A DNA stretch of 64,000 nt from Mobula hypostoma (taxonomy: Eukaryota), in the NCBI RefSeq assembly GCF_963921235.1, contig NC_086108.1, positions 10,540,001 to 10,604,000 on the forward strand, written 5' to 3'. The translations under genes and the position numbers were made by a program. How positions within the stretch are numbered: the stretch's first letter is position 1; the number at the start of each line of letters is the position of its first letter. The notes beneath the pieces were generated by a model that saw only the letters and a program-made list of their open reading frames with translations, did no database searches and was not told the DNA's origin. Of this stretch, positions 1 to 64,000 are shown in pieces.

Positions 1-250
1 CAAAGTAATGTTGCCGCTCTATAAAACCCTGGCTAGACCACACTTGAAATATTATGTTCAGTTCTGGTTGCCTCGTTATAGGAAGGATGTGGAAGCTTTG
101 GAGAGAGTTCAGAGGAGATTTACCTAGATGCTGCCTGGTGTAGAGAGGATGTCTTATGAGGATAGCTTGAGCGAGCTAGGGATGTTGTCTTTGGCGAGAA
201 GGAGGATGAGAGGTGACTTGATAGCGGAGTACAAGATGATAAGAGGCATC
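1..250 (+). mobile_element. CR1 LINE ORF2 C-terminal fragment (decayed)
   Basis: Translates to CR1 C-terminal motifs (..[45 protein letters not shown]), similar to the intact ORF2 in this window. Confidence 0.85.
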
Positions 251-339
251 AAGTTAAGTTCAAGTTTTTGCCCTTCAACCGTATACATGTATACCATAAA
301 ACAGACCGGACCAAGATACACAACACAGTACATATAACA

Positions 340-790
340 CCATAAGACTGCAAGATATAGGAGCAAGATTTGGCCATTTGGCCCATCAAGTTTGCTCCCC
401 TATTTCATCATGGCCGATCCATTTTGCGTTCAGCCCCAATCTCCTTCTTTCTCCCCTTATCCCTTGTGCTCTGACTAAACAAGGACATATCAACCCCTGC
501 CTCAGTGACTTAGCCTCCACAGCCACCTGTGGTAATGAATTCTGTAGGTTCACCACTCTCTGGCCAAAGAAATTTCTCCTCTTCTCCATTCTAAATGGAC
601 GTCCTTCAATTCTGAGGCTGTGCCCTCAAGTCGTAAACTCCCCCACCACAGGAAACTTCCTCTCCACATCCACTCTGTCGAGGCTCATTCAATCGGTTCA
701 ATGAGGTTCTCAGAGTTCTTCAGAGTTCCAGTGAGTACAGTCCTGGGGCCTGCTGCTCATATGATAACCCTTCCAATCTTGGAACTCACA
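340..790 (-). mobile_element. CR1 LINE 3' end fragment
   Basis: Minus ORF 386-589 RRNFFGQRVVNLQNSLPQVAVEAKS matches the CR1 ORF2 C-terminus; a CR1-type 3' UTR follows. Confidence 0.75.
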
Positions 791-1244
791 TGCAACACAT
801 GAAGATATAATACCACAAATACATTAACAAATAATAAAATATATTCCATATAAAATATATTTAGCATATATGACACAAGTTAAAAAGTAATGAATATAAC
901 ACTACAGCACTTCATACGGGATGAGATCTGGGTGATGGAAGGGACTCGAAGGGAGCTCAGTGGTCTACAAACAGAGTGGACAGCCAGTGTCTTTTCCCAG
1001 CAGGGAAATGACTGATACAAGACAGCATAACTTTAAGACGATTGGAGGAAAGTACTGGGGGATGTCAGAGGTAGGTTTGGAATGCATGGAACACACTGCC
1101 AGAGATGATGGTAGAGGCAGATACATTAGGGGCGTTTAAGAAGCTCTTGGATAGGCACGTAGGTGATGGAAAAATGGAGGACTACGTAGGAGGGAAGGGT
1201 TAGATTAGAATAAAAGGTCAGCACAACTTCGTAGGGCTAAAAGC

Positions 1245-1730
1245 CAAGAGCATTCTAACACCATCCAGTAAGGAGGGGCCACTGCACAGGATCAAAAAAG
1301 GCTGCAGAGAGTTGTAAACTCAGCCAGCTTGTGGGCCTTGGGCACCAGCCTCCCCAGCATCCAGGGCACCTTCAAAAGGCGATGTCTCAAAAAGGCGGCA
1401 CCCATCGTTAAAACCCTTATCACCCAGGACATGCCCTCCTCTCATTGCTACCATCAGGGAGGAGGTACAGGAGCCTGAAGGCACACACTTAATGATTCAG
1501 GAACAGCTTCTTCCAATCCGCCATCAGATTTCTGAATGGACATTGAACCCATGGACACTACCTCACTTGCTATTTCTCTTTTTGCACTACCGATTTAATT
1601 TTATATATATGTACTTCTTGTTGTAATTTATAATTATTATCATTATTACGTATTGCAATGCACTGCTGCCGCATAACAACAAATTTCATGACATGTGCCA
1701 GTGATATTAAACCTGATTTGGATTCTGAGT
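1245..1730 (+). mobile_element. Rex1/Babar-like LINE 3' fragment
   Basis: HHPGHALLSLLPSGRRYRSLKAHT-type coding remnant and ATTAAACCTGAT..GATTCTGA tail; this family recurs many times in the window. Confidence 0.7.
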
Positions 1731-2084
1731 TTTTCAGCACTTCTGCCTTCTCTTTTGGTCTCTGTGTTCGTAGGTGTTTCTATCATGTCTCCTCTGATCC
1801 TCGGTCCGGGCTTCAGGAAAGTGTAGCTTCCTTGTGCTGCGTTCCAGTCTGAGAGGAAGGTTACGTGGTGCGGAAGGGTTAGATTGACCTTGGGATAGAC
1901 TAAAACGTCGGCACAATGTTGTGGCCAAAGGGCGTGCACAGTGTGGTAATATTCTATGTGAAAGTGCATTAGAAAGAGAAAGATACAATCTGCATTTCTA
2001 TGACGACTTTAGGACATCCCACACTTCATCCAGTCAGTCAGCGTTCACGGTGTGGTCATTTTTGTAAGGTGGGGAAAGTAAGTC

Positions 2085-2365
2085 ATAGTCACAGAAAAGT
2101 ACATCACAGAAACAGGCCCTTTGGCCCATCTGGCCCATGCTGAACCATTTGAACTGCTAACAACCATCGACCTGCACCAGGACCATCGCCCTCCACACCC
2201 CTACCATCCATGTACCAGCTCAAACTTCTCTTAAACATTGAAATCGAGCTTGCATGCACCATTTGCACCGGCAGCTCATTCCACACTCTCGTGACTCTCT
2301 GAGAGAATAAGTTTCCCCTCATGTTCCCCTTCAACCTTTCACCCTTAACCAATGACCTCTAGTCT
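2085..2365 (-). mobile_element. CR1 3' end fragment
   Basis: VKGERLKGNMRGNLFSQRVTRVWNELP motif on the minus strand. Confidence 0.75.
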
Positions 2366-2761
2366 TCCCTCCATTTTCCTGCTTCCTGCTCCAACCCCAG
2401 TGGAACCCATTTGACTAAAACAGTGAGGCCAAATAAACTTCGCTATAATTGAAAATATATTTCTGAGATTTCAATTTGCAGGCAGAATAATTAAAACATT
2501 AGATCTATGCTTTATCACAATTTTCTGCATTTGGTTGTGGTAATTGGGTTTGGGGAATTATTTTGAGTACAGATCTAATTAATGGACCAGTAACCCATTA
2601 GAGTAATGGAAGTGCTTTTACAGAGTACAAGTCAATCTTACAACTCAAATAATTTCATTATAAGAAGCAAGTGTGGATAGGTCAGGCAGGAGAAGTGGAA
2701 TTCTTTTTCGGATAAGGAGGTGAGGGATCTCTCTACTATCTTAGGCTGGCTGTGCTCATTC

Positions 2762-3580
2762 CACTGGACAACAAAGATTTTGTACTCTGAATACTTTCAG
2801 GTATATTTTATAGATTTTGGCTGCTGATCATGAAAATTAGCATGAAATTTCCCTATCATGTACCAGTTTTTTAAAAAAAATTGCCTACAATTGTTATTTC
2901 AATTCATAATTCAAGTCAGAATATCCGATGCCAAGATTAAGGTAAGAAAGGGATTTTTGTTACTCCACAAATCAAACAGGTCATCAATGACAAGCAATTT
3001 AAAAAACTTCTAGTGGGACTGGAGAAAATCACATGGAAGGCATTCAAGGATGTTGTTGAAAAATTTTCTTGGCAACTACACAGCAAATAGCATGCAGCTG
3101 GTTGACAACATGCTTCAAGCATACAAAACCATGAAGTGAAACATGTCACTAAAGATTCAATTTCTGCATTCCCATTTAGACTTCTTCCATGCAAATCTTG
3201 GCGCTGTCAGTAACGAGCAGTGATGAGCATGGTGAAAGGTTTCACCAGGACATTATGGTCATGGAGAAACGGTATCAGGGCAATAATCAGCCACCAATGC
3301 TGGCTGATTATTGTTGGACACTTAAGCAAAAAGCCTCAGGCACTGAGTACAAATAAAAATCATCAACTAAACATTTTAGCTTATTTGAACTATTGCAAAG
3401 CATCAGCACCATTATACAATTAAATGCATTATATTCAATAAAAGTCAGTTTCTTTTTTCTCCAGATTCCTACATGATACAAGTAGTCTGAAATTATATTT
3501 GTGTTCAGTTTCAAGTGGTCTATCATAAACAAAAAAACTTCTGAGGAAGCAACACTTACAAAAAAATTTGTTGTCCAGTT
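2762..3580 (+). mobile_element. Internally deleted DNA transposon, Chapaev3 (CMC)-like, with transposase C-terminal remnant
   Basis: TIRs CACTGGACAACAAA ... TTTGTTGTCCAGTT; 3-bp TSD TTC at 2759-2761 and 3581-3583; frameshifted coding remnant KEGIFVTPQI..NMSLKIQFLHSHLDFF..DEHGERFHQDI..ADYCWTLK. The family assignment is from recalled features (CAC termini, 3-bp TSD). Confidence 0.75.
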
Positions 3581-3699
3581 TTCTCAAAGCACTGCACGAT
3601 GGAGGTGGACCCACACTGCAAAGCAGCAGGTGGAAGAGTGAGGGGAAAGGAGCGTTAGGAGGTACACCTGGACACCTGCACATTCATACAAATATTTAA

Positions 3700-4445
3700 T
3701 AGGTTGCGATCAACATCAGCAAAACAAAAGAGCTGATTGTGGACTTAGAAAGGGCAAGACGACGGAACTCACACCAGTCCTTATTGAGGGATCAGAAGTG
3801 GAAAGTGTGAGCAATTTCAAGTTCCTGGGAGTCAACATCTCTGAGGTTCTAACCTAGACCCAACATATCGACATCAATGCAGCTACAAAGAAGGCATGGC
3901 AGAAGCTATATTTCATTCGGAGTTTCAGGAGATTTGGTATGTCACCAAAACCAGTTGCAAAGTTCTGTAGATGCACTTGGAGAGCATTCTAAATGGGCTG
4001 CATCTCTGTTTTGTATGGTGGGCTGGGTTGGAGACTACTGCACAGGATCGAGGTAAGCTGAAGAGAATGGTAAAATTAGTCAGCTCCATCAGTATCCAGA
4101 CCATCTTAAAGGAGCAGTGTTTCAGGCAGGTGGTATCCATCATCAAGGACGCCCATTAGGGAGGAGGTACAGAAGCCGAAGACACACACTCAGCTATTCA
4201 GGAACAGCGTCTCCCCCTCTCCATCAGATTTCTGAATAGACATTGAACCCGTGAACACTACCTCACAACTTTCTTTATTTCCTATTTTTTGTACTTCATG
4301 TTTAATATAACCATTTAATATATACTGATTGTAATTCAGAATTTTCTTTTTTTGCTCTATTGTTATGTATTGCAATGCACTGTCGCATAAAACAATGAAT
4401 TTCACAACATCTGCCATTGGTATTAAACCTGATTCTGAATCTGAT
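3700..4445 (+). mobile_element. Rex1/Babar-like LINE 3' fragment
   Basis: KTKELIVD..FKFLGVNISE..LYFIRSFRRFGMSPK..FCRCTLESIL remnant; tail ATTAAACCTGATTCTGAATCTGA. Confidence 0.75.
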
Positions 4446-4514
4446 GTGGCAGCAACTCAATGCATAAATCAGGGGTTCCCAACCTTTCTTACGCCATGGA
4501 CCCCTACTATTAAC

Positions 4515-5265
4515 TTTTCACGCACAACAGTCTCTCAAGTTTATAGAGAATGGTGAGAAAAATGGGAAAAACAATCCTGTGAGTGGTAGTTCTGTGGATG
4601 AAAATGCCTTGATAATGTGAGAGGTCAGAGGATAATGGCCAGAGTGGTTCAAACTGACAGGAAGGTGACAGTAGGAGCCATGTACCTATTCATTGTCCGT
4701 CTGTATTGTATGTTGTGCTGCGTGTTTATTATGGGTAATTTGTCAGCTGGGTTGGGTGTGGTGGAAGCGAAGAGTATAGTTACATATTCACGCTTTGTCT
4801 TAGTCAGTTTAGACTAGTCGAGAGTTTGAGGCCACCAGGGAATGATATTTTTGGTTGACCGCTAGTTATGCGAACTGGAGTGCTTATTTCATTAATTTTT
4901 CTATATTGCTAACTTTAGTTTTGTTAGGTTTTTCACTGCTACAAGATCGTCCACTGGGTTCCCTGGTTTTGTCATAAAAGATTGAATGTAGCTTTTCTGA
5001 CTTGGAACTCAGTTACTTTGGAAGTGTATTGTACTGCGTAAACTCCCGTATTCAGTCTCTCCACTGTTTTGGTTTGCTTTCAAGAAGCCACTACAGCAAC
5101 ATTAACAAATAACCGTGTATTACAGCAGCACTGGGCAGAAGAGCATCTCTGAACACATGACACATCAAACCTTGAGGTGGACGGGCTACAGCAGCGGAAG
5201 ATCATGAACATACACTCCGTGGCCACTTGATTAGCTACAGGAGGTACAAAGTGGCCACTGAGTGT
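4515..5265 (+). mobile_element. Tc1/mariner transposase N-terminal remnant with TIR end, split by an insertion
   Basis: FSRTTVSQVYREW..RGQRIMARVVQTDRKVTV (4515-4670) resumes near 5100 as QITVYYSSTGQKSISEH..TLRWTGYSS; ends GTGGCCACTGAGTG followed by TA. Confidence 0.7.
4671..5095 (+). mobile_element. Probable solo LTR inserted in the Tc1 remnant
   Basis: About 425 bp interrupting collinear Tc1 coding sequence; termini GTAG... and ...CTACA (inverted, initial T missing); ATAAAA motif near the 3' end; no clean TSD. Confidence 0.45.
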
Positions 5266-5429
5266 ATTGTGATTGGCTGGCATGAAGCATGGCTGAAAAA
5301 TTGCATTTCGTTCTGCGAGAAGGAAATAAAGAGAAAGATTAAGATTTCTGTAGCATCTCTCGCATGCTCACAGTGGGTGGCGTGGTGGTGTAGCAGTTAA
5401 GCAATCGCATTACGGCACCAGCTGTAAGT

Positions 5430-5820
5430 TACTGCTTGTTAAGCCGCAGGCGTTTAGGATAGCGATGAACGTCCTCCATCTCTGGCTGTGGCTGTGTTCA
5501 GGGTTTCGGTTTTCACTATCGTCAGTTATGCAAGCCCCGGGTGGAGACTCAGGAATACTGTCGCACTCAGATGTAGAAGGATTCTTCATTGCTGTTTTTG
5601 TAACAGTTTTGTTTGACCAGTCAGGGTGGTTAGCCCTGAGCTGAACCTCCCAGCCTGGAGGACCTCTTAAACTGACCTCTAAACTTTGACCTGTTTGGCA
5701 TGGGTGACCCTACCAAGAGCATAAAGCATAAAGCCCTGACCCCAGCCAACATGGCTCTCCGGGTCATTGAAGCACGTGAGCCTCCAAACCCGACAGCAAG
5801 GTTGTGATCCTCTTGGAGGG
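5430..5820. repeat. Dispersed repeat (probable non-autonomous retroelement fragment); second copy at ~42505-42915
   Basis: Collinear similarity with 42505-42915 (GGGTGGAGACTCAGGAATAC, GCCCTGAGCTGAAC, AAAGCATAAAGCCC). Confidence 0.6.
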
Positions 5821-5842
5821 CTGTCAGAGTTCAATTCCTGCT

Positions 5843-6080
5843 GCTGGCCGCCTGGCATTGTTCATGGGTATGTAGGTGTCCGGTTCACTGTCGAAAAAGA
5901 AGACGTGGGGTCCAAGGGACTGTTGGGCATCGTGGAGGGTTAAATGCCATCCTTGATGAGGATAAGAATGTATTAATGTAATATATATTAATTATGATTT
6001 CTCTGGTCTTTGGTTTTATAATATGATTGTATATTAGTGTAGTGGTCAGAATTTGTAATAAAAATAGTTTTGAAAAAAAG
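5843..6080 (+). mobile_element. Tx1/L1-like LINE extreme 3' end
   Basis: Frameshifted remnant GYVGVRFTVEKE..DCWA..LDEDKNVLM*, then AT-rich UTR, AATAAA and an A-rich tail. Confidence 0.5.
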
Positions 6081-6524
6081 ATAAACCTCGTGAAAGAAGC
6101 TTGCTTCAGATTCTCACAGAGAAGAATTAATATGCACAGTCAACACTTGCAATCACTGCATCTTTCTGGGTTAATAATTGCTGAAATTAACCTTGCTTGC
6201 TTACAGGGGAACAAAAGAAATCCCCAGTGAAACATATTTATCGTTTCACTTACACTGCGCGTCAGGTTGATGTAAAAACTTCAGGATTGCATTCCTACAA
6301 GCAAGGTGTTTGAATGGAGCTCGTCTTCCTTTTACTCACAGGACATCATCAGGATATGCCCCAAACTCTGGCCCAAAACTCCACCCATCCCAGTTCACCC
6401 CTACCCCCATGCCCCCCCCAAAACCCTGATCAGCTCCTTATCGTAGTCAATCCTTTGGTCACAACGGGGAAGCATTTCTGTAAGGTTAGGTTTCTTCTCC
6501 AACCCGTGCTAAAGGAGAAAAGTT

Positions 6525-7372
6525 CAAAGTTCCAAGAAAATTTATTATCAAAGTACATATATGTCACCACATACAACCCTGAGATTCATTGTCCTGTGGG
6601 TGTACTCAATAACTCAAGAAATCCATAATAAAATAAGAGCCATAATAGAATCAGTGAAAGGCCACACCAATTTGGGCATCCAATCATAATGAAAAAGACT
6701 GCAGATACAAAAAGAAAGAAATAATAATAATGAATAAGTAAGCACTAAACTTCAAGAACATGAGATGAAAAGTCGTTGAAAATGAGTCCATTGGCTGTGG
6801 GAACATTTTAATGATGGAGCAAGTGAGTGTAGTTATCCCCTCTGGTCAAGAGCCCGATGGTTGGGGGGTAGTAACTGTTCCTGAGCCTGTTGGTGCGAGT
6901 CCTGAGGCTCTTGTACCTTCTACCTGATGGCAGCAGCGAGAGGAGAGCATGTCCTGGGTGGTGGGGGTCCCTGATGATTGATGCTACTTTCCTTCTAAAA
7001 CATTTCATATAGATATGCTCAATGGTGGGGATGGCTTTAGATGTGATAGACTGGGACATCTCCATTAATTTTTGTAGATTTCTCTCTTCAGAGGCATTGG
7101 TATTTCCATACCAGGCTGCGATGCAGCCAGTCGAAACACCCTCCACTGCACATCTATAGAAGTTCCTCAAAGTTTTAGATGACATGTGAATCTCTGCAAA
7201 CTACTTAGGAAGTCGAGGCGCTACCGTGCTTTCTTCACAATTGCACTTATGTACTGGGTCTGGGACAGATCCTCCAAAATAGTAACACTCAAGAATTTAA
7301 AGTTGCTGACCCTCTCTACCTCAGATGCTCCAAAAAGGACCAGCTCAAGATCCTCTGGTTTCTCTCTCCTGA
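6525..7372 (-). mobile_element. Rex1/Babar-like LINE 3' fragment
   Basis: ORF 6808-7185 (-) NFYRCAVEGVSTGCIAAWYG..HHPGHALLSLLPSGRRYKSLRTRT; tail rc of AAAGTTCAAAGTTC. Confidence 0.8.
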
Positions 7373-8449
7373 AGCCAAAACCCTTCATCAGGACTGGAAA
7401 GAAAGAGGAGAATTCACAGTAAGAAGGAGGGAAGAAGGGAGGAAGATGTACAAGGTGGCAGGTGATAGGTGAAACTGGGAGAGGGGAGGAAAAGAAGTAA
7501 AGAGCTGGGAGTTGATTGGTGAAAGAGGTATATGGCTGGAGGCGGGAGAGGACAGAAGACCATGGAGGAAAGGGGAAGAGGAAGGGGCACTAGAAGAAGA
7601 ACGTAAAAACACCACAAAGACAGCAGCGGAGGATGGGTTTGAACCCCAGTCTCCAGAGTCGTGAGCCAGCTGTCCTTGCCCACAGTGCCGCTCACACTGC
7701 ACGATGGTGCGCATCATTCGAAGTCTCCTTTCTCAGTCTTGTTCACACAACTTTGGACCACAGCTTCACGTTTTGAAATAACACTGCAGCTTTTAATTAG
7801 GTTAAGCTGATAGCTCCATTTGTTGTAATTAAACAAGAGAGGTGCAGTTAGCCAGAACTGCCACATCATCCTAAATGCACAACCTCTGTTTAATGGCTTT
7901 CCCTGCTTGTTACCGTGTGTTCTGTAACAGCTGGCCACAGCCACAGCAAGTCCCTGTGTCTCACACACTGCTCCCCCCGGTGCGGCTGACAGGCTGGAGC
8001 AAGTAAATCTGCCTTTGCAATGCAACCTTGGGGAGTTGCTTGCAAAATGTATGCTCCCAAACTGCCTTTAACCTATGGATTATTGCCGAAACATCGTGCG
8101 GGAGCCAACTGTGAGAGCTTTAAACATACTGAGCCTTGCTTACTGTTCATTAGGGATCATCTCCCAGAATATAGCACAGAGCTGGAATCTAGTTAAGGGC
8201 TTCAGAAGACTGCATGGTTCTGCCTGCCGGATTGCTAGAACGTTCTAATGCAGCCACAGGATATAACACACCCGCCATAATCGAAATGAACCAGCAGAAA
8301 TTCAAGCTTAGACAGAAGCAACACGTCGGCAGTACAGGAACAATTCTGCCTAGTGCCTTTGAATTTTCATTTGGCTGTCCTCAGCTGGGCAAACATTTGT
8401 TTTTTTTATTGCCGAAGTGCATTTATTGAAACTTGTCAATTCTATATAA

Positions 8450-8990
8450 TTCCCCCACTACAGGAAGGATTTTGAGTCTTTGGAGAGGGTGCAGAAAAGG
8501 TTTACCAGGATGTTACCTGGTTTAGAGGGCTTGTGCTATCACGAGAGGCAGGATAAAGTTGGGGTGTTTTCTCTGGAGTGACAGAGGCTGAGGGGTGGGT
8601 GATCTATTAGAGGTTTGAAAAATTATGAGAGGAAGGTAGATGGACTGGGAGTATCTGTTTCCCAGGGCTGAAAAGTCTAATACCAGAGGACATGCATTAA
8701 AGGTGAGAGGGGAGTAGGTTAAAAGTGGATGTGAGGGGCAAGTTTTTTACTCAGAGAGTGGTGGATGTCTGGAATGTGCTGCCTGGTGTGGTGATAGAGG
8801 TAAATACATTAGAGGCTTTTAAGAGATGTTTAGACAGGAGCATGAACATGAGGAAGATGGAGGGATATGGACATTGTGTAGACAGCAGGGATTCGTTTTT
8901 GGGTATATTTTTGATTTCCTTTATAGCTGGTTTGGCACAACATTGTGGCCAAAAGCCCAGTCACTCTGCTGCACAGCTCTATGTTCTATA
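8450..8990 (+). mobile_element. CR1 3' end fragment
   Basis: RKDFESLERVQKRFTRMLPGLEG..DVRGKFFTQRVVDVWNVLP. Confidence 0.8.
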
Positions 8991-9109
8991 ATACCACGAT
9001 GAAGCCACGCAGAGAACAGTAAATAACACAAGCTAAATTAATAAAATAAATCATTAAATCACTATTATTAAATTAATACATCAAATTTAAAATTTATTTG
9101 AATTATTAA

Positions 9110-9570
9110 GACTGTAGGATTCAAGAGCAGAATTAGGCCATTTGGCCCATCGAGTCTGCTCTACCATGTCATCATGGCTGATCCATTTCTCTCTCAGAGC
9201 CAGACTCCTGCCTTCTCCCCGTATCCCTTCATACCCTGACCAATTAAAAACCTATCAACCTCTTCCTTAAATATACATAAATACTTGGCCTCCACAGCCA
9301 CCTGTGACAATGAATTCTATAGATTCACCACTCTCTAGATAAGGAAATTCCTCCTGATCTCTGTTCTGATCGGATGTTCCTCTATTCTAAGGCTGTGCCC
9401 TCTGGTCCTCGACTCTTTCACCATAGGAAACATCATCTCCACATCCACCCTGTCGAGGCCTTTCAATATTCAATAGGTGTCAATGAGATCCCTCCTCAGC
9501 CTTTTAAACTCCAGCAACTACAGGCCCAGAGCCATCTAGTGCGCCTCATACATTAACTCTTTCATTCCTG
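9110..9570 (-). mobile_element. Older CR1 3' end fragment
   Basis: Reverse complement of CR1 ORF2 C-terminus and 3' UTR, similar to 340-790 and 23545-24590. Confidence 0.7.
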
Positions 9571-9571
9571 G

Positions 9572-11125
9572 AATGGTCTGCATCCTAGAGTGCTTAAGGA
9601 AGTAGCCCAAGAAATAGTGGATGCATTAGTGAAAATTTTTCAAAACTCGTTAGATTCGGGACTAGTTCCTGAGGATTGGAGGGTGGCTAATGTAACCCCA
9701 CTTTTTAAAAAAGGAGGGAGAGTGAAACCGGGGAATTATAGACCGTCGGCCTAACGTCGGTGGTGGGGAAACTGCTGGAGTCAGTTATCAAGGATGTGAT
9801 AACAGCACATTTGGAAAGCGGTGAAATGGTCGGACAAAGTCAGCATGGATTTGTGAAAGGAAAATCATGTCTGACGAATCTCATAGAATTTTTTGAGGAT
9901 GTAACTAGTAGAGTGGATAGGGGAGAACCAGTGGATGTGGTATATTTGGATTTTCAAAAGGCTTTTGACAAGGTCCCACACTGGAGATTAGTGTGCAAAC
10001 TTAAAGCACACGGTATTGGGGGTAAGGTACTGGTGTGGTTGGAGAATTGGTTAGCAGACAGGAAGCAAAGAGTGGGAATAAACGGGACCTTTTCAGAATG
10101 GCAGGCGGTGACTAGTGGGGTACCGCAAGGCTCAGTGCTGGGACCCCAGTTGTTTACAATATATATTAATGACTTGGATGAGGGAATTAAATGCAGCATC
10201 TCCAAGTTTGCGGATGACACGAAGCTGGGTGGCAGTGTTAGCAGTGAGGAGGATGCTAAGAGGATGCAGGGTGACTTGGATAGGTTGGATGAGTGGGCAA
10301 ATTCATGGCAGATGCAATTTAATATGGATAAATGTGAAGTTATCCACTTTGGTGGCAAAAATAGGAAAACAGATTATTATCTGAATGGTGGCCGATTAGG
10401 AAAAGGGGAGGTGCAACGAGACCTGGGTGTCATTATACACCAGTCATTGAAAGTGGGCATGCAGGTACAGCAGGCGGTGAAAAAGGCGAATGGTATGCTG
10501 GCATTTATAGCAAGAGGATTCGAGTACAGGAGCAGGGAGGTACTACTGCAGTTGTACAAGGCCTTGGTGAGACCACACCTGGAGTATTGTGTGCAGTTTT
10601 GGTCCCCTAATCTGAGGAAAGACATCTTTGCCATAGAGGGGGTACAAAGAAGGTTCACCAGATTGATTCCTGGGATGGCAGGACTTTCATATGAAGAAAG
10701 ACTGGATGAACTGGGCTTGTACTCGTTGGAATTTAGAAGATTGAGGGGGGATCTGATTGAAACGTATGAGATCCTAAAGGGATTGGACAGGCTAGATGCA
10801 GGAAGATTGTTCCCGATGTTGGGGAAGTCCAGAACGAGGGGTCACAGTTTGAGGATAGAGGGGAAGCCTTTTAGGACCGAGATTAGGAAAAACTTCTTCA
10901 GACAGAGAGTGGTGAATCTGTGGAATTCTCTGCCACAGGAAACTGTTGAGGCCAGTTCATTGGCTATGTTTAAGAGGGAGTTAGATATGGCCCTTGTGGC
11001 TACAGGGGTCAGGGGGTATGGAGGGAAGGCTGGGGCGGGGTTCTGAGTTGGATGATCAGCCATGATCATAATAAATGGCGGTGCAGGCTTGAAGGGCCGA
11101 ATGGCCTACTCCTGCGCCTATTTTC
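9572..11125 (+). mobile_element. 5'-truncated young CR1 LINE (same subfamily as 46063-49994)
   Basis: Near-identical to the 3' ~1.55 kb of the intact element; ends in (TTTCTATG)n tail at ~11102-11125. Confidence 0.95.
9760..11046 (+). pseudogene. CR1 ORF2 reverse transcriptase, truncated (428 aa open)
   Basis: RT motifs YLDFQKAFDKV, SGVPQGSVLGP, KFADD; no endonuclease; small frame-disrupting lesion near 9745. Confidence 0.9.
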
Positions 11126-11506
11126 TATGTTTCTATGTTTCTATATTCTTATGGGGGGCTGGTAATTTAAAATAGACTTGTGAAGGAACATCTTCACCCA
11201 GATGGAGGCGAATCTTGGGAATTCCCTGCCCCAGGCTTTGTAGAGGCTAGTTACTGGGGGATTTAAAGAGGAAGTCAGTAATCTCTTGGAAGATCAGGGA
11301 TTGAGGGTGATGGAGAACTCAGACAGATGGGAAGATAAGACTAGGGTAGATCAGACATGATCATTTTGAATGGTGGTGCATGTCTGAGGGGCTGAGTGGC
11401 CTACATCTATTGTCTGTGAACTTATTGAATTGTCAAACAGGCTCAAGGATGATATTGATTCCTTATAAATGCAGGACATTCCTGTAAGATCAATGCACAA
11501 TGATAT

Positions 11507-12051
11507 TGTGACGGGGTCCTGAATTACCCCTATGAACTGTGCTTTTGGAAAGAGAGAGAGAGAGATGTCCAACACAGACACCTTGTTAAAAGGGAGAGGA
11601 AGAAAGAGAGAGAGAGGCGAAGACTGCTTTGAGATGGTGTTATGGTTTTTCAGCAGCATGTTTACACTTTTGCTAGGACACTGGCAGCTTCCAAGATCTT
11701 ACAGAGAAAGAAGGGAGGAGCTGCTTGATGGACAGCTGGTGTTCAGCACGGTGAGATAAATAGAAGGTTAGCTGTCAGACCTACAGACACATGGTTTTGG
11801 ACACTGAATGAGTTTTGGTGTGCCCACAGAAAAACTGGGTTTTTGGAGGATCGATCAGGCGGATAGATCAGTGGTTCTCACGGTGTGAAAAGGGTATGAC
11901 CGGTGGGGAGTTATTTGTGTGTCCAACCCTCGCCTGGATTGAAAATTCCACCACAGAAGAACGGTCCCCTTTGTGGTGGTCATTGTCGGTGACTTCCAAA
12001 GGATTTTGGAGGACAACGGGAAGATCGACGGCGTCAGTTCACCTGAAGACT

Positions 12052-12089
<38 letters not shown>

Positions 12090-12189
12090 ACCACTCAACT
12101 CAATACCACGAACTGAACTGAACTTTATTCATCATCGTAAGGCTATCTATTTACCCGTAGACTTGAAGAAGCTTGGTTTTCATATATTT

Positions 12190-12240
<51 letters not shown>

Positions 12241-12354
12241 TTATATTCCTGTATTGCGTAGTTACTAATAAATACCATTAGTTAATAGCAATACTGGACT
12301 CCAAAGTGTTTCCCATTTCTGCTGGTTCGTTAACCCATCACGGAGTACGTGACA
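11507..12354 (+). mobile_element. Solo LTR (848 bp) with 4-bp TSD
   Basis: TGTGACG...CGTGACA termini; ATAT at 11503-11506 and 12355-12358; AATAAA near 12267; internal (CT)n and (CA)n tracts. Confidence 0.85.
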
Positions 12355-12674
12355 ATATTGATAGAGTTGTAGGGTGATAGACCTCCACGAGGATCACATC
12401 CTTGTGGTAGGGTTTGGAGGCTTGTGTGCCTGGATGACCCAGAGAGCTATGCTGACTGGAGTCAGGGCCATGTGCTTTGGCTCTCGGTAGGCTTACTCAT
12501 GCCAAACAGGTCAAAAGGAAGAGGTCAGACTAAGAGTGGTCAGCTCCCCTTCCCTGTTCAGAGGTTCAGTTCAAGGAGAACCCAGCCTGACTGGTCAAAC
12601 AAATTGTTACAGAAGCAGCAATGAAGAATGCTTCTTTATCTGTGTGTGACAGTGTGGGCAAGGACAGACAGAGA

Positions 12675-13020
12675 TGGACGACCTTAATTGAGGCATAGAT
12701 AGAGTGGACAGGGAGTATCTGTTTCCCAGGGTAGAAATGTCCAGAGGACATTCATTGCAGATGGGAGGGGGTAGGTTCAAGGGGAATGTGAGGGTTACGT
12801 ATTTTACTCAGAGAGTGGTGGATCCCTGGAATGCGCTGCCTGGTATAGCGGTGGAGGCAAATACATTAGAGGCTTTCAAGAGATGTTTAGATAGGGACAT
12901 GGATGTAAGGAAGATGGAGGGATATGGACATGGTGTAGGTAAGAGGGATTAGTTTTGTCCTTTTCAATTTTCTTCTTAGTTGGTTGAATACAACATTATG
13001 GGCCAAAGGGCCTGTTCCTA
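12675..13020 (+). mobile_element. CR1 3' end fragment
   Basis: DREYLFPRVEMSRGHSLQ..YFTQRVVDPWNALP. Confidence 0.75.
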
Positions 13021-13021
13021 T

Positions 13022-13678
13022 AGTGATAGTCATAGTCATACTTTATTGATCCCAAGAGAAATTGGTTTTCCATAAATAATTAAATAGTAATATGTAAGTG
13101 CCAGGAAATAAGTCCAGGACCAACCTATTGGCTCAGGGTGTCTGACCCTCCAAGGGAGGAGTTGTAAAGTTTGATGGCCACAGACAAGAATGACTTCTTA
13201 TGACGTTCTGTGTTGCATCTCAGTGGAATGAGTCTCTGGCTGAATGTACTCCTGTGCCCACCCAGTACATTATGTAGTCGATGGGAGACATTGTCCAAGA
13301 TGGCATGCAACTTGGACAGCATCCTCTTTTCAGACACCACCGTCAGAGAGTCCAGTTCCATCCCCACAACATCACTGGCCTTACGAATGAGTTTGTTGAT
13401 TCTGTTGGTGTCTGCTACCCTCAGCCTGCTACCCCAGCACACAACAGCAAACATGATCGCACTGGCCACCACAGACTCGTAGAACATCCTCAGCTTCGTC
13501 CGGCAGATGTTAAAGGACCTTAGTCTCCTCAGGAAATAGAGACGGCTCTGACCCTTCTTGTAGGCAGCCTCAGTGTTCTTTAACCAGTCCAGTTTATTGT
13601 CAATTCGTATCCCCAGGTATTTGTAATCCTCCACCATGTCCACACTGACCCCCTGGATGGAAACAGGGGTCATTATTC
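13022..13678 (-). mobile_element. Rex1-like LINE 3' fragment with open RT C-terminal frame
   Basis: ORF 13125-13673 (-) YKYLGIRIDNKLDW..KKGQSRLYFLRRLRSFNIC..FYESVVASAIMFAVVCWG..SFLSVAIKLYN; AATAAA followed by (ATGACT)n tail. Confidence 0.85.
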
Positions 13679-14169
13679 AGTACTTGCTCCAGTGACCTCA
13701 TGAGGGGCACTGGTAGGTTGAATGCACACAGTCTTTTATCCCCAGCGATAGAGAACCAAAAAAATAGAGGGCATAGGTTTAAAGTAAGAGGGGAAAGGTT
13801 TAAAAAGGACCCGAGGGGCAACTTTCTCATGCAGCATGTGGAGTGTATATGGAAAAAGCTACCGGGGGAAATGGTTGAGGCAGCTACAAATAAGACATTT
13901 AAAGAATTAAAGGTTAAACATTAGATTCATCAAAACATACACTGAAATGTGTCGTTTGCATCGACAACCAACACAGTTAGGGGATATGCTGGTGGCAGCC
14001 TGCAAATGTTGCCATGCTTCCTGCGCCAACATAACATGCCCACAGCTCACTGACCCTGACCCGTGAGCCTTTGGACTGTGGAAGGTAACTGGAGTATCCA
14101 GAGGAAATCCATACAGTCATGCAGATAAATTCCTTACAGTCAGTGGCAGGAATTGAACACGGGTAAGGC

Positions 14170-17100
14170 ACGGCCTGCCTTTGAAAAAGCCATGCTGACT
14201 ATTCCTAATCATATTATGCCTCTCCAAATGTTCATAAATCCTGCCTCTCAGGATCTTTTCCATCAACTTACCAACCACTGAAGTAAGACTCACCTGTCTA
14301 TAATATCCTGGGCTATCTCTACTCCCTTTCTTGAATAAGGGAACAACATCTGCAACCCTCTAATCCTCCAGAGCCTCCCCCGTCCCCATTGATCATTGCC
14401 AGAGGCTCAGCAATCTCCTCCCTCGCCTCCCACAATAGCCTGGGAATCATATTCTCTGGTCCCAGAGACTTATCCAACTTGATGCTTTCCGAAAGCTCCA
14501 GCACATCCCCTTTCTTAATGTCTACATGCTCAAGCTTTTCAGTCTGCTGTAAGTCATCCCTACAATTGCCAAGATCCTTTTCCATAGTGAACACTGAAGC
14601 AAATTATTCATTAAGTACCTCAGCTATCTCCTCCAGTTCCATACACGCTTTTCCACTGTCACACTCAATTGGTCCAATTCTCTCACGTCTTATCCTTTTG
14701 CTCTTCAATTACTTGTAGAATGCCTTGGGGTTTTCTTTAATCCTGTTCGCCAAGGCCTTCTCATGGCCCCTTCTGGCTCTCCTAATTTCATTCTTAATCT
14801 CCATCCTGCTAGCCTTATAATCTTCTAGATCTCTATCATTATCTAGTTTTTTGAACCTTTTGTAATCTTTTCTTTTCTTCCTCACTAGATTTACAACAAC
14901 CTTTGTACACCATGGTTCCTGTACCCTACCATCCTTTCCCTGTCTTATTGGAACGTACCTATGCAGACTGCCACACTAATATCCAGATTTCTACCGTACA
15001 TTTCCCTGAGAACACCTGTTCCCAATTTCTGGTTTCAAGTTCCTGCCTGATAGCTTCATATTTCCCCTTAATCCAATTAAACGCTTTCCTAACTCATCTG
15101 TTCCTGTACCTCTCCAGTGCTATGGTAAAGGAAATAGAATTGTGATCACTATCCCCAAAATGCTCTCCTACTGAAAGACCTGACACCTGACCAGGTTCAT
15201 TTCCCAATACCAGATCAAGTACAGCCTCTTCTCTTGTAGGCTTATCTATATAATGTGTCAGGAAACCTTCTTGAGCACACCTAACCAACTCCACCCCATC
15301 TAAACCCCTTGCTCTAGGAAGATGCTAATCAATATTTGGGGAATTAACATCTCCCACCACAACAACCCTGTTATCATTTCACCTTTTCAGAATCTGTCTC
15401 CCTATCTGCTCCTCAATGTCCCTGTTACTATTGTGTGGTCTATAAAAAACACCCAGTAGAGTTATTGACCTCTTCCTGTTTCTAACTTGCACCCACAGAA
15501 ACTCGGTAGACAATCCCTCCATGACTTCCTCCTTTTTTGTAGCTGTGACACTATCTCTGATCAGCAGTGCCACGCCTCCACCTCTTTTACCTCCCTCCCT
15601 CCCTGTCCTTCCTGAAACATCTAAAGCCTGGCACTCTAAGTAACCATTCCTGCCCCTGAGCCATCCAAGTCTCTGTAATGGCCACAACATCACAGCTCCA
15701 AGTACTGATCCACGCTCTAAGCTCATCTGCTTTGTTCATGATGTTTCTTGCACTAAAATAGACACATCTCAAACCATTGGTCTGAGCGTATCCCTTCTCT
15801 ATCACCTGCCTATCCTCCCTCTCGCACTGTCTCCAAGCTTTCTCTGTATGTGAGCTAACCACCCCTTCCTCTGTCTCTTCAGTTCAGTTCCAACTCCCAG
15901 CAATTCTCGTTTAAACTCTCCTTAATAGCCTCCTTAATAATTTTCAAACGATTGTGGAACGAAGTCTAGAAAAAAAAAGACATTTACATGTGCTTCCTGG
16001 ATTACGAACAAGCTTTTGACTGAGTCAATCATGAACAGCTGGTCAATTGCCTGAACTCACTGGGGCTGGATGGGAAAGATGTTCGACTGATTGCGAGTCT
16101 GTACTGGCATCAGAAGGCAGTAATAAGAACTAGTGGTGGAAATTCACTGGAAGTTGAGATCCAAAAAGGGGTTCGCTAGGGCTGCATTATCTCCCCTTTA
16201 TTATTTAACCTTTACTCAGAGGTAATCTTCAGGGTGTTGAACGATGAAGCTGGTGTCCAAATTGGTGGAGTGACGGTGAACAACTTGAGGTATGCAGATA
16301 ATTCAGTGTTGTTAGCTGAGACTGGGGATGAGTTACTCAGAATAGTAGATAAGATAAATGCTGAAGGTGAATGATTTGGAATGAAAATAAATACTGCAAA
16401 GACGAAGATGATGATAGTATCACGGAAGAAAGAAGTCCCCAAAATCAGTAGCAAAATTAACGGCATAGGTATAGAGAAAGTCAAGAAGTTTGTGTACTTG
16501 GGACAGATGGTCAAAGAGGATGGGAAATGTGATACAGAAATTAGATGAAGAATTGAGATTGCAAGATCAACGTTCTGGAGCCTGAGTGACGTGCTGTGTG
16601 GCAAGAGGTTGGACTTTGGGCTGCGATGGAGAATTTGGAAATGCTACGCCTGGAGCAGTCTGTTGTATGGTGTCGAATTGTGGAGCTTATGCAAGGAAGC
16701 GCAACGACGACTGGAGGCATTTGAAATGTGGTGTTTAAGGAGAATGCAGAAAATCAGATGGGTGATGAAGGTCAGTAATATGGAAGTGTTGAAGAGAGTG
16801 AGGGGAGAAAAGGAGTTGCTGAAGAATGTGCAGAAAAGGAAGCCGGAATATGCCGGGCACTTGTTAAGAGGTGGTGGACTGCAGAATTGTTATTGGAAGG
16901 GACGATAGGAGGAAAGAGGGAAAGAGGAAAGCAGCGAACGACTTGATACGATAATGTGAGGCAATGGACTGAGTTGAGTTATGCTGAGGCCAGAAAAAGA
17001 GCGCAAAATCGAAGAAAATGAAGGTGCATAGCCGCCAGCCACGGATTCAGGACGGCACCCACTGACTGACAGAATAGCCTGAGCAAATCTCCTTGCCAGG

Positions 17101-17975
17101 ATATTGGTCCACCTCAGATTCAAGTACAACCCGTCCTTTTTGTACAGGTCACGCCTGCCCCAAAGGAGGCCCCAGTGATCCAGAAATCTGAATCCCTGCC
17201 CCCTGCTCCGTTCCCTCAGCCACACATTTAACCCCCACCTCACTCTATTCCTATACTGTTGTGTGGCATAGGCAGTAATCCCGAGATTACTTTATTTGAG
17301 GTCCTGCTTCTCAACTTCTTTCCTAACTCTCTGTAGTCTGTTTTCAGGATCTCCTCCCTTTTCCTACTTATGTCATTGTTACCAATATGTACCATGACCT
17401 CTGGCTGTTCACCTTCCCACTTCAGGATATCGTGGACGCGATCAGAAACATCCCGGACCCTGGCCCCTAGAGGCAAACTACCATCCACGTCTCTTTCCTG
17501 CGTCCACAGAACTGCCTGTCTAACCCCCTAACTATAGAGTCCCCTATCACTGCTGCCTTCCTCCTTTCCCTACCCTTCTGAACCACAGAACCAGACTCTA
17601 TGCCAGAGACGCGGCCACTGTTGCTTCACCTACCAACAGTACTCAAACAGGAGTACTTATTGTTAAGGGAGACAGCCACAGGGGCACCCTCTAGTATCTG
17701 ACTCTTGCCCTTCCCTCTCCTGACTGTTACCCGCTTGTCTGACTCCCGAGGCCCCTGTGTGACTACTTGCCTATAGCTCCTCTCTATCACCTCCACACTT
17801 TCCCTGACCAGATGAAGGTCATCGAGCTGCATCTCCAGTTCCCTAACCCGGTCCCTAAGGAGCTGCAGCTCGACGCACCTGGTGCAGATGTGGTCGTCCG
17901 GGAGGCTGGGAGTCTCCCAGACATACCACATCCGACACCCTGTACAGAGCACCAGCCTCAGACATACTTCCTAAC
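14170..17975 (-). mobile_element. Decayed CR1 LINE (ORF1, endonuclease and start of RT), 3' part missing, split by an RTE insertion
   Basis: ORF1 pieces CTGCRMW..HICTRCVELQLLRDRVRELE, VHIGNNDI, FLDHW..DGL; ORF2 pieces CVYFSARNIMNKADEL, AITETW, FYRP, SDHN; many stops and frameshifts. Confidence 0.9.
15932..17072 (+). mobile_element. RTE-clade LINE, 5'-truncated, decayed RT
   Basis: CFLDYEQAFD, KGVR*GCIISPLLFNLYSE, NNLRYAD, FVYLG, LLYGVELWSL..RLEAFEMWCLRRM; TSD AATAGCCT at 15924-15931 and 17073-17080. Confidence 0.9.
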
Positions 17976-18009
17976 ATTAAAAGGCATTAAAAAGATTGCT
18001 GGATAAGTA

Positions 18010-18140
18010 CAACAGACACAAAATGCTGGAGGAACTCAGTAGGTCAGGGAGCATCTTCGGAAATGAATCAACAGTTGATGTTTCGGGCTGAGACCCTTCA
18101 TCGGGTGTGGCGAGGGAAAGGGAATATACCAGAATTACCA
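18010..18140 (-). mobile_element. Penelope-like terminal-repeat fragment with degenerate hammerhead core
   Basis: CACAAAATGCTGGAGGAACTCAG family; minus strand reads CCGATGA-AGGGTCTCAGCCC-GAAAC. Confidence 0.55.
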
Positions 18141-18810
18141 GTGGTGTAAGGGGCAGTCGGTAAGTAGAATTATTGGGCATGGAATCTGGTCCTTCAGCCC
18201 ATCTGGACTATGCTGATCATCCAAGTGAACCACTGCATTAGCTTTGAAACAGGAAGGGGAAGAGTTGAGCTTGGGGGAGTGAATGTGAAGGTGGCCCAGG
18301 GCTTTTACTGGGGAGGAAACTGCAAAACAAGCTGTGGTGGTGGGGCAGAGGCAGAAGGGATGGTCTACGTGGGGTCTGGCCATGGCAAATCTCTCTTTCC
18401 CCAAGACGGGCTTCGCTAGATTCTCTGCGGGTTTGATAATGAATAACTGACAGCCCACACTCAGCTGCCTGAGCGAGAGAAGGAGAATGTTGCTGAACAT
18501 TTCATGCTTGGGTAGATGTCGACGTGGTTCGCAGGTTTTTTATTACTGCGCTGGTGTGGATGCTGTGGTGCTTGAAGAATATGAAGAATAGGAAACAAAG
18601 CACCATTCATACACTGATCATCGTGTGTTAACGTCAACCAATCCCCTGGAAAAGTACCTAACAAGCATGGAGCCAGCACTCCGCTCACTGACGACAGGCT
18701 CCCAGGAGAAGGAGCCACTCTCGAATCATCATTCCCATCTGCACCATATGCAGCTCATGACCAGGAGAAAATCGGGTTTAGACACAACTCTATTTCCTGT
18801 GTAATCCACA

Positions 18811-19250
18811 GTGTCAGACCTGGGAGTGTGTGCTGGGACAGTGTAGAGGGAGCTTCTCTCTGTGTCTGACCCTGGGGTTGCGTGATGGGACAGTGCAGAG
18901 GGAGCTTCTCCCTGTGTCTTACCTGGCAGTCTGTGATGGGACAGTGCAGAGGGAGCTTCACTCTGTGTCTGACCCCGGGGTTGCGTGATGGGACAGTGTA
19001 GAGGGAGCTTCACTCTGTGTCTGACCCCGGGGTTGCGTGATGGGACAGTGTAGAGGGAGCTTCTCTCTGTGTCTGACCCTGGGAGTCTGTGATGGGACAG
19101 TGCAGAGGGAGCTTCACTCTGTGTCTGACCCCGTGGGTGTGTGATGGGACATTGCAGAGGGAACTTCACTCTGTGTCTGACACTGCGAGTGTGTGATTGG
19201 ATGGTGCGGAGGCAGCTTCATTCCGTGTCTGACCCTGGGGGTGTGTGATC
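18811..19250. repeat. 52-bp minisatellite, ~8.5 units
   Basis: Unit GTGTCTGACCCCGGGAGTGTGTGATGGGACAGTGTAGAGGGAGCTTCACTCT starts at 18811, 18862, 18914, 18965, 19017, 19069, 19121, 19173, 19225. Confidence 0.95.
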
Positions 19251-19458
19251 AGACTTCTCCTAATCTGGAAAGTCCTAGCGGGGGAGTGTTGGAGGTAAAT
19301 TCAATAATAACCCTCTAAAGGGAGCTGGGTAAGGATTTGAAAGGAAAGCACTTGCAGGACTAAGGGAGAGTAGCCGGTTTGTTCTTGTACAGTTAACATT
19401 GATGGGTGAATGGCCTTGTGATGATTGTATGACACTGTGATCCTGCAGTCAGCCTGCA

Positions 19459-19496
<38 letters not shown>

Positions 19497-19809
19497 GTGT
19501 GTGAACAATCTAAACGGTAGTTGGGAGGTTATGTTGCAGTTGTAGAAAACTCTCGTGATGCTGCACCACAAGGAACCGTAAACACAAGGAATTCTGCAGA
19601 TGCTGGAAATCCAGAGCAACACACACAAAATGCTGGAGGAACTCAGCAGGTCAGGCAGCATCCATGGAGAGGAATAACCAGTTGATGTTTCAGTATCACC
19701 CTCAGCTTTGGTTATCCTGTTATAGGAGGGACATCACTAAGCAGGGAAGGAGAGCAAAAAATATGAGTATGAGTGCTGTTGGAACTTGAGGCTTGAGTGG
19801 TTAAGACAG

Positions 19810-20352
19810 GGGAATATAAAACTATGGTTAGGCCACCTCTGGTGTATTGCATACAGTTCTGGTCACTTCACTATAGGAAAGATGCTGAGGATTTGGAGAG
19901 GGTGCAGAAGAGGTTTACCAGGATGATGCCTGGTTTAGAGGGCAGGTGCTATCACAAGAGGTTTTGCTCTGGAACACCAAAGGCGGAACGGAGATCTGAT
20001 AGAGGTTTGTAACATTATGGGAAGCATAGCTAGAGTGGGCAGGGAGTATCTGTTTCGCTGGGTAGAAATGTCTAATACCAGAGGGCATGCATTGAAGGTG
20101 AGGGGGGGTAGGTTCAAGGGGGAAGTGAGGGGTAAGTTTTTTACTCAGAGATGGTGGATGCCTGGAATGCGCATCCTGGTATGGTGGTAGAGGCAAATAC
20201 GTTAGAGGTTTTTAAGAGATGTGAGGAAGATGGAGGGATATGGATATGGAGTAGATCGGAGGGATTAGGTTTTGGGGGTTCATGAGTTAATTTTTAGTTG
20301 ATTCGATGCAACAATGTGGGCCAAAGGGCCTGTTTCTGTGCTGTACTGTTCT
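19810..20352 (+). mobile_element. CR1 3' fragment
   Basis: YKTMVRPPLVYCIQFWSLHYRKDAEDLERVQKRFTRMMPGLEG. Confidence 0.8.
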
Positions 20353-20979
20353 AATGACCTCATAATGGGTATAAAATCATGAGGGGCACTGGTAGGTTGA
20401 ATGCACACAGTCTTTTATCCCCAGGGATAGAGAACCAAAAAAATAGAGGGCATAAGTTTAACGTAAGAGGGGAAAGGTTTAAAAAAGACCCGAGGGGCAA
20501 CTTCGTCATGCAGAGTGTTGTGTGCATATGGACAGAGCTGCCAGGGGAAATGGTTGAGGCAGCTACAAATAAGACATTTAAATAATTAAAGGTTAAAGAT
20601 TAGATTAACTTTATTTTTCACGCATACATGGAATCATCAAAGCATACAGTGAACTGTGTCATTTGCATCGACAACCAACACAGTTAGGGGATATGCTGGT
20701 GGCAGCCTGCAAATGTTGCCACGCTTCCTGCGCCAACATAACATGCCCACAGCTCACTGACCCTGACCCGTGAGCCATCGGACTGTGGGAGGTAACCGGA
20801 GTATCCCAGAGGAAATCCGTATGATCATGCGGAGAAAATCCTTACAGTCACATGCAGGAATTGAACCCGGGTTACTGGCTCTGTACTAGTGTTAGGCTAA
20901 CTACTATACACTGTGCTGCAAATTTTAAAAGATTGTTTAAAAGGCATTAAAAAGAATTAAAAAGATTGCTGAATAAATA

Positions 20980-21432
20980 CAACACACACAAAATGCTGGA
21001 GGAACTCAGCAGGGCAGGCAGCATCTGTGGAGGGAATACACCATCCCTTCAATGGGACTGGTGAGGGAGGAAGAAGGTACCAGAATAAAAGGGCAGGGAG
21101 AGGAGAAGGAGTACAAGCTGGAAAGTGCTAGGTGAAGCCTGGTGGGGAGGGGGAATGAAGTGAGAAGCTGGGAGCTGATAGGTGGAGAAGGCTCCATTTC
21201 TTCCTATCATCTCCCTGGAGGGGAAGGAAGCTGATAGGAGAGGAGAGTGGAGCATAGGAGAAAAGGAAGGAGGAGGGGACCCAGGGGAAGCTGATAGGGT
21301 GGGGAGGGGGAATTGCCAGAAGTTGGAGAAATCAATGTTCATATTATCAGGTTGGAGGCTACCTAGGCAGAACATGGTGGTGAGAGTGGCCTCCTCAGGG
21401 CAGGAGAGGAAGCTATGGACTGACTGTCAGAA
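20980..21432 (-). mobile_element. Penelope-like 3' end / terminal repeat fragment
   Basis: CLGSLQPDNMNIDFSNF (-), the C-terminus of a GIY-YIG-type ORF, joined to the AAATGCTGGAGGAACTCAGC repeat. Confidence 0.65.
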
Positions 21433-21874
21433 TAGAACTTCATTTGCCTCGCTGAAGACGAGACTGTGGGGTTACTTTGTGAGAGTAGGAACGGGGACTC
21501 GATATTTCGGATAAGCACATAGATAGAAAATGTTTATTGTGATACGGGTCAAATTCAGGCAAATGGGACAAGCTTAGATGTATCTTGGTTAGCAGGAATG
21601 AGTTGGGCTGAAGGGCTTGCTTCTGTGCGACATTACTCTATGTGCTGTTTCTTGCTGCTGTATTTCACTCTCCATATTTATGGACGTCTGGGGAGCTCTG
21701 GCTCTCACAGCTCCACCTCCTGTCTCACGGGACTCTAATTTGATAGGGGCTGAAGCAGCTACCCTGTACAGGCTGCCCATTGTCCAATAGCAGCACAGCC
21801 TGTCAACTGCTGCTTCCAGTTTACCCAAGATAGATCCACGCTCATCCCACTGAACCTGGCCTCGCTCCAACTGG

Positions 21875-21884
21875 CTATTTTTAA
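21875..21884 (+). promoter_or_regulatory. MEF2 consensus site in non-repetitive island
   Basis: CTATTTTTAA fits YTAWWWWTAR; CAACTG E-boxes nearby; motif match only. Confidence 0.3.
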
Positions 21885-23544
21885 CACGCAGTGCTCCACA
21901 TCGCTTTCTGTGGCTTTTGGAAAATAACTTTGATGTCAGGATCTCTCTTTCCTCAATGTTCCTTCATTGATGCTTCCTGCATTTGCTCTGGTCCAGGACG
22001 CAACTTCAGCAAAAGCCTCCCTCCTCACTCGGTCAGAAGCATCCTGATCACGGGCGTCGTTAGAAATCTTCCCTCTTATTTTCCTATGGACGTTACCTGC
22101 CCTCTCCGTCTTCCCACTACGAGGGAGGAGGTACAGGAGCCTGAATCAGAATCAGAATCAAAATCAGGCTTGATATCTCTGGTGTATGTTGCGGAATTTG
22201 TTGTTTTGTGGCAGCAGTACAATGCAGTACATAATAAAAAACCTGTAAATTACAATAAATCATTCTCATGAACAAGCTCAGGACGCTCTTCAATGCCGGC
22301 ATATCTTATCTTAGATAAGGGGCCCCAAACTGCTCTAAATGCAGTCTGACCAGTGCTTTATGAAGCTTCAGCGTAACATCTTTGCTTTCGTATTCTAGAT
22401 CTCTCAGAGTCAGAATCAGGTTTAATATTACCGGCATATGTTGTGAAATTTGCTATGCGGCAGCAGCTCGATGCAATGCAACAATAAATAATAATAGAAG
22501 CTGTAAATTACAGTCAGTAGTTGAAGAGTTAAGTCAAATCAGTAGTGCAAAAAGAGAAAAAAAAATAGTGAGGTAGTGTTCATGAGTTCAGTGTCCATTC
22601 AGAAGTGGGATAGAAAAGGGGAAGGAGCTGTTCCTAAAACGTTGGGTGTATGGCTTCAGGCTCAAGTATCTCTTCCCTGATGGTAACAATGAGAAGACCG
22701 CATGTCCTGAGTAATGGGCTCCTTCACGATGGATCCCGCCTTTGTGAGGCATCGCTCCTCGAAGATGTCCTGGGTGTTGGGGAGGCTGGTGCTGTGACGG
22801 AACTCACTGAGACACATACTCAATACGTCAGGAACAGACTCTTCCGATTTCTGAACAGCCCATGAGCACGACCTTACTTTTCGCTCTATTTACTTATTTA
22901 CCGCACTGTGCTGCTGTTGCAAAGCAACAAATTTCCAGACACGTGTCTGCGACAATAAACCTGATTCTGATTCTGAGCTCTGCTGAGTGTACAGGTCCCT
23001 ACAATCCCCCTCCTCAGCCATGTCCTTCCCTGTCGTTGGGGGCCTGGAAACCCTTTCCACTCGTGTAACTTCTCCCGTTCTAAATAGCAACTGGAGAATT
23101 TCTCATCTCGGGTGGTCCAGGACCGCACATCCACTGGAGGCTGGATATCAAAGACAGTTTGCACTGAGGTTAGAGCACTGTGTATGTGAGCGTGTAGGGA
23201 GGAAGGAGAATCCAGGGTTACTTTTCTGGTGCTGTTTGGTTGCTTGTTGTGTTCTGTGTTAGTCTGCATCGTGGGCATGCTACGTTGGGGCCGGAGTGAG
23301 TGCTGATCCTTGTGGGCTGCTCCCAGCACGTCCTTAGCTGTGTTGGCCATTGACACAAACAACATGTTTTGCTGTATATTTCAATGCATGTTTGATAAAT
23401 AAAGTCTAAGTTTGTGCCTGAATATGACCCTCTCTTCCCAGTAATATCTTCCTCAAGAAACATTGTGTTCTCCCCAACACCTCTCCCCTTTCTCCTCTTC
23501 CCTGACCTTTTGTGTCAGGAACATGAAGAACCACAAGACCAAAA

Positions 23545-24590
23545 GACCATAAGACAGAGGAGCAGGATTAGGCCATTCATCTCATCGAGCCGACTCTACC
23601 ATTGATTTATTATCCCTCTCAATCCTCTCTTGCCGTCTCCCTGAAACATTTGACACCCTTACTAATCAAGAGCCTATCAACCTCCACATTAAATATATTC
23701 AATAACCTGGCCTCCACAGGCTTCTGTGGCAATGTATTCTACAGATTCATCACCCTCTGGCTAAAGGAATTCTTCCTCATTTCTGTTCTAAATGGACATC
23801 CCTCTATTCTGAGGCTGTGCCTCCCCGCCCCGTCCAAGAATCTGTCATTATCGGAACTATTGTCTCCATTGTCACTCTGTCCAGGCCTTTCAATATTAGA
23901 TCGGTTTCAATGAGATCCCCCCTCATTCTTCTGAACTCTAGTGAATACAGCCCCAGAGCCATCAAACGCTCCTTATACATTAACCTTTTCATTCCTGGAA
24001 TCATCCTTGTGAATGTCCTCTGGACCGTCTCCAACGCCAGCATATATTTTCTAAGATAAGGGGCCCAAAACTGCTCACAATACTCCAAGTGAGGCCTCAC
24101 CAACGTATTATAAAACTTCAGCTTTACATCCTTGCTTTTATATTCTAGTCCTCTTGAAATGAATGCTGACATTGCATCTGCCTTCCTCACCGCTGACTCA
24201 ACCTGCAAGTTCACTTGGGGAATCCAACACAAGAACTCCTAAGTCCCTTTGCACCTCTGACTTCTGAATTTTCTTCCCGGTTAGAAAATAATCTACGCCT
24301 TTATTCCTTCTACAATATTGCATGACCATACATTTCCCTGCACTCTATTCCATCTGCCACTTCTTTGCCTACTCTCCTAATTTGTCTAAGTCCTTCTGCA
24401 GACTCCCTGCTTCCTCAACACTACCTACCCCTCTGCCTACCTTCGTATCATCCACAAACGTGGCCACAAAGCCACCAATCCCGCCATCCAAATCATTGAC
24501 ATATAACGTGAAAAGAAGTGGTCCCTCTACCGACCCCTGCAGACCACCGTTAGTCACCAGCAGCTAACCGGAAAAGGCCCCCTGTATGCT
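23545..24590 (-). mobile_element. CR1 3' fragment (~1 kb, decayed RT)
   Basis: LQGSVEGPLLFTLYVNDLD..FVDD; LVRPHLEYCEQFWAPYLRK; (TCTTATGG)-like tail. Confidence 0.9.
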
Positions 24591-25048
24591 AATATTTTTC
24601 CTGTTATGAGGAAAATTGTGAGACCAAGAATCGATCTTATTGTACTAAAGGACCGATCAATCTTCTTATAAGAGCAAGGAGATGTCCTTGAGCCTGGCAA
24701 TATGTGTTTTCAGGATTTTGTATCTTCTGTATGATGTGGGGTGGGGTGGTGGGGGAGAGAGAATCGGGGTGGGTGGAGTTAGGCTGGCTGTTTTACAAAG
24801 TAAAAGTGTAAACATGATTAAGGGAGGGGAGGTGCAGTGGAAGCCCTGTTCTATCTAACTGTACTGTTAGTCAGAATCAGGTTTATTATCACTGTGCTTC
24901 TGCTGGTGCTAGTGGGGTGGGGAGAAGGTTGATGCTTCTGTGTGGGGGGGAGGGGAGCTTTGAGGTTCTGATGTTTCCATCATTTGTTCTTTGGGGTTTC
25001 TTGATTCAAGGATGTCTGTGAAGAGTAAGAATTTCAGGTTGTATACTA

Positions 25049-25792
25049 CAGCGGTCCCCAATCACTGGGCCGCAAAGCATGTGCTACCGGGCCGCGAGGA
25101 AACAATATGAGTCAGCTGCACCTTTCCTCATTCCCTGTCACGCACTGTTGAACTTGAACATAGGGTTGCCAACTGTCCCGTATTTGCGGGACATCCCATA
25201 TATTGGGCGAAATTGGTTTATCCCATACGGGACCGCCTTTGTCCCGTATTTCCCCCGCTAAGGTAGAGTGCTCCTATGAAACCTTTCATGCTGAAATGGT
25301 GTGAAGCAAAGAAGCAATTGACATTAATTTATTTGGAAAAAATTTTTGAGCGTTCCCAGACCCAAAAAATAACCTACCAAATCATGCTAATAACACATAA
25401 AACCTAAAATAACACTAACACATAGTAAAAGCAGGAATGATATGATAAATACACAGCCTTTATAAAGTAGAAATGAAGTATGTACAGTATAGTCGGGAAG
25501 ATGAAGGCTAAAGCAATTTGTGGGAAAAAGAATAGGCACATAGGCCCATGCGCACACGGGTGCCCACGCAAGGCTTCATGGCCATGGTACACTTTTCCCA
25601 GGGTGAAGTGTCCCGGGATTTGACTGCTACTTTTGTCCCTTACTTGGGAGTGAGAAAGTTGGCAACCCTAACTGTGAAAGACATGTTGAAGTGAATTTAA
25701 CCCTACTTAAACACCCACACCGATCGGCCGGTCTGCAAGAATATTGTCAATATTAAACCGGTCTGCAGTGCGAAAAAGGTTGGGGACCCCTG
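25049..25792. mobile_element. Non-autonomous hAT (Charlie-like TIR) element, 744 bp
   Basis: TIRs CAGCGGTCCCCAA / TTGGGGACCCCTG; 8-bp TSD GTATACTA (25041-25048) and GTATACTG (25793-25800). Confidence 0.85.
25161..25670. mobile_element. Nested hAT-like MITE
   Basis: TIRs TAGGGTTGCCAACT / AGTTGGCAACCCTA; subterminal GTCCC/GGGAC repeats. Confidence 0.8.
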
Positions 25793-26184
25793 GTATACTG
25801 TATACATTTTCTGATAGTCAATGGAACCATTTGAATCATCTGACATAGCGTACATCATGAAATTTGCTGCTTTGCAGCAGCGATACGGTACACAATGTCC
25901 CTGTGAGAATTTAACTGTTATTAACCAGTTGTTCTAACACTCAGCGCCAACATTCTTCACCTTTAGGTTCAAGTCCAAGTTTAATTATTATTCAACCATA
26001 CACAGGAATACAGACGAATGAAACAGCATTCCTCCGGGGCCAATGTCCAAAACGCACAGTACACAGAGCACATATAATCACCTTAGCAGACAATCGTACA
26101 ATTACAACATAAATAAATATATGAGAGAACTAGAGGGAGAGAGAGAGCCCAAGACCCTGAGTGTTGTTGCCTGTAGATTGAATC

Positions 26185-27440
26185 CGAATCAGAATCAGGT
26201 TTAATATCACTGTCATATGTTGTGAAGTTCATTGTCTTTGTGGCAGAAGTACAAAGCAATACATAACAATAGGTAACAAAACTGTGAATTCCAGTAAGTA
26301 TATATTAAATAGTAAAATTAAATAAGTGGTGCAAAAATAGAAATATAAGGTAGTGAGGAGGTGTTCACAGGTTTGATATCCATTCTGAAATTGGATGGCA
26401 GAGGAGAAAAAACTGTTCTTGACTCGTTGAGTGTGCGTCTTTAGGCTTCTGTGCCTTCTTGCTGATGGTCGTGTAACCGTCAGGTTTGGTCAGCAGCGTT
26501 AGTCTAGAGGAAGACACTTTCCGGCCCGCCAAACTTGTGAAATCTCATTTGTGTGGATGCTGCGTGATGTTTTCCCTGTCACAAATCAGTACCACGAAAT
26601 AACAAACGGTACACCATAGGCAATTAAACGATTTAACTTTATAATTCTTAATTTGACCAGAGGGTTAAGAAAAGGGCCCATTTTAATGCAACAGTCTAAT
26701 GCACACAATGGAGCTCAAGATTTTCCCGACCGTTCGTTCTCCATCGATTTTCTCCGGGTGTCGTCGACTCCCGACCTCATTCCATGTCCACTCAGTCCCG
26801 CAGTCTACGATCTCTTTGTTCTGGCATCTTCTCTGTCCATCTTCTGCCGGAAAAAAAGCCCGCAAATACCTTGCTCTCGGGCACACAAGAAAGAAGAACC
26901 TCTCCTCGTTGGACGCCGCACATTCCAAAGCCCCCATTATCTCCAGTCATAACCCAAACACGCTGCTGCTACAATGAAACCATTACATTAGCAGTGAAAC
27001 CTTTCCCAGGGCATTGCAGTAGCAATGAGAAGAGGGCATAACCTGGGGGATGGGGGAGGGTGTCCTTAGTGATGGACGCTGCCTTTTTGGAGCATTGCTC
27101 TTTGAAGATGTCCTGGATACTACGGAAGCTAGTGCCCATGATGGAGCTGAATAAGTTTATAACTCTCTGCAGCTTATTTTGATCCTGTGCAGTAGTTCTC
27201 CCCCCACCCATAACAGATGGAGATGCAGTCAGTTAAGATGCTCTCCATGGTACATGTGCAGAAATTTGCGAGACTGTTTGGTGACATACCAAATCTCCTC
27301 AAAACCTTACTGAAATATAACTACCGTAATGCCTCCCGCATTGATATGTTTGGTCTAGGATAGATCCTCTGAGATGTTGACCCCCCAAGAACTTGAAGTT
27401 GCTCACTCTTCCCACTTCCGATCCCCCTATGAGGACAGCC
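26185..27440 (-). mobile_element. Rex1/Babar-like LINE 3' fragment split by a solo LTR
   Basis: Tail AATCAGAATCAGGTTTAAT; coding remnant collinear across 26471/27019. Confidence 0.8.
26472..27018. mobile_element. Solo LTR (547 bp)
   Basis: TGTAA...TTGCA termini; 4-bp TSD GTCG/GTAG (1 mismatch); cleanly interrupts LINE sequence GATGGTAGCAATG. Confidence 0.75.
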
Positions 27441-28045
27441 CTCTATTGATCGGGCATGGATGTTGTTCTGGAGCCATGTTTCTGCAAAAACAAGCCGCAG
27501 CAATTCCTCATCTCGTGCAGGTGAATGCAATGCAGCTTGCCTGCCATTGAGCGAACACTGGAGACCGGCGCCCAACCCAGCACAGAATCCAGTGGCACAC
27601 AGTCATCTCCAGCACCTCCTTCCCTGGCAGCTGCAACAGGCAACCACAAGGCAGCGACCGAGATGACACAGCTCCCCCACCATCAGTCTCACCAATGAAG
27701 CAGTGAATCAGACTCATTGTAAATTAACACAGTCAATTCCCCAGGGCTGGGATCAGAAGCAGATTGGTAATTCACAAACATGAGAAAATCTGCAGGTTGA
27801 CCTGTCTCACTCAATATTTATGTTACCAAATATCCTCCCTTCTGTTAGTCTCTGTGAGACTGGGTTGGTTTACAACACAACAGCCTCTGGAGAGTTGCAA
27901 ACTGCGATTGTAGAAGAGGAAGATAAAGCACACTCTGACTCCTGTTTCTTGCTTGAGGCAAAATGGAAGCCTTAGAGTACTGCAATACATTAATAATAAT
28001 GAAATCACATCACACCATCATTGCCCTGGTATACTCTGCTGGTAA

Positions 28046-28630
28046 CACTGGATAACAATTTTTTTCAAAAGTGTTGCTTCCTCAGAAATGTTTTGAGGTT
28101 ATGATACAAATGTCTGTTGTTACTTGAATTTGAATATGAACATTAATTTCAGTCTGATTTTATCATGCAGGAATTTGGAGAAACAAGAAATTAACTTTTA
28201 TTGAATATAATGCATTTAATTGCATAATTGCAGTAGTTCAACTAGGCTAAAATGTTTTCTTGATGATTTTCGTTTGTACTCAGTATCTGAGACTTCTCGC
28301 TTAAATGTCCAACAATAATCAGCCAGTATTGATGGATTCCAGTTGCGCTGATACCGTTTCTCCATGATTGCAATGTCCTGGTGAAACCTTTCACCATGCT
28401 CATCTCTGACAGCGCCAGGATTTGCAGGGAAGATGTCTATATGGGAATGCAGAAAATAAATCTTCGGTGACATGTTGCAATTCATGGTTTTGTGTGCTTG
28501 AAGCAAGTTGTAAATCAGCACCATATAGTTTGGTGCTCTGTATTTGCCAAGAAAAGTTTCAACAATATTCTTGAATGTCTTCCATGCGATTTTCTCCGGT
28601 CCCACTAGAAGCTCTTCGAATCACCTGTCG
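28046..28630 (-). mobile_element. Second Chapaev3-like copy (3' half) with open transposase C-terminal frame
   Basis: TIR CACTGGATAACAA; ORF 28216-28605 (-) FLGKYRAPNY..NMSPKIYFLHSH..DEHGERFHQDI..EKRYQ..ADYCW. Confidence 0.8.
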
Positions 28631-28823
28631 TGCACTATCCCCCTCACCTGGTCTCACCTTTCACCTGCCAGATTGTAATCCTTTCCCTCCCCCACCTTCT
28701 TTTTCTGGCTTTTCTCCCTTCCTTTCCAGTCCTGATGAAGGAGCTTGGCACAAAATGCTAACTGTTTTACCCACTCCATGGTTGCTGCCTGACCTGCTGA
28801 GTTCCTCCAGCATTTTGTGTGTG

Positions 28824-29445
28824 CAGACATCCCACCTCTCCCGTAACTTCCGGGAGTCTCCCGCATATTAATAGTGGCTCCCTGATGCCCGCAAATTATA
28901 TACAATGTCCCGGAAATTGATTTTTTTTGAGAGCGAGCGTGAGAGAACGTGCGAGAAAGAGCGAGAAAGCGAGCGCAAGAGCGAGAGAGCGAGCGCGAGT
29001 GAGAGCGACCGCGAGAGAGAGAGCGAGAGCAAGAGCGAGAGAGGGAGCGCGAGTGAGAGTGACCGCGAACAAGAGAGCGAGAGAGTTCCAAAAAAAGTCA
29101 GAGTAGCAGAGTGTTCCAAAAAAAGAAAATATAAAACGTACATCACCCCAGACTACCCTAAAGTCTACCCCTGCCTGATAGGGCTCAAAATAATGACAGT
29201 GTTGCTCACTGCACTGTCTACAACAGTGACTTTTCTATTGCCCATGGTGGGTAAAGACTGTAAAAGACATGTTGAGGTGAGTTTAACAGGTGTCATTCGT
29301 TCATTAGCATAGCTAACGTTATTTAAACTAGCTGGCTGGCTGCTAAGGAGCTACTTTATTGCAGATGTCACATCTCTCCCGGAAGTCTCCTGCAAATTGA
29401 TGGTGCTACCTCCCTGAAATGAGTTTTTGCAGGGTGGGATGTCTG
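28824..29445. mobile_element. Non-autonomous TIR element (hAT-like), 622 bp
   Basis: 13-bp TIR CAGACATCCCACC / GGTGGGATGTCTG; 8-bp TSD TGTGTGTG / TGTGTGTT; internal GA/GC-rich simple repeat. Confidence 0.85.
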
Positions 29446-29927
29446 TGTGTGTTACTTGAGAACAAGGGTCAGAATGGTGGAGGCAGGGTGATCAAGGGCT
29501 GTGGGGACAGGGAGTACAGGCTGACAGTGGAAATACTTGAAAAGGGAAGTTTATATTCTCTGGGTTCAACTTCCAACTCGCGGCTTAGAGGCAAACCCAG
29601 ACTAAAATTCTAAAGAGTAGAGATTCTGCAAATGTTGGGTCTCCAGAGTACAGCACACACAATACTGGAGGAACACAGCAGGTCAGGCAGGTCCTGATAA
29701 AGGGCCGCAGCCTGAGATGTTGACTCTTTATTCCTCTCCATAGGTACTGTCTGACCTGCTGAGCTCCTCCAGCATTCTGAACTTCCAAATGATAGCTTTC
29801 ACAGTGAAGATTTACTGGCCAACTCATGTGGACCACACTCTGAAATGTTATTTAAAGTAGACTGAAAAGATCTCACAGAACCAACTGCACAAGAAAAATC
29901 TTGATTGGCTATTGATTTTGTATTGAC

Positions 29928-30490
29928 AGACTGGTATGGAAACACCAATGCCTTTGAACGGAAAATCCTGCAAAGGGTAGTAGAGTTAGCTCAGTACATT
30001 GCGGGTAAAGCTCTCCCAACCACTGAGCACATCTACATGAAACACTGTTGTAGGAAAGCAGCATCAAAAATCCTCACCACCCAGGCCATGCTCTTTTATA
30101 ATTGCTGCCATCAGGTAGAAGGTACACGAGCCTCAGGACTCACACCACCAGGTCCAAGAACTGTTATTACCCCTCAACCATCAGGTTCTTGAACGAAAGG
30201 GGATAACTACACTCACTTACCCATCCACTGAGATGTTCCCACAACCAATGATCTCACTTTAAGGACTCTTTATCTTGTTATTTCATGTTCTCATTATTAA
30301 TTGCTATTTATTTATATTTGCATTTGCTCAGTTTGTTGTCTTCTGCACTCTGGTTGATCTTTCACTGATCCTGTTATAGTCGCTATTCCATAGATTTGCT
30401 GAGTATGCCTGCAGGAAAATAAATCTCAGGGTTCAAGTAGTGACAAATATGTATGCTGATAATAAAATTTACTTTGAACTTTGAACTTCA
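29928..30490 (+). mobile_element. Rex1/Babar-like LINE 3' fragment
   Basis: WYGNTNAFERKILQRVVELAQYI..; tail ACTTTGAACTTTGAAC. Confidence 0.75.
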
Positions 30491-31377
30491 TATCTGATCC
30501 TGATATGCTAAATAATGGTTAAATTTACATAAAATCAAACTTAGCAATTTATAATGTCCTTCGGTAAAAAACTATGAATATATTAGACAAACATGGGTAC
30601 AAGGCAAGTACAAGGCCCAGTGTTGAGAGTTTGCTCCTCCAACCACAGGGCCTTCCCCACACTGGACCTCAGGATATCACCAACCCCAGCGAGGCTAGGC
30701 CTCATATCTTTCATTACTTGGTGATCAGGTTCAGCAGTCAGAGCGACCCCGATGAGAAGTGTTTGTATTGGAACAAAAATGCGGCATTCGTAGACATTGG
30801 GGGCCATTGTAGTGTAGTGGTTAGTGTGTCACCATTACAACTTGGGGCGTTTGAATTGGAGTTCAGTCCCAGCATCCTCTGTTAGGCGTTTGTATGTCTT
30901 CCCAATCATGTCAAGTCAAGTTTATTGGCATTCAACTATATACACGTATACCAGCAAACAAGACAATGTCTCTCTGGACCAGGGTGTAAAGCACAGCAGT
31001 ACACACAATAACATAGGAAAGCAAGAATTAACATCTACAAATGAATTACACATAGATAAACAAAGTAAAGTGCATAAATTAAATATTGCAGGGTACAGTA
31101 CAAATTATCCCGTGACACTTTGAACGCGATGTGGCAGGGAGTTCAGAAGCCTAATGACCTGAGGGAAGAAGCTGTTTCTCATCCTGACTGCGTGAGTTTC
31201 CTCCTGGTGCTCTGGTTTCCTCCCATAGTCCAAAGATACACTGGATGGTAGGTTAATTGGTCATTGTAAATTGTCCCGTGATTAGGTTTGGGTTAAATTG
31301 GGGATTACTGGCCGGCGAGGCTCGAAGAGACGGAAGTTCCTGCTCCACACTGTATGTCAATGAATAAGTAAATAAGC

Positions 31378-31565
31378 ATAGATACCGCACACAGCTTGTA
31401 TGTCAATTGCAAGGTGAGACACCTCAAACACATACCTCACACACGTACCTCACACAGCTTGTGTGCCAATTGTAAGGTGAGATACCTCACACAGATACCT
31501 CACACAGATACCTCACACAGATACCTCACACAGATACCTCACACAGCCTGTGTGTCAATTGTAAG
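31378..31565. repeat. Short tandem repeat (13-bp GATACCTCACACA within ~60-bp higher-order units)
   Basis: Directly visible. Confidence 0.8.
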
Positions 31566-32119
31566 GAGAGCTAGCTGCATCAGGAATATAAAGAGAAACT
31601 GTCAGGAGACATGGGCACAGATAAAGAGGACTGACATTTTGAGTTGAAGATCTTTCCTCAGAACCTTTCCAATGACCTGAAACCCAGCTCTGTTCCTTTT
31701 TCTGCAGACATTGCCTAACGTGCCGAAAATTTCTTGTATTTAATGTTTTCTTTCAGATTTCCATGATCAGTGGAATTTTTGTTTTTTGATTTGGGATAGA
31801 TTAGAAAATGCACCCAAAAGATGCGATAGCTTGCTGCTGTGACTGGACAGTGCATGGAAGGGTCATGGAGTTAAAGAGCACTACATCACAGAAGCAGGCC
31901 CTTTGGCCCATCTAGTCCATGCTGAACTGTTATTCTACCTATCCCATTGACCGCCCTGGATCATAGCCCCCCATGCTTCTTTCATGCACCTATCGAAACT
32001 TCCCTTAAATGTTCTCAATCAAAACCACACCCAACATTTCCACTAGCAGCTTGTTTCACACTCTGAGTGAAGAAGCTTCCCCTCAAGTTTCCCTTAAATC
32101 TTCCACCCTTCTCCCGAGC

Positions 32120-32300
32120 TTGGCACGGTAATGGAGTGGTTAGCACAACGCTTTAAGGTACTGGAGAAGCGGGTTCAATTCCCACCGCTGCCTGTAATGA
32201 GTTAGTACCCTGTGTTATTAGGCTGGAATTAAATTGGGGGATTGTGGGTGGCATGGCTTGAAGGGCCAGAAAGGCCAGTCCCATGCTGTATCTCAATAAA
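32120..32300 (+). mobile_element. tRNA-derived SINE (related copies at ~35020-35175 -, 40030-40290 -, 41685-41920 +, 55100-55410 +, 55620-55835 -, 56470-56610 +)
   Basis: A-box-like TGGCACGGTAATGGAGTGGTTAGC and B-box-like GGTTCAATTCCC; shared core among copies. Confidence 0.7.
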
Positions 32301-33176
32301 ACAAACCTCTGAGCTCCGGTTCTAGTCTCACCAAACCTCAGTGGAAAAAGTCTGCTTGCAGGAGTTGCCAGGCAGTGTTACACTCAACACAAGTGCCGTA
32401 GGGACGCCAGCTCTAAATTTTTCCCTCCAGGATTTACTCCCGAAGTCTTCCCCATGAGTGTGTATAGCCACAAGGCAGCAGAGGTTTCAGATCAGAGTTT
32501 TCCTTCTCCGAGATGAGCTGCCACCCATGGCTGATGAGCCCCAGCTGCCCAATGCGACCGGCTTTAAGGTACCAGGAACCCACCTTTGCCCCTTCTTCGT
32601 AGAAATGGTTCTGCTAGGCATAGTAACTAGTCACACCTGAAGGCCAGGAGCTGGTTGTTAGAGGCTATTTGAGACCCACACCATTGGGAGCATTTAATCA
32701 GTAGTGGGAGCTTCTCCCTACTATCAGCCCCAGCTATAACAACTTTATACCTCTATCAAAACTCCTCTCATTCTCCTATGCCTCAGGGATTAAAGTGATA
32801 ACCTATTCAACCTTTGTCTATCAGTCAGATTATCAAATGCTGAGGTGATATCCACAGTACCAAGTTACTTCTTGGTCATTTTCCAGGATGGGAGTCCATG
32901 TCAGTGACCGTCACAGGTAATGTCAATGGGAACATCACAGGGAATGTCAATGGGAACATCACAGAGGCAGTTCTCACAGGGATGTTAAATATAGAGATTC
33001 TACTCTCTGGGAAAGGGACGGGGCTCCAGGACTGAGTCTTCTGGATCGGGGGAGAGAGCTATACAGTGCAGGGACAGACCCTCTGGCCCGTTGTGTCTGT
33101 ATCATCTGTGATACCAGTCTAACTAATGGCATCAGCCTGTACACAGACCATGTCCTCCATTCACCCTCTGTCCATC

Positions 33177-33998
33177 TGTCACACCACTGGGTTCTGGTGA
33201 GGGTTGCATGCCCTTCTGAAGGTGTGAACTTGAAAAGCAGATGGCAGGTTGCAATAGCACGTTCAGTTTATGGTGTGCCACCGGCGAGGAATATTTAGAA
33301 AAAGTGCAAGAATATTAACAGTGCAAAAACTAACAGAACTGACAAAAAGGGAAAATACAGATTATATATCATCAGACCTTTAGGACAACAGCTCAAGAAA
33401 CATCTGTCTTGTCTCATCCCGTCCCGTCTCACCTCACCTTACCACACTGCCCCTCCCCCCCCTTTTCCACTTACACCAAAATGAACCTTTAAGCAAGGTT
33501 CTCCTTACTCTGGAAGAAAAGGGATGGCCCATTCAGTGGGAGTTGTTACCATGAGCCTAAACAATTACACAAAAACCAAAACACAGGATCTCACATCCTT
33601 CTTCACAATCACAAATGTCCACAAGTACATGCATCACCTTAAGATCAGCATGACAAAATCAATCAACAACTAACCATTTTCCAGGAGACAGCACTCTTCC
33701 CTCCCACCCAAAATTAACTCTTCCACTGAGCACGTGCCTTTTTAAGGCACCCCCACCCATCAATCCTTCCCAAAACTTCCAAAACTGGAAGCAACAGGAG
33801 GTGTCAAACGACGCCACTGTCCCTGGAACGTGCAGGTACAAACAGAAGTGTCCATGCTGCACGTTGACCTTGCATGCGGACCCAAAGCATAATGTCAGCA
33901 CTGCCAGACAGCAATAATGAGAATTTACTGGGGTGGGGGTGGGGGGGTTGTTGGAGAGAGTGGGAAGACCTTACTTGTGGCAGACTGACTCTGTCACA
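33177..33998. mobile_element. Possible solo LTR
   Basis: TGTCACA at both ends; appears to interrupt a CR1 3' UTR remnant; no TSD recognised. Confidence 0.35.
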
Positions 33999-34080
33999 TT
34001 ATGTACTTAAATGCTTTTAACATATTGCCATTCCATCTGCCCCTTTCACCACCAGGGGTTCCCAACCTGAGGTCTAAAGG

Positions 34081-34657
34081 TTATGATATGATTATGAAGA
34101 CACGTAGTCCTCTTTTATTGTCATTTAGTAACGCATGCATTAAGAAATGATACATTATTTCCTCCGGTGTGATATCACAAAACACAGGACAGACCAAGAC
34201 TGAAGAAACTGACAAAACCACATAATTATAACATATAGTTACAAACAGTGTAACAATACCATAACTTGATGAAGAAGTCCGTGAGCACAGTAAAGTTCAA
34301 AGTTTCTCAAATGTCTCACATCTCACGCAGACGGGAGAAGGAAGAAAAACTCTCCCTGCCATGCCGACCACAATCCGACTCTGAGTCATCCGAAAACTTC
34401 GAGCTCTGATCAGCTGTCCGACACCGAGTACTGAGCGCCATCTCTGTCCGGACGATTCGACCTCCTTCTCGGTCGCCAAAAGCAGGCAAGGCCGGGGATT
34501 TTGAGGCCTACCCTCCGAAAGATTCCCGACCACACAGTAACAACAGCAGCAGACGGGCGTTTCAGAAATTTCTCCAGATGTTCCTCTGTGCTTTCACATC
34601 CATTCTCCATCAAATCAGAATTGTCCATGGCCCCTATTTAACAGATACGACATCATT
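34081..34657 (-). mobile_element. Non-autonomous retroelement (~600 bp), copy 1
   Basis: Highly similar reverse complement of 54289-54897; AATAAA plus (CATAAT/CATAT)-like tail. Confidence 0.8.
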
Positions 34658-35419
34658 TATTATCAAAGCGTACAACGCTGAAACTCTTCTTCTCCAGATA
34701 GCCATGAAACCAAGAAAGAAAGGAACGTCAGCATGGTCATCAGTGCCCAAATCCCTCCTCCCTGTTCAAAAAAAAACAAACAAAAATGGAACAGGTACAT
34801 TGATCACACACCCCACCCAAATCCCCCTCCCCTGCACACAAAACAAAATGATATAGATCTGGCAAAAAATACTGAATATAAAAACTTGAAGACTGAGAAA
34901 GAAAGTCTATAGTCCATAGTTCAAGTCCATATCCATAACCATATCCAAAACGCAGGAAACTGGGGTAAAATTCACCAGGCACAGCGGCAGGCTCCCCCCT
35001 CTCTGGCAGCAGAACGATTCCACCAATCTTTGGACTGTGGGAGGAAACCAGAGCACCCAGAGAAAACCCACATGGTCACAGGGAGAATGTACAAACTCCT
35101 TACAGGCAGTGGTGAGAATTGAACCTGGATCACTGGCACTGCAAAGTATTATGCGAGTAACCACATTACCATGACGCCAGAATGTCCTCTAGTATTGTAA
35201 CATTTCCACCCTGACAAAAGAACTCCGATGACTTAACTCCTACAAACACAAGAGATTCTGCAGATGCTGGAAATTCAAAGCAACACACAGAAAATGCTGG
35301 AGGAACTCAGCAGGTCAGGCAGCATCCAAGGAGAGGAATAATCAGCTGACGTTTTGGACTGAGACCCTTTTTTAGGACTGAGAAGGAAAGGGAAGATACC
35401 AGAATAAAAAGGTGGAGGG

Positions 35420-36252
35420 AGGGCATACAGGAGCGAGATATACCAACTAGTGGAGTAGTGTCGCAGCAACAACCTTGCCCTCAATGTCAGTGAGACGAAA
35501 GAGTTGATTGTGGACTTCAAGAAGGACAAGATGAAGAAACACATACCAATCCTCATAGAGGGATCAGAAGTGGAGAGATCTCTGTGTGTCAAGATCTCTG
35601 AGGACCTAACCTGGTTCCAAAATATCAATGCAGCTATAAAGAAGGCAAGACAACGACTATACTTCATTAGGAGTTTAATGAGATTTGATATCTCAACAAA
35701 TACACTCAAAATCCTCTGTAGATGTACCATGGAGAGCATTCTTACAGGCTGCATCACTGTCTGGTATGGTGCGGGAGGGTGGCCACTGCACAGGACCGAA
35801 AGAATCTGCAGAGGGCTGTAAATCTAGTCAGCTCCACAGCTCCATCTTGGGCACTAGCCTACAAAGTACCCAAGACCTCTTCAAGGAGCGGTGTCTCAGA
35901 AAGGCAGATTCCATTATTAAGGACCTCAAGCACCCAGGGCATGCTCTTTTCTCACTGTTACCATCAGGGAGGAGGTCCAGAAGCCTGAAGGCACACACTC
36001 TGCGATTCAGGAACAGCTTCTTCTGCTCTGCCATCAGATTCCTAAATGGACATTGAACCCGCGAACACTACCTCACTTTTTAAAAATATATTATTTTTGT
36101 TTTTGCACGATTTTTAATCTATTCAATATACATATACTGTAATTTATTCATTTATTTATTCTTCTATATTATGTATTTCATTGAATTGCTGCTGCTAAGT
36201 TAACAAGTTTCATGACACCTGCCGGTGATAATAAACCTGATTCTGATTCTGA
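35420..36252 (+). mobile_element. Rex1/Babar-like LINE 3' fragment inserted in a Penelope-like repeat (35225-35420 + 36253-36530)
   Basis: NNLALNVSETKELIVDFKK..RQRLYFIRSL..RFRNSFFCSAIRFLN; tail ATAAACCTGATTCTGATTCTGA; the flanks are two halves of the repeat seen whole at 58120-58655. Confidence 0.8.
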
Positions 36253-36947
36253 AACAGAAGGAGGAGGGGACTTGGGGAAGGAATAGGCAGGTGGGAAGAA
36301 GTAAAAGGTCAGAATGGGGACTAGTGGGGGGGGGGGATCAGAATTTGTTTACCAGAAGGAAAAATCGATATTCATGCCACCAGGTTGGAGGCTACCCAGA
36401 CGGAATACAAGGTGTTGCTCCTCCGCCCTGATGGTGACTTCATCGCGGCACAAGAGGAGGCCATGGACCGATATGTCGGAACGGAAATGAGAATCAGAAT
36501 TAAAATGTTTGGCTACTGGGAAGTTCCCCCACTCAGGGTCTCGCCCACATCATAATGCACATTACAATCGAATGAACGATACCCTTTGTAAAGGATGCAG
36601 ATTTTTGTATCTTGGGACACTCCAGCACTCTGAAGTGTCACAGATCCCACATGAACAGCTCTTATGGAGCGACAATTCAATTTTCTTTCCACAGTAGAGC
36701 TTTTGATTTGCTATGCATTACAAAAACACTTTACAATGCACTTTACATGCAAATATGCTCTCTATCTCATTGTCAGTTTTTTTTTAAATGATGATATCAG
36801 CTGCCTAGTCAGCTTGTAAAGCTCCAAGGCTTTCGGTGAAGGTCTTGGGTCACAAACCCCTCCTTCCCAGTGGTACTTGTCGTACTGTCTGATCATCTCA
36901 TCCATAGCAGAGAAAAAAAAATGGGCCCAAAACTCTTGCTCTGCCTT

Positions 36948-36961
36948 GTTGCTATGGCAAC
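36948..36961. promoter_or_regulatory. Palindromic RFX X-box motif
   Basis: GTTGCTATGGCAAC matches the RFX consensus GTTGCYATGGYAAC in non-repetitive sequence. Confidence 0.45.
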
Positions 36962-37782
36962 AGGAAAAGCAGGCCCAGGAATTCGCAAAATCTGAAATGT
37001 CAATTATAAATAACACTTCGCTCTTCACACAGAAATCAAAGCAAAGATTCACCTGTTCTGTGGGAATAAACTGGCACAGCATGTGCAGGGGGTAGTGTGG
37101 CTGCCTCAGTTCCAGAGGACCCAGTTCAATTCCCACCTCCAGCTCTGCTCAGGTAGAGTTTGCACATTCTCCCTCTAATGGGGTGGCTTCCTCAAGGTGC
37201 TCCAGTTTCCGCCTCGCAGCCCTAAGATGTAATTACCCTAAGTGCTGCCAGGTAGAAAGATTAACGTAGGGTGAGTTGGTATTCAGAGAGAGAATGGGCT
37301 GTTGGAGAGGAAGTTAGTTGCAGAAAAATATCATATGGTAACTACAGTGAACTATCCAACTAGCAGGAAAGGTCATTGGCTGCAGCAGGGAACCTGAGTG
37401 TGTCCAAAATTATGAAGGCATCTGGCTGGAGACAGCAGAAATTTGGCACACTGGCTTTCATAAATCAAAGTATTGAGTACAGGAGATGGAATGTTACGCT
37501 GAAGTTATATAAGACTTTCGCAAGGGGTATGGAGGGCTATGGTCCTGGTGCAGGTCGATGGGAGTAGGCATTTCAAATGGTTCGGCACAGACTAGATGGG
37601 CTAGAAGTGCTGTACTTTTCTATGACTCTGAGACTCCAAATGGTCATTGGCTCCAGTCTACTGTCGTTGCAGGACTTGTCCGTATCCAGCACAAGGAAGC
37701 AGCAGGAAACTATCATTGCAGATGTTACCCAACCCCTGAAACTGCCTTTGCCAAAAGCTCCCTATTAAAACAAACATTTGGA

Positions 37783-38370
37783 CCATAAGAGCATATGATA
37801 TAAGAGCAGAATTAGGCCAGTTGGGCCACCAAGTCTGTTCCATCATTTCATCATGCCTCATCCGTTTTCCCTCTCAGCCCAATATTCCCCAGTCTCCTGC
37901 TTTCTCCCCATAATCCCTTCATGCCCTGACTAATCAAGAATCTATCAACCTCTGCCTTAAATATATCCAATGATTTGGCCTCCACCGCTGCCTGTGGCAA
38001 CAAATTCCACAGATTCACCGCTCTCTGGCTAAAAAACTTCCTCCTCATCTCCATTCTGAAAGGACGCCTCTCTGTTCTGAGACTGTGTCCTCTGGTCTTA
38101 GACTTGCCCACTCTATTCAGGCCTTTCAACATTCAATAGGCTTCAATGAGATTCCCTCTCATTCTTCAAAATCCTGGTGAGTAGAGGCCCAGAGCCATCA
38201 ATTGCTCCTCATATGACAAGCCTTTCAATCCCGGGATCTTTCACCTCCTTTGAACCCTCTCCAATGTCAGCACGACCTTTCTAAGATAAGGGCGCAAACC
38301 TACTCACAATACTCCATGTGAGGCCTCACCAGTGTTTTATAAAGCCTCGACATTACATCCTTGCTTTTTT
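37783..38370 (-). mobile_element. CR1 3' fragment
   Basis: KTRGHSLRTERRPFRMEMRRKFFSQRAVNLWNLLP. Confidence 0.8.
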
Positions 38371-38599
38371 CAAAATGCCATTTTGAAAGTCTCTTCCCAG
38401 ACAGTTAATCTGATCAACTATTCAAGTTAGCCCGTCCCTACCCCCTCAATCTATTACCCCTGTCACTGCACTGTAAACACTTTAATCTACCATGATGCTG
38501 TTTTCATTATAAATACATGCTGGTGTTAGTATATTAATGCACAACTTATCCCATTACCATACTTTAACCTCTTAAGTTTAGTTTAAATATAATTGTTTA

Positions 38600-39195
38600 T
38601 GGCTGGGTTGAGTTGTTCTCTGATCTTGGCAACTTACTTGCAAATGTTTTGTCACTATGTGAGGAGACTTAGTCATGCGCCGTTGATTGTGATATGTCCT
38701 CTGATTGCTTGGCCTTTATATACTTATCAACCAGGTGATTGGATGGTATTTTGGAAACTCAATTGTGACGCGGGATGGTAATCTCGTTGGTGATTGGCTG
38801 TGCGGCATATTTCATGTGTTGTGCTCTGGAATTTTGCCCACATCAACTCATAAACGGGATTGGGATCCTCATGCTTGTTTAGAGAATTGTTTGAGGAAAA
38901 CCCACGCTTCTGGGAATTCTCTTGCATGCCGCGTGTCTGCTCGCGCCACGACTCTCACTGATGCCCAGTCGAATCTGTGCCTCTCTCGATCTTCATGGGA
39001 GGACACTCGGGAGAGTTGGTCACTCCGCTTTACAGCCAGTTGACGTTCATGGATCCTTGTGGATAGCTTTCTCCCAGTTTGGCTGATGTAATATTTGCTG
39101 CAGTCACTGCATTGGATCTTGTAGACCACATCGGTCTTGTCTAATAGCTTGGCTTGTTCTTTTGGTCTGCAGAGTGCCCTCAACGTTGCTGATGG
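38600..39195 (-). mobile_element. Penelope-like element 3' end with GIY-YIG endonuclease remnant
   Basis: ORF 38869-39183 (-) VVYKIQCSDCSKYYISQTGRKLSTRIHE..HRFDW..AREFPEAW. Confidence 0.85.
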
Positions 39196-42100
39196 CTAAT
39201 TCAAGACTGAAATTCTAATAATTGGTGAATGCTGGTTTTTGATTGCATGTTGACCAACACACCACAACAAATTCATAATAATTGTAAATAAGTAAATATG
39301 GTGAATAAAGTTGAGCTTTCAGAGTCATGGAATCGAATGCACGGGACTGGCCCTTCAGCTCATTATGCCTCTGCTCCCTGTTGTGTCCCTCTGGACTAAT
39401 CCCTCTGACCTGCGTGAGGACTGTGGCTTTCTCCACTGCGCTGATTCATTTACCCTTTTAGGGTGCCACAGCGGTGTAGCATTTAGTGCCAGTGATCAGC
39501 AATTGGCCATTATCAATACTCTTCAGACATTGTCTACCTGGTGTCTGTGGTCGCATAACCAGGACTTGTGATATGCACAGGCTGCTCATATAACCATCCA
39601 CCAGCTGCTCCCATGTCCTCATGTGACCCTGATCCAGGAGGGGGGTGGGGAGGGCTAAGCAGGTGCTATACTTTGCCCAAGGGTGACCTGCAGGCTAATA
39701 GAGAGAGGGAGAGCCATACGGCTCCTTTGGTAGAGACGTATCTCCACCCTGCCACCCGCCTTTCAGAGCAACTCACAGCGATCACTGGAGGAACTCAGCA
39801 GGTCGGGCAGCATCTATGGATGAGTAAACAGTCAATGTTTTGGTCCATCAGGACCAGTAAGGATGGGGGAAGAAACCAGAATAGGGTGATGGGTGGAGGG
39901 GAAGGCGTACACGTTGGCAGTTGATAGGTGAGATCAGGTGAAGGGGCAGCTGGCTGGGCTGCAAGAGGGGATGAAGTAAAAAGCTGGAAGGGGATAGGAG
40001 GAAGAGGTAAAAGGTTGAAGATGAATGATTTTATTTATTGAGATACAGTGTAATATATGCCCTTACGGCCATTCGAGACACGCCGTCCAACAGTCCCTGA
40101 TTTAATCCTAGCCTAATGACGGGACAATTTACAACGAGCAATTAACTTACAAACCGGTATGTCTTTGGACTGTGGGAGGAAACCAGAGCACCCGGAGGAA
40201 ACCCACATGCTCACGGGGAGCAGGTACAAACTCCATACAGGTAGCAGTGGGAATTGAACTTGGGTCGCTGGTACAGTTAAGTGTTGTGCTGGAGGGTGAT
40301 AGGGGGAGGAGAGTGGAGCCTGGGAGAAAGGGAAGGAGGAGGGACGTCAGAGGGAGTTGATGGTCGGGTGAGGAGAAGAAAAATGGCGAGGGGAGAGCCA
40401 GAATGGAGAATAGAAAAGTGAGAAGGGCAGTGGGGGAAATTACTCAAAGTTAAGAAATCGGTTTTCACGCTTTCAGTCATTTCCTTCTTCCGCACATTCC
40501 TTCAGAATATATTTGGTTTCTCAACTCTTGTTCGAATTCATGTAGCCAAGCTCTCTGTCCATAGCAGAGTGCCTTCCCTTCCTGGCCTGATTCTCGTAAC
40601 CACCCCAATACCAACACACTGCAGCTCGGCCCTCAGCTGGCTGAATGCCCACGTACCCCGAGAATCTGCCACTGCTCTACTTCGGGCTGGGTCTGCGACA
40701 GTGCCAGAGAGATGCAGAATCTGAAATCTGGCTTTTTTTTCTGCTGACTTAATGCATTTCCAGTCAAAAGCAATTTATTAACTCCTCTCCACGTGGACAA
40801 TCTAATTTCTTGGTACAGCAGCGGTATCTGTTTTAACACTATATTCTCTCATGGATCTCGTTATCGGCTCGCTATGCATTTGTTTAACGTACTGTTGCTA
40901 ATTCACCAGGGAACTCCAAGTGGACAGATTGGGTTCCAATAATAGAGCACTTGTGTTTAAACTGTATCTGCATTATTATATAACGACAGGCCTGCTTTGG
41001 AATTTCATGCCATAAGCATTTAATAAAACTGCTCCAGTGCCAGTAATGTATTGTACGCTTTGACCCAGCGTATCGCTAAGATTGGGAGGGTCTACAATTA
41101 GAGGTCATGGGCTAAGGGTGAATGGTGATGAGTATAAGGGGAATATGAGGCGAAAACTCTTCAGTCAGAGAGCAGTGAGAGTGGGGAATGAGCTCCCACT
41201 GCAAGTGGTTATGCAAGCATGATTTCAATGTTTTAGAGAAGCTTGGATAGGTACATGGAGGGCCATGGTCCTGGTTCAGGTCGATGGGAGTAGGCAGTTT
41301 AAATGGCTTGGCACAGACTAGATGGGCCAAAAGGCCTGTTTCTGTGCTGTACTTTTCTATGACTCTATGACTGTAATTGGTCTGTTTCAGAAGGCACTCG
41401 CAGATTTCTACACATGTACCGTGGGGAGCATTCTAACTGTCCGGGTGTTTTTCATGAAACATCCACCCCTTCGTCAGCTGAACCCCACAACTTCACCTTT
41501 GTTATGTCCGTGCCTGACTGTGCCAAGGAACTCCAGCCACTGTCCTCTCATCTCTTCCCTGTGAGACTGAAGCCACTTGGAACTCTGCTGAACCACTTCC
41601 TTCTAGAAACATCCACCCTGTTGTCAGCTGAACCTCACAAGTGTTATGTCCATGCCCAACGTGCTATGACCCTTCACTCTGTTGGGTGGCATGGTAGCGT
41701 AGTGGTTAGCACAGCGTTTTACAGTACAGGCAGCTCAGGTTTAGTTCCCCTTGTTGCCTGCAAGGAGTTTGTATGTTCTCCCTCTGACAGTGTGTGTTAC
41801 CACCAGATGCTGCAGAAGTTGGTGGTTTAATTGGTCATTGTAAATTGTTCGTTGATCCGGCTGCAATTAAACTGGGGGATTGCTGGGCGGCGCAGCTCGA
41901 AGGGCTGGAAGGGCCTGTCAGAAACATAGAAAACTCACAGCACAATACAGGCCCTTCAGCCCACAAAGCTGTGCCGAACATGTTCTGCACTATATCTCAG
42001 TCAGTAAATAAACACATGGGATTCTGCAGACGTTGGAGATCCAGAGTAACACCCTATCACCTACCCCTGCCCTGCTTCTCACTTCATCCCCTCCCACACC

Positions 42101-43648
42101 CACCCACCTTCCCCCTCACTAGATCTCACCTGCCAGCTTGTAGTCCTCCCTCTTCCCCCACCCCCACCTCCCTATCCTGGCTTCTTCCCCCCTTCCTTTC
42201 CAGTCCTATTGAAGGCTCCGGGCCCAAAACGTCGACTGTTTATTCCCCGGCAAAGATGCTACCTGACCTGCTGAAATCCTGCAGTGTTTTATATGTGTTG
42301 CCTTCACTCGATTCTCTGTAAAGCAGAAGCCACTCAAAACTGCTGCCATATGTTCCAACTCTCTCTTCACCCCTTGCTCACTGACTTATACCAAAAGACC
42401 TAAGGGCAGAATCAGGCCATTCGGCCCATTAATTCTGCTCTGCCATTCTATCAAGGCTGATTTGTTATCTGCTGCCTTCTCCCCGTAACCTTTGACTTTA
42501 CTTACCACCTGTTACATCACTGGTGTTTGGGGCAGCAATGAGGTCCGCCATCTCTGGCGGTGTTCAGGGCTTCCTTCATCATGTCAGTAGCTCCCTCCCA
42601 GTTTTCACTACTGTCAATCATGCAAATCCCGGGTGGAGACTCAGGAATACCATCACATTCGGATGTAGAATGATTCTTTATTGCTGTTTCCGTAACAGTT
42701 TTGTTTTGACCAGTCAGTGTTGCTAGCCCTGAGCTGAACCCCCGAACTTAGAGGACCTGTGGATCACTCTTAGTCTGGCCTTTGACCTGTTTGACATGGG
42801 TGGCCCTATTAAGACCCAAAGCATAAAGCCCCTGACTCCAGTCAACATAGCTCTCCAGGTCACTCAGGTTTGCAAGCCTCCAAACCCAATGACAAGGTCG
42901 TGGTCCTCTTGGAGGCTGTAACCTTTGATGTCCTGAGTAATCAAGAACCTGTCAACCTCCAGTGACTTGGCCTCCACAGCTGTCTGAGGCAAAGAATTCC
43001 ACAGATTCACCACTCTCTGGCTTCTGGTTAACTAATGCCTTGACTTTAAAGTTCTCCCTTTCAATGATAGCTCAGCCTGTTTCTGTACTGTACTTTCCTA
43101 TGACTCTATAAATTGCTCTGTGGCCATGTTCTCCCCCCCCTCTCTCCATGAGGAGAACATCAGCTAGCTGGCTGAAGATGAGGACAGATCACTGGTTTCT
43201 CAGAATGGGAGGGAGAATGGCCATAAGGTTGTTACAATGTTTTTACCCTCTTTAATCATGCATCGTTTGCCTTTAAAAATACATTTCTGCTGCTGTCCTC
43301 TCTATGATATTGCAAGGCCCACGACTGCAAAAAGCTTCAGTCTGGCAGGGAGGAGCAAGTGCCATCTGTTGGATCTGTGGGCTGGTGGTATCCATTAAAT
43401 GTACAGTTGGGGGAGATTCCCAAGTACAACTGAAGTTAACGGCTGGGTCAGAGAGTTTAGTTTTGAAATATTCCTCTGACAATTTTGTTTACCCGTGCTG
43501 AAGGCCAGTGGCCAATCCATTTAAAGCTCAGAGGGGTGCAGAGCTGCCATTGGACAGGAGGCTGGTGGGTCCCACCAGCTATCTCTGCCAAGTGAACTGA
43601 ACTGGTCAAACACAGACACTGGGCTCAGCCAGACCCCAGTCCAGTTAC

Positions 43649-43658
43649 CTATTTATAA
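43649..43658 (+). promoter_or_regulatory. MEF2 consensus site in non-repetitive island
   Basis: CTATTTATAA fits YTAWWWWTAR; motif match only. Confidence 0.3.
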
Positions 43659-43763
43659 CCGGTCTGTAAACAACCTGTATATGGCCTGATCACTGAGAGG
43701 AGCTTCACACCCCACGCCAGCCTCTTCTTGGACAGTGTATGTGCTTGCAAACATACACGTGCG

Positions 43764-43766
<3 letters not shown>

Positions 43767-43808
<42 letters not shown>

Positions 43809-43827
43809 ACACACACACACACACACA
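43767..43827. repeat. (CA)n microsatellite (others at 12191-12238, 19463-19503, 56249-56316)
   Basis: Directly visible. Confidence 0.95.
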
Positions 43828-44431
43828 ACCTCCAGAGATGTACAAACATGGACTGATACAGTCAGTCGGAATGGACACCATTACTTCCTCCCGTCGCCAT
43901 ACTCCCCAGGTGTGTGTTCATCACCACTCCCTCCCCTTGTCACGGGGGGGGGTGGTGTTGCTCTGTCTTACTCCCTCCACCATCCCAGGGCTCTAACTGC
44001 TGTCTTTAGTGATCAATATTACACTTGCAATACAAGTGCAGCGACAGGCTTCTGTTTAATGGTGTTCAGCGCTCTGAGAAATGTTTAAAGACCAAAGAAC
44101 CTCGTAAATCTCGGCTGATATAGTTGTAAGACATTACAGTGTTGCCAAGGATATTACCGTGCACGATACTCAGGGTGGTTGGACTTTACGAGGCTCTCCC
44201 CGCAGACTCAGGGAGTGTGTGGCCATTGTGGGTGGTGGCAGAAATAAATGGTCTGAGATAATTACTGTGCTTTTGTAGCCGGGGTATTCTCAAGTTTATG
44301 CAACAGCTTTGTGCCTGAAATTAGTTTTGTTAAGTCTCATTAGCCAAGTGTAGTGTTATGTTGAATGGCAGGCGGAGGATGGTCAAGGAATTAAGGAAAG
44401 GTTTTGCAACAAGAATTCCCAGGAGAAATGG

Positions 44432-45255
44432 TTTCAAAATAAATTTTATTATCGAAGTACATATACGTCACCTTATACAACCCTGAGATTCATTTTCCTG
44501 CGGGCATACTCAGCTAATCTATGGAATAGTAACTATAACTGGATCAATGAAAGATCAACCAGAGTGCAGAAGACAACAAACTGTGCAAGTACAAATATCA
44601 ATAAATAGCAATAAATAATAAGAGCCTGAGGTAATGAGACAAAGAGTCCTTGAAGTGAGATCATTAGTTGTAGGAACATCTCAATAGATGGTCAAGTGAG
44701 TGTAATGATCCTGTTTTATTCAAGAGCCTGATGGTTGAGGGGTAGTAACTGTTCTTGAACCAGGTGGTGTGAGACCTGAGGCTCCTGTACCTTCCACCTG
44801 ATGGCAGCAGTGGGAAAAGAGCATGGCCTGGGTAGTGGGAGTCTCTGATGAGGGATGCTGTTTTCCTACAACAGAGTTTCATGCAGATGTGCTCAATGGT
44901 TGGGAGGGCTTGACCCATGATGGACTGGGAAAAATCCACTACTTTTCGTAGGATCTTCCATTCAAGGGCATTAGTGTTTCCATACTAGGCTGTCATGCAG
45001 CCAGTCAATATACTCTCCACCACACATCTATAGGAGTTTGTCTAAGTTTTTGATGTCATGTCGAATCTCTGCAGGTTCCTGAGGAGGTAAAGGTGCTGTT
45101 GTGCTTTCTTGAAAATACATTTATATGACGGGTCCAGGACAGGTCCTCTGAGATAGTGACTCCCAGGAATTTAGTTACTAACCCTCTCCACCTTTGACCG
45201 TCTGATGAGTACTGGCTGATGGACCTCCGTATTCCCTCTCCTAAAGTCTCCAATC
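44432..45255 (-). mobile_element. Rex1/Babar-like LINE fragment, continued at 53478-53535
   Basis: HYPGHALFPLLPSGGRYRSLRSHT; sequence resumes collinearly (WCHNNLSLNVSKTK) after the CR1 nest. Confidence 0.8.
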
Positions 45256-46160
45256 GCGGGACCATCGCAGCAGGAGGAGGAGCGAGGGGCTCGGGAGATC
45301 GCTGAGTGCCGGGAAGCAGCTGAGGAGCTGAGGTGAGTGTGCTTTAAAAGGAGCGTGGAGGGCAACTGAAGGGTTAAGCAGAGTGTTGATTAGAGGGAGT
45401 GAGTACTTGAGATAATTGGCAAGGACAAATAAAAGGAGGGGTAACTAAAGAGGAGCGGCCAGCGTGCGAGTGGCTCAGGGTAGGAGTGGAGTTTTGAGGC
45501 TTTGACTCGAGAGGCTTCGGCGAGCAGAGGCTGAGGACGAGCCTGCTCCCAGTGAGGTCAGGCCGGGTAAGTTTCTTTAATTAATTAAATTAACTTAGGA
45601 GTAGGTAATGGAGGCAGCAGTTAGGGCAGTCGAGTGCTCCGTTTGCAGTAGGTGGGGAGTCAGGGCGAGTACAATTGTCCCTGATGACTACACCTGTGAA
45701 AGGTGCATCCAGCCGCAGCTCCTGACAAACCGAGTTAGGGAACTGGAGCTGGAGCTGGATGGACTTCAGATCATTTGGGAGTCAGAGGCAGAAATAGACA
45801 GGAATTACAGGGAGATAGTCGTCCCTAAGAGTCAAGAAGCAGGCAGCTGGGTGACTGTCAGGTGAGGGAACGGGAATAGACAGAATGAGCAGAGCACCCC
45901 AGTGGCCGTTCGCATCAATAATAAGTATACCATTTTGGATACTGTTGGTGGGGACAACCTACCAGGGACAAGTTGCAGTGGTCACTTCTCTGGCACCGAG
46001 ACTGGACCCTCAGCTCAGAAGGGAAGGAGGGAAAAGAGGAGAGCAGTAGTGATAGGGGATTCATAGAAACATAGAAACATAGAAAATAGGTGCAGGAGTA
46101 GGCCATTCGGCCCTTCGAGCCTGCACCGCCATTTATTATGATCATGGCTGATCATCCAAC

Positions 46161-49100
46161 TCAGAACCCCGCCCCAGCCTTCCCTCCATACCCCCTGACC
46201 CCTGTAGCCACAAGGGCCATATCTAACTCCCTCTTAAACATAGCCAATGAACTGGCCTCAACAGTTTCCTGTGGCAGAGAATTCCACAGAGTCACCACTC
46301 TCTGTGTGAAGAAGTTTTTCCTAATCTCGGTCCTAAAAGGCTTCCCCTCTATCCTCAAACTGTGGCCCCTCGTTCTGGACTTCCCCAACATCGGGAACAA
46401 TCTTCCTGCATCTAGCCTGTCCAATCCCTTTAGGATTTTATACGTTTCAATCAGATCCCCCCTCAATCTTCTAAATTCCAATGAGTACAAGCCCAGTTCA
46501 TCCACTCTTTCTTCATATGAAAGTCCTGCCATCCCAGGAATCAATCTGGTGAACCTTCTTTGTACTCCCTCTAAGGCAAGGATGGCTTTCCTCAGATTAG
46601 GGGACCAAAACTGCACACAATACTCCAAGTGTGATCTCACCAAGGCCTTGTACAACTGCAGTAGTACCTCCCTGCTCCTGTACTCGAATCCTCTCCCTAT
46701 AAATGCCAGCATACCATTCGCCTTTTTCACCGCCTGCTGTATCTGCATGCCCACTTTCAATGACTGGTGTATAATGACACCCAGGTCTCGTTGCACCTCC
46801 CCTTTTCCTAATCGGCCACCATTCAGATAATAATCTGTTTTCCTATTTTTGCCACCAAAGTGGATAACTTCACATTTATCCACATTAAATTGCATCTGCC
46901 ATGAATTTGCCCACTCACCCAACCTATCCAAGTCACCCTGCATCCTCTTAGCATACTCCTCACAGCTAACACTGCCACCCAGCTTCGTGTCATCCGCAAA
47001 CTTGGAGATGCTGCATTTAATTCCCTCATCCAAGTCATTAATATATATTGTAAACAACTGGGGTCCCAGCACTGAGCCTTGCGGTACCCCACTAGTCACC
47101 GCCTGCCATTCTGAAAAGGTCCCGTTTATTCCCACTCTTTGCTTCCTGTCTGCTAACCAATTCTCCACCCACACCAATACCTTACCCCCAATACCGTGTG
47201 CTTTAAGTTTGCACACTAATCTCCTGTGTGGGACCTTGTCAAAAGCCTTTTGAAAATCCAAATATACCACATCCACTGGTTCTCCCTTATCCACTCTACT
47301 AGTTACATCCTCAAAAAATTCTATGAGATTCATCAGACATGATTTTCCTTTCACAAATCCATGCTGACTTTGTCCGATCATTTCACCGCTTTCCAAATGT
47401 GCTGTTATCACATCCTTGATAACTGACTCCAGCAGTTTCCCCACCACTGACGTTAGGCTAACTGGTCTATTATTCCCTGGTTTCTCTCTCCCTCCTTTTT
47501 TAAAAAGTGGGGTTACATTAGCCACCCTCCAATCCTCAGGAACTAGTCCAGAATCTAACGAGTTTTGAAAAATTATCACTAATGCGTCCACTATTTCTTG
47601 GGCTACTTCCTTAAGCACTCTAGGATGCAGACCATCTGGCCCTGGGGATTTATCTGCCTTCAATCCCTTCAATTTACCTAACACCACTTCCCTACTAACA
47701 TGTATTTCGCTCAGTTCCTCCATCTCACTGGACCCTCTGTTCCTTACTATTTCTGGAAGATTATTTATGTCCTCCTTAGTGAAGACAGAACCAAAGTAAT
47801 TATTCAATTGGTCTGCCATGTCCTTGCTCCCCATAATCAATTCACCTGTTTCTGTCTGCAGGGGACCTACATTTGTCTTTACCAGTCTTTTCCTTTTTAC
47901 ATATCTATAAAAGCTTTTACAGTCCGTTTTTATGTTCCCTGCCAGTTTTCTCTCATAATCTTTTTTCCTCTTCCTAATTAAGCCCTTTGTCTTCCTCTGC
48001 TGAACTCTGAATTTCTCCCAGTCCTCAGGTGAGCCACTTTCTCTGGCTAATTTGTATGCTACTTCTTTGGAATTGATACTATCCCTAATCTCTCTTGTCA
48101 GCCACGGGTGCACTACCTTCCTTGATTTATTCTTTTGCCAAACTGGGATGAACAATTGTTGTAGTTCATCCATGCAACCCTTAAATGCTTGCCATTGCAT
48201 ATCCACCGTCAATCCTTGAAGTGTCATTTGCCAGTCTATCTTAGCTAATTCACGTCTCATACCTTCAAAGTTACCCCTCTTTAAGTTCAGAACCTTTGTT
48301 TCTGAATTAACTATGTCACTCTCCATCTTAATGAAGAATTCCACCATATTATGGTCACTCTTACCCAAGGGGCCTCTCACGACAAGATCGCTAATTAACC
48401 CTTCCTCATTGCTCAAAACCCAGTCCAGAATAGCCTGCTCTCTAGTTGGTTCCTCGACATGTTGGTTCAAAAAACCATCCCGCATACATTCCAAGAAATC
48501 CTCTTCCTCAGCACCTTTACCAATTTGGTTCACCCAATCTACATGTAGATTGAAGTCACCCATTATAACTGCTGTTCCTTTATTGCACACATTTCTAATT
48601 TCCTGTTTAATACCATCTCTGACCTCACTACTACTGTTAGGTGGCCTGTACACAACTCCCACCAGCGTCTTCTGCCCCTTAGTGTTACGCAGCTCTACCC
48701 ATATCAATTCCACATCTTCCCGGCTTATGTCCTTCCTTTCTATTGCGTTAATCTCTTCTTTAACCAGCAACGCCACCCCACCTCCCCTTCCTTCATGTCT
48801 ATCCCTCCTGAATATTGAATATCCCTGAATGTTGAGCTCCCATCCCTGGTCACCCTGGAGCCATGTCTCTGTGATCCCAACTATATCATAATCATTAATA
48901 ACAATCTGCACTTTCAATTCATCCACCTTATTACGAATGCTCCTTGCATTGACACACAAAGCCTTCAGGCACTCTTTTACAACTCTCTTAGTCCTTATAC
49001 AATTATGCTGAAAAGTGGCCCTTTTTAATGCTTGCCCTGGATTTGTCAGCCTGCCACTTTTACTTTTCTCCTTTGTACTTTTTGCTTCTACCCTCACTTT

Positions 49101-49193
49101 ACACCCCTCTGTCTCTCTGCACTGGTTCCCATCCCCCTGTTGTGAACTAACCTCCTCTCGCCTAGCCTCTTTAATTTGATTCCCACCCCCCAA
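46161..49193 (-). CDS. CR1 ORF2: AP-endonuclease + reverse transcriptase (1010 codons open; annotated start is TTG, not ATG)
   Basis: EN motifs CVNARS, GITETW, VYRPP, MGDFN, SDHN; RT motifs YLDFQKAFDKV, GVPQGSVLGP, FADD. Confidence 0.95.
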   Translation of the reverse strand: MGGGNQIKEARREEVSSQQGDGNQCRETEGCKVRVEAKSTKEKSKSGRLTNPGQALKRATFQHNCIRTKRVVKECLKALCVNARSIRNKVDELKVQIVINDYDIVGITETWLQGDQGWELNIQGYSIFRRDRHEGRGGGVALLVKEEINAIERKDISREDVELIWVELRNTKGQKTLVGVVYRPPNSSSEVRDGIKQEIRNVCNKGTAVIMGDFNLHVDWVNQIGKGAEEEDFLECMRDGFLNQHVEEPTREQAILDWVLSNEEGLISDLVVRGPLGKSDHNMVEFFIKMESDIVNSETKVLNLKRGNFEGMRRELAKIDWQMTLQGLTVDMQWQAFKGCMDELQQLFIPVWQKNKSRKVVHPWLTREIRDSINSKEVAYKLARESGSPEDWEKFRVQQRKTKGLIRKRKKDYERKLAGNIKTDCKSFYRYVKRKRLVKTNVGPLQTETGELIMGSKDMADQLNNYFGSVFTKEDINNLPEIVRNRGSSEMEELSEIHVSREVVLGKLKGLKADKSPGPDGLHPRVLKEVAQEIVDALVIIFQNSLDSGLVPEDWRVANVTPLFKKGGREKPGNNRPVSLTSVVGKLLESVIKDVITAHLESGEMIGQSQHGFVKGKSCLMNLIEFFEDVTSRVDKGEPVDVVYLDFQKAFDKVPHRRLVCKLKAHGIGGKVLVWVENWLADRKQRVGINGTFSEWQAVTSGVPQGSVLGPQLFTIYINDLDEGIKCSISKFADDTKLGGSVSCEEYAKRMQGDLDRLGEWANSWQMQFNVDKCEVIHFGGKNRKTDYYLNGGRLGKGEVQRDLGVIIHQSLKVGMQIQQAVKKANGMLAFIGRGFEYRSREVLLQLYKALVRSHLEYCVQFWSPNLRKAILALEGVQRRFTRLIPGMAGLSYEERVDELGLYSLEFRRLRGDLIETYKILKGLDRLDAGRLFPMLGKSRTRGHSLRIEGKPFRTEIRKNFFTQRVVTLWNSLPQETVEASSLAMFKRELDMALVATGVRGYGGKAGAGF

Positions 49194-49198
49194 CCATT

Positions 49199-49994
49199 CT
49201 AGTTTAAAGTCACCTCAGTAGCCCCCGCTAATCTCCCTGCCAGGATATTGGTCCCCCTAGGATTCAAGTGTAACCCGTCCTTTTTGTACAGGTCATGCCT
49301 GCACCAAAAGAGGTCCCAATGATCCAAAAACTTGAATCCCTGCCCCCTGCTCCAATCCCTCAGCCACGCATTTATCCTCCACCTCATCGCATTCCTACTC
49401 TCACTGTCACGTAGCACAGGCAGTAATCCCGAGATTACTACCTTTGCGGTCCTTTTTCTCAACTCCCTTCCCAGCTCCCCATATTCTCCCTTCAGGACCT
49501 CATCCCTTTTCCTACCTATGTCATTGGTACCTATATGTACCACGACCTCTGGCTCCTCACCCTCCCACTTCAGGATATCTTGGACACGATCAGAAATATC
49601 CCGGACCCTGGCACCAGGGAGGCAAACTACCATCCGGGTCTCTGGACTGCATCCACAGAATCGCCTATCTGACCCCCTTACTATCGAGTCCCCTATCACA
49701 ACTGCCCTCCTCTTCCTTGCCCTACCCTTCTGAGTTACAGGGCCGGACTCTGTGCCAGAGGCACGGCCACTGTCGCTTCCCCCGGGTAAGCTGTCCCCTC
49801 CAACAGTACTCAAACAGGAGTACCTGTTGTTAAGGGGCACAGCCACCGGGGTACTCCCTATTACCTGACTCTTCCCCTTCCCCCTCCTAACCGTGACCCA
49901 CTTGTCTGCCTCCCGTGGCCCCGGCGTGACCACCTGCCTGCAACTCCTCTCTATCATCTCTTCACTCTCCCTGACCAGACAAAGGTCATCGAGC
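49199..49994 (-). CDS. CR1 ORF1, 5'-truncated, SGNH-esterase-like domain
   Basis: VVIGDSIVRG, CLPGA, VHIGTNDI, DGLHLN; zinc-finger N-terminus is missing. Confidence 0.85.
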
Positions 49995-50488
49995 TAGGGG
50001 GATTCGATAGTTAAGGGGATAGATAAGAGGTTCTGTGGAAGAGATCGAGAATCCCGGATGGTCTGTTGCCTCCCTGGTGCCAAGGTCCGCGATATCTCGG
50101 ATCGAGTTCTCAGTATTCTCAAGAGGGAGGGTGAGCAGCTGGATGTTGTGGTCCTTGTAGGGACCAATGACACAGATAGGAAGGAGGAGGAGGTCCTGCA
50201 AAGAGAGTTTAGGGAGTTAGGTGCAAAGTTGAAGGACTGGACCTCCAGGGTTGCAATCTCAGGATTGCTACCCGTGCCACGTGCTAGTGAGGCTAGAAAT
50301 AGGAAGATTATGCAGCTAAATACATGGCTAAGGAGATGGTGCAGGAGGGAGGGCTTCATGTTTATGGACAATTGGGCTTTGTTCCAGGGAAGGTGGGACC
50401 TGTTCCGACGGGACGGTCTGCACCTGAACTGGAGGGGGACTAACGTCCTTGCGGGTAGATTTGCTAGTGCTACTCTGGGGGGTTTAAA

Positions 50489-53420
50489 CTAGATTTGCAG
50501 GGGGAGGGGAACCAGAGTGTTAGAGCAGGTAGTGAGGTGAAGGAGGATAAAGGTCATGCCAGGACTGCATGTATGCTCAGTAATCAAAGGTTTGTACATG
50601 ATAGAAATGTTCTCAGGTGCACCTATTTCAATGCAAGGAGTATTGTGGGTAAGGCAGATGATCTTAGGGCATAGATTGGCATCTGGGATTATGACATTAT
50701 TGCTATTAGCGAGACTTGGTTGCAGGAGGGGCAGGAATGGCAGCTTAATGTTCTGGGGTTCTGTTGGTTCAGACGTGACAGAGGAGGAGGGATGAAAGGG
50801 GGCGGAGTGGCATTACTAGTCAGGGAAAAATATCACAGCTGCACATAGACAGGACAGCCCGGAGGGCTTGTCTACAGAGGCCATATGGATGGAGCTGAGG
50901 AATGGGAAAGGTGTGACCACACTAATAGGGTTGTATTATAGACCGCCCAATAGTCAGAGAGAACTGGAGGAGCAAATCGTTAGAGAGATAGCAGACCGAT
51001 ATAAGAAACAGAAAGTTGTAATAGTAGGGGATTATAACTTTCCACATATTGACTGGGACTCCCACACGGTGAAACGGCTAGATGGCTTGGAGTTTGTCTA
51101 ATGTGTTCAGGAAAGTTTTCTAATTCAATATATAGAGGTACCTACGAGAGAGGATGCAATACTTGATCTCCTATTAGGGAACCAGACTGGTCAGGTGACA
51201 GAAGTATGTGTAGGCGACCATTTTGGGTCCAGTGACCATAATGTCATTAGTTTCAAGTTAATTATGGATAAGAATATGTCTGGTCCTCAAGTTCTAAATT
51301 GGAGAAGGGCCAATTTTGTGGAAATGAGGAAGGATCTAGGAAGAGTGGATTGGGACAAGTTGTTTTCTGGCAAGGATGTGTTCAGTAAGCGGAAGGCCTT
51401 CAAAGGCGAAATTTTGAGAGTGCAGAGTTTGCATGTTCCTGCCAGGATTAAAGGCAAAGTTAATAGGCATAGGAAATCTTGGTTTTCAAGGGATATTGGC
51501 GATCTGGTTAAGAAAAAGAGAGAGGTGTATAGCAGGTATAGGCAACTAAGAACAAATGAGGTACTTGAAGAGTATAGGAAATGTAGGAAAATACTAAAGA
51601 AGGAAATCAGGAAGGCAAAAAGAAGACATGAGGTTGCTTTGGCAGATAATGTGAAGGTAAACCCGAAGGGTTTCTACAAGTATATTAAGAGTAAAAAGAT
51701 AGTAAGGGACAAAATTGGTCCTTTAGAAGATCAGAGTGGTCGTCTATGTGTGGAGCTTCACAAGATGGGGAAGATCTTAAACAGTTTTTTTGCATCAGTA
51801 TTTACTCTGGAAACTGGCATAGCGTATATGGAAGGAAGGGAAACAAACAGTAGTGTCATGGAACATATAGAGATTAAAGAGGAGGAGGTGCTTGTTGCCT
51901 TATAGTGAATAAAGGTAGATAAATCCTCCGGGCCTGACATGATATTTCCTTGGACCTTGAGAGAGACTAGTGCAGAAATTGTAGGGGCCCTGGCAGGAAT
52001 ATCTAAAATGTCCTTAGCCACGGGTGCAGTGCCGAAGGATTGGAGGGTAGCACATGTTGTTCCGTTGTTTAAAAAAGGCTCCAAAAGTAAACCAGGTAAT
52101 TACAGGCCGGTGAGCCTGACATCAGTAGTAGGTAAATTATTGGATAGTTTTCTGAGAGATTGGATAGACAAGTATTTGGACAGCCAAGGGCTGATTAAAG
52201 ATAGTCAGCATGGCTTTGTACATGGTAGATCATGTTTAATGAATCTTGTAGAGTTTTTCGAGGAGGTTACCAAGAAAGTAGATGAAGGAAAGGCTGTGAA
52301 TGTTGTCTACATGGACTTTAGTAAGGCCTTTGACAAGGTCCCACATGGGAGGTTAGTTCAGAAGGTTCAGACACTAGGTATCCATGGAAAGGCGGTAAAC
52401 TGGATTCAAAATTGGCTGTGTGGGAGAAGACAGAGAGTGGTAGTGGATGATTGCTTCTCAGACTGGAGGCCTGTGACTAGTGGTGTACCTCAGGGATCTG
52501 TGCTGGGACCATTGTTGTTTGTTGTCTATATCAATGATCTAGATGATAATGTGGTAAATTGGATCAGCAAGTTTGCTGATGACACTATGACTGGAGGCGT
52601 TGTGGACAGCGAGGAAGGCTTTCAAAGCTTGCAGAGGGATCTGGACCAACTGGAAAAATGGGCCAGAAAATGGCAGATGGAATTTAGTGCAGACAAGTGT
52701 GAGGTGTTGCAGTTTGGAAGGACAAATCAAGGTAGGACTTGCACAGTAAATGGTAGGGCACTGAGGAGTGTGGAGGAACAAAGGGATCTGGGGGTTCAGA
52801 TACATAATTACCTGAAAGTGGCGTCACAGGTAGACAAGGTTGTAAAGAAGGCTTTTGTCATCCTGGCATTCATAAATCAAAGTATTGAGTATAGGAGTTG
52901 GGATGTTATGGTGAGGTTGTATAAAACATTGGTGAGGCCAACTTTGGAGTATTGTGTGCAGTTCTGGTCACCTAATTATAGGAAGGATATCAGTAAGATT
53001 GAAAGAGTGCAGAGAAGATTTACTAGGATGTTGCCGGGTCTTCAGGAGTTGAGTTACAGGGAAAAATTGAACAGGTTAGGCCTTTATTCCTTGGAGCGTA
53101 GAAGAATAAGGGGGGATTTGATAGAGGTTTACAAAATTATGAGGGGTATAGACAGAGTAAATGCGAGTAGGCTCTTTCCACTTAGATTAGGAGAGATAAA
53201 TATGAGAGGACATGGCTTAAGGGTGAAGGGGGAAAGGTTTAGGGGGAACATTAGGGGGAACTTCTTCACTCAGAGAGTGGTGGGAGTGTGGAATGAGCTG
53301 CCATTTGACTGGTAATTGCGGGCTTACTCTTAAGTTTTAAGAATAAATTGGATAGGTACATGGATGGGAGAGGTCTGGAGGGTTATGGACTGGATGCAGG
53401 TCAATGGGACTAGTGGGATA
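50489..53420 (+). pseudogene. CR1 ORF2 (EN+RT), disrupted by stops and frameshifts; longest open piece 51939-53315
   Basis: YFNARSIVGK, YYRPPN, VGDYNFP, SDHN, YMDFSKAFDKV, PQGSVLGP, FADD. Confidence 0.92.
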
Positions 53421-53579
53421 AAGTTTCGGCACAGACTAGAAGGTCCAAATGGCCTGTGTTCTGTGCTGTAGTGTTCTATCATTTTGGTCTTACTGACATT
53501 GAGTGAGAGGTTGTTATGACACCACTCAGCCACATTGTTTATTAATAATATTTACAAGGTACAGAGATAGGATGGGTTG

Positions 53580-53649
53580 CAGGGGTTCCCAGCCTGGGTC
53601 CATGGACTCCTTGCTTGGTCCATGGCATAAAAAAGGTTGAGAACTCTTG
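53580..53649. mobile_element. Miniature hAT-like TIR element (related ends at ~4470 and ~34053)
   Basis: CAGGGGTTCCCAGCCT ... AGGTTGAGAACTCTTG; no clean TSD. Confidence 0.5.
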
Positions 53650-53699
53650 GTTTAGAGGGATATGGGCAAACATGGGTATCTTATGTGGCTTAGATTTGA

Positions 53700-55020
53700 A
53701 TTGATAGTGGACTTCAGAAAGGTTAAGATGTGGGGACACATACCAGTCCTCATCAAGGGATCAGAAATGGAAAGGGTGAACAATTTCAAGTTCCTGGGTG
53801 TCAACGTCTCTGAAGATCTACCCTGGACCCACCATATTAATGCAGCTACAAGGAAGGCTTGACAGCAGCTACATTTCATTAGGGATTTGAAGAGATTTGG
53901 TACGTCACCAAACACCTGCGAATTTCTACACATGTACCATGGAGAACACTATAATTGGATGCATTGCTGTCTGGTATGGGGGTCACTGCAGAGATTTGTA
54001 AACTCAGCTGGCTCCATCATGAGCACCAGCCTTCAGTGTCCAGGATACCTTCAAAGGAGCAAAAAGGTGGTGTCTATTATTTAAGGACCTCCATCACCCA
54101 GGTCATGCCCTCTTCTCATTCCTACCATCAGGAAGGAGGTACAGGAGCCTGAAGGCACACACTCAGTGATTCAGGAACAGCTTCTTCCCCTCTGCCATCC
54201 AATTTATGAATGGACATTGAATCCATGAACACTACCTCACTACTTTTTATTTCTGCTTTGCACTACTTATTAAATTTAACTTTTTAGGTGAGAGGAGAAA
54301 ATGGCGCATGCGCAGCTCTCCGGTGAAAAATGATGTCGTATCTGTTAAATAGGGGCCGTGGACAATTTCTGATTTGATGGAGAATGGACATGAAAGCACA
54401 GAGGAACATCTGGAGAAATTTCTGAAATGCCCGTACGCTGCTGTCGTTATTGTGTGGTCGGGAATCTTTCGGAGGGTAGGCCTCAAAATTCCCGGCCTTG
54501 CCTGCTTTTTGCGACCGAGAAAGAGGTCGAATCGTCCGGACAGAGACGGCGCTCAGTACTCGGTGTCGGAGAGCTGATCAGAGCTCGAAGTTTTCGGATG
54601 ACTCAGAGTCGGACTGTGGTTGGCATGGCAGGGAGAGTTCTTCCTTCTCCCGTCTGCGTGAGATGTGGGACATTTGAGAAACTTTGAACTTTACTGTGCT
54701 CACGGACTTTCTTCATCAAGTTATGGTATTGTGCACTGTTGTAACTATATGTATAATTATGTGGTTTTGTCAGTTTTTTCAGTCTTGGTTTGTCCCGTGT
54801 TTTGTGATATCACACCGGAGGAAATAATGTATCATTTCTTAATGCATGCATTACTAAATGACAATAAAAAGGGACTATGTGTCTTCATAATCTAAATATA
54901 TATATATTTACTGTGATTTATAGCTTTTATTATCATGTACTGCATTGTACTTCTGACGCAAAGACAACAAATTTCATGACGTGCTGGTGATATTAAACCT
55001 GATTCTGATTCTGAATCTGA
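53700..55020 (+). mobile_element. Rex1/Babar-like LINE 3' fragment, 3' UTR interrupted at 54289-54897
   Basis: ELIVDFRK..FKFLGVNVSEDLPW; tail ATTAAACCTGATTCTGATTCTGA. Confidence 0.8.
54289..54897 (+). mobile_element. Non-autonomous retroelement (~600 bp), copy 2
   Basis: Starts GAGAGGAGAAAATGGCGCATGCGC; CpG-rich; ends GACAATAAAAAGGGAC..CATAATCT. Confidence 0.8.
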
Positions 55021-56268
55021 GATGAGCATTTTTGTCAGCAGGGATGAAACGGGAAGAAGGGTCTGTTCCAGTGTTCTGGTCTCTATGACTCTATATCATG
55101 TTACGGTCAATAGTGTAGCGATTAATACAAACGCTTGACCTCACCAGCTGCATGAGCAGGATTCAATCTCTGTCGCTGTCTGTAAGGAGCTTGTAGGTTC
55201 TCCCCATGACTGAGTGGGTTTCCTCTGGGTGCTCTGGTTTCTTCCCACAGGCCAAAGGCAACGGTAAGGGTTAGTTGTGGGCATGCTATGAAGGTGTCGG
55301 AAGTATGTTGACACTTGTTGGCTGCTCCCAGGCCAATTCGATTTGATGCAAATGAACCATTTCACTGTATGTTTCAATGTATACTTCATAAATAAAGCTA
55401 ATCTTTACGTGGAAGATGTGGAATTTCTACAGGAGTCTCAGGGAGATGGTTTACTCTTCACATGAATTGTGCAGATTGTGGCAAGCAAGGCTCCCACATC
55501 CCATCTTAACTGAATTTTACAGGAGCACAAATGAGAGCATCCTGACAAGCTACATCTCCATCTAAACTCATCACGCTAAACTCCACACTACCAAAGCACC
55601 CCAGGTTATTAAGTAAGAAACAACACAAACTAGGCCCTTCCAGCCCTTCGAGCTGCACAACCCAGCAATCCTCTGATTTAATCCTAATCTAATCACCTGA
55701 CAATTTACAATCATCCAATTAACCTTCCAACTGGCATGTCTTTGGACTGTGGGAGGAAACCAGAGCATCCGGAGGAAACCCACGCGGTCACGGAGAGGAA
55801 CACATAGACTCCTCGCAGGAAGCGAGGGGAATTTCACAGGTCTGGGATAACCTGCAAAATGCTTTTGAATCTCACTGAGACCTGATCATCCCATCAGCAA
55901 ACAAAGAACCTGCTTGAATGCAGCAACCTGTTCAAAATATTTGTTCAATAAACGTCCCTAATGATGTGCCGGAAAATGTTGACCAAGTCTGATTAATACG
56001 TAGCCGAAAATGGGTTCATCAGCAGAAGTTGGCATTTTATCCATTTTGTCCAACATCTCCTCAGTAAGTGACCTGATTTGAATCGACTGGAAATTTTAAA
56101 AAAATATATGGAACTAATCTCTCGTTTCACTGGGATCCATTCAGGACTTTAATAACCTTTACAGAAGGAATTATATTTAATTACATTCCCTGGAGTCGAA
56201 GTTATTCACTTTAACTCTTGGAGTTGGTGGAAATTTGCCAAGGTGATATGTGTGTGAGTGTGTGTGTG

Positions 56269-56304
<36 letters not shown>

Positions 56305-56614
56305 TGTGTGTGTGTGGTGGACCACCGCAGGGTGGTGGAAGTGCAGATGTGAAGACTTTGGAGAATGTACAGAAGAGATTAACTGGATGCTGCCCTCACA
56401 GGAATGTATCAACGATAAGGAGGGGTTGGACAAACTTGTGTTGTTTCTTTGGATCATTTAGAGGGCTGAGAGTGGTTATCACAATGCTTTACAATACAGG
56501 CAACCCGGATGCTACTGCCTGTAAGGAGTTTGTACATTCTCTCCGTGACCGCGTGTGTTTCCTCTGTGTGCTCTGGTTTCCTCCCACAGTCCAAAGACCT
56601 ACCGGTTGGTGGGT

Positions 56615-57550
56615 CAGAATCAGAATTGGGTTTAATATCACCGGCATATGTCGTGAAATTTGTTAACTGAGTGGCAGCCGTACATAGCAATGCATTCGAA
56701 AGAAAAAGAAAACTATGAATTACAGTAAGCATGTATATAATAAATAGTTAAATTAACTAAGCAGTACAAAAAATAGAAATGAAAAGGTAGTGAGTTAGTG
56801 CATGGTTTCAATGTCCATTCAGAAATCGGATGGCAGAGGGGAAGAAGTTGTTCCTGAATCGTTGAGTGTGTGCCTTTAGGCTTCTGTACCTCCTCCCTGA
56901 TGGTAGCAATGAAAACAAGGCATGACCTGGGTGATGGGGGCCCTTAATGATGGATGCCACGCTTTTGGGACATCGCTCCTTGAAGATGTCCTGGATACTC
57001 TGCAGGCTAGTGCCCATGATCCATGATGAAGCTGGGTAATTTTACAACTCTCTGCAGCTTATTTCAATCCTGTGCATTAGCACCACCTCTCCTCCCTCCA
57101 TACCAGACGGCTGGTGATGCAGCCAGTTAGAATGCTCCTCATGGGACGTCTGAAGAAATTTGCAAGTGTCTTTGGTGACATGTCAGATTGCCTCAAACTC
57201 CGAATGAAATATAGCCACTGTTTTGTCTTCTTTGTAGCTGCATCAATATGTTGGGTCCAGGACAGATCCTCAGAGATATTGACAGCCAAGAACTAGAATT
57301 TGCTCACTCTTTCCACTTCTGATCCCCCTATGATGACTGGTGTGAGTTGACTCATCTTATCCTTTCTGAAGTCCACAATCAGTTCTTTGGGCTTCCTGAC
57401 GTTGATTACAAGGTTGTTGTGACACCACTCAACGTTGATCTATCTTGCTCCTGTAGACCTTCTCATCACTATCAAATATTCTGCCAACAATAGTTGTATC
57501 ATCAGCAAATTTAAAGATTGCATTTAAGCTGTGTCCAACCACACAGTCAT
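56615..57550 (-). mobile_element. Rex1/Babar-like LINE 3' fragment
   Basis: ORFs 56808-57017 and 57077-57289 (-). Confidence 0.8.
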
Positions 57551-58115
57551 GGCTGTATTTCATTAGGAGTTTGAAGAGATTTGATATGTCACCAAAGATG
57601 CTTGCAAATTTCTACAGATGTACCATGGAAAGCATTCTAACTAGTTGCATCACCGTCTGGAATGTGGGGGCCACTGCACAGGATTGGAGAAAGCTGCAGA
57701 AAGTTGTGAACTTATCCAGCTTCATCATGGCAACCAGCCTTCTCAGTATCAAGGATACCTACAAAAGGCGATGCCTCTAAAAGGTGTCATTAAGGACCCC
57801 CATCACCTAGGATATGCCCTCTTCTCATTCCTACCATATTCAAAGATGTACAGGAGTCTGAAGACACACACTCAATGTGTTAGGACCAGCTCTTCCCCCT
57901 CTGCCATCAGGTTTCTGAACCAATGAACACAACCTTATTACTTTTTCCATTTTTTGCTCTCTTTTTGCACGACTTTTTAAATTTAATTATAATAGATATA
58001 TTCCTTATTGAAATTTATAGATTTTTAAATTATTATATATTACACTGCACTGCTGCCACAAAACAAACACTTTTCACAACATATGCCAGTAATATTAAAC
58101 CTGCTTCTGATTCTA
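57551..58115 (+). mobile_element. Rex1/Babar-like LINE 3' fragment
   Basis: KRFDMSPKMLANFYRCTMESILTSCITVW; tail ATTAAACCTGCTTCTGATTCT. Confidence 0.8.
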
Positions 58116-58119
58116 AAGC

Positions 58120-58655
58120 AACATACTCAAAATGCTGGAGGAACCCAGCAGGTCGGGCAACATCTATGGAGATATATAAACAGTCACTATTTCAAACAGA
58201 GACTCTTTTTCACGACTGGGAAGGAAGGGGGAAGATGCCAGAATAAAAAAAGGTGGGCAGAGGGGAAGGAGGATAGTTAGAAGGTAATAGATGAAGCCTA
58301 GTGGGTGGGAAAGGTAAAAGGCTGGAAAAGAAGGAATCTATTAAGAGAGGAGGGTGGACAACAGGAGAAAGAGGAGGAGGAGGGAACCCAGGGGGAATTA
58401 ATAGGCAGGTGAGGAGAAGCAAAAGGTCAGAGTGGGGAAAAGAGGAAGAGGGAAGGGGAGGGGAGGGGAGGGAAAATATTTTTGTACCGGGAGGAGATAT
58501 CAATATTCATGCCATCAGGTTGGAGGCTATCCAGATGGAATATAAGGTGTTGCTCCTCCACCCTGAGGGTGGCCTCATCATGGCACAAGAGGAGGCCATG
58601 GACCGACATGTCGGAACGGGAATGGAGATTGGAATTAAAGTGTTGGGCCACCAAT
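58120..58655 (-). mobile_element. Penelope-like 3' end (GIY-YIG C-terminus plus terminal repeat)
   Basis: LVAQHFNSNLHSRSDMSVHGL..LRVEEQHLIFHLDSLQPDGMNID (-), a motif typical of Penelope endonuclease C-termini. Confidence 0.75.
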
Positions 58656-61641
58656 TGTGATTCCCATTCCTCTTCCAATTTCCTTGCAGTACTGAGACCT
58701 CTTTATTGTCACGTTCCACATCAGAGCTCCTCTGTCCCTGTTGCCTCTCTAAGAGGGCAGATGACAGCAGCCAATTAACTTACCACCACATGTAAGCTTT
58801 GGGGCATGGCAGGAAGCAGAAACACGCAGGAGAAACCCGCATGGCCGCGTGCAAACTCCTCCACACAGGTCAGGAGTGAACTTGAGTTGTTGGGGTTTTG
58901 AGCTAATAAGTCTGACTCCTGGGTTTGTGGCATAAAAATAGATTCAGCAGGCCTGACAGGCCTGAGCTTAACAGAATGAAAGGTAACCTCATTGAAACAA
59001 ACAGGCCTGGCAGGGTAAATGTGAAGCTATGACATATCACAGAAGGAAAGGCACAATGAGGTTCAATGAGATTCTCACCTTGTTTTCCTAAACTACAGCA
59101 AGTACAGGGCCAGATCAATCAAAAGCTCCTCATATGTTAACCCTTTCATTCCCGGGATCATTCTCATGAACCTGCTCTGGGCCGTCTCCCACACCACTAC
59201 ATCCTTTCTTCAGACATGGGGCCCAAGCCTCTCATTGTATGTTTTGATATTCGTTCATTATGTGCTGTGTCGTAAGACATAGGTGATAGTGGTCTTTCTG
59301 CAGAAGTGGTTTGCCATTGCCTTCTTCGAGAGAGTGTCCTTACAAGATGGGTGACCCCACCTAATATCAACTCTCTTCAGAGATTGTCTGCTTGGCATCA
59401 GTAGTTGCATAACCAGGACTTGTGATCTGCATCGGCTGCTCATATGACCATCCACCACCTGCTCCCATGGCTTCACGTGACCCTGATCAGTTGGGGGGGG
59501 GGTGGTTGCCGTGGTAAAGCAGGTGCTACACCTTGTCCAAGGGTGGCCTGCAAGCTAGTAGAGGGAAGACATGCCTTACACCTTCTTTGCAGGAGATGTA
59601 CCTCTACCCAGCCAAGCAAGATAGGATTCTTCCATTGAGGTTGGCTGAGACTAGAACTAGAGGCAATAGGATAAGGGTGATAGGTGAAATGTTTAAGGAG
59701 AACATGAGGAGAAACCTCTTCACTCAGACGTTAGAGAGAGTGCAGAATGAGCTGCCAGCAGAAGTGGTGGATGCAGGTTCAATTTCAACTTTTTAGAGCA
59801 GTTTATATAAGTAATGGATGGGAGGGATTTGGAGGGCTCTGATCCAGCTGTGGCTCATTGGATAACAGTACAGCATTGAATGGATGGGCCAAAGGGTCTG
59901 GTTTTGTGCTGTACTGTCTATGACTCGGGCTAGCAGAGTGAAGGAATGCCTGCCCTCCGCCTCTTTTGGTAGAGATGTCTCTCTGCCCTGCCACCTGCGT
60001 TTTGGCATACATGATTAGGTAAGTCTGTGAGGGCAGGAGCAGACCTCAGTCATCAAGGGTTGGGTGACTGAGTTCATCTCCACAGGAGCACAGGCGAAGC
60101 CTTTCTCGTTTTGTCCCAGCTGTTTTTCTCCAGATTAGATATTGAGTTTCAAAAGAAAGGCAATTTATTAAAACAACAAAAAAAAAGCTTAATACCAGAG
60201 GCCAGCAGCAGAAGAACACAAATCCATTCCACTCGTAGCCTCACAGACATATCAAGCAGGTTCCACACATCATAGCTGTGTGCTAGTACAACGGGCCGCA
60301 GTCTGCACCCCCCCCCCCACCAGGGGTACGGGCCCAGACAAACAACAGCAGCAGTTTTCAGTTACGTAGTGCCTGCAACCCATTAAAAACATCAAGGCAT
60401 GCCGTGGACTGAATCTTACCAACCCAGCCGTACCAGAAGATAGCGACGGCTGTAGATCGGCTTCAGGAAGCAGGGTGGAGGTTTAGGAAAGGTATTCCAG
60501 GGAGCGGATCTCACTCCCCGCCCACCACTCACCTGCACATATCCAGTGGTTGAGTACGGTGGTTGGCATGGACAGGTTTGGCTGACAGGCTGTACAGTCT
60601 TGCCTGTACAGCCTGAAACAATGGTGGAGCCAAGCCAGAGATAGAGACATGTCTGAGAGGTCAAGTAATTTAGTTCTCTGGACAACTGACTCAGGAGAGA
60701 CCTTGCGAGGAAGGGGGTGATCAAACCCTTTACCCCACTGGTGGTACAGGGCAGATCATTAGACACCAGAATATACGTGAAGGTAGGTCAGTTCCTTAAA
60801 ATTGTTATATTGTTATAGCTGGGGGGGGGCGCGCGTTAGTGTGGATAAGCTCCCACTACCTATAAGGTGCTCTCAATGGTGTGCACCTCAAATAGCCTCT
60901 GACAACCCAGTCCATCTCCTGGCCTTCACGTGTGGCTTAGTTACTGAGCTGGGCAGAACTGTTTCTACTGACAGGAGAAGGGACAAAGACTGATTGCCGG
61001 CACCTTAAAACCAGTCTATTCACGCTAATGGGGCTCGTCAGCTGTGGTTGGCAGCTCATCTAGGAGAATGAAAACTCTGATTGCGACTATACCCACTCAT
61101 GGGGGATGCTTTCGGGAGTAACAATCCGGAGCCAGGGTCACTAAGGCAGTCCTACATTGAGTTCAAGGCTCACTGGCATCTCTTGCAAATCCTCTGTACT
61201 GTATCGATCTGTCCCTTTCCTTTGGATTCATCAGCAGCGTGGAGAGGGGGACCATGCTGCATGGGCAAGAGCTTGCTATCAGTATTGTACTGCTCCGGCT
61301 GGTGTATCACATAGGCTACTGGGATGCAACATCTGTGGTCAACCCTGACCAATGGAGAGCCTTGTCAGATCAGGGAAAGAGGGTTCTGGGAGCTGCTACT
61401 GAGGAGTTGAGGCCAGCACTGAACAGTCAGGAGGAAAAAGAGGCACGGCCTCAGGTAAAACATGGAAACTCCACACAGACAGCCCCAGAGGTCAGGATCA
61501 GACATACAGACTATGATCTCCATCAGAAGCTGGGAATCCGGCAATGTTCAGAAGTGGGTGGTCAGTCACACAACATTAAGTGTATGAACAGTCAGGGGAG
61601 ACAGGCGGCAATGAGCTGTAGATTTCCCACACACAGAACTA

Positions 61642-63137
61642 CACTGATATGTCACACATCTACATCACTGATCTGATACACATCTACATCACTGATCTGA
61701 TCACATCTACATCACTGATCTGACACACATCTACATCACTGATCTGATCCATATCTACATCACTGATCTGATCCACAGTCTACATCACTGATCTGATCCG
61801 CATCTACATCACTGATCTGATCCACATCCACATCACTGATCTGATCCACATCTACATCACTGATCTGATCCACATCCATATCACTGATCTGACACACATC
61901 TACATCACTGATCTGATCCACATCCACATCACTGATCTGATCCACATCCACATCACTGATCAGATCCACATCTACATCACTGATCTGATCCGCATCTACA
62001 TCACTGATCTGATCACATCTACATCACTGATCTGATCCATATCTACATCACTGATCTGACACACATCTACATCACTGATCTGATCCACATCTACATCACT
62101 GATCTGACCCACATCTACATCACTGATCTGATCCACATCTACATCACTGATCTGATCCACATCTACATCACTGATCTGACACACATCTACATCACTGATC
62201 TGATCCACGTCTACATCACTGATCTGACCCACATCTACATCACTGATCTGACACACATCTACATCACTGATCTGATCCACGTCTACATCACTGATCTGAC
62301 CCACGTCTACATCACTGATCTGACCCACGTCTACATCACTGATCTGATCCACGTCTACATCACTTATCTGATCCACATCTACATCACTGATCTTATCCAC
62401 GTCTATATCACTGATCTGATCCACAGTCTACATCACTGATCTGATCCACATCTACATCCCTGATCTGACCCACATCTACATCACTGATCTGATCCACGTC
62501 TACATCACTGATCTGATCCACAGTCTACATCACTGATCTGATCCACATCTACATCCCTGATCTGACACACATCTACATCACTGATCTGACACACATCTAC
62601 ATCACTGATCTGATCCACATCTACATCACTGATCTGATCCACATTACATCACTGATCTGACCCACGTCTACATCACTGATCTTATCCACGTCTATATCAC
62701 TGATCTGATCCACAGTCTACATCACTGATCTGACACACATCTACATCACTGATCTGACCCACATCTACATCACTGATCTGATCCACATCTACATCACTGA
62801 TCTGATCCACAGTCTACATCACTGATCTGATCCACATCTACATCCCTGATCTGACACACATCTACATCACTGATCTGACACACATCTACATCACTGATCT
62901 GATCCACATCTACATCACTGATCTGATCCACATTACATCACTGATCTGACCCACGTCTACATCACTGATCTTATCCACGTCTATATCACTGATCTGACAC
63001 ACATCTACATCACTGATCTGACACACATCTACATCACTGATCTGACCCACGTCTACATCACTGATCTGATCCATATCTATATCACTGATCTGATCCACAG
63101 TCTCGGTCACTGATCTGACCCACAGCCTACATCACTG
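61642..63137. repeat. 24-bp minisatellite, ~1.5 kb (about 60 units)
   Basis: Unit CACATCTACATCACTGATCTGATC with variants; accounts for the DQISDVDV ORFs. Confidence 0.97.
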
Positions 63138-63624
63138 CACTGGTCAACAGTCAGTGCTCCCGGGTAGTAGAGCAGACCAAATCCTCCAGACCTTAGCACA
63201 AGTCTATCGATCTCTCATTGCCTTGAACATCACACCTCCCTCTTCCCCTAGTTTAGTGGCATCTGTCTATCCCGATGCACTTTGTAGATCCACCCTCTCT
63301 GTGTCCTGCAGAGGTGTGAGGTTAAAATACCCCAAGCCAATTGCAGAAACATTGGCAACAGAATTAACAAGTAATTGGAGTAATTTTAAAACAGACCTAC
63401 TATCCTCTGCCAAGGATTTCATTGTGGCTCTGCTCTCTAAATTGGTTGTGCCAGGTTATTGCCAGATAATGTCAAGCACTCTGACAAATTCAGGGAAGAA
63501 GTTTGGAAATCTGACCATTTAAGGTGGGAACATGCAGTCTACATCAGGACGTGAGAAAAAGAAGCCAAACAGGTTCTCTGAAGAGATTGCAAAACCTTGA
63601 GTCTAAACTCTCTTTATCCTGCCC

Positions 63625-63895
63625 TGGCTCTGTAAACCCCTCTTTCCTCTCCACCCCTCCCTGCATCTGTAACTCCCTCCCTCCCCAATACCCTCATCTC
63701 TGTAACCTCCTTTCTCCCTTACACCCCACCCTATCTCTGTAATATCCTCCCTCCCCTATACCCCTCCCTGTCTCTGTAACCCCCTCCCTCCCTTACCACC
63801 CTCCTGGTCTCTGTAATCTCTTCCAGCCCATGCACCACTCCTTATCTCTGTAATCCAACCCCTCCCTTACACTCATCTCCTTCTCTGTAACTTCT
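63625..63895. repeat. Degenerate pyrimidine-rich tandem repeat (~37-39 bp, core TCTCTGTAA)
   Basis: TCTGTAA recurs about 8 times with C-rich spacers. Confidence 0.75.
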
Positions 63896-63924
63896 TCTGA
63901 AAATTTCAACCCCCAACTTTATAA

Positions 63925-64000
63925 AAACATAGAAACATAGAAAATAGGTGCAGGAGTAGGCCATTCGGCCCTTCGAGCCTGCACCGCCATTTATTATGAT
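63925..64000 (-). mobile_element. 3' end of another young CR1 copy, running off the window
   Basis: Matches 46067-46142 (CATAGAAACATAGAAAATAGGTGCAGGAGTAGGCC...). Confidence 0.92.

Follow-up and report, generated by a model that had tools for sequence, protein, structure and literature searches.

The window, that is, the whole 64,000-nt stretch of Mobula hypostoma DNA analysed here (contig NC_086108.1, positions 10,540,001 to 10,604,000), carries on its minus strand a 5′-truncated CR1-type LINE whose two ORFs meet at a compact cassette composed of a heptamer, an adjoining stop codon, a spacer and a G tract. The features of this element, and the cassette of a second copy nearby, are the following:

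49199–49993, minus strand: remnant of ORF1 of a CR1-type LINE, 264 codons from stop to stop, of the SGNH/GDSL esterase type (Pfam PF13472, 7.6e-16).
49215–49217, minus strand: TGA closing the ORF2 (−1) frame, two codons upstream of the heptamer.
49202–49208, minus strand: slippery heptamer T_TTA_AAC, in X_XXY_YYZ phase relative to ORF1.
49199–49201, minus strand: ORF1 stop codon TAG, adjoining the heptamer on its 3′ side; TAG, TAA or TGA at the same site in other lineages.
49192–49198, minus strand: 7-nt spacer AATGGTT, of fixed length and of a sequence that differs among lineages.
49182–49191, minus strand: G tract GGGGGGTGGG, with the core GGGGG at +17 to +21 from the first T of the heptamer and read xxG GGG Gxx in the ORF2 frame.
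46161–49214, minus strand: ORF2 frame, 1017 codons including two before the heptamer, with its stop at 46161–46163, encoding an apurinic-type endonuclease (EN) and a reverse transcriptase.
46062–46160, minus strand: 3′ UTR, ending with three 8-nt units (TTCTATGT-like, ~46062–46085, by eye) that form the 3′ end of the element.
50483–50504, plus strand: cassette of a second CR1 copy, of subfamily B (GGT TTA AAC TAG ATTTGCA GGGGG); the copy is diverged (71% nucleotide identity).

The initial annotation had proposed that ORF1 and ORF2 are joined here by −1 frameshifting, and its description of the junction stands in most respects. ORF1 ends ACT TTA AAC TAG on the minus strand, the TTTAAAC at 49208–49202 lies in X_XXY_YYZ phase with it, immediately before the TAG at 49201–49199, and the −1 frame is closed by the TGA at 49217–49215, so that any shift is confined to a 13-nt interval; the 16-nt overlap given previously corresponds to these 13 nt of sense codons plus the stop. 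The −1 frame had been correctly identified as the endonuclease and reverse transcriptase frame, but it is 1017 codons long, down to 46161, and not 1010. Likewise, the first in-frame ATG does lie at 48563, inside the endonuclease as claimed (Pfam match, residues 101–288), but it is codon 218 counted from stop to stop, or 216 from the heptamer, instead of about 211. The ATG at 49197 opens 8 codons in the third frame (MVGGWESN, then a stop), as had been noted.

The ORF1 remnant meets another copy head-to-head at 49994–49997. It is 93% identical to the full-length protein P0001 (311 aa), of which ~47 N-terminal residues are missing; for its Cys-rich N-terminal part, P0001 has no reported Pfam match. 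Owing to this 5′ truncation the window copy is itself dead and serves here just to represent its family, which is young and abundant, with 40 scored matches at 99–100% identity out of 2029 candidates. Homology of the element to other copies reaches 46100, which is the end of the query. A third copy in the window (17826–17075, 81% identical) is uninformative as its homology stops just short of the junction.

Assignment to the CR1 clade draws on both ORFs. The window ORF2 matches the Pfam families PF03372 (6.6e-12, residues 101–288), PF14529 and PF00078 (6e-32, residues 575–792), and ORF1 is of the esterase (SGNH) type, given in PMC13343379 as the sole ORF1 type that could be identified among the CR1 and L2 lineages of vertebrates recovered there. 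Avian CR1 homology is found in both ORFs, with 32–36% identity in ORF1 and 35–46% in ORF2 between the window and loci L004, L008 and L009; the L004 ORF1 shares 80% identity with a Lagopus protein, and many further relatives of it occur in birds. By eye, the three 8-nt units at the 3′ end fit the ‘octamer microsatellite motif’ mentioned for amniote CR1 in an excerpt of PMC4316615. The site is thus best explained as the ORF1/ORF2 junction of a CR1-clade LINE carrying a putative recoding cassette conserved clade-wide.

Could these motifs have met by chance in one decayed copy? The bare TTTAAAC is indeed common, occurring 18 times in the window compared to 8.2 expected from shuffles, but the full cassette (TTTAAAC-TRR-N7-GGGGG) occurs only twice, at 49187–49208 (minus strand) and 50483–50504 (plus strand), both times at a CR1 junction, and never in any of 100 dinucleotide-preserving shuffles of the window. 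As it also recurs in lineages whose ORF1 proteins are only ~30% identical, chance is ruled out and this explanation is already refuted.

The cassette, T_TTA_AAC followed by a stop, 7 nt and GGGGG, is present in four CR1 subfamilies of the ray genome, as well as in the CR1 of birds and in further lineages, always with this phase and spacing. In the window family (family A), the heptamer is in phase in all 29 further copies and the stop follows it directly in 29 of 29. For subfamily B, 17 of 19 copies have the heptamer in phase and 16 of 19 have it followed by an immediate stop, the corresponding counts for subfamily D being 7/8 and 8/8. The old, decayed copies of subfamily C retain the heptamer in just 10 cases out of 20; this loss of the motif upon decay indicates that the site is not a mutational cold spot. 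A set of 35 metagenome loci comprises 15 in which the 3′ end of ORF1 is present (in 7 others a contig end interrupts the locus), with the heptamer in 12, in phase in 9 and an immediate stop in 11, and GGGGG is in register in each of the 12 metagenome loci with a heptamer. Metagenome loci keeping heptamer and stop in phase have an ORF1 merely 26–36% identical to that of the window. The comparison of CR1 junctions, synonymous positions included, that had been proposed as a check on the frameshift thus came out favourably, in four ray subfamilies and 9 of the 15 metagenome loci.

When nine lineage representatives are anchored without gaps, TTTAAAC, the TA of the stop and the GGGGG at +17 to +21 (9/9) are invariant, and mean pairwise nucleotide identity amounts to 0.89 in the core, against 0.40 on its upstream and 0.34 on its downstream side. 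The G-rich tract noticed earlier downstream of the stop is therefore real and keeps a fixed register across lineages. Contigs from two DNA runs and from one run that we guess to be RNA displayed no junction indels among the variable places listed, which is weak evidence, as all these data are contigs. Among the 40 variable places listed out of 91, none falls between 49167 and 49224, but a similar gap at 49333–49387 means that this empty stretch is no independent proof. The presumed RNA run likewise displayed no consistent joint or indel.

Constraint also bears on synonymous sites. Over 12 sequences compared, Leu is always TTA and Asn always AAC, and the codon preceding Leu is ACT, GGT, GCT, TAT, CAT or TCT, i.e. 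its third base is always T. In four bird-type loci, each of the six codons before GCT/TCT TTA AAC varies synonymously and the heptamer never does. In the G tract, the Gly codon is GGG in 12 of 12 sequences and the preceding codon ends in G though its amino acid varies. At the stop, by comparison, TAG, TAA or TGA is used in different lineages, so that what is conserved there is termination and not a particular sequence. Overall, these alignments establish that the conservation of the cassette at the nucleotide level is deep.

The same signature appears in ORF1 proteins. Among the matches listed, 36 of 68 ORF1 proteins of the ray/shark type end in LN, or 34 of 38 where the C-terminal motif is intact, and 98 of 120 of the bird type do so. 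Clustering at 50% identity gave 150 ORF1 representatives, 112 of them complete at the C-terminus: 68 end in LN, preceded in 67 of these 68 by a residue that an NNT codon can encode, and 85 end in N. ORF1 ends of the Leu-Asn-stop type occur in birds, Zootoca (lizard), Pelodiscus (turtle), Acipenser (sturgeon), Mobula, Leucoraja, rays/skates and sharks. Some complete representatives end in SN or EN, with which a full X_XXY_YYZ heptamer is not possible.

Note that simple tandem slippage does not require a stop strictly adjoining the heptamer, which hints at a termination-linked step. Such a step could be a termination-coupled −1 restart, the main rival of frameshifting, giving a separate ORF2p and no fusion, either because the post-termination ribosome would keep its deacylated tRNA-Asn, re-pair it one base back on AAA and elongate at CUA without initiator tRNA, or because the 40S subunit would reinitiate without an AUG at one of the first few codons. 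This reading accommodates the abutting stop, whether TAG, TAA or TGA, and the prevalence of a terminal Asn even in the SN and EN tails that do not fit the full heptamer. Separate ORF1p and ORF2p are moreover the rule in LINE-1, and post-termination ribosomes reportedly migrate in vitro to nearby codons cognate to the P-site tRNA, as Skabkin is said to have described in 2013. However, the first T of the heptamer stays fixed as the third base of six different codons, and the Leu codon stays TTA; this first T is needed for re-pairing of the P-site tRNA-Leu in tandem slippage and not for a slip of tRNA-Asn alone, which counts against a restart. We regard it as rather unlikely.

We then consider how ORF2 begins. 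In all intact lineages its frame runs open from the heptamer onwards, and in 8 of 12 lineage representatives it opens only 1–5 codons upstream of the heptamer. In the window family, the first ATG comes 216 codons past the heptamer, with the first EN motif already at codon 87; among 30 near-identical copies, the frame is open to the end of the locus in 10, and the first ATG is codon 218 in 10 of these 10. An AUG ahead of the endonuclease combined with free variation at the heptamer, the family-level outcome named beforehand as fatal to the frameshift, is thus not seen in the window family. In L005, the frame is open for 963 codons from the heptamer, with an EN motif at codon 45 and the first ATG at codon 59. 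An ORF2 open from the site without a usable start of its own is therefore a property of the window family and of L005, and not of all lineages. Bird-type loci have an ORF2-frame ATG 2 nt past the TAG (CTAG AC ATG AGG), which is codon 5, and ORF2-frame ATGs within 5 codons of the junction occur in the bird-type L004, L009 and L001 as well as in L032 and L030; in subfamily D the ORF2 ATG is at codon 39, upstream of the EN motif. Initiation or reinitiation is possible in those lineages. Elsewhere, the position of the bird-type ATG is occupied by TGG (window family, subfamily D, L013), TCG (L002, L008), AGG (one subfamily C copy), GTG or TTG (L005 and subfamily B) or GAC, and a restart AUG near the stop is absent in the window family, subfamily D, L002, L005, L008 and L013. 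At codons 10, 11 and 15, the residues N-Q and A are preserved in subfamilies A, B and D by means of synonymous codons (AAT/AAC, CAA/CAG and GCT/GCA/GCG), which indicates that the ORF2 frame is translated from near the junction. From these reading frames we conclude that an ORF2 AUG is dispensable and that the frame is under coding constraint from ~10 codons past the junction.

These data bear directly on conventional termination-reinitiation, or leaky scanning, at the nearest AUG or near-cognate codon of ORF2, with the heptamer kept for some other reason, which corresponds to the ‘two closely spaced ORFs’ picture of chicken CR1. The ATG 2 nt past the TAG in bird-type loci, the early ATG of L032 and L030 and the GTG or TTG of L005 and subfamily B would suit it, and SART1, with its UAAUG stop-start coupling, offers a precedent in the accessible portion of a review (PMC3894237). 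Against it, TGG, TCG or AGG stands in place of the ATG in the lineages given above, two lineages with a long open ORF2 have no ATG ahead of the endonuclease motif, and ORF2 is open from the heptamer with constraint at codons 10–15, upstream of the first ATG. It would also leave the in-phase heptamer and the invariant synonymous sites unexplained, and we consider it improbable.

With respect to the canonical description of −1 programmed ribosomal frameshifting (PRF), the junction has an in-phase X_XXY_YYZ heptamer and phylogenetic conservation including synonymous positions, whereas a stem-loop or pseudoknot 5–9 nt downstream was not found in the 4 lineages folded. The 120 nt past the heptamer are no more stable when folded than their shuffled versions in 4 of 4 lineages (z from +0.38 to +1.79, with a tool that considers neither pseudoknots nor G-quadruplexes), minimum free energy folds of the 110–120 nt past the heptamer in 12 representatives revealed no shared structure and none that is unusually stable, and an Rfam scan of 48800–49400 gave no match at E≤1. 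Two candidates examined by eye were rejected: a bird-type hairpin (CCAGGC..GCCTGG) ~25 nt downstream is missing from the ray families, and a G-quadruplex does not fit the tracts (G6-U-G3, G5-A-G4, G6-AA-G4), which do not have four separated runs in all lineages. As no stable downstream structure is predicted, the stimulator, if any, would be the adjacent stop together with the linear G tract.

A G tract kept as nucleotides, at a place where no structure is predicted, could also bind a protein of any function. The conserved block might then be an RNA or protein signal involving no change of frame, for instance a Leu-Asn end that ORF1p requires, or a site for packaging or for ORF1p binding of which the G tract is part, with ORF2 translated by internal entry. 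The exchange of ORF1 types among lineages, documented in an excerpt of PMC4120745, may be counted in its favour. A requirement for Leu-Asn in the protein, however, would leave TTA, AAC and the third base ahead of them free to vary, and the fixed phase, the 7-nt spacing and the opening of ORF2 1–5 codons upstream (8/12) point to a translational event; such a signal appears very improbable.

We thus consider it moderately probable, on the basis of the sequences compared, that programmed −1 frameshifting yields an ORF1p-ORF2p fusion; we infer the slip, its fused product and any contribution of the stop or of the G tract. Ribosomes translating ORF1 would arrive at U_UUA_AAC, where a fraction would slip one base back, tRNA-Leu re-pairing from UUA to UUU and tRNA-Asn from AAC to AAA, and CUA would be read next in the −1 frame. 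The product would be an ORF1p-ORF2p fusion reading ..T-L-N-L-E-W-L-G-G-G.., analogous to Gag-Pol, and ribosomes that do not slip would stop at the adjoining codon and release ORF1p. The likely modulators would be this adjacent stop and the single-stranded G tract starting 10 nt past the heptamer. Judging by LINE-1 work, a LINE needs very little ORF2p, so the efficiency of the shift need not be high. U_UUA_AAC is listed among the shiftiest heptamers on mammalian ribosomes in the available part of PMC5009743.

Several known systems share parts of this arrangement. With coronavirus ORF1a/1b and other viral U_UUA_AAC sites (IBV type), CR1 shares the heptamer, its phase, a startless −1 polymerase ORF and the expected fusion. 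Those viral sites depend on a pseudoknot 5–7 nt downstream, whereas CR1 has no predicted stable structure, its 0-frame stop abuts the heptamer and its only conserved 3′ element is the linear G tract from 10 nt downstream. In luteovirus and dianthovirus −1 PRF (BYDV, RCNMV), a slippery site is followed by an immediate 0-frame stop and frameshifting yields the polymerase as a fusion, with adjacent structured elements and, in BYDV, long-distance base pairing as well. The succession of heptamer and immediate stop of the upstream ORF is as in CR1, but the heptamers are different and no equivalent of the viral structures was found in CR1. PRRSV nsp2TF, with a C-rich motif ~11 nt downstream, and cardiovirus 2A are cases of protein-stimulated PRF with a linear 3′ motif; the likeness to CR1 lies in a short unstructured motif at a fixed distance of ~10 nt, so placed that the front of the ribosome would run into a factor bound to it, the differences being that the CR1 motif is G-rich and not C-rich, that CR1 is a cellular retrotransposon and that any factor binding its motif is putative. 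Stimulators located 12–15 nt 3′ of the shift site, some involving trans-acting factors, are described in an excerpt of PMC5009743. The Dictyostelium non-LTR retrotransposons TRE5-A and TRE3-A are among the closest systems, in another clade and another host than CR1. SART1 (stop-start coupling at UAAUG, PMC3894237) and human LINE-1, whose ORF2 initiation is presented as AUG-independent and unconventional in the accessible text of PMC5009743, resemble CR1 in having a bicistronic RNA with ORF2 just past the ORF1 stop, but they produce a separate ORF2p by reinitiation and have no in-phase slippery heptamer.

Joining these elements leads to a broader scenario, which we put forward as tentative and on the doubtful side. 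CR1 LINEs, which dominate the retrotransposons of many vertebrates, may have kept an unusual, structure-free cassette (U_UUA_AAC, abutting stop and linear G5 tract at 10 nt) since before the split between cartilaginous and bony lineages, and would use it to make a Gag-Pol-like ORF1p-ORF2p fusion, the G tract working either via a trans-acting factor, be it ORF1p or a G-tract-binding protein of the host, or by touching the ribosome. In sister lineages with an ORF1 ending in ..QGN/..KN, the heptamer may have been swapped for G_GGA_AAC or A_AAA_AAC, a natural exchange among the three classic AAC-ending shift sites. DNA for this ..QGN/..KN class was not found in the ray genome, where the best matches are 44% identical and belong to subfamily D; viral contigs gave no match, and genome contigs gave bacterial SGNH hydrolases and one unrelated invertebrate-like element, L116. 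The swap is accordingly read from protein tails alone. L116 itself has a −1-frame ORF2 with an overlap of 154 nt and lacks TTTAAAC at the stop.

How the second ORF of LINEs is translated is a long-standing open question. The word ‘frameshift’ is absent from the available part of a 2013 review of non-LTR protein biogenesis (PMC3894237), and no earlier report of −1 frameshifting in CR1 was found in the literature searched, older subscription papers being outside that search. The junction cassette would explain the odd ORF1-ORF2 read-through models made by gene predictors, such as the Hypanus gene model P0021, which reads ..REGFKLNLQGAG.. through the junction. Its conservation suggests how CR1 elements make their reverse transcriptase. 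If this is true, the RNA itself would determine in cis the ratio of ORF1p to ORF2p, ORF2p would arrive covalently tied to ORF1p, and the cassette, ~30 nt in length, would offer a natural frameshift site without downstream RNA structure. CR1, as the most abundant transposon family in birds, reptiles and cartilaginous fishes, would then join retroviruses and LTR elements in the Gag-Pol strategy.

On the minus strand of the window, the ORF1 and ORF2 frames of the CR1 LINE overlap at a heptamer that immediately precedes the ORF1 stop codon, with the following layout.

49993-49199, minus: ORF1 frame, 264 codons, ending ..GCT ACT GAG GTG ACT TTA AAC TAG
49217-49215, minus: TGA closing the -1 frame
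49208-49202, minus: heptamer TTTAAAC, in X_XXY_YYZ phase with ORF1, the stop directly 3'
TGA to 46161, minus: ORF2 (-1) frame, 1017 codons
about 46062, minus: 3' end of the element, three 8-nt repeats

The ORF1 frame belongs to the GDSL/SGNH esterase family (PF13472, 7.6e-16) and is 93% identical to a 311-residue Mobula hypostoma protein; the ORF2 frame encodes an apurinic-type endonuclease at residues 101-288, followed by a reverse transcriptase at residues 575-792. The in-phase heptamer abutting the stop and the TGA closing the -1 frame, both described in the initial annotation, are confirmed, as is the ATG at 49197 lying in the third frame with 8 open codons. The long EN+RT -1 frame also stands, but counts 1017 codons rather than 1010, and its earliest ATG is indeed at 48563, within the endonuclease, but is codon 218 rather than about 211. 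The window copy is dead and serves only to represent its family (subfamily A); about 47 N-terminal residues of its ORF1 are missing, the copy being 5'-truncated against a head-to-head CR1 copy at 49998. These two copies, one of family A (minus strand) and one of subfamily B (plus strand), are both cut within ORF1 and lie 4 nt apart (49994-49997, between 49993 on the minus and 49998 on the plus strand), one having probably inserted at, or been truncated by, the other. Further CR1 fragments are present in the window:

9573-11107, plus: 3' part of the window family, 97.6% identical
17075-17826, minus: CR1 fragment
23667-24587: CR1 fragment
37943-38331: CR1 fragment
52028-53303: CR1 fragment
63958-64000, window end: 43-nt CR1 match, 100% identical

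The window holds the cassette TTTAAAC-TRR-N7-GGGGG at two places, each a CR1 ORF1/ORF2 junction (49187-49208, minus; 50483-50504, plus), and 100 shuffles did not yield it once; its chance co-occurrence is excluded. The plus-strand copy has 71% nucleotide identity. At the subfamily B junction (window 50482-50489), as in subfamily D, the heptamer forms part of the 8-nt palindrome GTTTAAAC, so that pattern searches match both strands. Searching the 3.48-Gb ray genome, we found at least four CR1 subfamilies, whose copies span 99% identity to heavy decay.

Junctions of the CR1 subfamilies in the ray genome
A (window family): ACT TTA AAC TAG AATGGTT GGGGGG; 29 further copies; in-phase heptamer 29/29; heptamer and stop 29/29
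B (plus-strand copy in the window): GGT TTA AAC TAG ATTTGCA GGGGG; 19 copies; in-phase heptamer 17/19; heptamer and stop 16/19
C (old, decayed): GCT TTA AAC TAA ATAGTA GGGGGG; 20 copies; in-phase heptamer 10/20; heptamer and stop 9/20
D: GGT TTA AAC TAA TTTGGCA GGGGG; 8 copies; in-phase heptamer 7/8; heptamer and stop 8/8

For the family A junction region, 40 matches out of 2029 first-look candidates were scored at 99-100% identity. The ORF2 frame is open to the locus end (545 codons) in 10 of 30 family A loci retrieved, one of which is that of the window itself, and the first ATG is codon 218 in all ten. The decay of subfamily C shows that the motif mutates like other DNA in dead copies, and its constancy among lineages is thus due to selection on active elements. 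Esterase-type ORF1 queries each returned 64,000-104,000 first-look candidates in this genome, of which CR1 appears to be a major, recently active part. Among the variable sites listed for contigs of two DNA runs and one run guessed to be RNA, no insertion or deletion falls at the window junction, which is weak evidence since these are contigs.

Metagenome contigs scanned with the ORF1 alignment gave 35 loci whose ORF1 is just 26-50% identical to that of the window over the best segment. The ORF1 3' end is present in 15 loci and cut by the contig end in 7 more; TTTAAAC is found in 12 of the 15, directly before the stop in 11 and in ORF1 phase in 9, with GGGGG in the same register in all 12, counts that are not independent events since the lineages are related. 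Exceptions among the 15 are visibly decayed, with the motif out of frame or point-mutated. Among 11 loci taken as having both ORFs, the ORF2 frame is -1 in seven, the same in one and +1 in two decayed ones, and one locus (L035) matches ORF2 only. Five loci (L003, L004, L008, L009 and L013) are avian CR1; the ORF1 of L004 shares 80% identity with a Lagopus protein, and its bird relatives number in the hundreds. A distant relative has a different junction design: the esterase-ORF1 LINE L116 (584-4938), on a contig of a bacterial MAG and presumably from the animal host of the sample, has an ORF1 frame of 681 aa stop-to-stop with a Pro/Trp-rich tail; it shares 154 nt of this frame with an ORF2 in the -1 frame, and TTTAAAC is missing at the stop.

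Nine lineage representatives, compared ungapped and anchored on the heptamer, are invariant only at TTTAAAC, the TA of the stop and GGGGG at +17..+21, the last bearing out the downstream G-rich tract of the initial annotation; their mean pairwise identity reaches 0.89 in the core, against 0.40 upstream and 0.34 downstream. The Leu codon is always TTA and the Asn codon always AAC, and the codon before them (ACT, GGT, GCT, TAT, CAT or TCT) always ends in T. Four bird-type loci differ synonymously in all six codons upstream of the heptamer (GCA/GCG, GGA/GGG, CTT/CTC, ATA/ATT, GAG/GAA/GAT, AGG/AGA) and nowhere within it. The comparison of synonymous sites proposed in the initial annotation thus finds TTA, AAC and the preceding T fixed among variable neighbours. 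A non-translational role for the conserved block would leave this phase and synonymous invariance without explanation, and we consider it very improbable. Read in the ORF2 frame, the G tract takes the form xxG GGG Gxx, with GGG as the Gly codon in 12 of the 12 sequences shown and a G closing the codon before it, whether that codon encodes Leu, Gln, Arg or Lys; the tract is therefore constrained as RNA.

ORF1 proteins end in Leu-Asn in 36 of 68 listed relatives of the window ORF1 (34 of the 38 keeping the C-terminal motif) and in 98 of 120 listed bird-type relatives. When 1.84 billion cluster representatives were searched with a profile, 14,824 hits came back; of the best 150, 112 have a complete C-terminus, with tails in LN (68), GN (10, nine of them QGN) or KN (2) and a terminal Asn in 85. 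The LN end is kept despite differing tail lengths after the esterase domain (..RRALN, ..GKVRYLN, ..GSKHSLN), and the residue preceding it is compatible with an NNT codon in 67/68. A heptamer swap to G_GGA_AAC or A_AAA_AAC would be compatible with the QGN and KN endings, a lead drawn from protein tails; searches of the ray genome, viral contigs and genome contigs gave no DNA of those lineages. Named LN-type members come from birds, the lizard Zootoca, the turtle Pelodiscus, the sturgeon Acipenser, skates, rays and sharks; the sturgeon records in one cluster (P0209) carry an UNVERIFIED_CONTAM flag. One CR1 ORF1 protein (P0018, 59% identical to the window ORF1, 4159-nt contig) is labelled "SGNH/GDSL hydrolase family protein [Pseudomonas aeruginosa]" at NCBI, and its contig is apparently vertebrate DNA of the cartilaginous-fish type that has contaminated a bacterial assembly. 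CR1 ORF1 sequence also lies inside gene models P0024, P0048 and P0049, named "40S ribosomal protein S24 isoform X2" (Pristis) and "transmembrane protein 204 isoforms" (Mobula), probably through TE exonisation or as an annotation artefact.

Bird-type loci have an ORF2-frame ATG 2 nt past the stop, which fits the "closely spaced ORFs" in the title of a 1997 chicken paper, and ordinary reinitiation at this nearby AUG is possible in birds. At that position the codon is TGG in the window family, subfamily D and L013, TTG in B, AGG in the C copy shown, TCG in L002 and L008, GTG in L005 and GAC in L030. In the window family the first ATG comes 216 codons past the heptamer and the first endonuclease motif at codon 87, and such reinitiation is ruled out for the ray family; in L005, open for 963 codons from the heptamer, they fall at codons 59 and 45, respectively. 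The ORF2 frame opens just 1-5 codons upstream of the heptamer in 8 of 12 lineage representatives, and Asn-Gln and Ala are retained through synonymous changes at codons 10, 11 and 15 of subfamilies A, B and D. The unconserved ATG position, late frame opening and synonymous constraint together suggest that ORF2-frame translation starts within a few codons of the junction, with no conserved AUG or near-cognate codon there.

The simplest account, and in our view a probable one judging from these alignments, is a tandem -1 slip on U_UUA_AAC that would make an ORF1p-ORF2p fusion; for the P-site tRNA-Leu to re-pair, the T that is invariant at the first position would be needed. A separate ORF2p could instead arise from termination-coupled -1 re-pairing of tRNA-Asn or from a non-AUG restart; this would account for the strict stop adjacency and the near-universal terminal Asn but leaves the invariant first T and TTA without explanation, and seems rather unlikely. 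Against a textbook frameshift site, the 120 nt 3' of the heptamer show no more stable folding than shuffled sequences in the four lineages compared (z +0.38 to +1.79) and an Rfam scan at the junction found nothing. Two features are conserved on the 3' side: the stop codon that abuts the heptamer and, 10 nt beyond the heptamer, a linear G tract, which would sit roughly at the ribosome leading edge while the heptamer is decoded. This spacing resembles that of protein-dependent stimulators such as the PRRSV C-rich motif, reportedly a frameshift stimulator of this kind. A LINE requires very little ORF2p, so even a weakly stimulated tandem slip could suffice. PMC5009743 ranks U_UUA_AAC among the shiftiest heptamers for mammalian ribosomes and mentions stimulators 12-15 nt downstream working with trans-acting factors.

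A -1 frameshift at UUUAAAC is already classic, and a figure legend states a -1 frameshift for ORF2 of the Dictyostelium non-LTR elements TRE5-A and TRE3-A (PMC5911963). Full-text searching, with most subscription papers and Repbase/Dfam notes outside its reach, found no report of frameshifting in CR1; an earlier published remark on the junction is possible. In term searches, "frameshift" is absent from a review of non-LTR protein biogenesis (PMC3894237), a 2026 survey of CR1-group elements (PMC13343379), and PMC4120745, PMC3905857, PMC4316615 and PMC4176376, and "CR1" from the first 300,000 of 449,034 characters of a 2016 recoding review. The proposed mechanism is a known one in an element class for which -1 frameshifting seems unreported, and the CR1 3' context, with no predicted structure, would be atypical for a frameshift site.

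Follow-up and report, generated by a model that had tools for sequence, protein, structure and literature searches.

A slippery heptamer conserved at the ORF1–ORF2 junction of esterase-type CR1 retrotransposons: a putative signal of programmed −1 frameshifting

Introduction

A frameshift is already precedented in print for two groups of retroelements: TRE5-A and TRE3-A of Dictyostelium, APE-type LINEs with two ORFs, which are stated to need a −1 shift for the expression of ORF2 (PMC5911963), and two-ORF Penelope-like elements, belonging to a different class of retroelements, the ORF1 of which is described as separable by a frameshift with a pseudoknot (PMC8557442). Some Penelope-like elements are reported to encode an esterase (PMC3905857). 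The LINEs L1 and SART1 are represented by a bicistronic mRNA, in which ORF2 is entered near the ORF1 stop (PMC5009743, PMC3708506). The same domain layout as in the elements considered here, as well as a vertebrate range, is characteristic of vertebrate CR1 subgroup 7 with ORF1 of type IVB, containing a zinc finger/leucine zipper and an esterase (PMC4120745, PMC3905857); the word ‘frameshift’ is absent from the main text of these two papers.

Outside LINEs, heptamers of the same class and phase as the one described below are known from coronaviruses (U_UUA_AAC), retroviral gag–pol and PEG10, where a structural protein is fused to a polymerase (PMC5009743). In the protein-stimulated −1/−2 shift in nsp2 of PRRSV, no RNA structure is involved, and a short conserved motif is located 11 nt downstream of the shift site (PMC7939443). 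G-quadruplexes are reported to stimulate shifting in synthetic constructs, a natural case being unknown but anticipated in the same source, published in 2016 (PMC5009743).

In the present work, a stretch of 64,000 nucleotides of the Mobula hypostoma genome (contig NC_086108.1, positions 10,540,001 to 10,604,000; hereinafter, the window), containing two nested CR1 elements, was analysed. Features of the window are listed in Table 1.

Table 1. Features of the nested CR1 elements and of the ORF1–ORF2 junctions in the window
Feature	Position	Strand	Remark
Host CR1 ORF1, 5' part, zinc-finger/coiled-coil region, decayed	45608..46062	+	tblastn with ray ORF1 proteins covers 45608–46063
Host ORF1, 3' part, SGNH esterase, ends Leu-Asn-stop	49995..50492	+	PF13472, 42 bits (cut-off 32.9)
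Host ORF2, APE endonuclease and RT, disabled	50624..53315	+	first stop 50672, frameshift near 50830
Young 5'-truncated CR1 inserted in host ORF1	46063..49994	−	ORF2 frame open over 1017 codons
Target-site copies flanking the young CR1	left 46053–46062, right 49995–50005		imperfect duplication of 10–11 bp
TAG closing the ORF2 (−1) frame 5' of the heptamer	50465..50467	+	
Overlapping second in-phase heptamer G_GGT_TTA	50480..50486	+	absent from the young element, not general
Slippery heptamer T_TTA_AAC in ORF1 phase (GGT TTA AAC TAG)	50483..50489	+	exact in 10/12 junctions
ORF1 stop TAG, directly 3' of the heptamer	50490..50492	+	
G-run, candidate stimulator	50500..50509	+	starts 10 nt after the heptamer
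Stop-free −1-frame linker from heptamer to endonuclease, 47 codons	50483..50623	+	0 stops versus 2 and 8 in the other frames
In-frame linker ATG, weak context	50573..50575	+	out-of-frame ATGs before it at 50556 and 50569
Young-element junction, heptamer and TAG	49199..49208	−	
Third CR1 junction	15906..15915	−	intact heptamer 15915–15909, GAG as the decayed stop, disturbed linker frame

Results

Organization of the nested elements

The window contains a CR1 element on the plus strand (the host), into the ORF1 of which a younger, minus-strand CR1 is inserted. Both are assigned to the CR1-clade LINEs with an esterase-type ORF1. The SGNH esterase domain PF13472 was found above the cut-off in ORF1 of the host and of the young element; domains PF03372, PF14529 and PF00078 were found in ORF2 of the young element, and PF00078 in ORF2 of the host, the endonuclease of which aligns to that of the young element. 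Among named proteins, those of stingrays are nearest to the host ORF1 (72–78% identity), and ORF1 of the young element is 93% identical to a Mobula protein; identity to avian RT-domain gene models is 40–49%. The 3' end of CR1 elements is represented by short 8-bp repeats, and poly(A) is absent. An 8-bp tandem repeat is present at the 3' end of the young element, and one related unit was found near position 53480 in the host.

A preliminary interpretation of this DNA (the sequence-only reading) had placed the host in a second CR1 subfamily, divergent from the young one, which is confirmed by the identity between the two elements: 61% of amino acids and 71% of nucleotides in the esterase, and 60% and 65%, respectively, in the RT region. 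Identical codons are used at 54 of 94 shared residues in the esterase and at 122 of 251 in the RT region.

The host copy is dead, since its −1 frame contains a TAG (50672–50674) immediately 3' of DDLRA, followed in ORF2 by a frameshift and further stops. The stop at 50672 is absent from most related Logan contigs. The segment 50465–50680 accordingly belongs to a dead relic that retains the junction signal.

Junction of ORF1 and ORF2 in the window

The host ORF1 ends, as had been reported, with GGT TTA AAC TAG, the heptamer lying in phase at the coordinates given earlier. The preceding account of the −1 frame also proved accurate: from the TAG at 50465, this frame is stop-free into endonuclease motif I (50624), with the same translation.

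Matches to the 10-mer of heptamer and stop with at most one mismatch were found eight times in the window, versus 4.4 expected; by itself, the 10-mer is near the chance level there, and the signal is carried by phase and position. An exact match at 29322 was rejected as a junction, having neither ORF1 nor endonuclease homology. In the three ORFs scanned, in-phase heptamers of the XXXYYYZ type occur only at the two ORF1 ends, and none was found in the 1018 codons of the young ORF2 frame.

Conservation of the junction at the codon level

Metagenome contigs were scanned with an esterase-motif pattern excluding the junction, which gave at least 69 loci. Among the loci listed, 12 of 69 matched the ORF1 profile A1; L028, a GC-rich SGNH protein not belonging to CR1, was dropped, L023 and L060, the contigs of which end before the junction, were left out, and nine usable junctions remained. 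Junctions were located by a relaxed motif in a segment of 60 nt, and the match was at the ORF1 end in all nine loci. For five of them, the nearest of the named proteins tried are bird gene models, and L011 is remote from birds and rays alike. Three window copies and these nine metagenome loci, taken from those listed and several of them bird-like, formed a set of 12 junctions, which are partly related by descent and for which all counts were made without a tree.

The exact heptamer TTTAAAC is preceded by six different codons. The junction Leu is encoded by TTA in all 12 cases (L019, with an extra T, being ambiguous), Asn is encoded by AAC in 11, and the base before TTA is T in 11. The stop after the heptamer is TAG in seven junctions and TGA in two (L054 and L042), and is absent from three decayed copies. 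In the control motif NxWL of the same sequences, Leu uses five codons, and Asn is encoded by AAT in 7 and AAC in 4 of 11 cases; TTA accounts for 14% of the 168 Leu codons of these ORFs. In a pairwise codon test of eight sequences (28 pairs), from which upstream indels or missing ORF1 excluded L016, L019, L066 and the third copy of the window, the same codon was used at 251 of 552 shared residues and at 40 of 129 Leu residues.

Coding for Leu-Asn fails to explain the heptamer, because its codons are fixed while nearby synonymous sites are largely saturated. The sequence-only reading had asked whether the heptamer could be kept merely through this coding; the near-invariance of TTA and AAC, set against the Leu codons elsewhere, answers in the negative. 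Its suggestion that the junction signal is under selection is supported by conservation at the nucleotide level beyond the coding need. Judging by this conservation, the signal is under nucleotide-level selection and common to cartilaginous-fish and bird-like CR1.

Related CR1 DNA was not found in viral contigs (no CR1 among 56 loci by HMM). In prokaryote genome contigs, the first scan gave no match, and the second gave 19 loci with two weak HMM matches of the SGNH type, both in cyanobacterial records; plasmid and phage collections contained no match.

C-terminal ends of ORF1 proteins

Broad alignments were too divergent for pattern scans. Among 184 ORF1 homologues, 127 end 18–45 residues past the last esterase motif. 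These comprise 114 distinct ends: LN in 65, QGN in 9, KN in 1, internal xKN in the same register, followed by a longer tail, in 6, and none of these in 33. All nine GN-ending proteins end with QGN, as do 11 of 14 close relatives of one QGN protein; Atlas clusters for the QGN type belong mostly to Chordata, which is a lead only.

For the residue before the terminal LN, a codon ending in T is possible in 64 of 65 ends, spanning 12 amino acids. Residues incapable of such a codon were thus found once in 65 at this position, 27 and 20 times at the next two positions, and 4 and 4 times at the two after; against an average background of 16%, p = 1.8 × 10^−4, a value that ignores kinship.

Heptamers U_UUA_AAC, G_GGA_AAC and A_AAA_AAC are described as being among the shiftiest (PMC5009743). 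Read back from the amino acids alone, QGN and xKN ends would fit the second and the third of them. DNA of elements of the QGN and xKN types was not found in the viral contigs scanned.

Linker and start codons of ORF2

In seven of the nine junctions that reach the endonuclease, the −1 frame is stop-free from the heptamer onwards over 33–90 codons, the two exceptions being decayed copies with apparent indels; other frames over the same linkers contain 1–10 stops. Upstream of the heptamer, the −1 frame is closed within 2–6 codons in 9 of 12 junctions, and ORF2 entry is therefore pinned to the heptamer region.

No start codon of ORF2 itself precedes the endonuclease in the young element or in L011; the host, L016, L053, L054, L066 and the stork models contain AUGs. 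In the ORF2 frame of the young element, Met first occurs at residue 218, which lies within the endonuclease, past its motifs at 89 and 116; in L011, no Met precedes the endonuclease. An in-frame ATG is located 2 nt after the ORF1 stop in L016, L053 and L066 (3 of 12 junctions), and Met is at linker codon 61 in L054. In a subfamily of stork CR1 gene models, Met is near-fixed 13 aa before the endonuclease (Met in 37 cases versus Val in 4, among 119 proteins). The position of the linker Met varies among lineages and copies (codons 4, 16, 18, 28, 30, 43, 61 and 82). In 17 stork and 2 stingray gene models, FKL...G was found 69–108 residues before the endonuclease, which by its sequence is the −1 reading of the heptamer. 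A linker AUG alone does not refute frameshifting, because stork models with a near-fixed Met keep this reading.

The ATG at 50573, indicated previously as preceding the endonuclease in the host, is indeed present in the −1 frame. Logan contigs of runs X1, X5, X6 and X7 were aligned at 80% likeness; their depth over 50554–50610 is low, and they are silent on expression and strand. Base 50575 is A in 2132 of 2154 of the depth in X1 (21 contigs), 35 of 35 in X5 and 3078 of 3176 in X6; in X7, it is A in 1340 of 7421 among the rows listed, and ATG may be the majority form there. Whether this ATG is fixed or private had been left to be checked: it is not fixed, with ATA predominating in three of four runs, while a private mutation is not proven. 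The host copy departs from the aligned contigs here, since the two bases after 50575 differ from the window in 95–100% of the depth in all four runs.

Elements downstream of the heptamer

The distance from the heptamer to the start of the G-run is 10 nt in 10 of 12 junctions and 11 nt in the other two. The seventh −1-frame codon is GGG in 11 of 12, while in ORF2 of the young element GGG encodes 31 of 94 Gly residues; a requirement for Gly in the linker may contribute to this conservation. In both the host and the young element, the G-richness score at the G-run is in the top 1% of downstream segments. The sequence-only reading had considered both the G-run and the motif (L/Q)GxGNQ to be kept; the first G, encoded by GGG, is kept across vertebrate-type junctions, and NQ is not.

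In structure-stimulated −1 frameshifting, the heptamer is followed at 5–9 nt by a stable hairpin. In the three window junctions, the MFE of the sequence 3' of the heptamer was no better than that of shuffled sequences (z from −0.7 to +1.7, under a model that does not include pseudoknots), and a downstream hairpin was rejected as the stimulator on this basis. No shared long-range pairing partner for the G-run was found. The G-run might speculatively act as a protein-binding site or a G-quadruplex, each role being a candidate only.

Discussion

Taken together, the phase and conservation of the heptamer and the open linker suggest slippage and a fusion protein, the G-run being a candidate stimulator, and esterase-type CR1 LINEs probably express ORF2 by programmed −1 frameshifting, with the formation of an ORF1–ORF2 fusion. 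Most ribosomes would read ORF1 to UUA AAC and terminate at the adjoining stop, giving ORF1p; a minority would slip back one base on U_UUA_AAC, bypass the stop and traverse the variable linker into the endonuclease and RT. The predicted product is an ORF1p–ORF2p fusion of roughly 1300 residues. The pause would probably be due not to a hairpin but to slow termination at the adjacent stop together with the G-run at +10, and the signal, consisting of heptamer, stop and G-run, would probably include an unusual, structure-free stimulator.

Compared with these junctions, TRE5-A and TRE3-A belong to another host kingdom and have another type of ORF1, CR1 being distinguished by the esterase ORF1 and the succession of heptamer, stop and G-run. 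From viral and LTR-element −1 shifting, the CR1 signal differs in the lack of a predicted 3' hairpin (pseudoknots being outside the model), in the stop adjoining the heptamer and in its non-LTR host. The spacing of the G-run resembles that of the PRRSV motif, but the latter is C-rich and bound by nsp1beta and PCBP (PMC7939443), whereas the CR1 motif is G-rich and has no known binding protein. In L1 and SART1, unlike in the proposed scheme, ORF2p is a free protein, and no slippery heptamer is described in the available parts of PMC5009743 and PMC3708506. A wider proposal is tentative and rather doubtful: that esterase CR1s from cartilaginous fish to birds, with distant relatives carrying G_GGA_AAC or A_AAA_AAC, make RT solely as a Gag-Pol-like fusion by means of a structure-free signal with the G-run at +10, which could be a natural G-quadruplex or bound by a host protein.

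Termination–reinitiation would yield free ORF2p, as in SART1 and L1, by a restart at an AUG or near-cognate codon a few bases past the ORF1 stop, the heptamer being a termination aid or a relic. An open linker would be expected under reinitiation too. This route would also be in line with the ATG located 2 nt past the stop in three of the 12 junctions and the TTG that occupies this place in the host, with the G that ends the sixth −1-frame codon in 10 of 12, with the AUG-independent initiation described for L1 ORF2 (PMC5009743) and the UAAUG coupling described for a LINE (PMC3708506). However, the codon at the restart place varies (ATG, TTG, TCG, TGG, AGG, AGC, CTC), with no conserved start near the stop, and reinitiation needs neither an XXXYYYZ heptamer nor a fixed preceding T nor switches of heptamer class. 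Upstream UGGGA motifs vary in their distance and are missing from 4 of 12 junctions, and a fixed reinitiation motif of this kind was rejected. Reinitiation in place of frameshifting is accordingly considered improbable. A combination of both routes, with ancestral frameshifting and free ORF2p produced additionally from AUG in some lineages (bird-like TAG-GT-ATG, the stork linker Met, perhaps the host ATG), is rather unlikely, although AUG-bearing lineages, in which it may operate, do retain the heptamer and the open linker: the scatter of Met positions is what would be expected by chance in a linker that is open and evolves fast, and the ATG at 50573 is in a weak context behind two out-of-frame ATGs. 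The two-route scheme overlaps with the frameshift explanation and does not exclude frameshifting.

Two further explanations dispense with recoding. If the esterase needed a C-terminal Leu-Asn, the heptamer would be a by-product of shared ancestry, and Leu-Asn is in fact invariant in alignments of 24 and 32 sequences; nevertheless, TTA is found in every junction against its low share among Leu codons, nearby synonymous sites are largely saturated, the residue in front of Leu-Asn is free to vary, yet is nearly always one with a codon that can end in T, and Gly or Lys replaces Leu in other ORF1 groups. Protein constraint alone is largely refuted and hardly credible as the sole cause. The motif could also be a splice acceptor (TAG) or another RNA or DNA element unrelated to decoding. 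Stork gene models join upstream exons close to the junction, and a non-decoding element may have a role in transcription or packaging. The splice acceptor was rejected: no AG is kept in L054 and L042, where the stop is TGA, the upstream sequence is purine-rich, and the motif keeps codon phase. An explanation of this non-decoding kind is very improbable as a whole, and programmed −1 frameshifting is preferred.

An overlap or frameshifting may already be mentioned in the CR1 papers of Haas 1997 and Kajikawa 1997, on the chicken and turtle elements, or in Repbase notes. Apart from these original 1997 papers, Kapitonov and Jurka 2003 and Repbase notes, the literature searched, so far as its text was accessible, contains no description of CR1 frameshifting and does not address how the often AUG-less CR1 ORF2 is made. 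Searches for the CR1 junction in the available published supplements (PMC4316615 among them) gave only unrelated 3'-end matches or nothing, and the text and supplement of PMC8665684 gave no match.

CR1 elements are the most abundant repeats in many reptiles and cartilaginous fish. In chicken, CR1 is likewise described as the most abundant repeat of the genome (PMC11835228). The host copy, though itself dead, adds phylogenetic support for the junction signal. A hairpin-free shift signal offers a simple and directly testable lead to a new class of stimulators. If frameshifting is true for CR1, it would explain the mis-annotated ‘FKL...’ gene models and would change the calling of intact CR1 copies and the design of assays; the enzyme would be joined to ORF1p in a fixed proportion, which is the situation in retroviruses but not in L1.

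CR1 copies in the window

The ORF1 of the host CR1, a decayed plus-strand element, is interrupted at the esterase GDS motif by the 5'-truncated young CR1 in the opposite orientation, and copies of the target site flank the insertion. The window contains additional young-family copies, also truncated at the 5' end and 97.6% identical, indicating that this family was recently active. An element related to the young family has an ORF1 that breaks off about five codons short of the ORF1–ORF2 junction. The stray exact match to the 10-mer of heptamer plus stop is probably a chance occurrence.

CR1-related features of the window
Feature	Position	Strand	Remarks
Young-family copy, 5'-truncated	9573-11144	+	identity 97.6%
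Young-family copy, 5'-truncated	63918-64000	-	identity 97.6%
ORF1 of young-family relative	17075-17960	-	81% nt over 777 bp
Exact TTTAAACTAG	29322-29331	+	no ORF1 or endonuclease homology detected around match
Target-site copies flanking young CR1	46053-46062 and 49995-50005		imperfect 10-11 bp target duplication

CR1 proteins and junctions in other records

In the stingray gene models P0004 and P0006, one of which bears the name of a host gene, the esterase continues in frame via FKL, the -1 reading of the heptamer, into the linker and endonuclease; these models are either mis-annotated CR1 copies or gene-model joins. The CR1 proteins P0010 and P0192 are filed under bacterial names (Pseudomonas and Carnobacterium), apparently owing to host contamination.

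In the distant esterase ORF1s P0128, P0133, P0150, P0155, P0178, P0120, P0103 and P0082, xFL or xFF occurs close to the terminal Leu-Asn register; as read from proteins, this would be compatible with U_UUU_UUA or U_UUU_UUY as the heptamer.

Bird-like CR1 junctions of the metagenome contig loci L016, L053 and L066 contain an in-frame ATG 2 nt past the ORF1 stop, possibly a second, lineage-specific way to ORF2.
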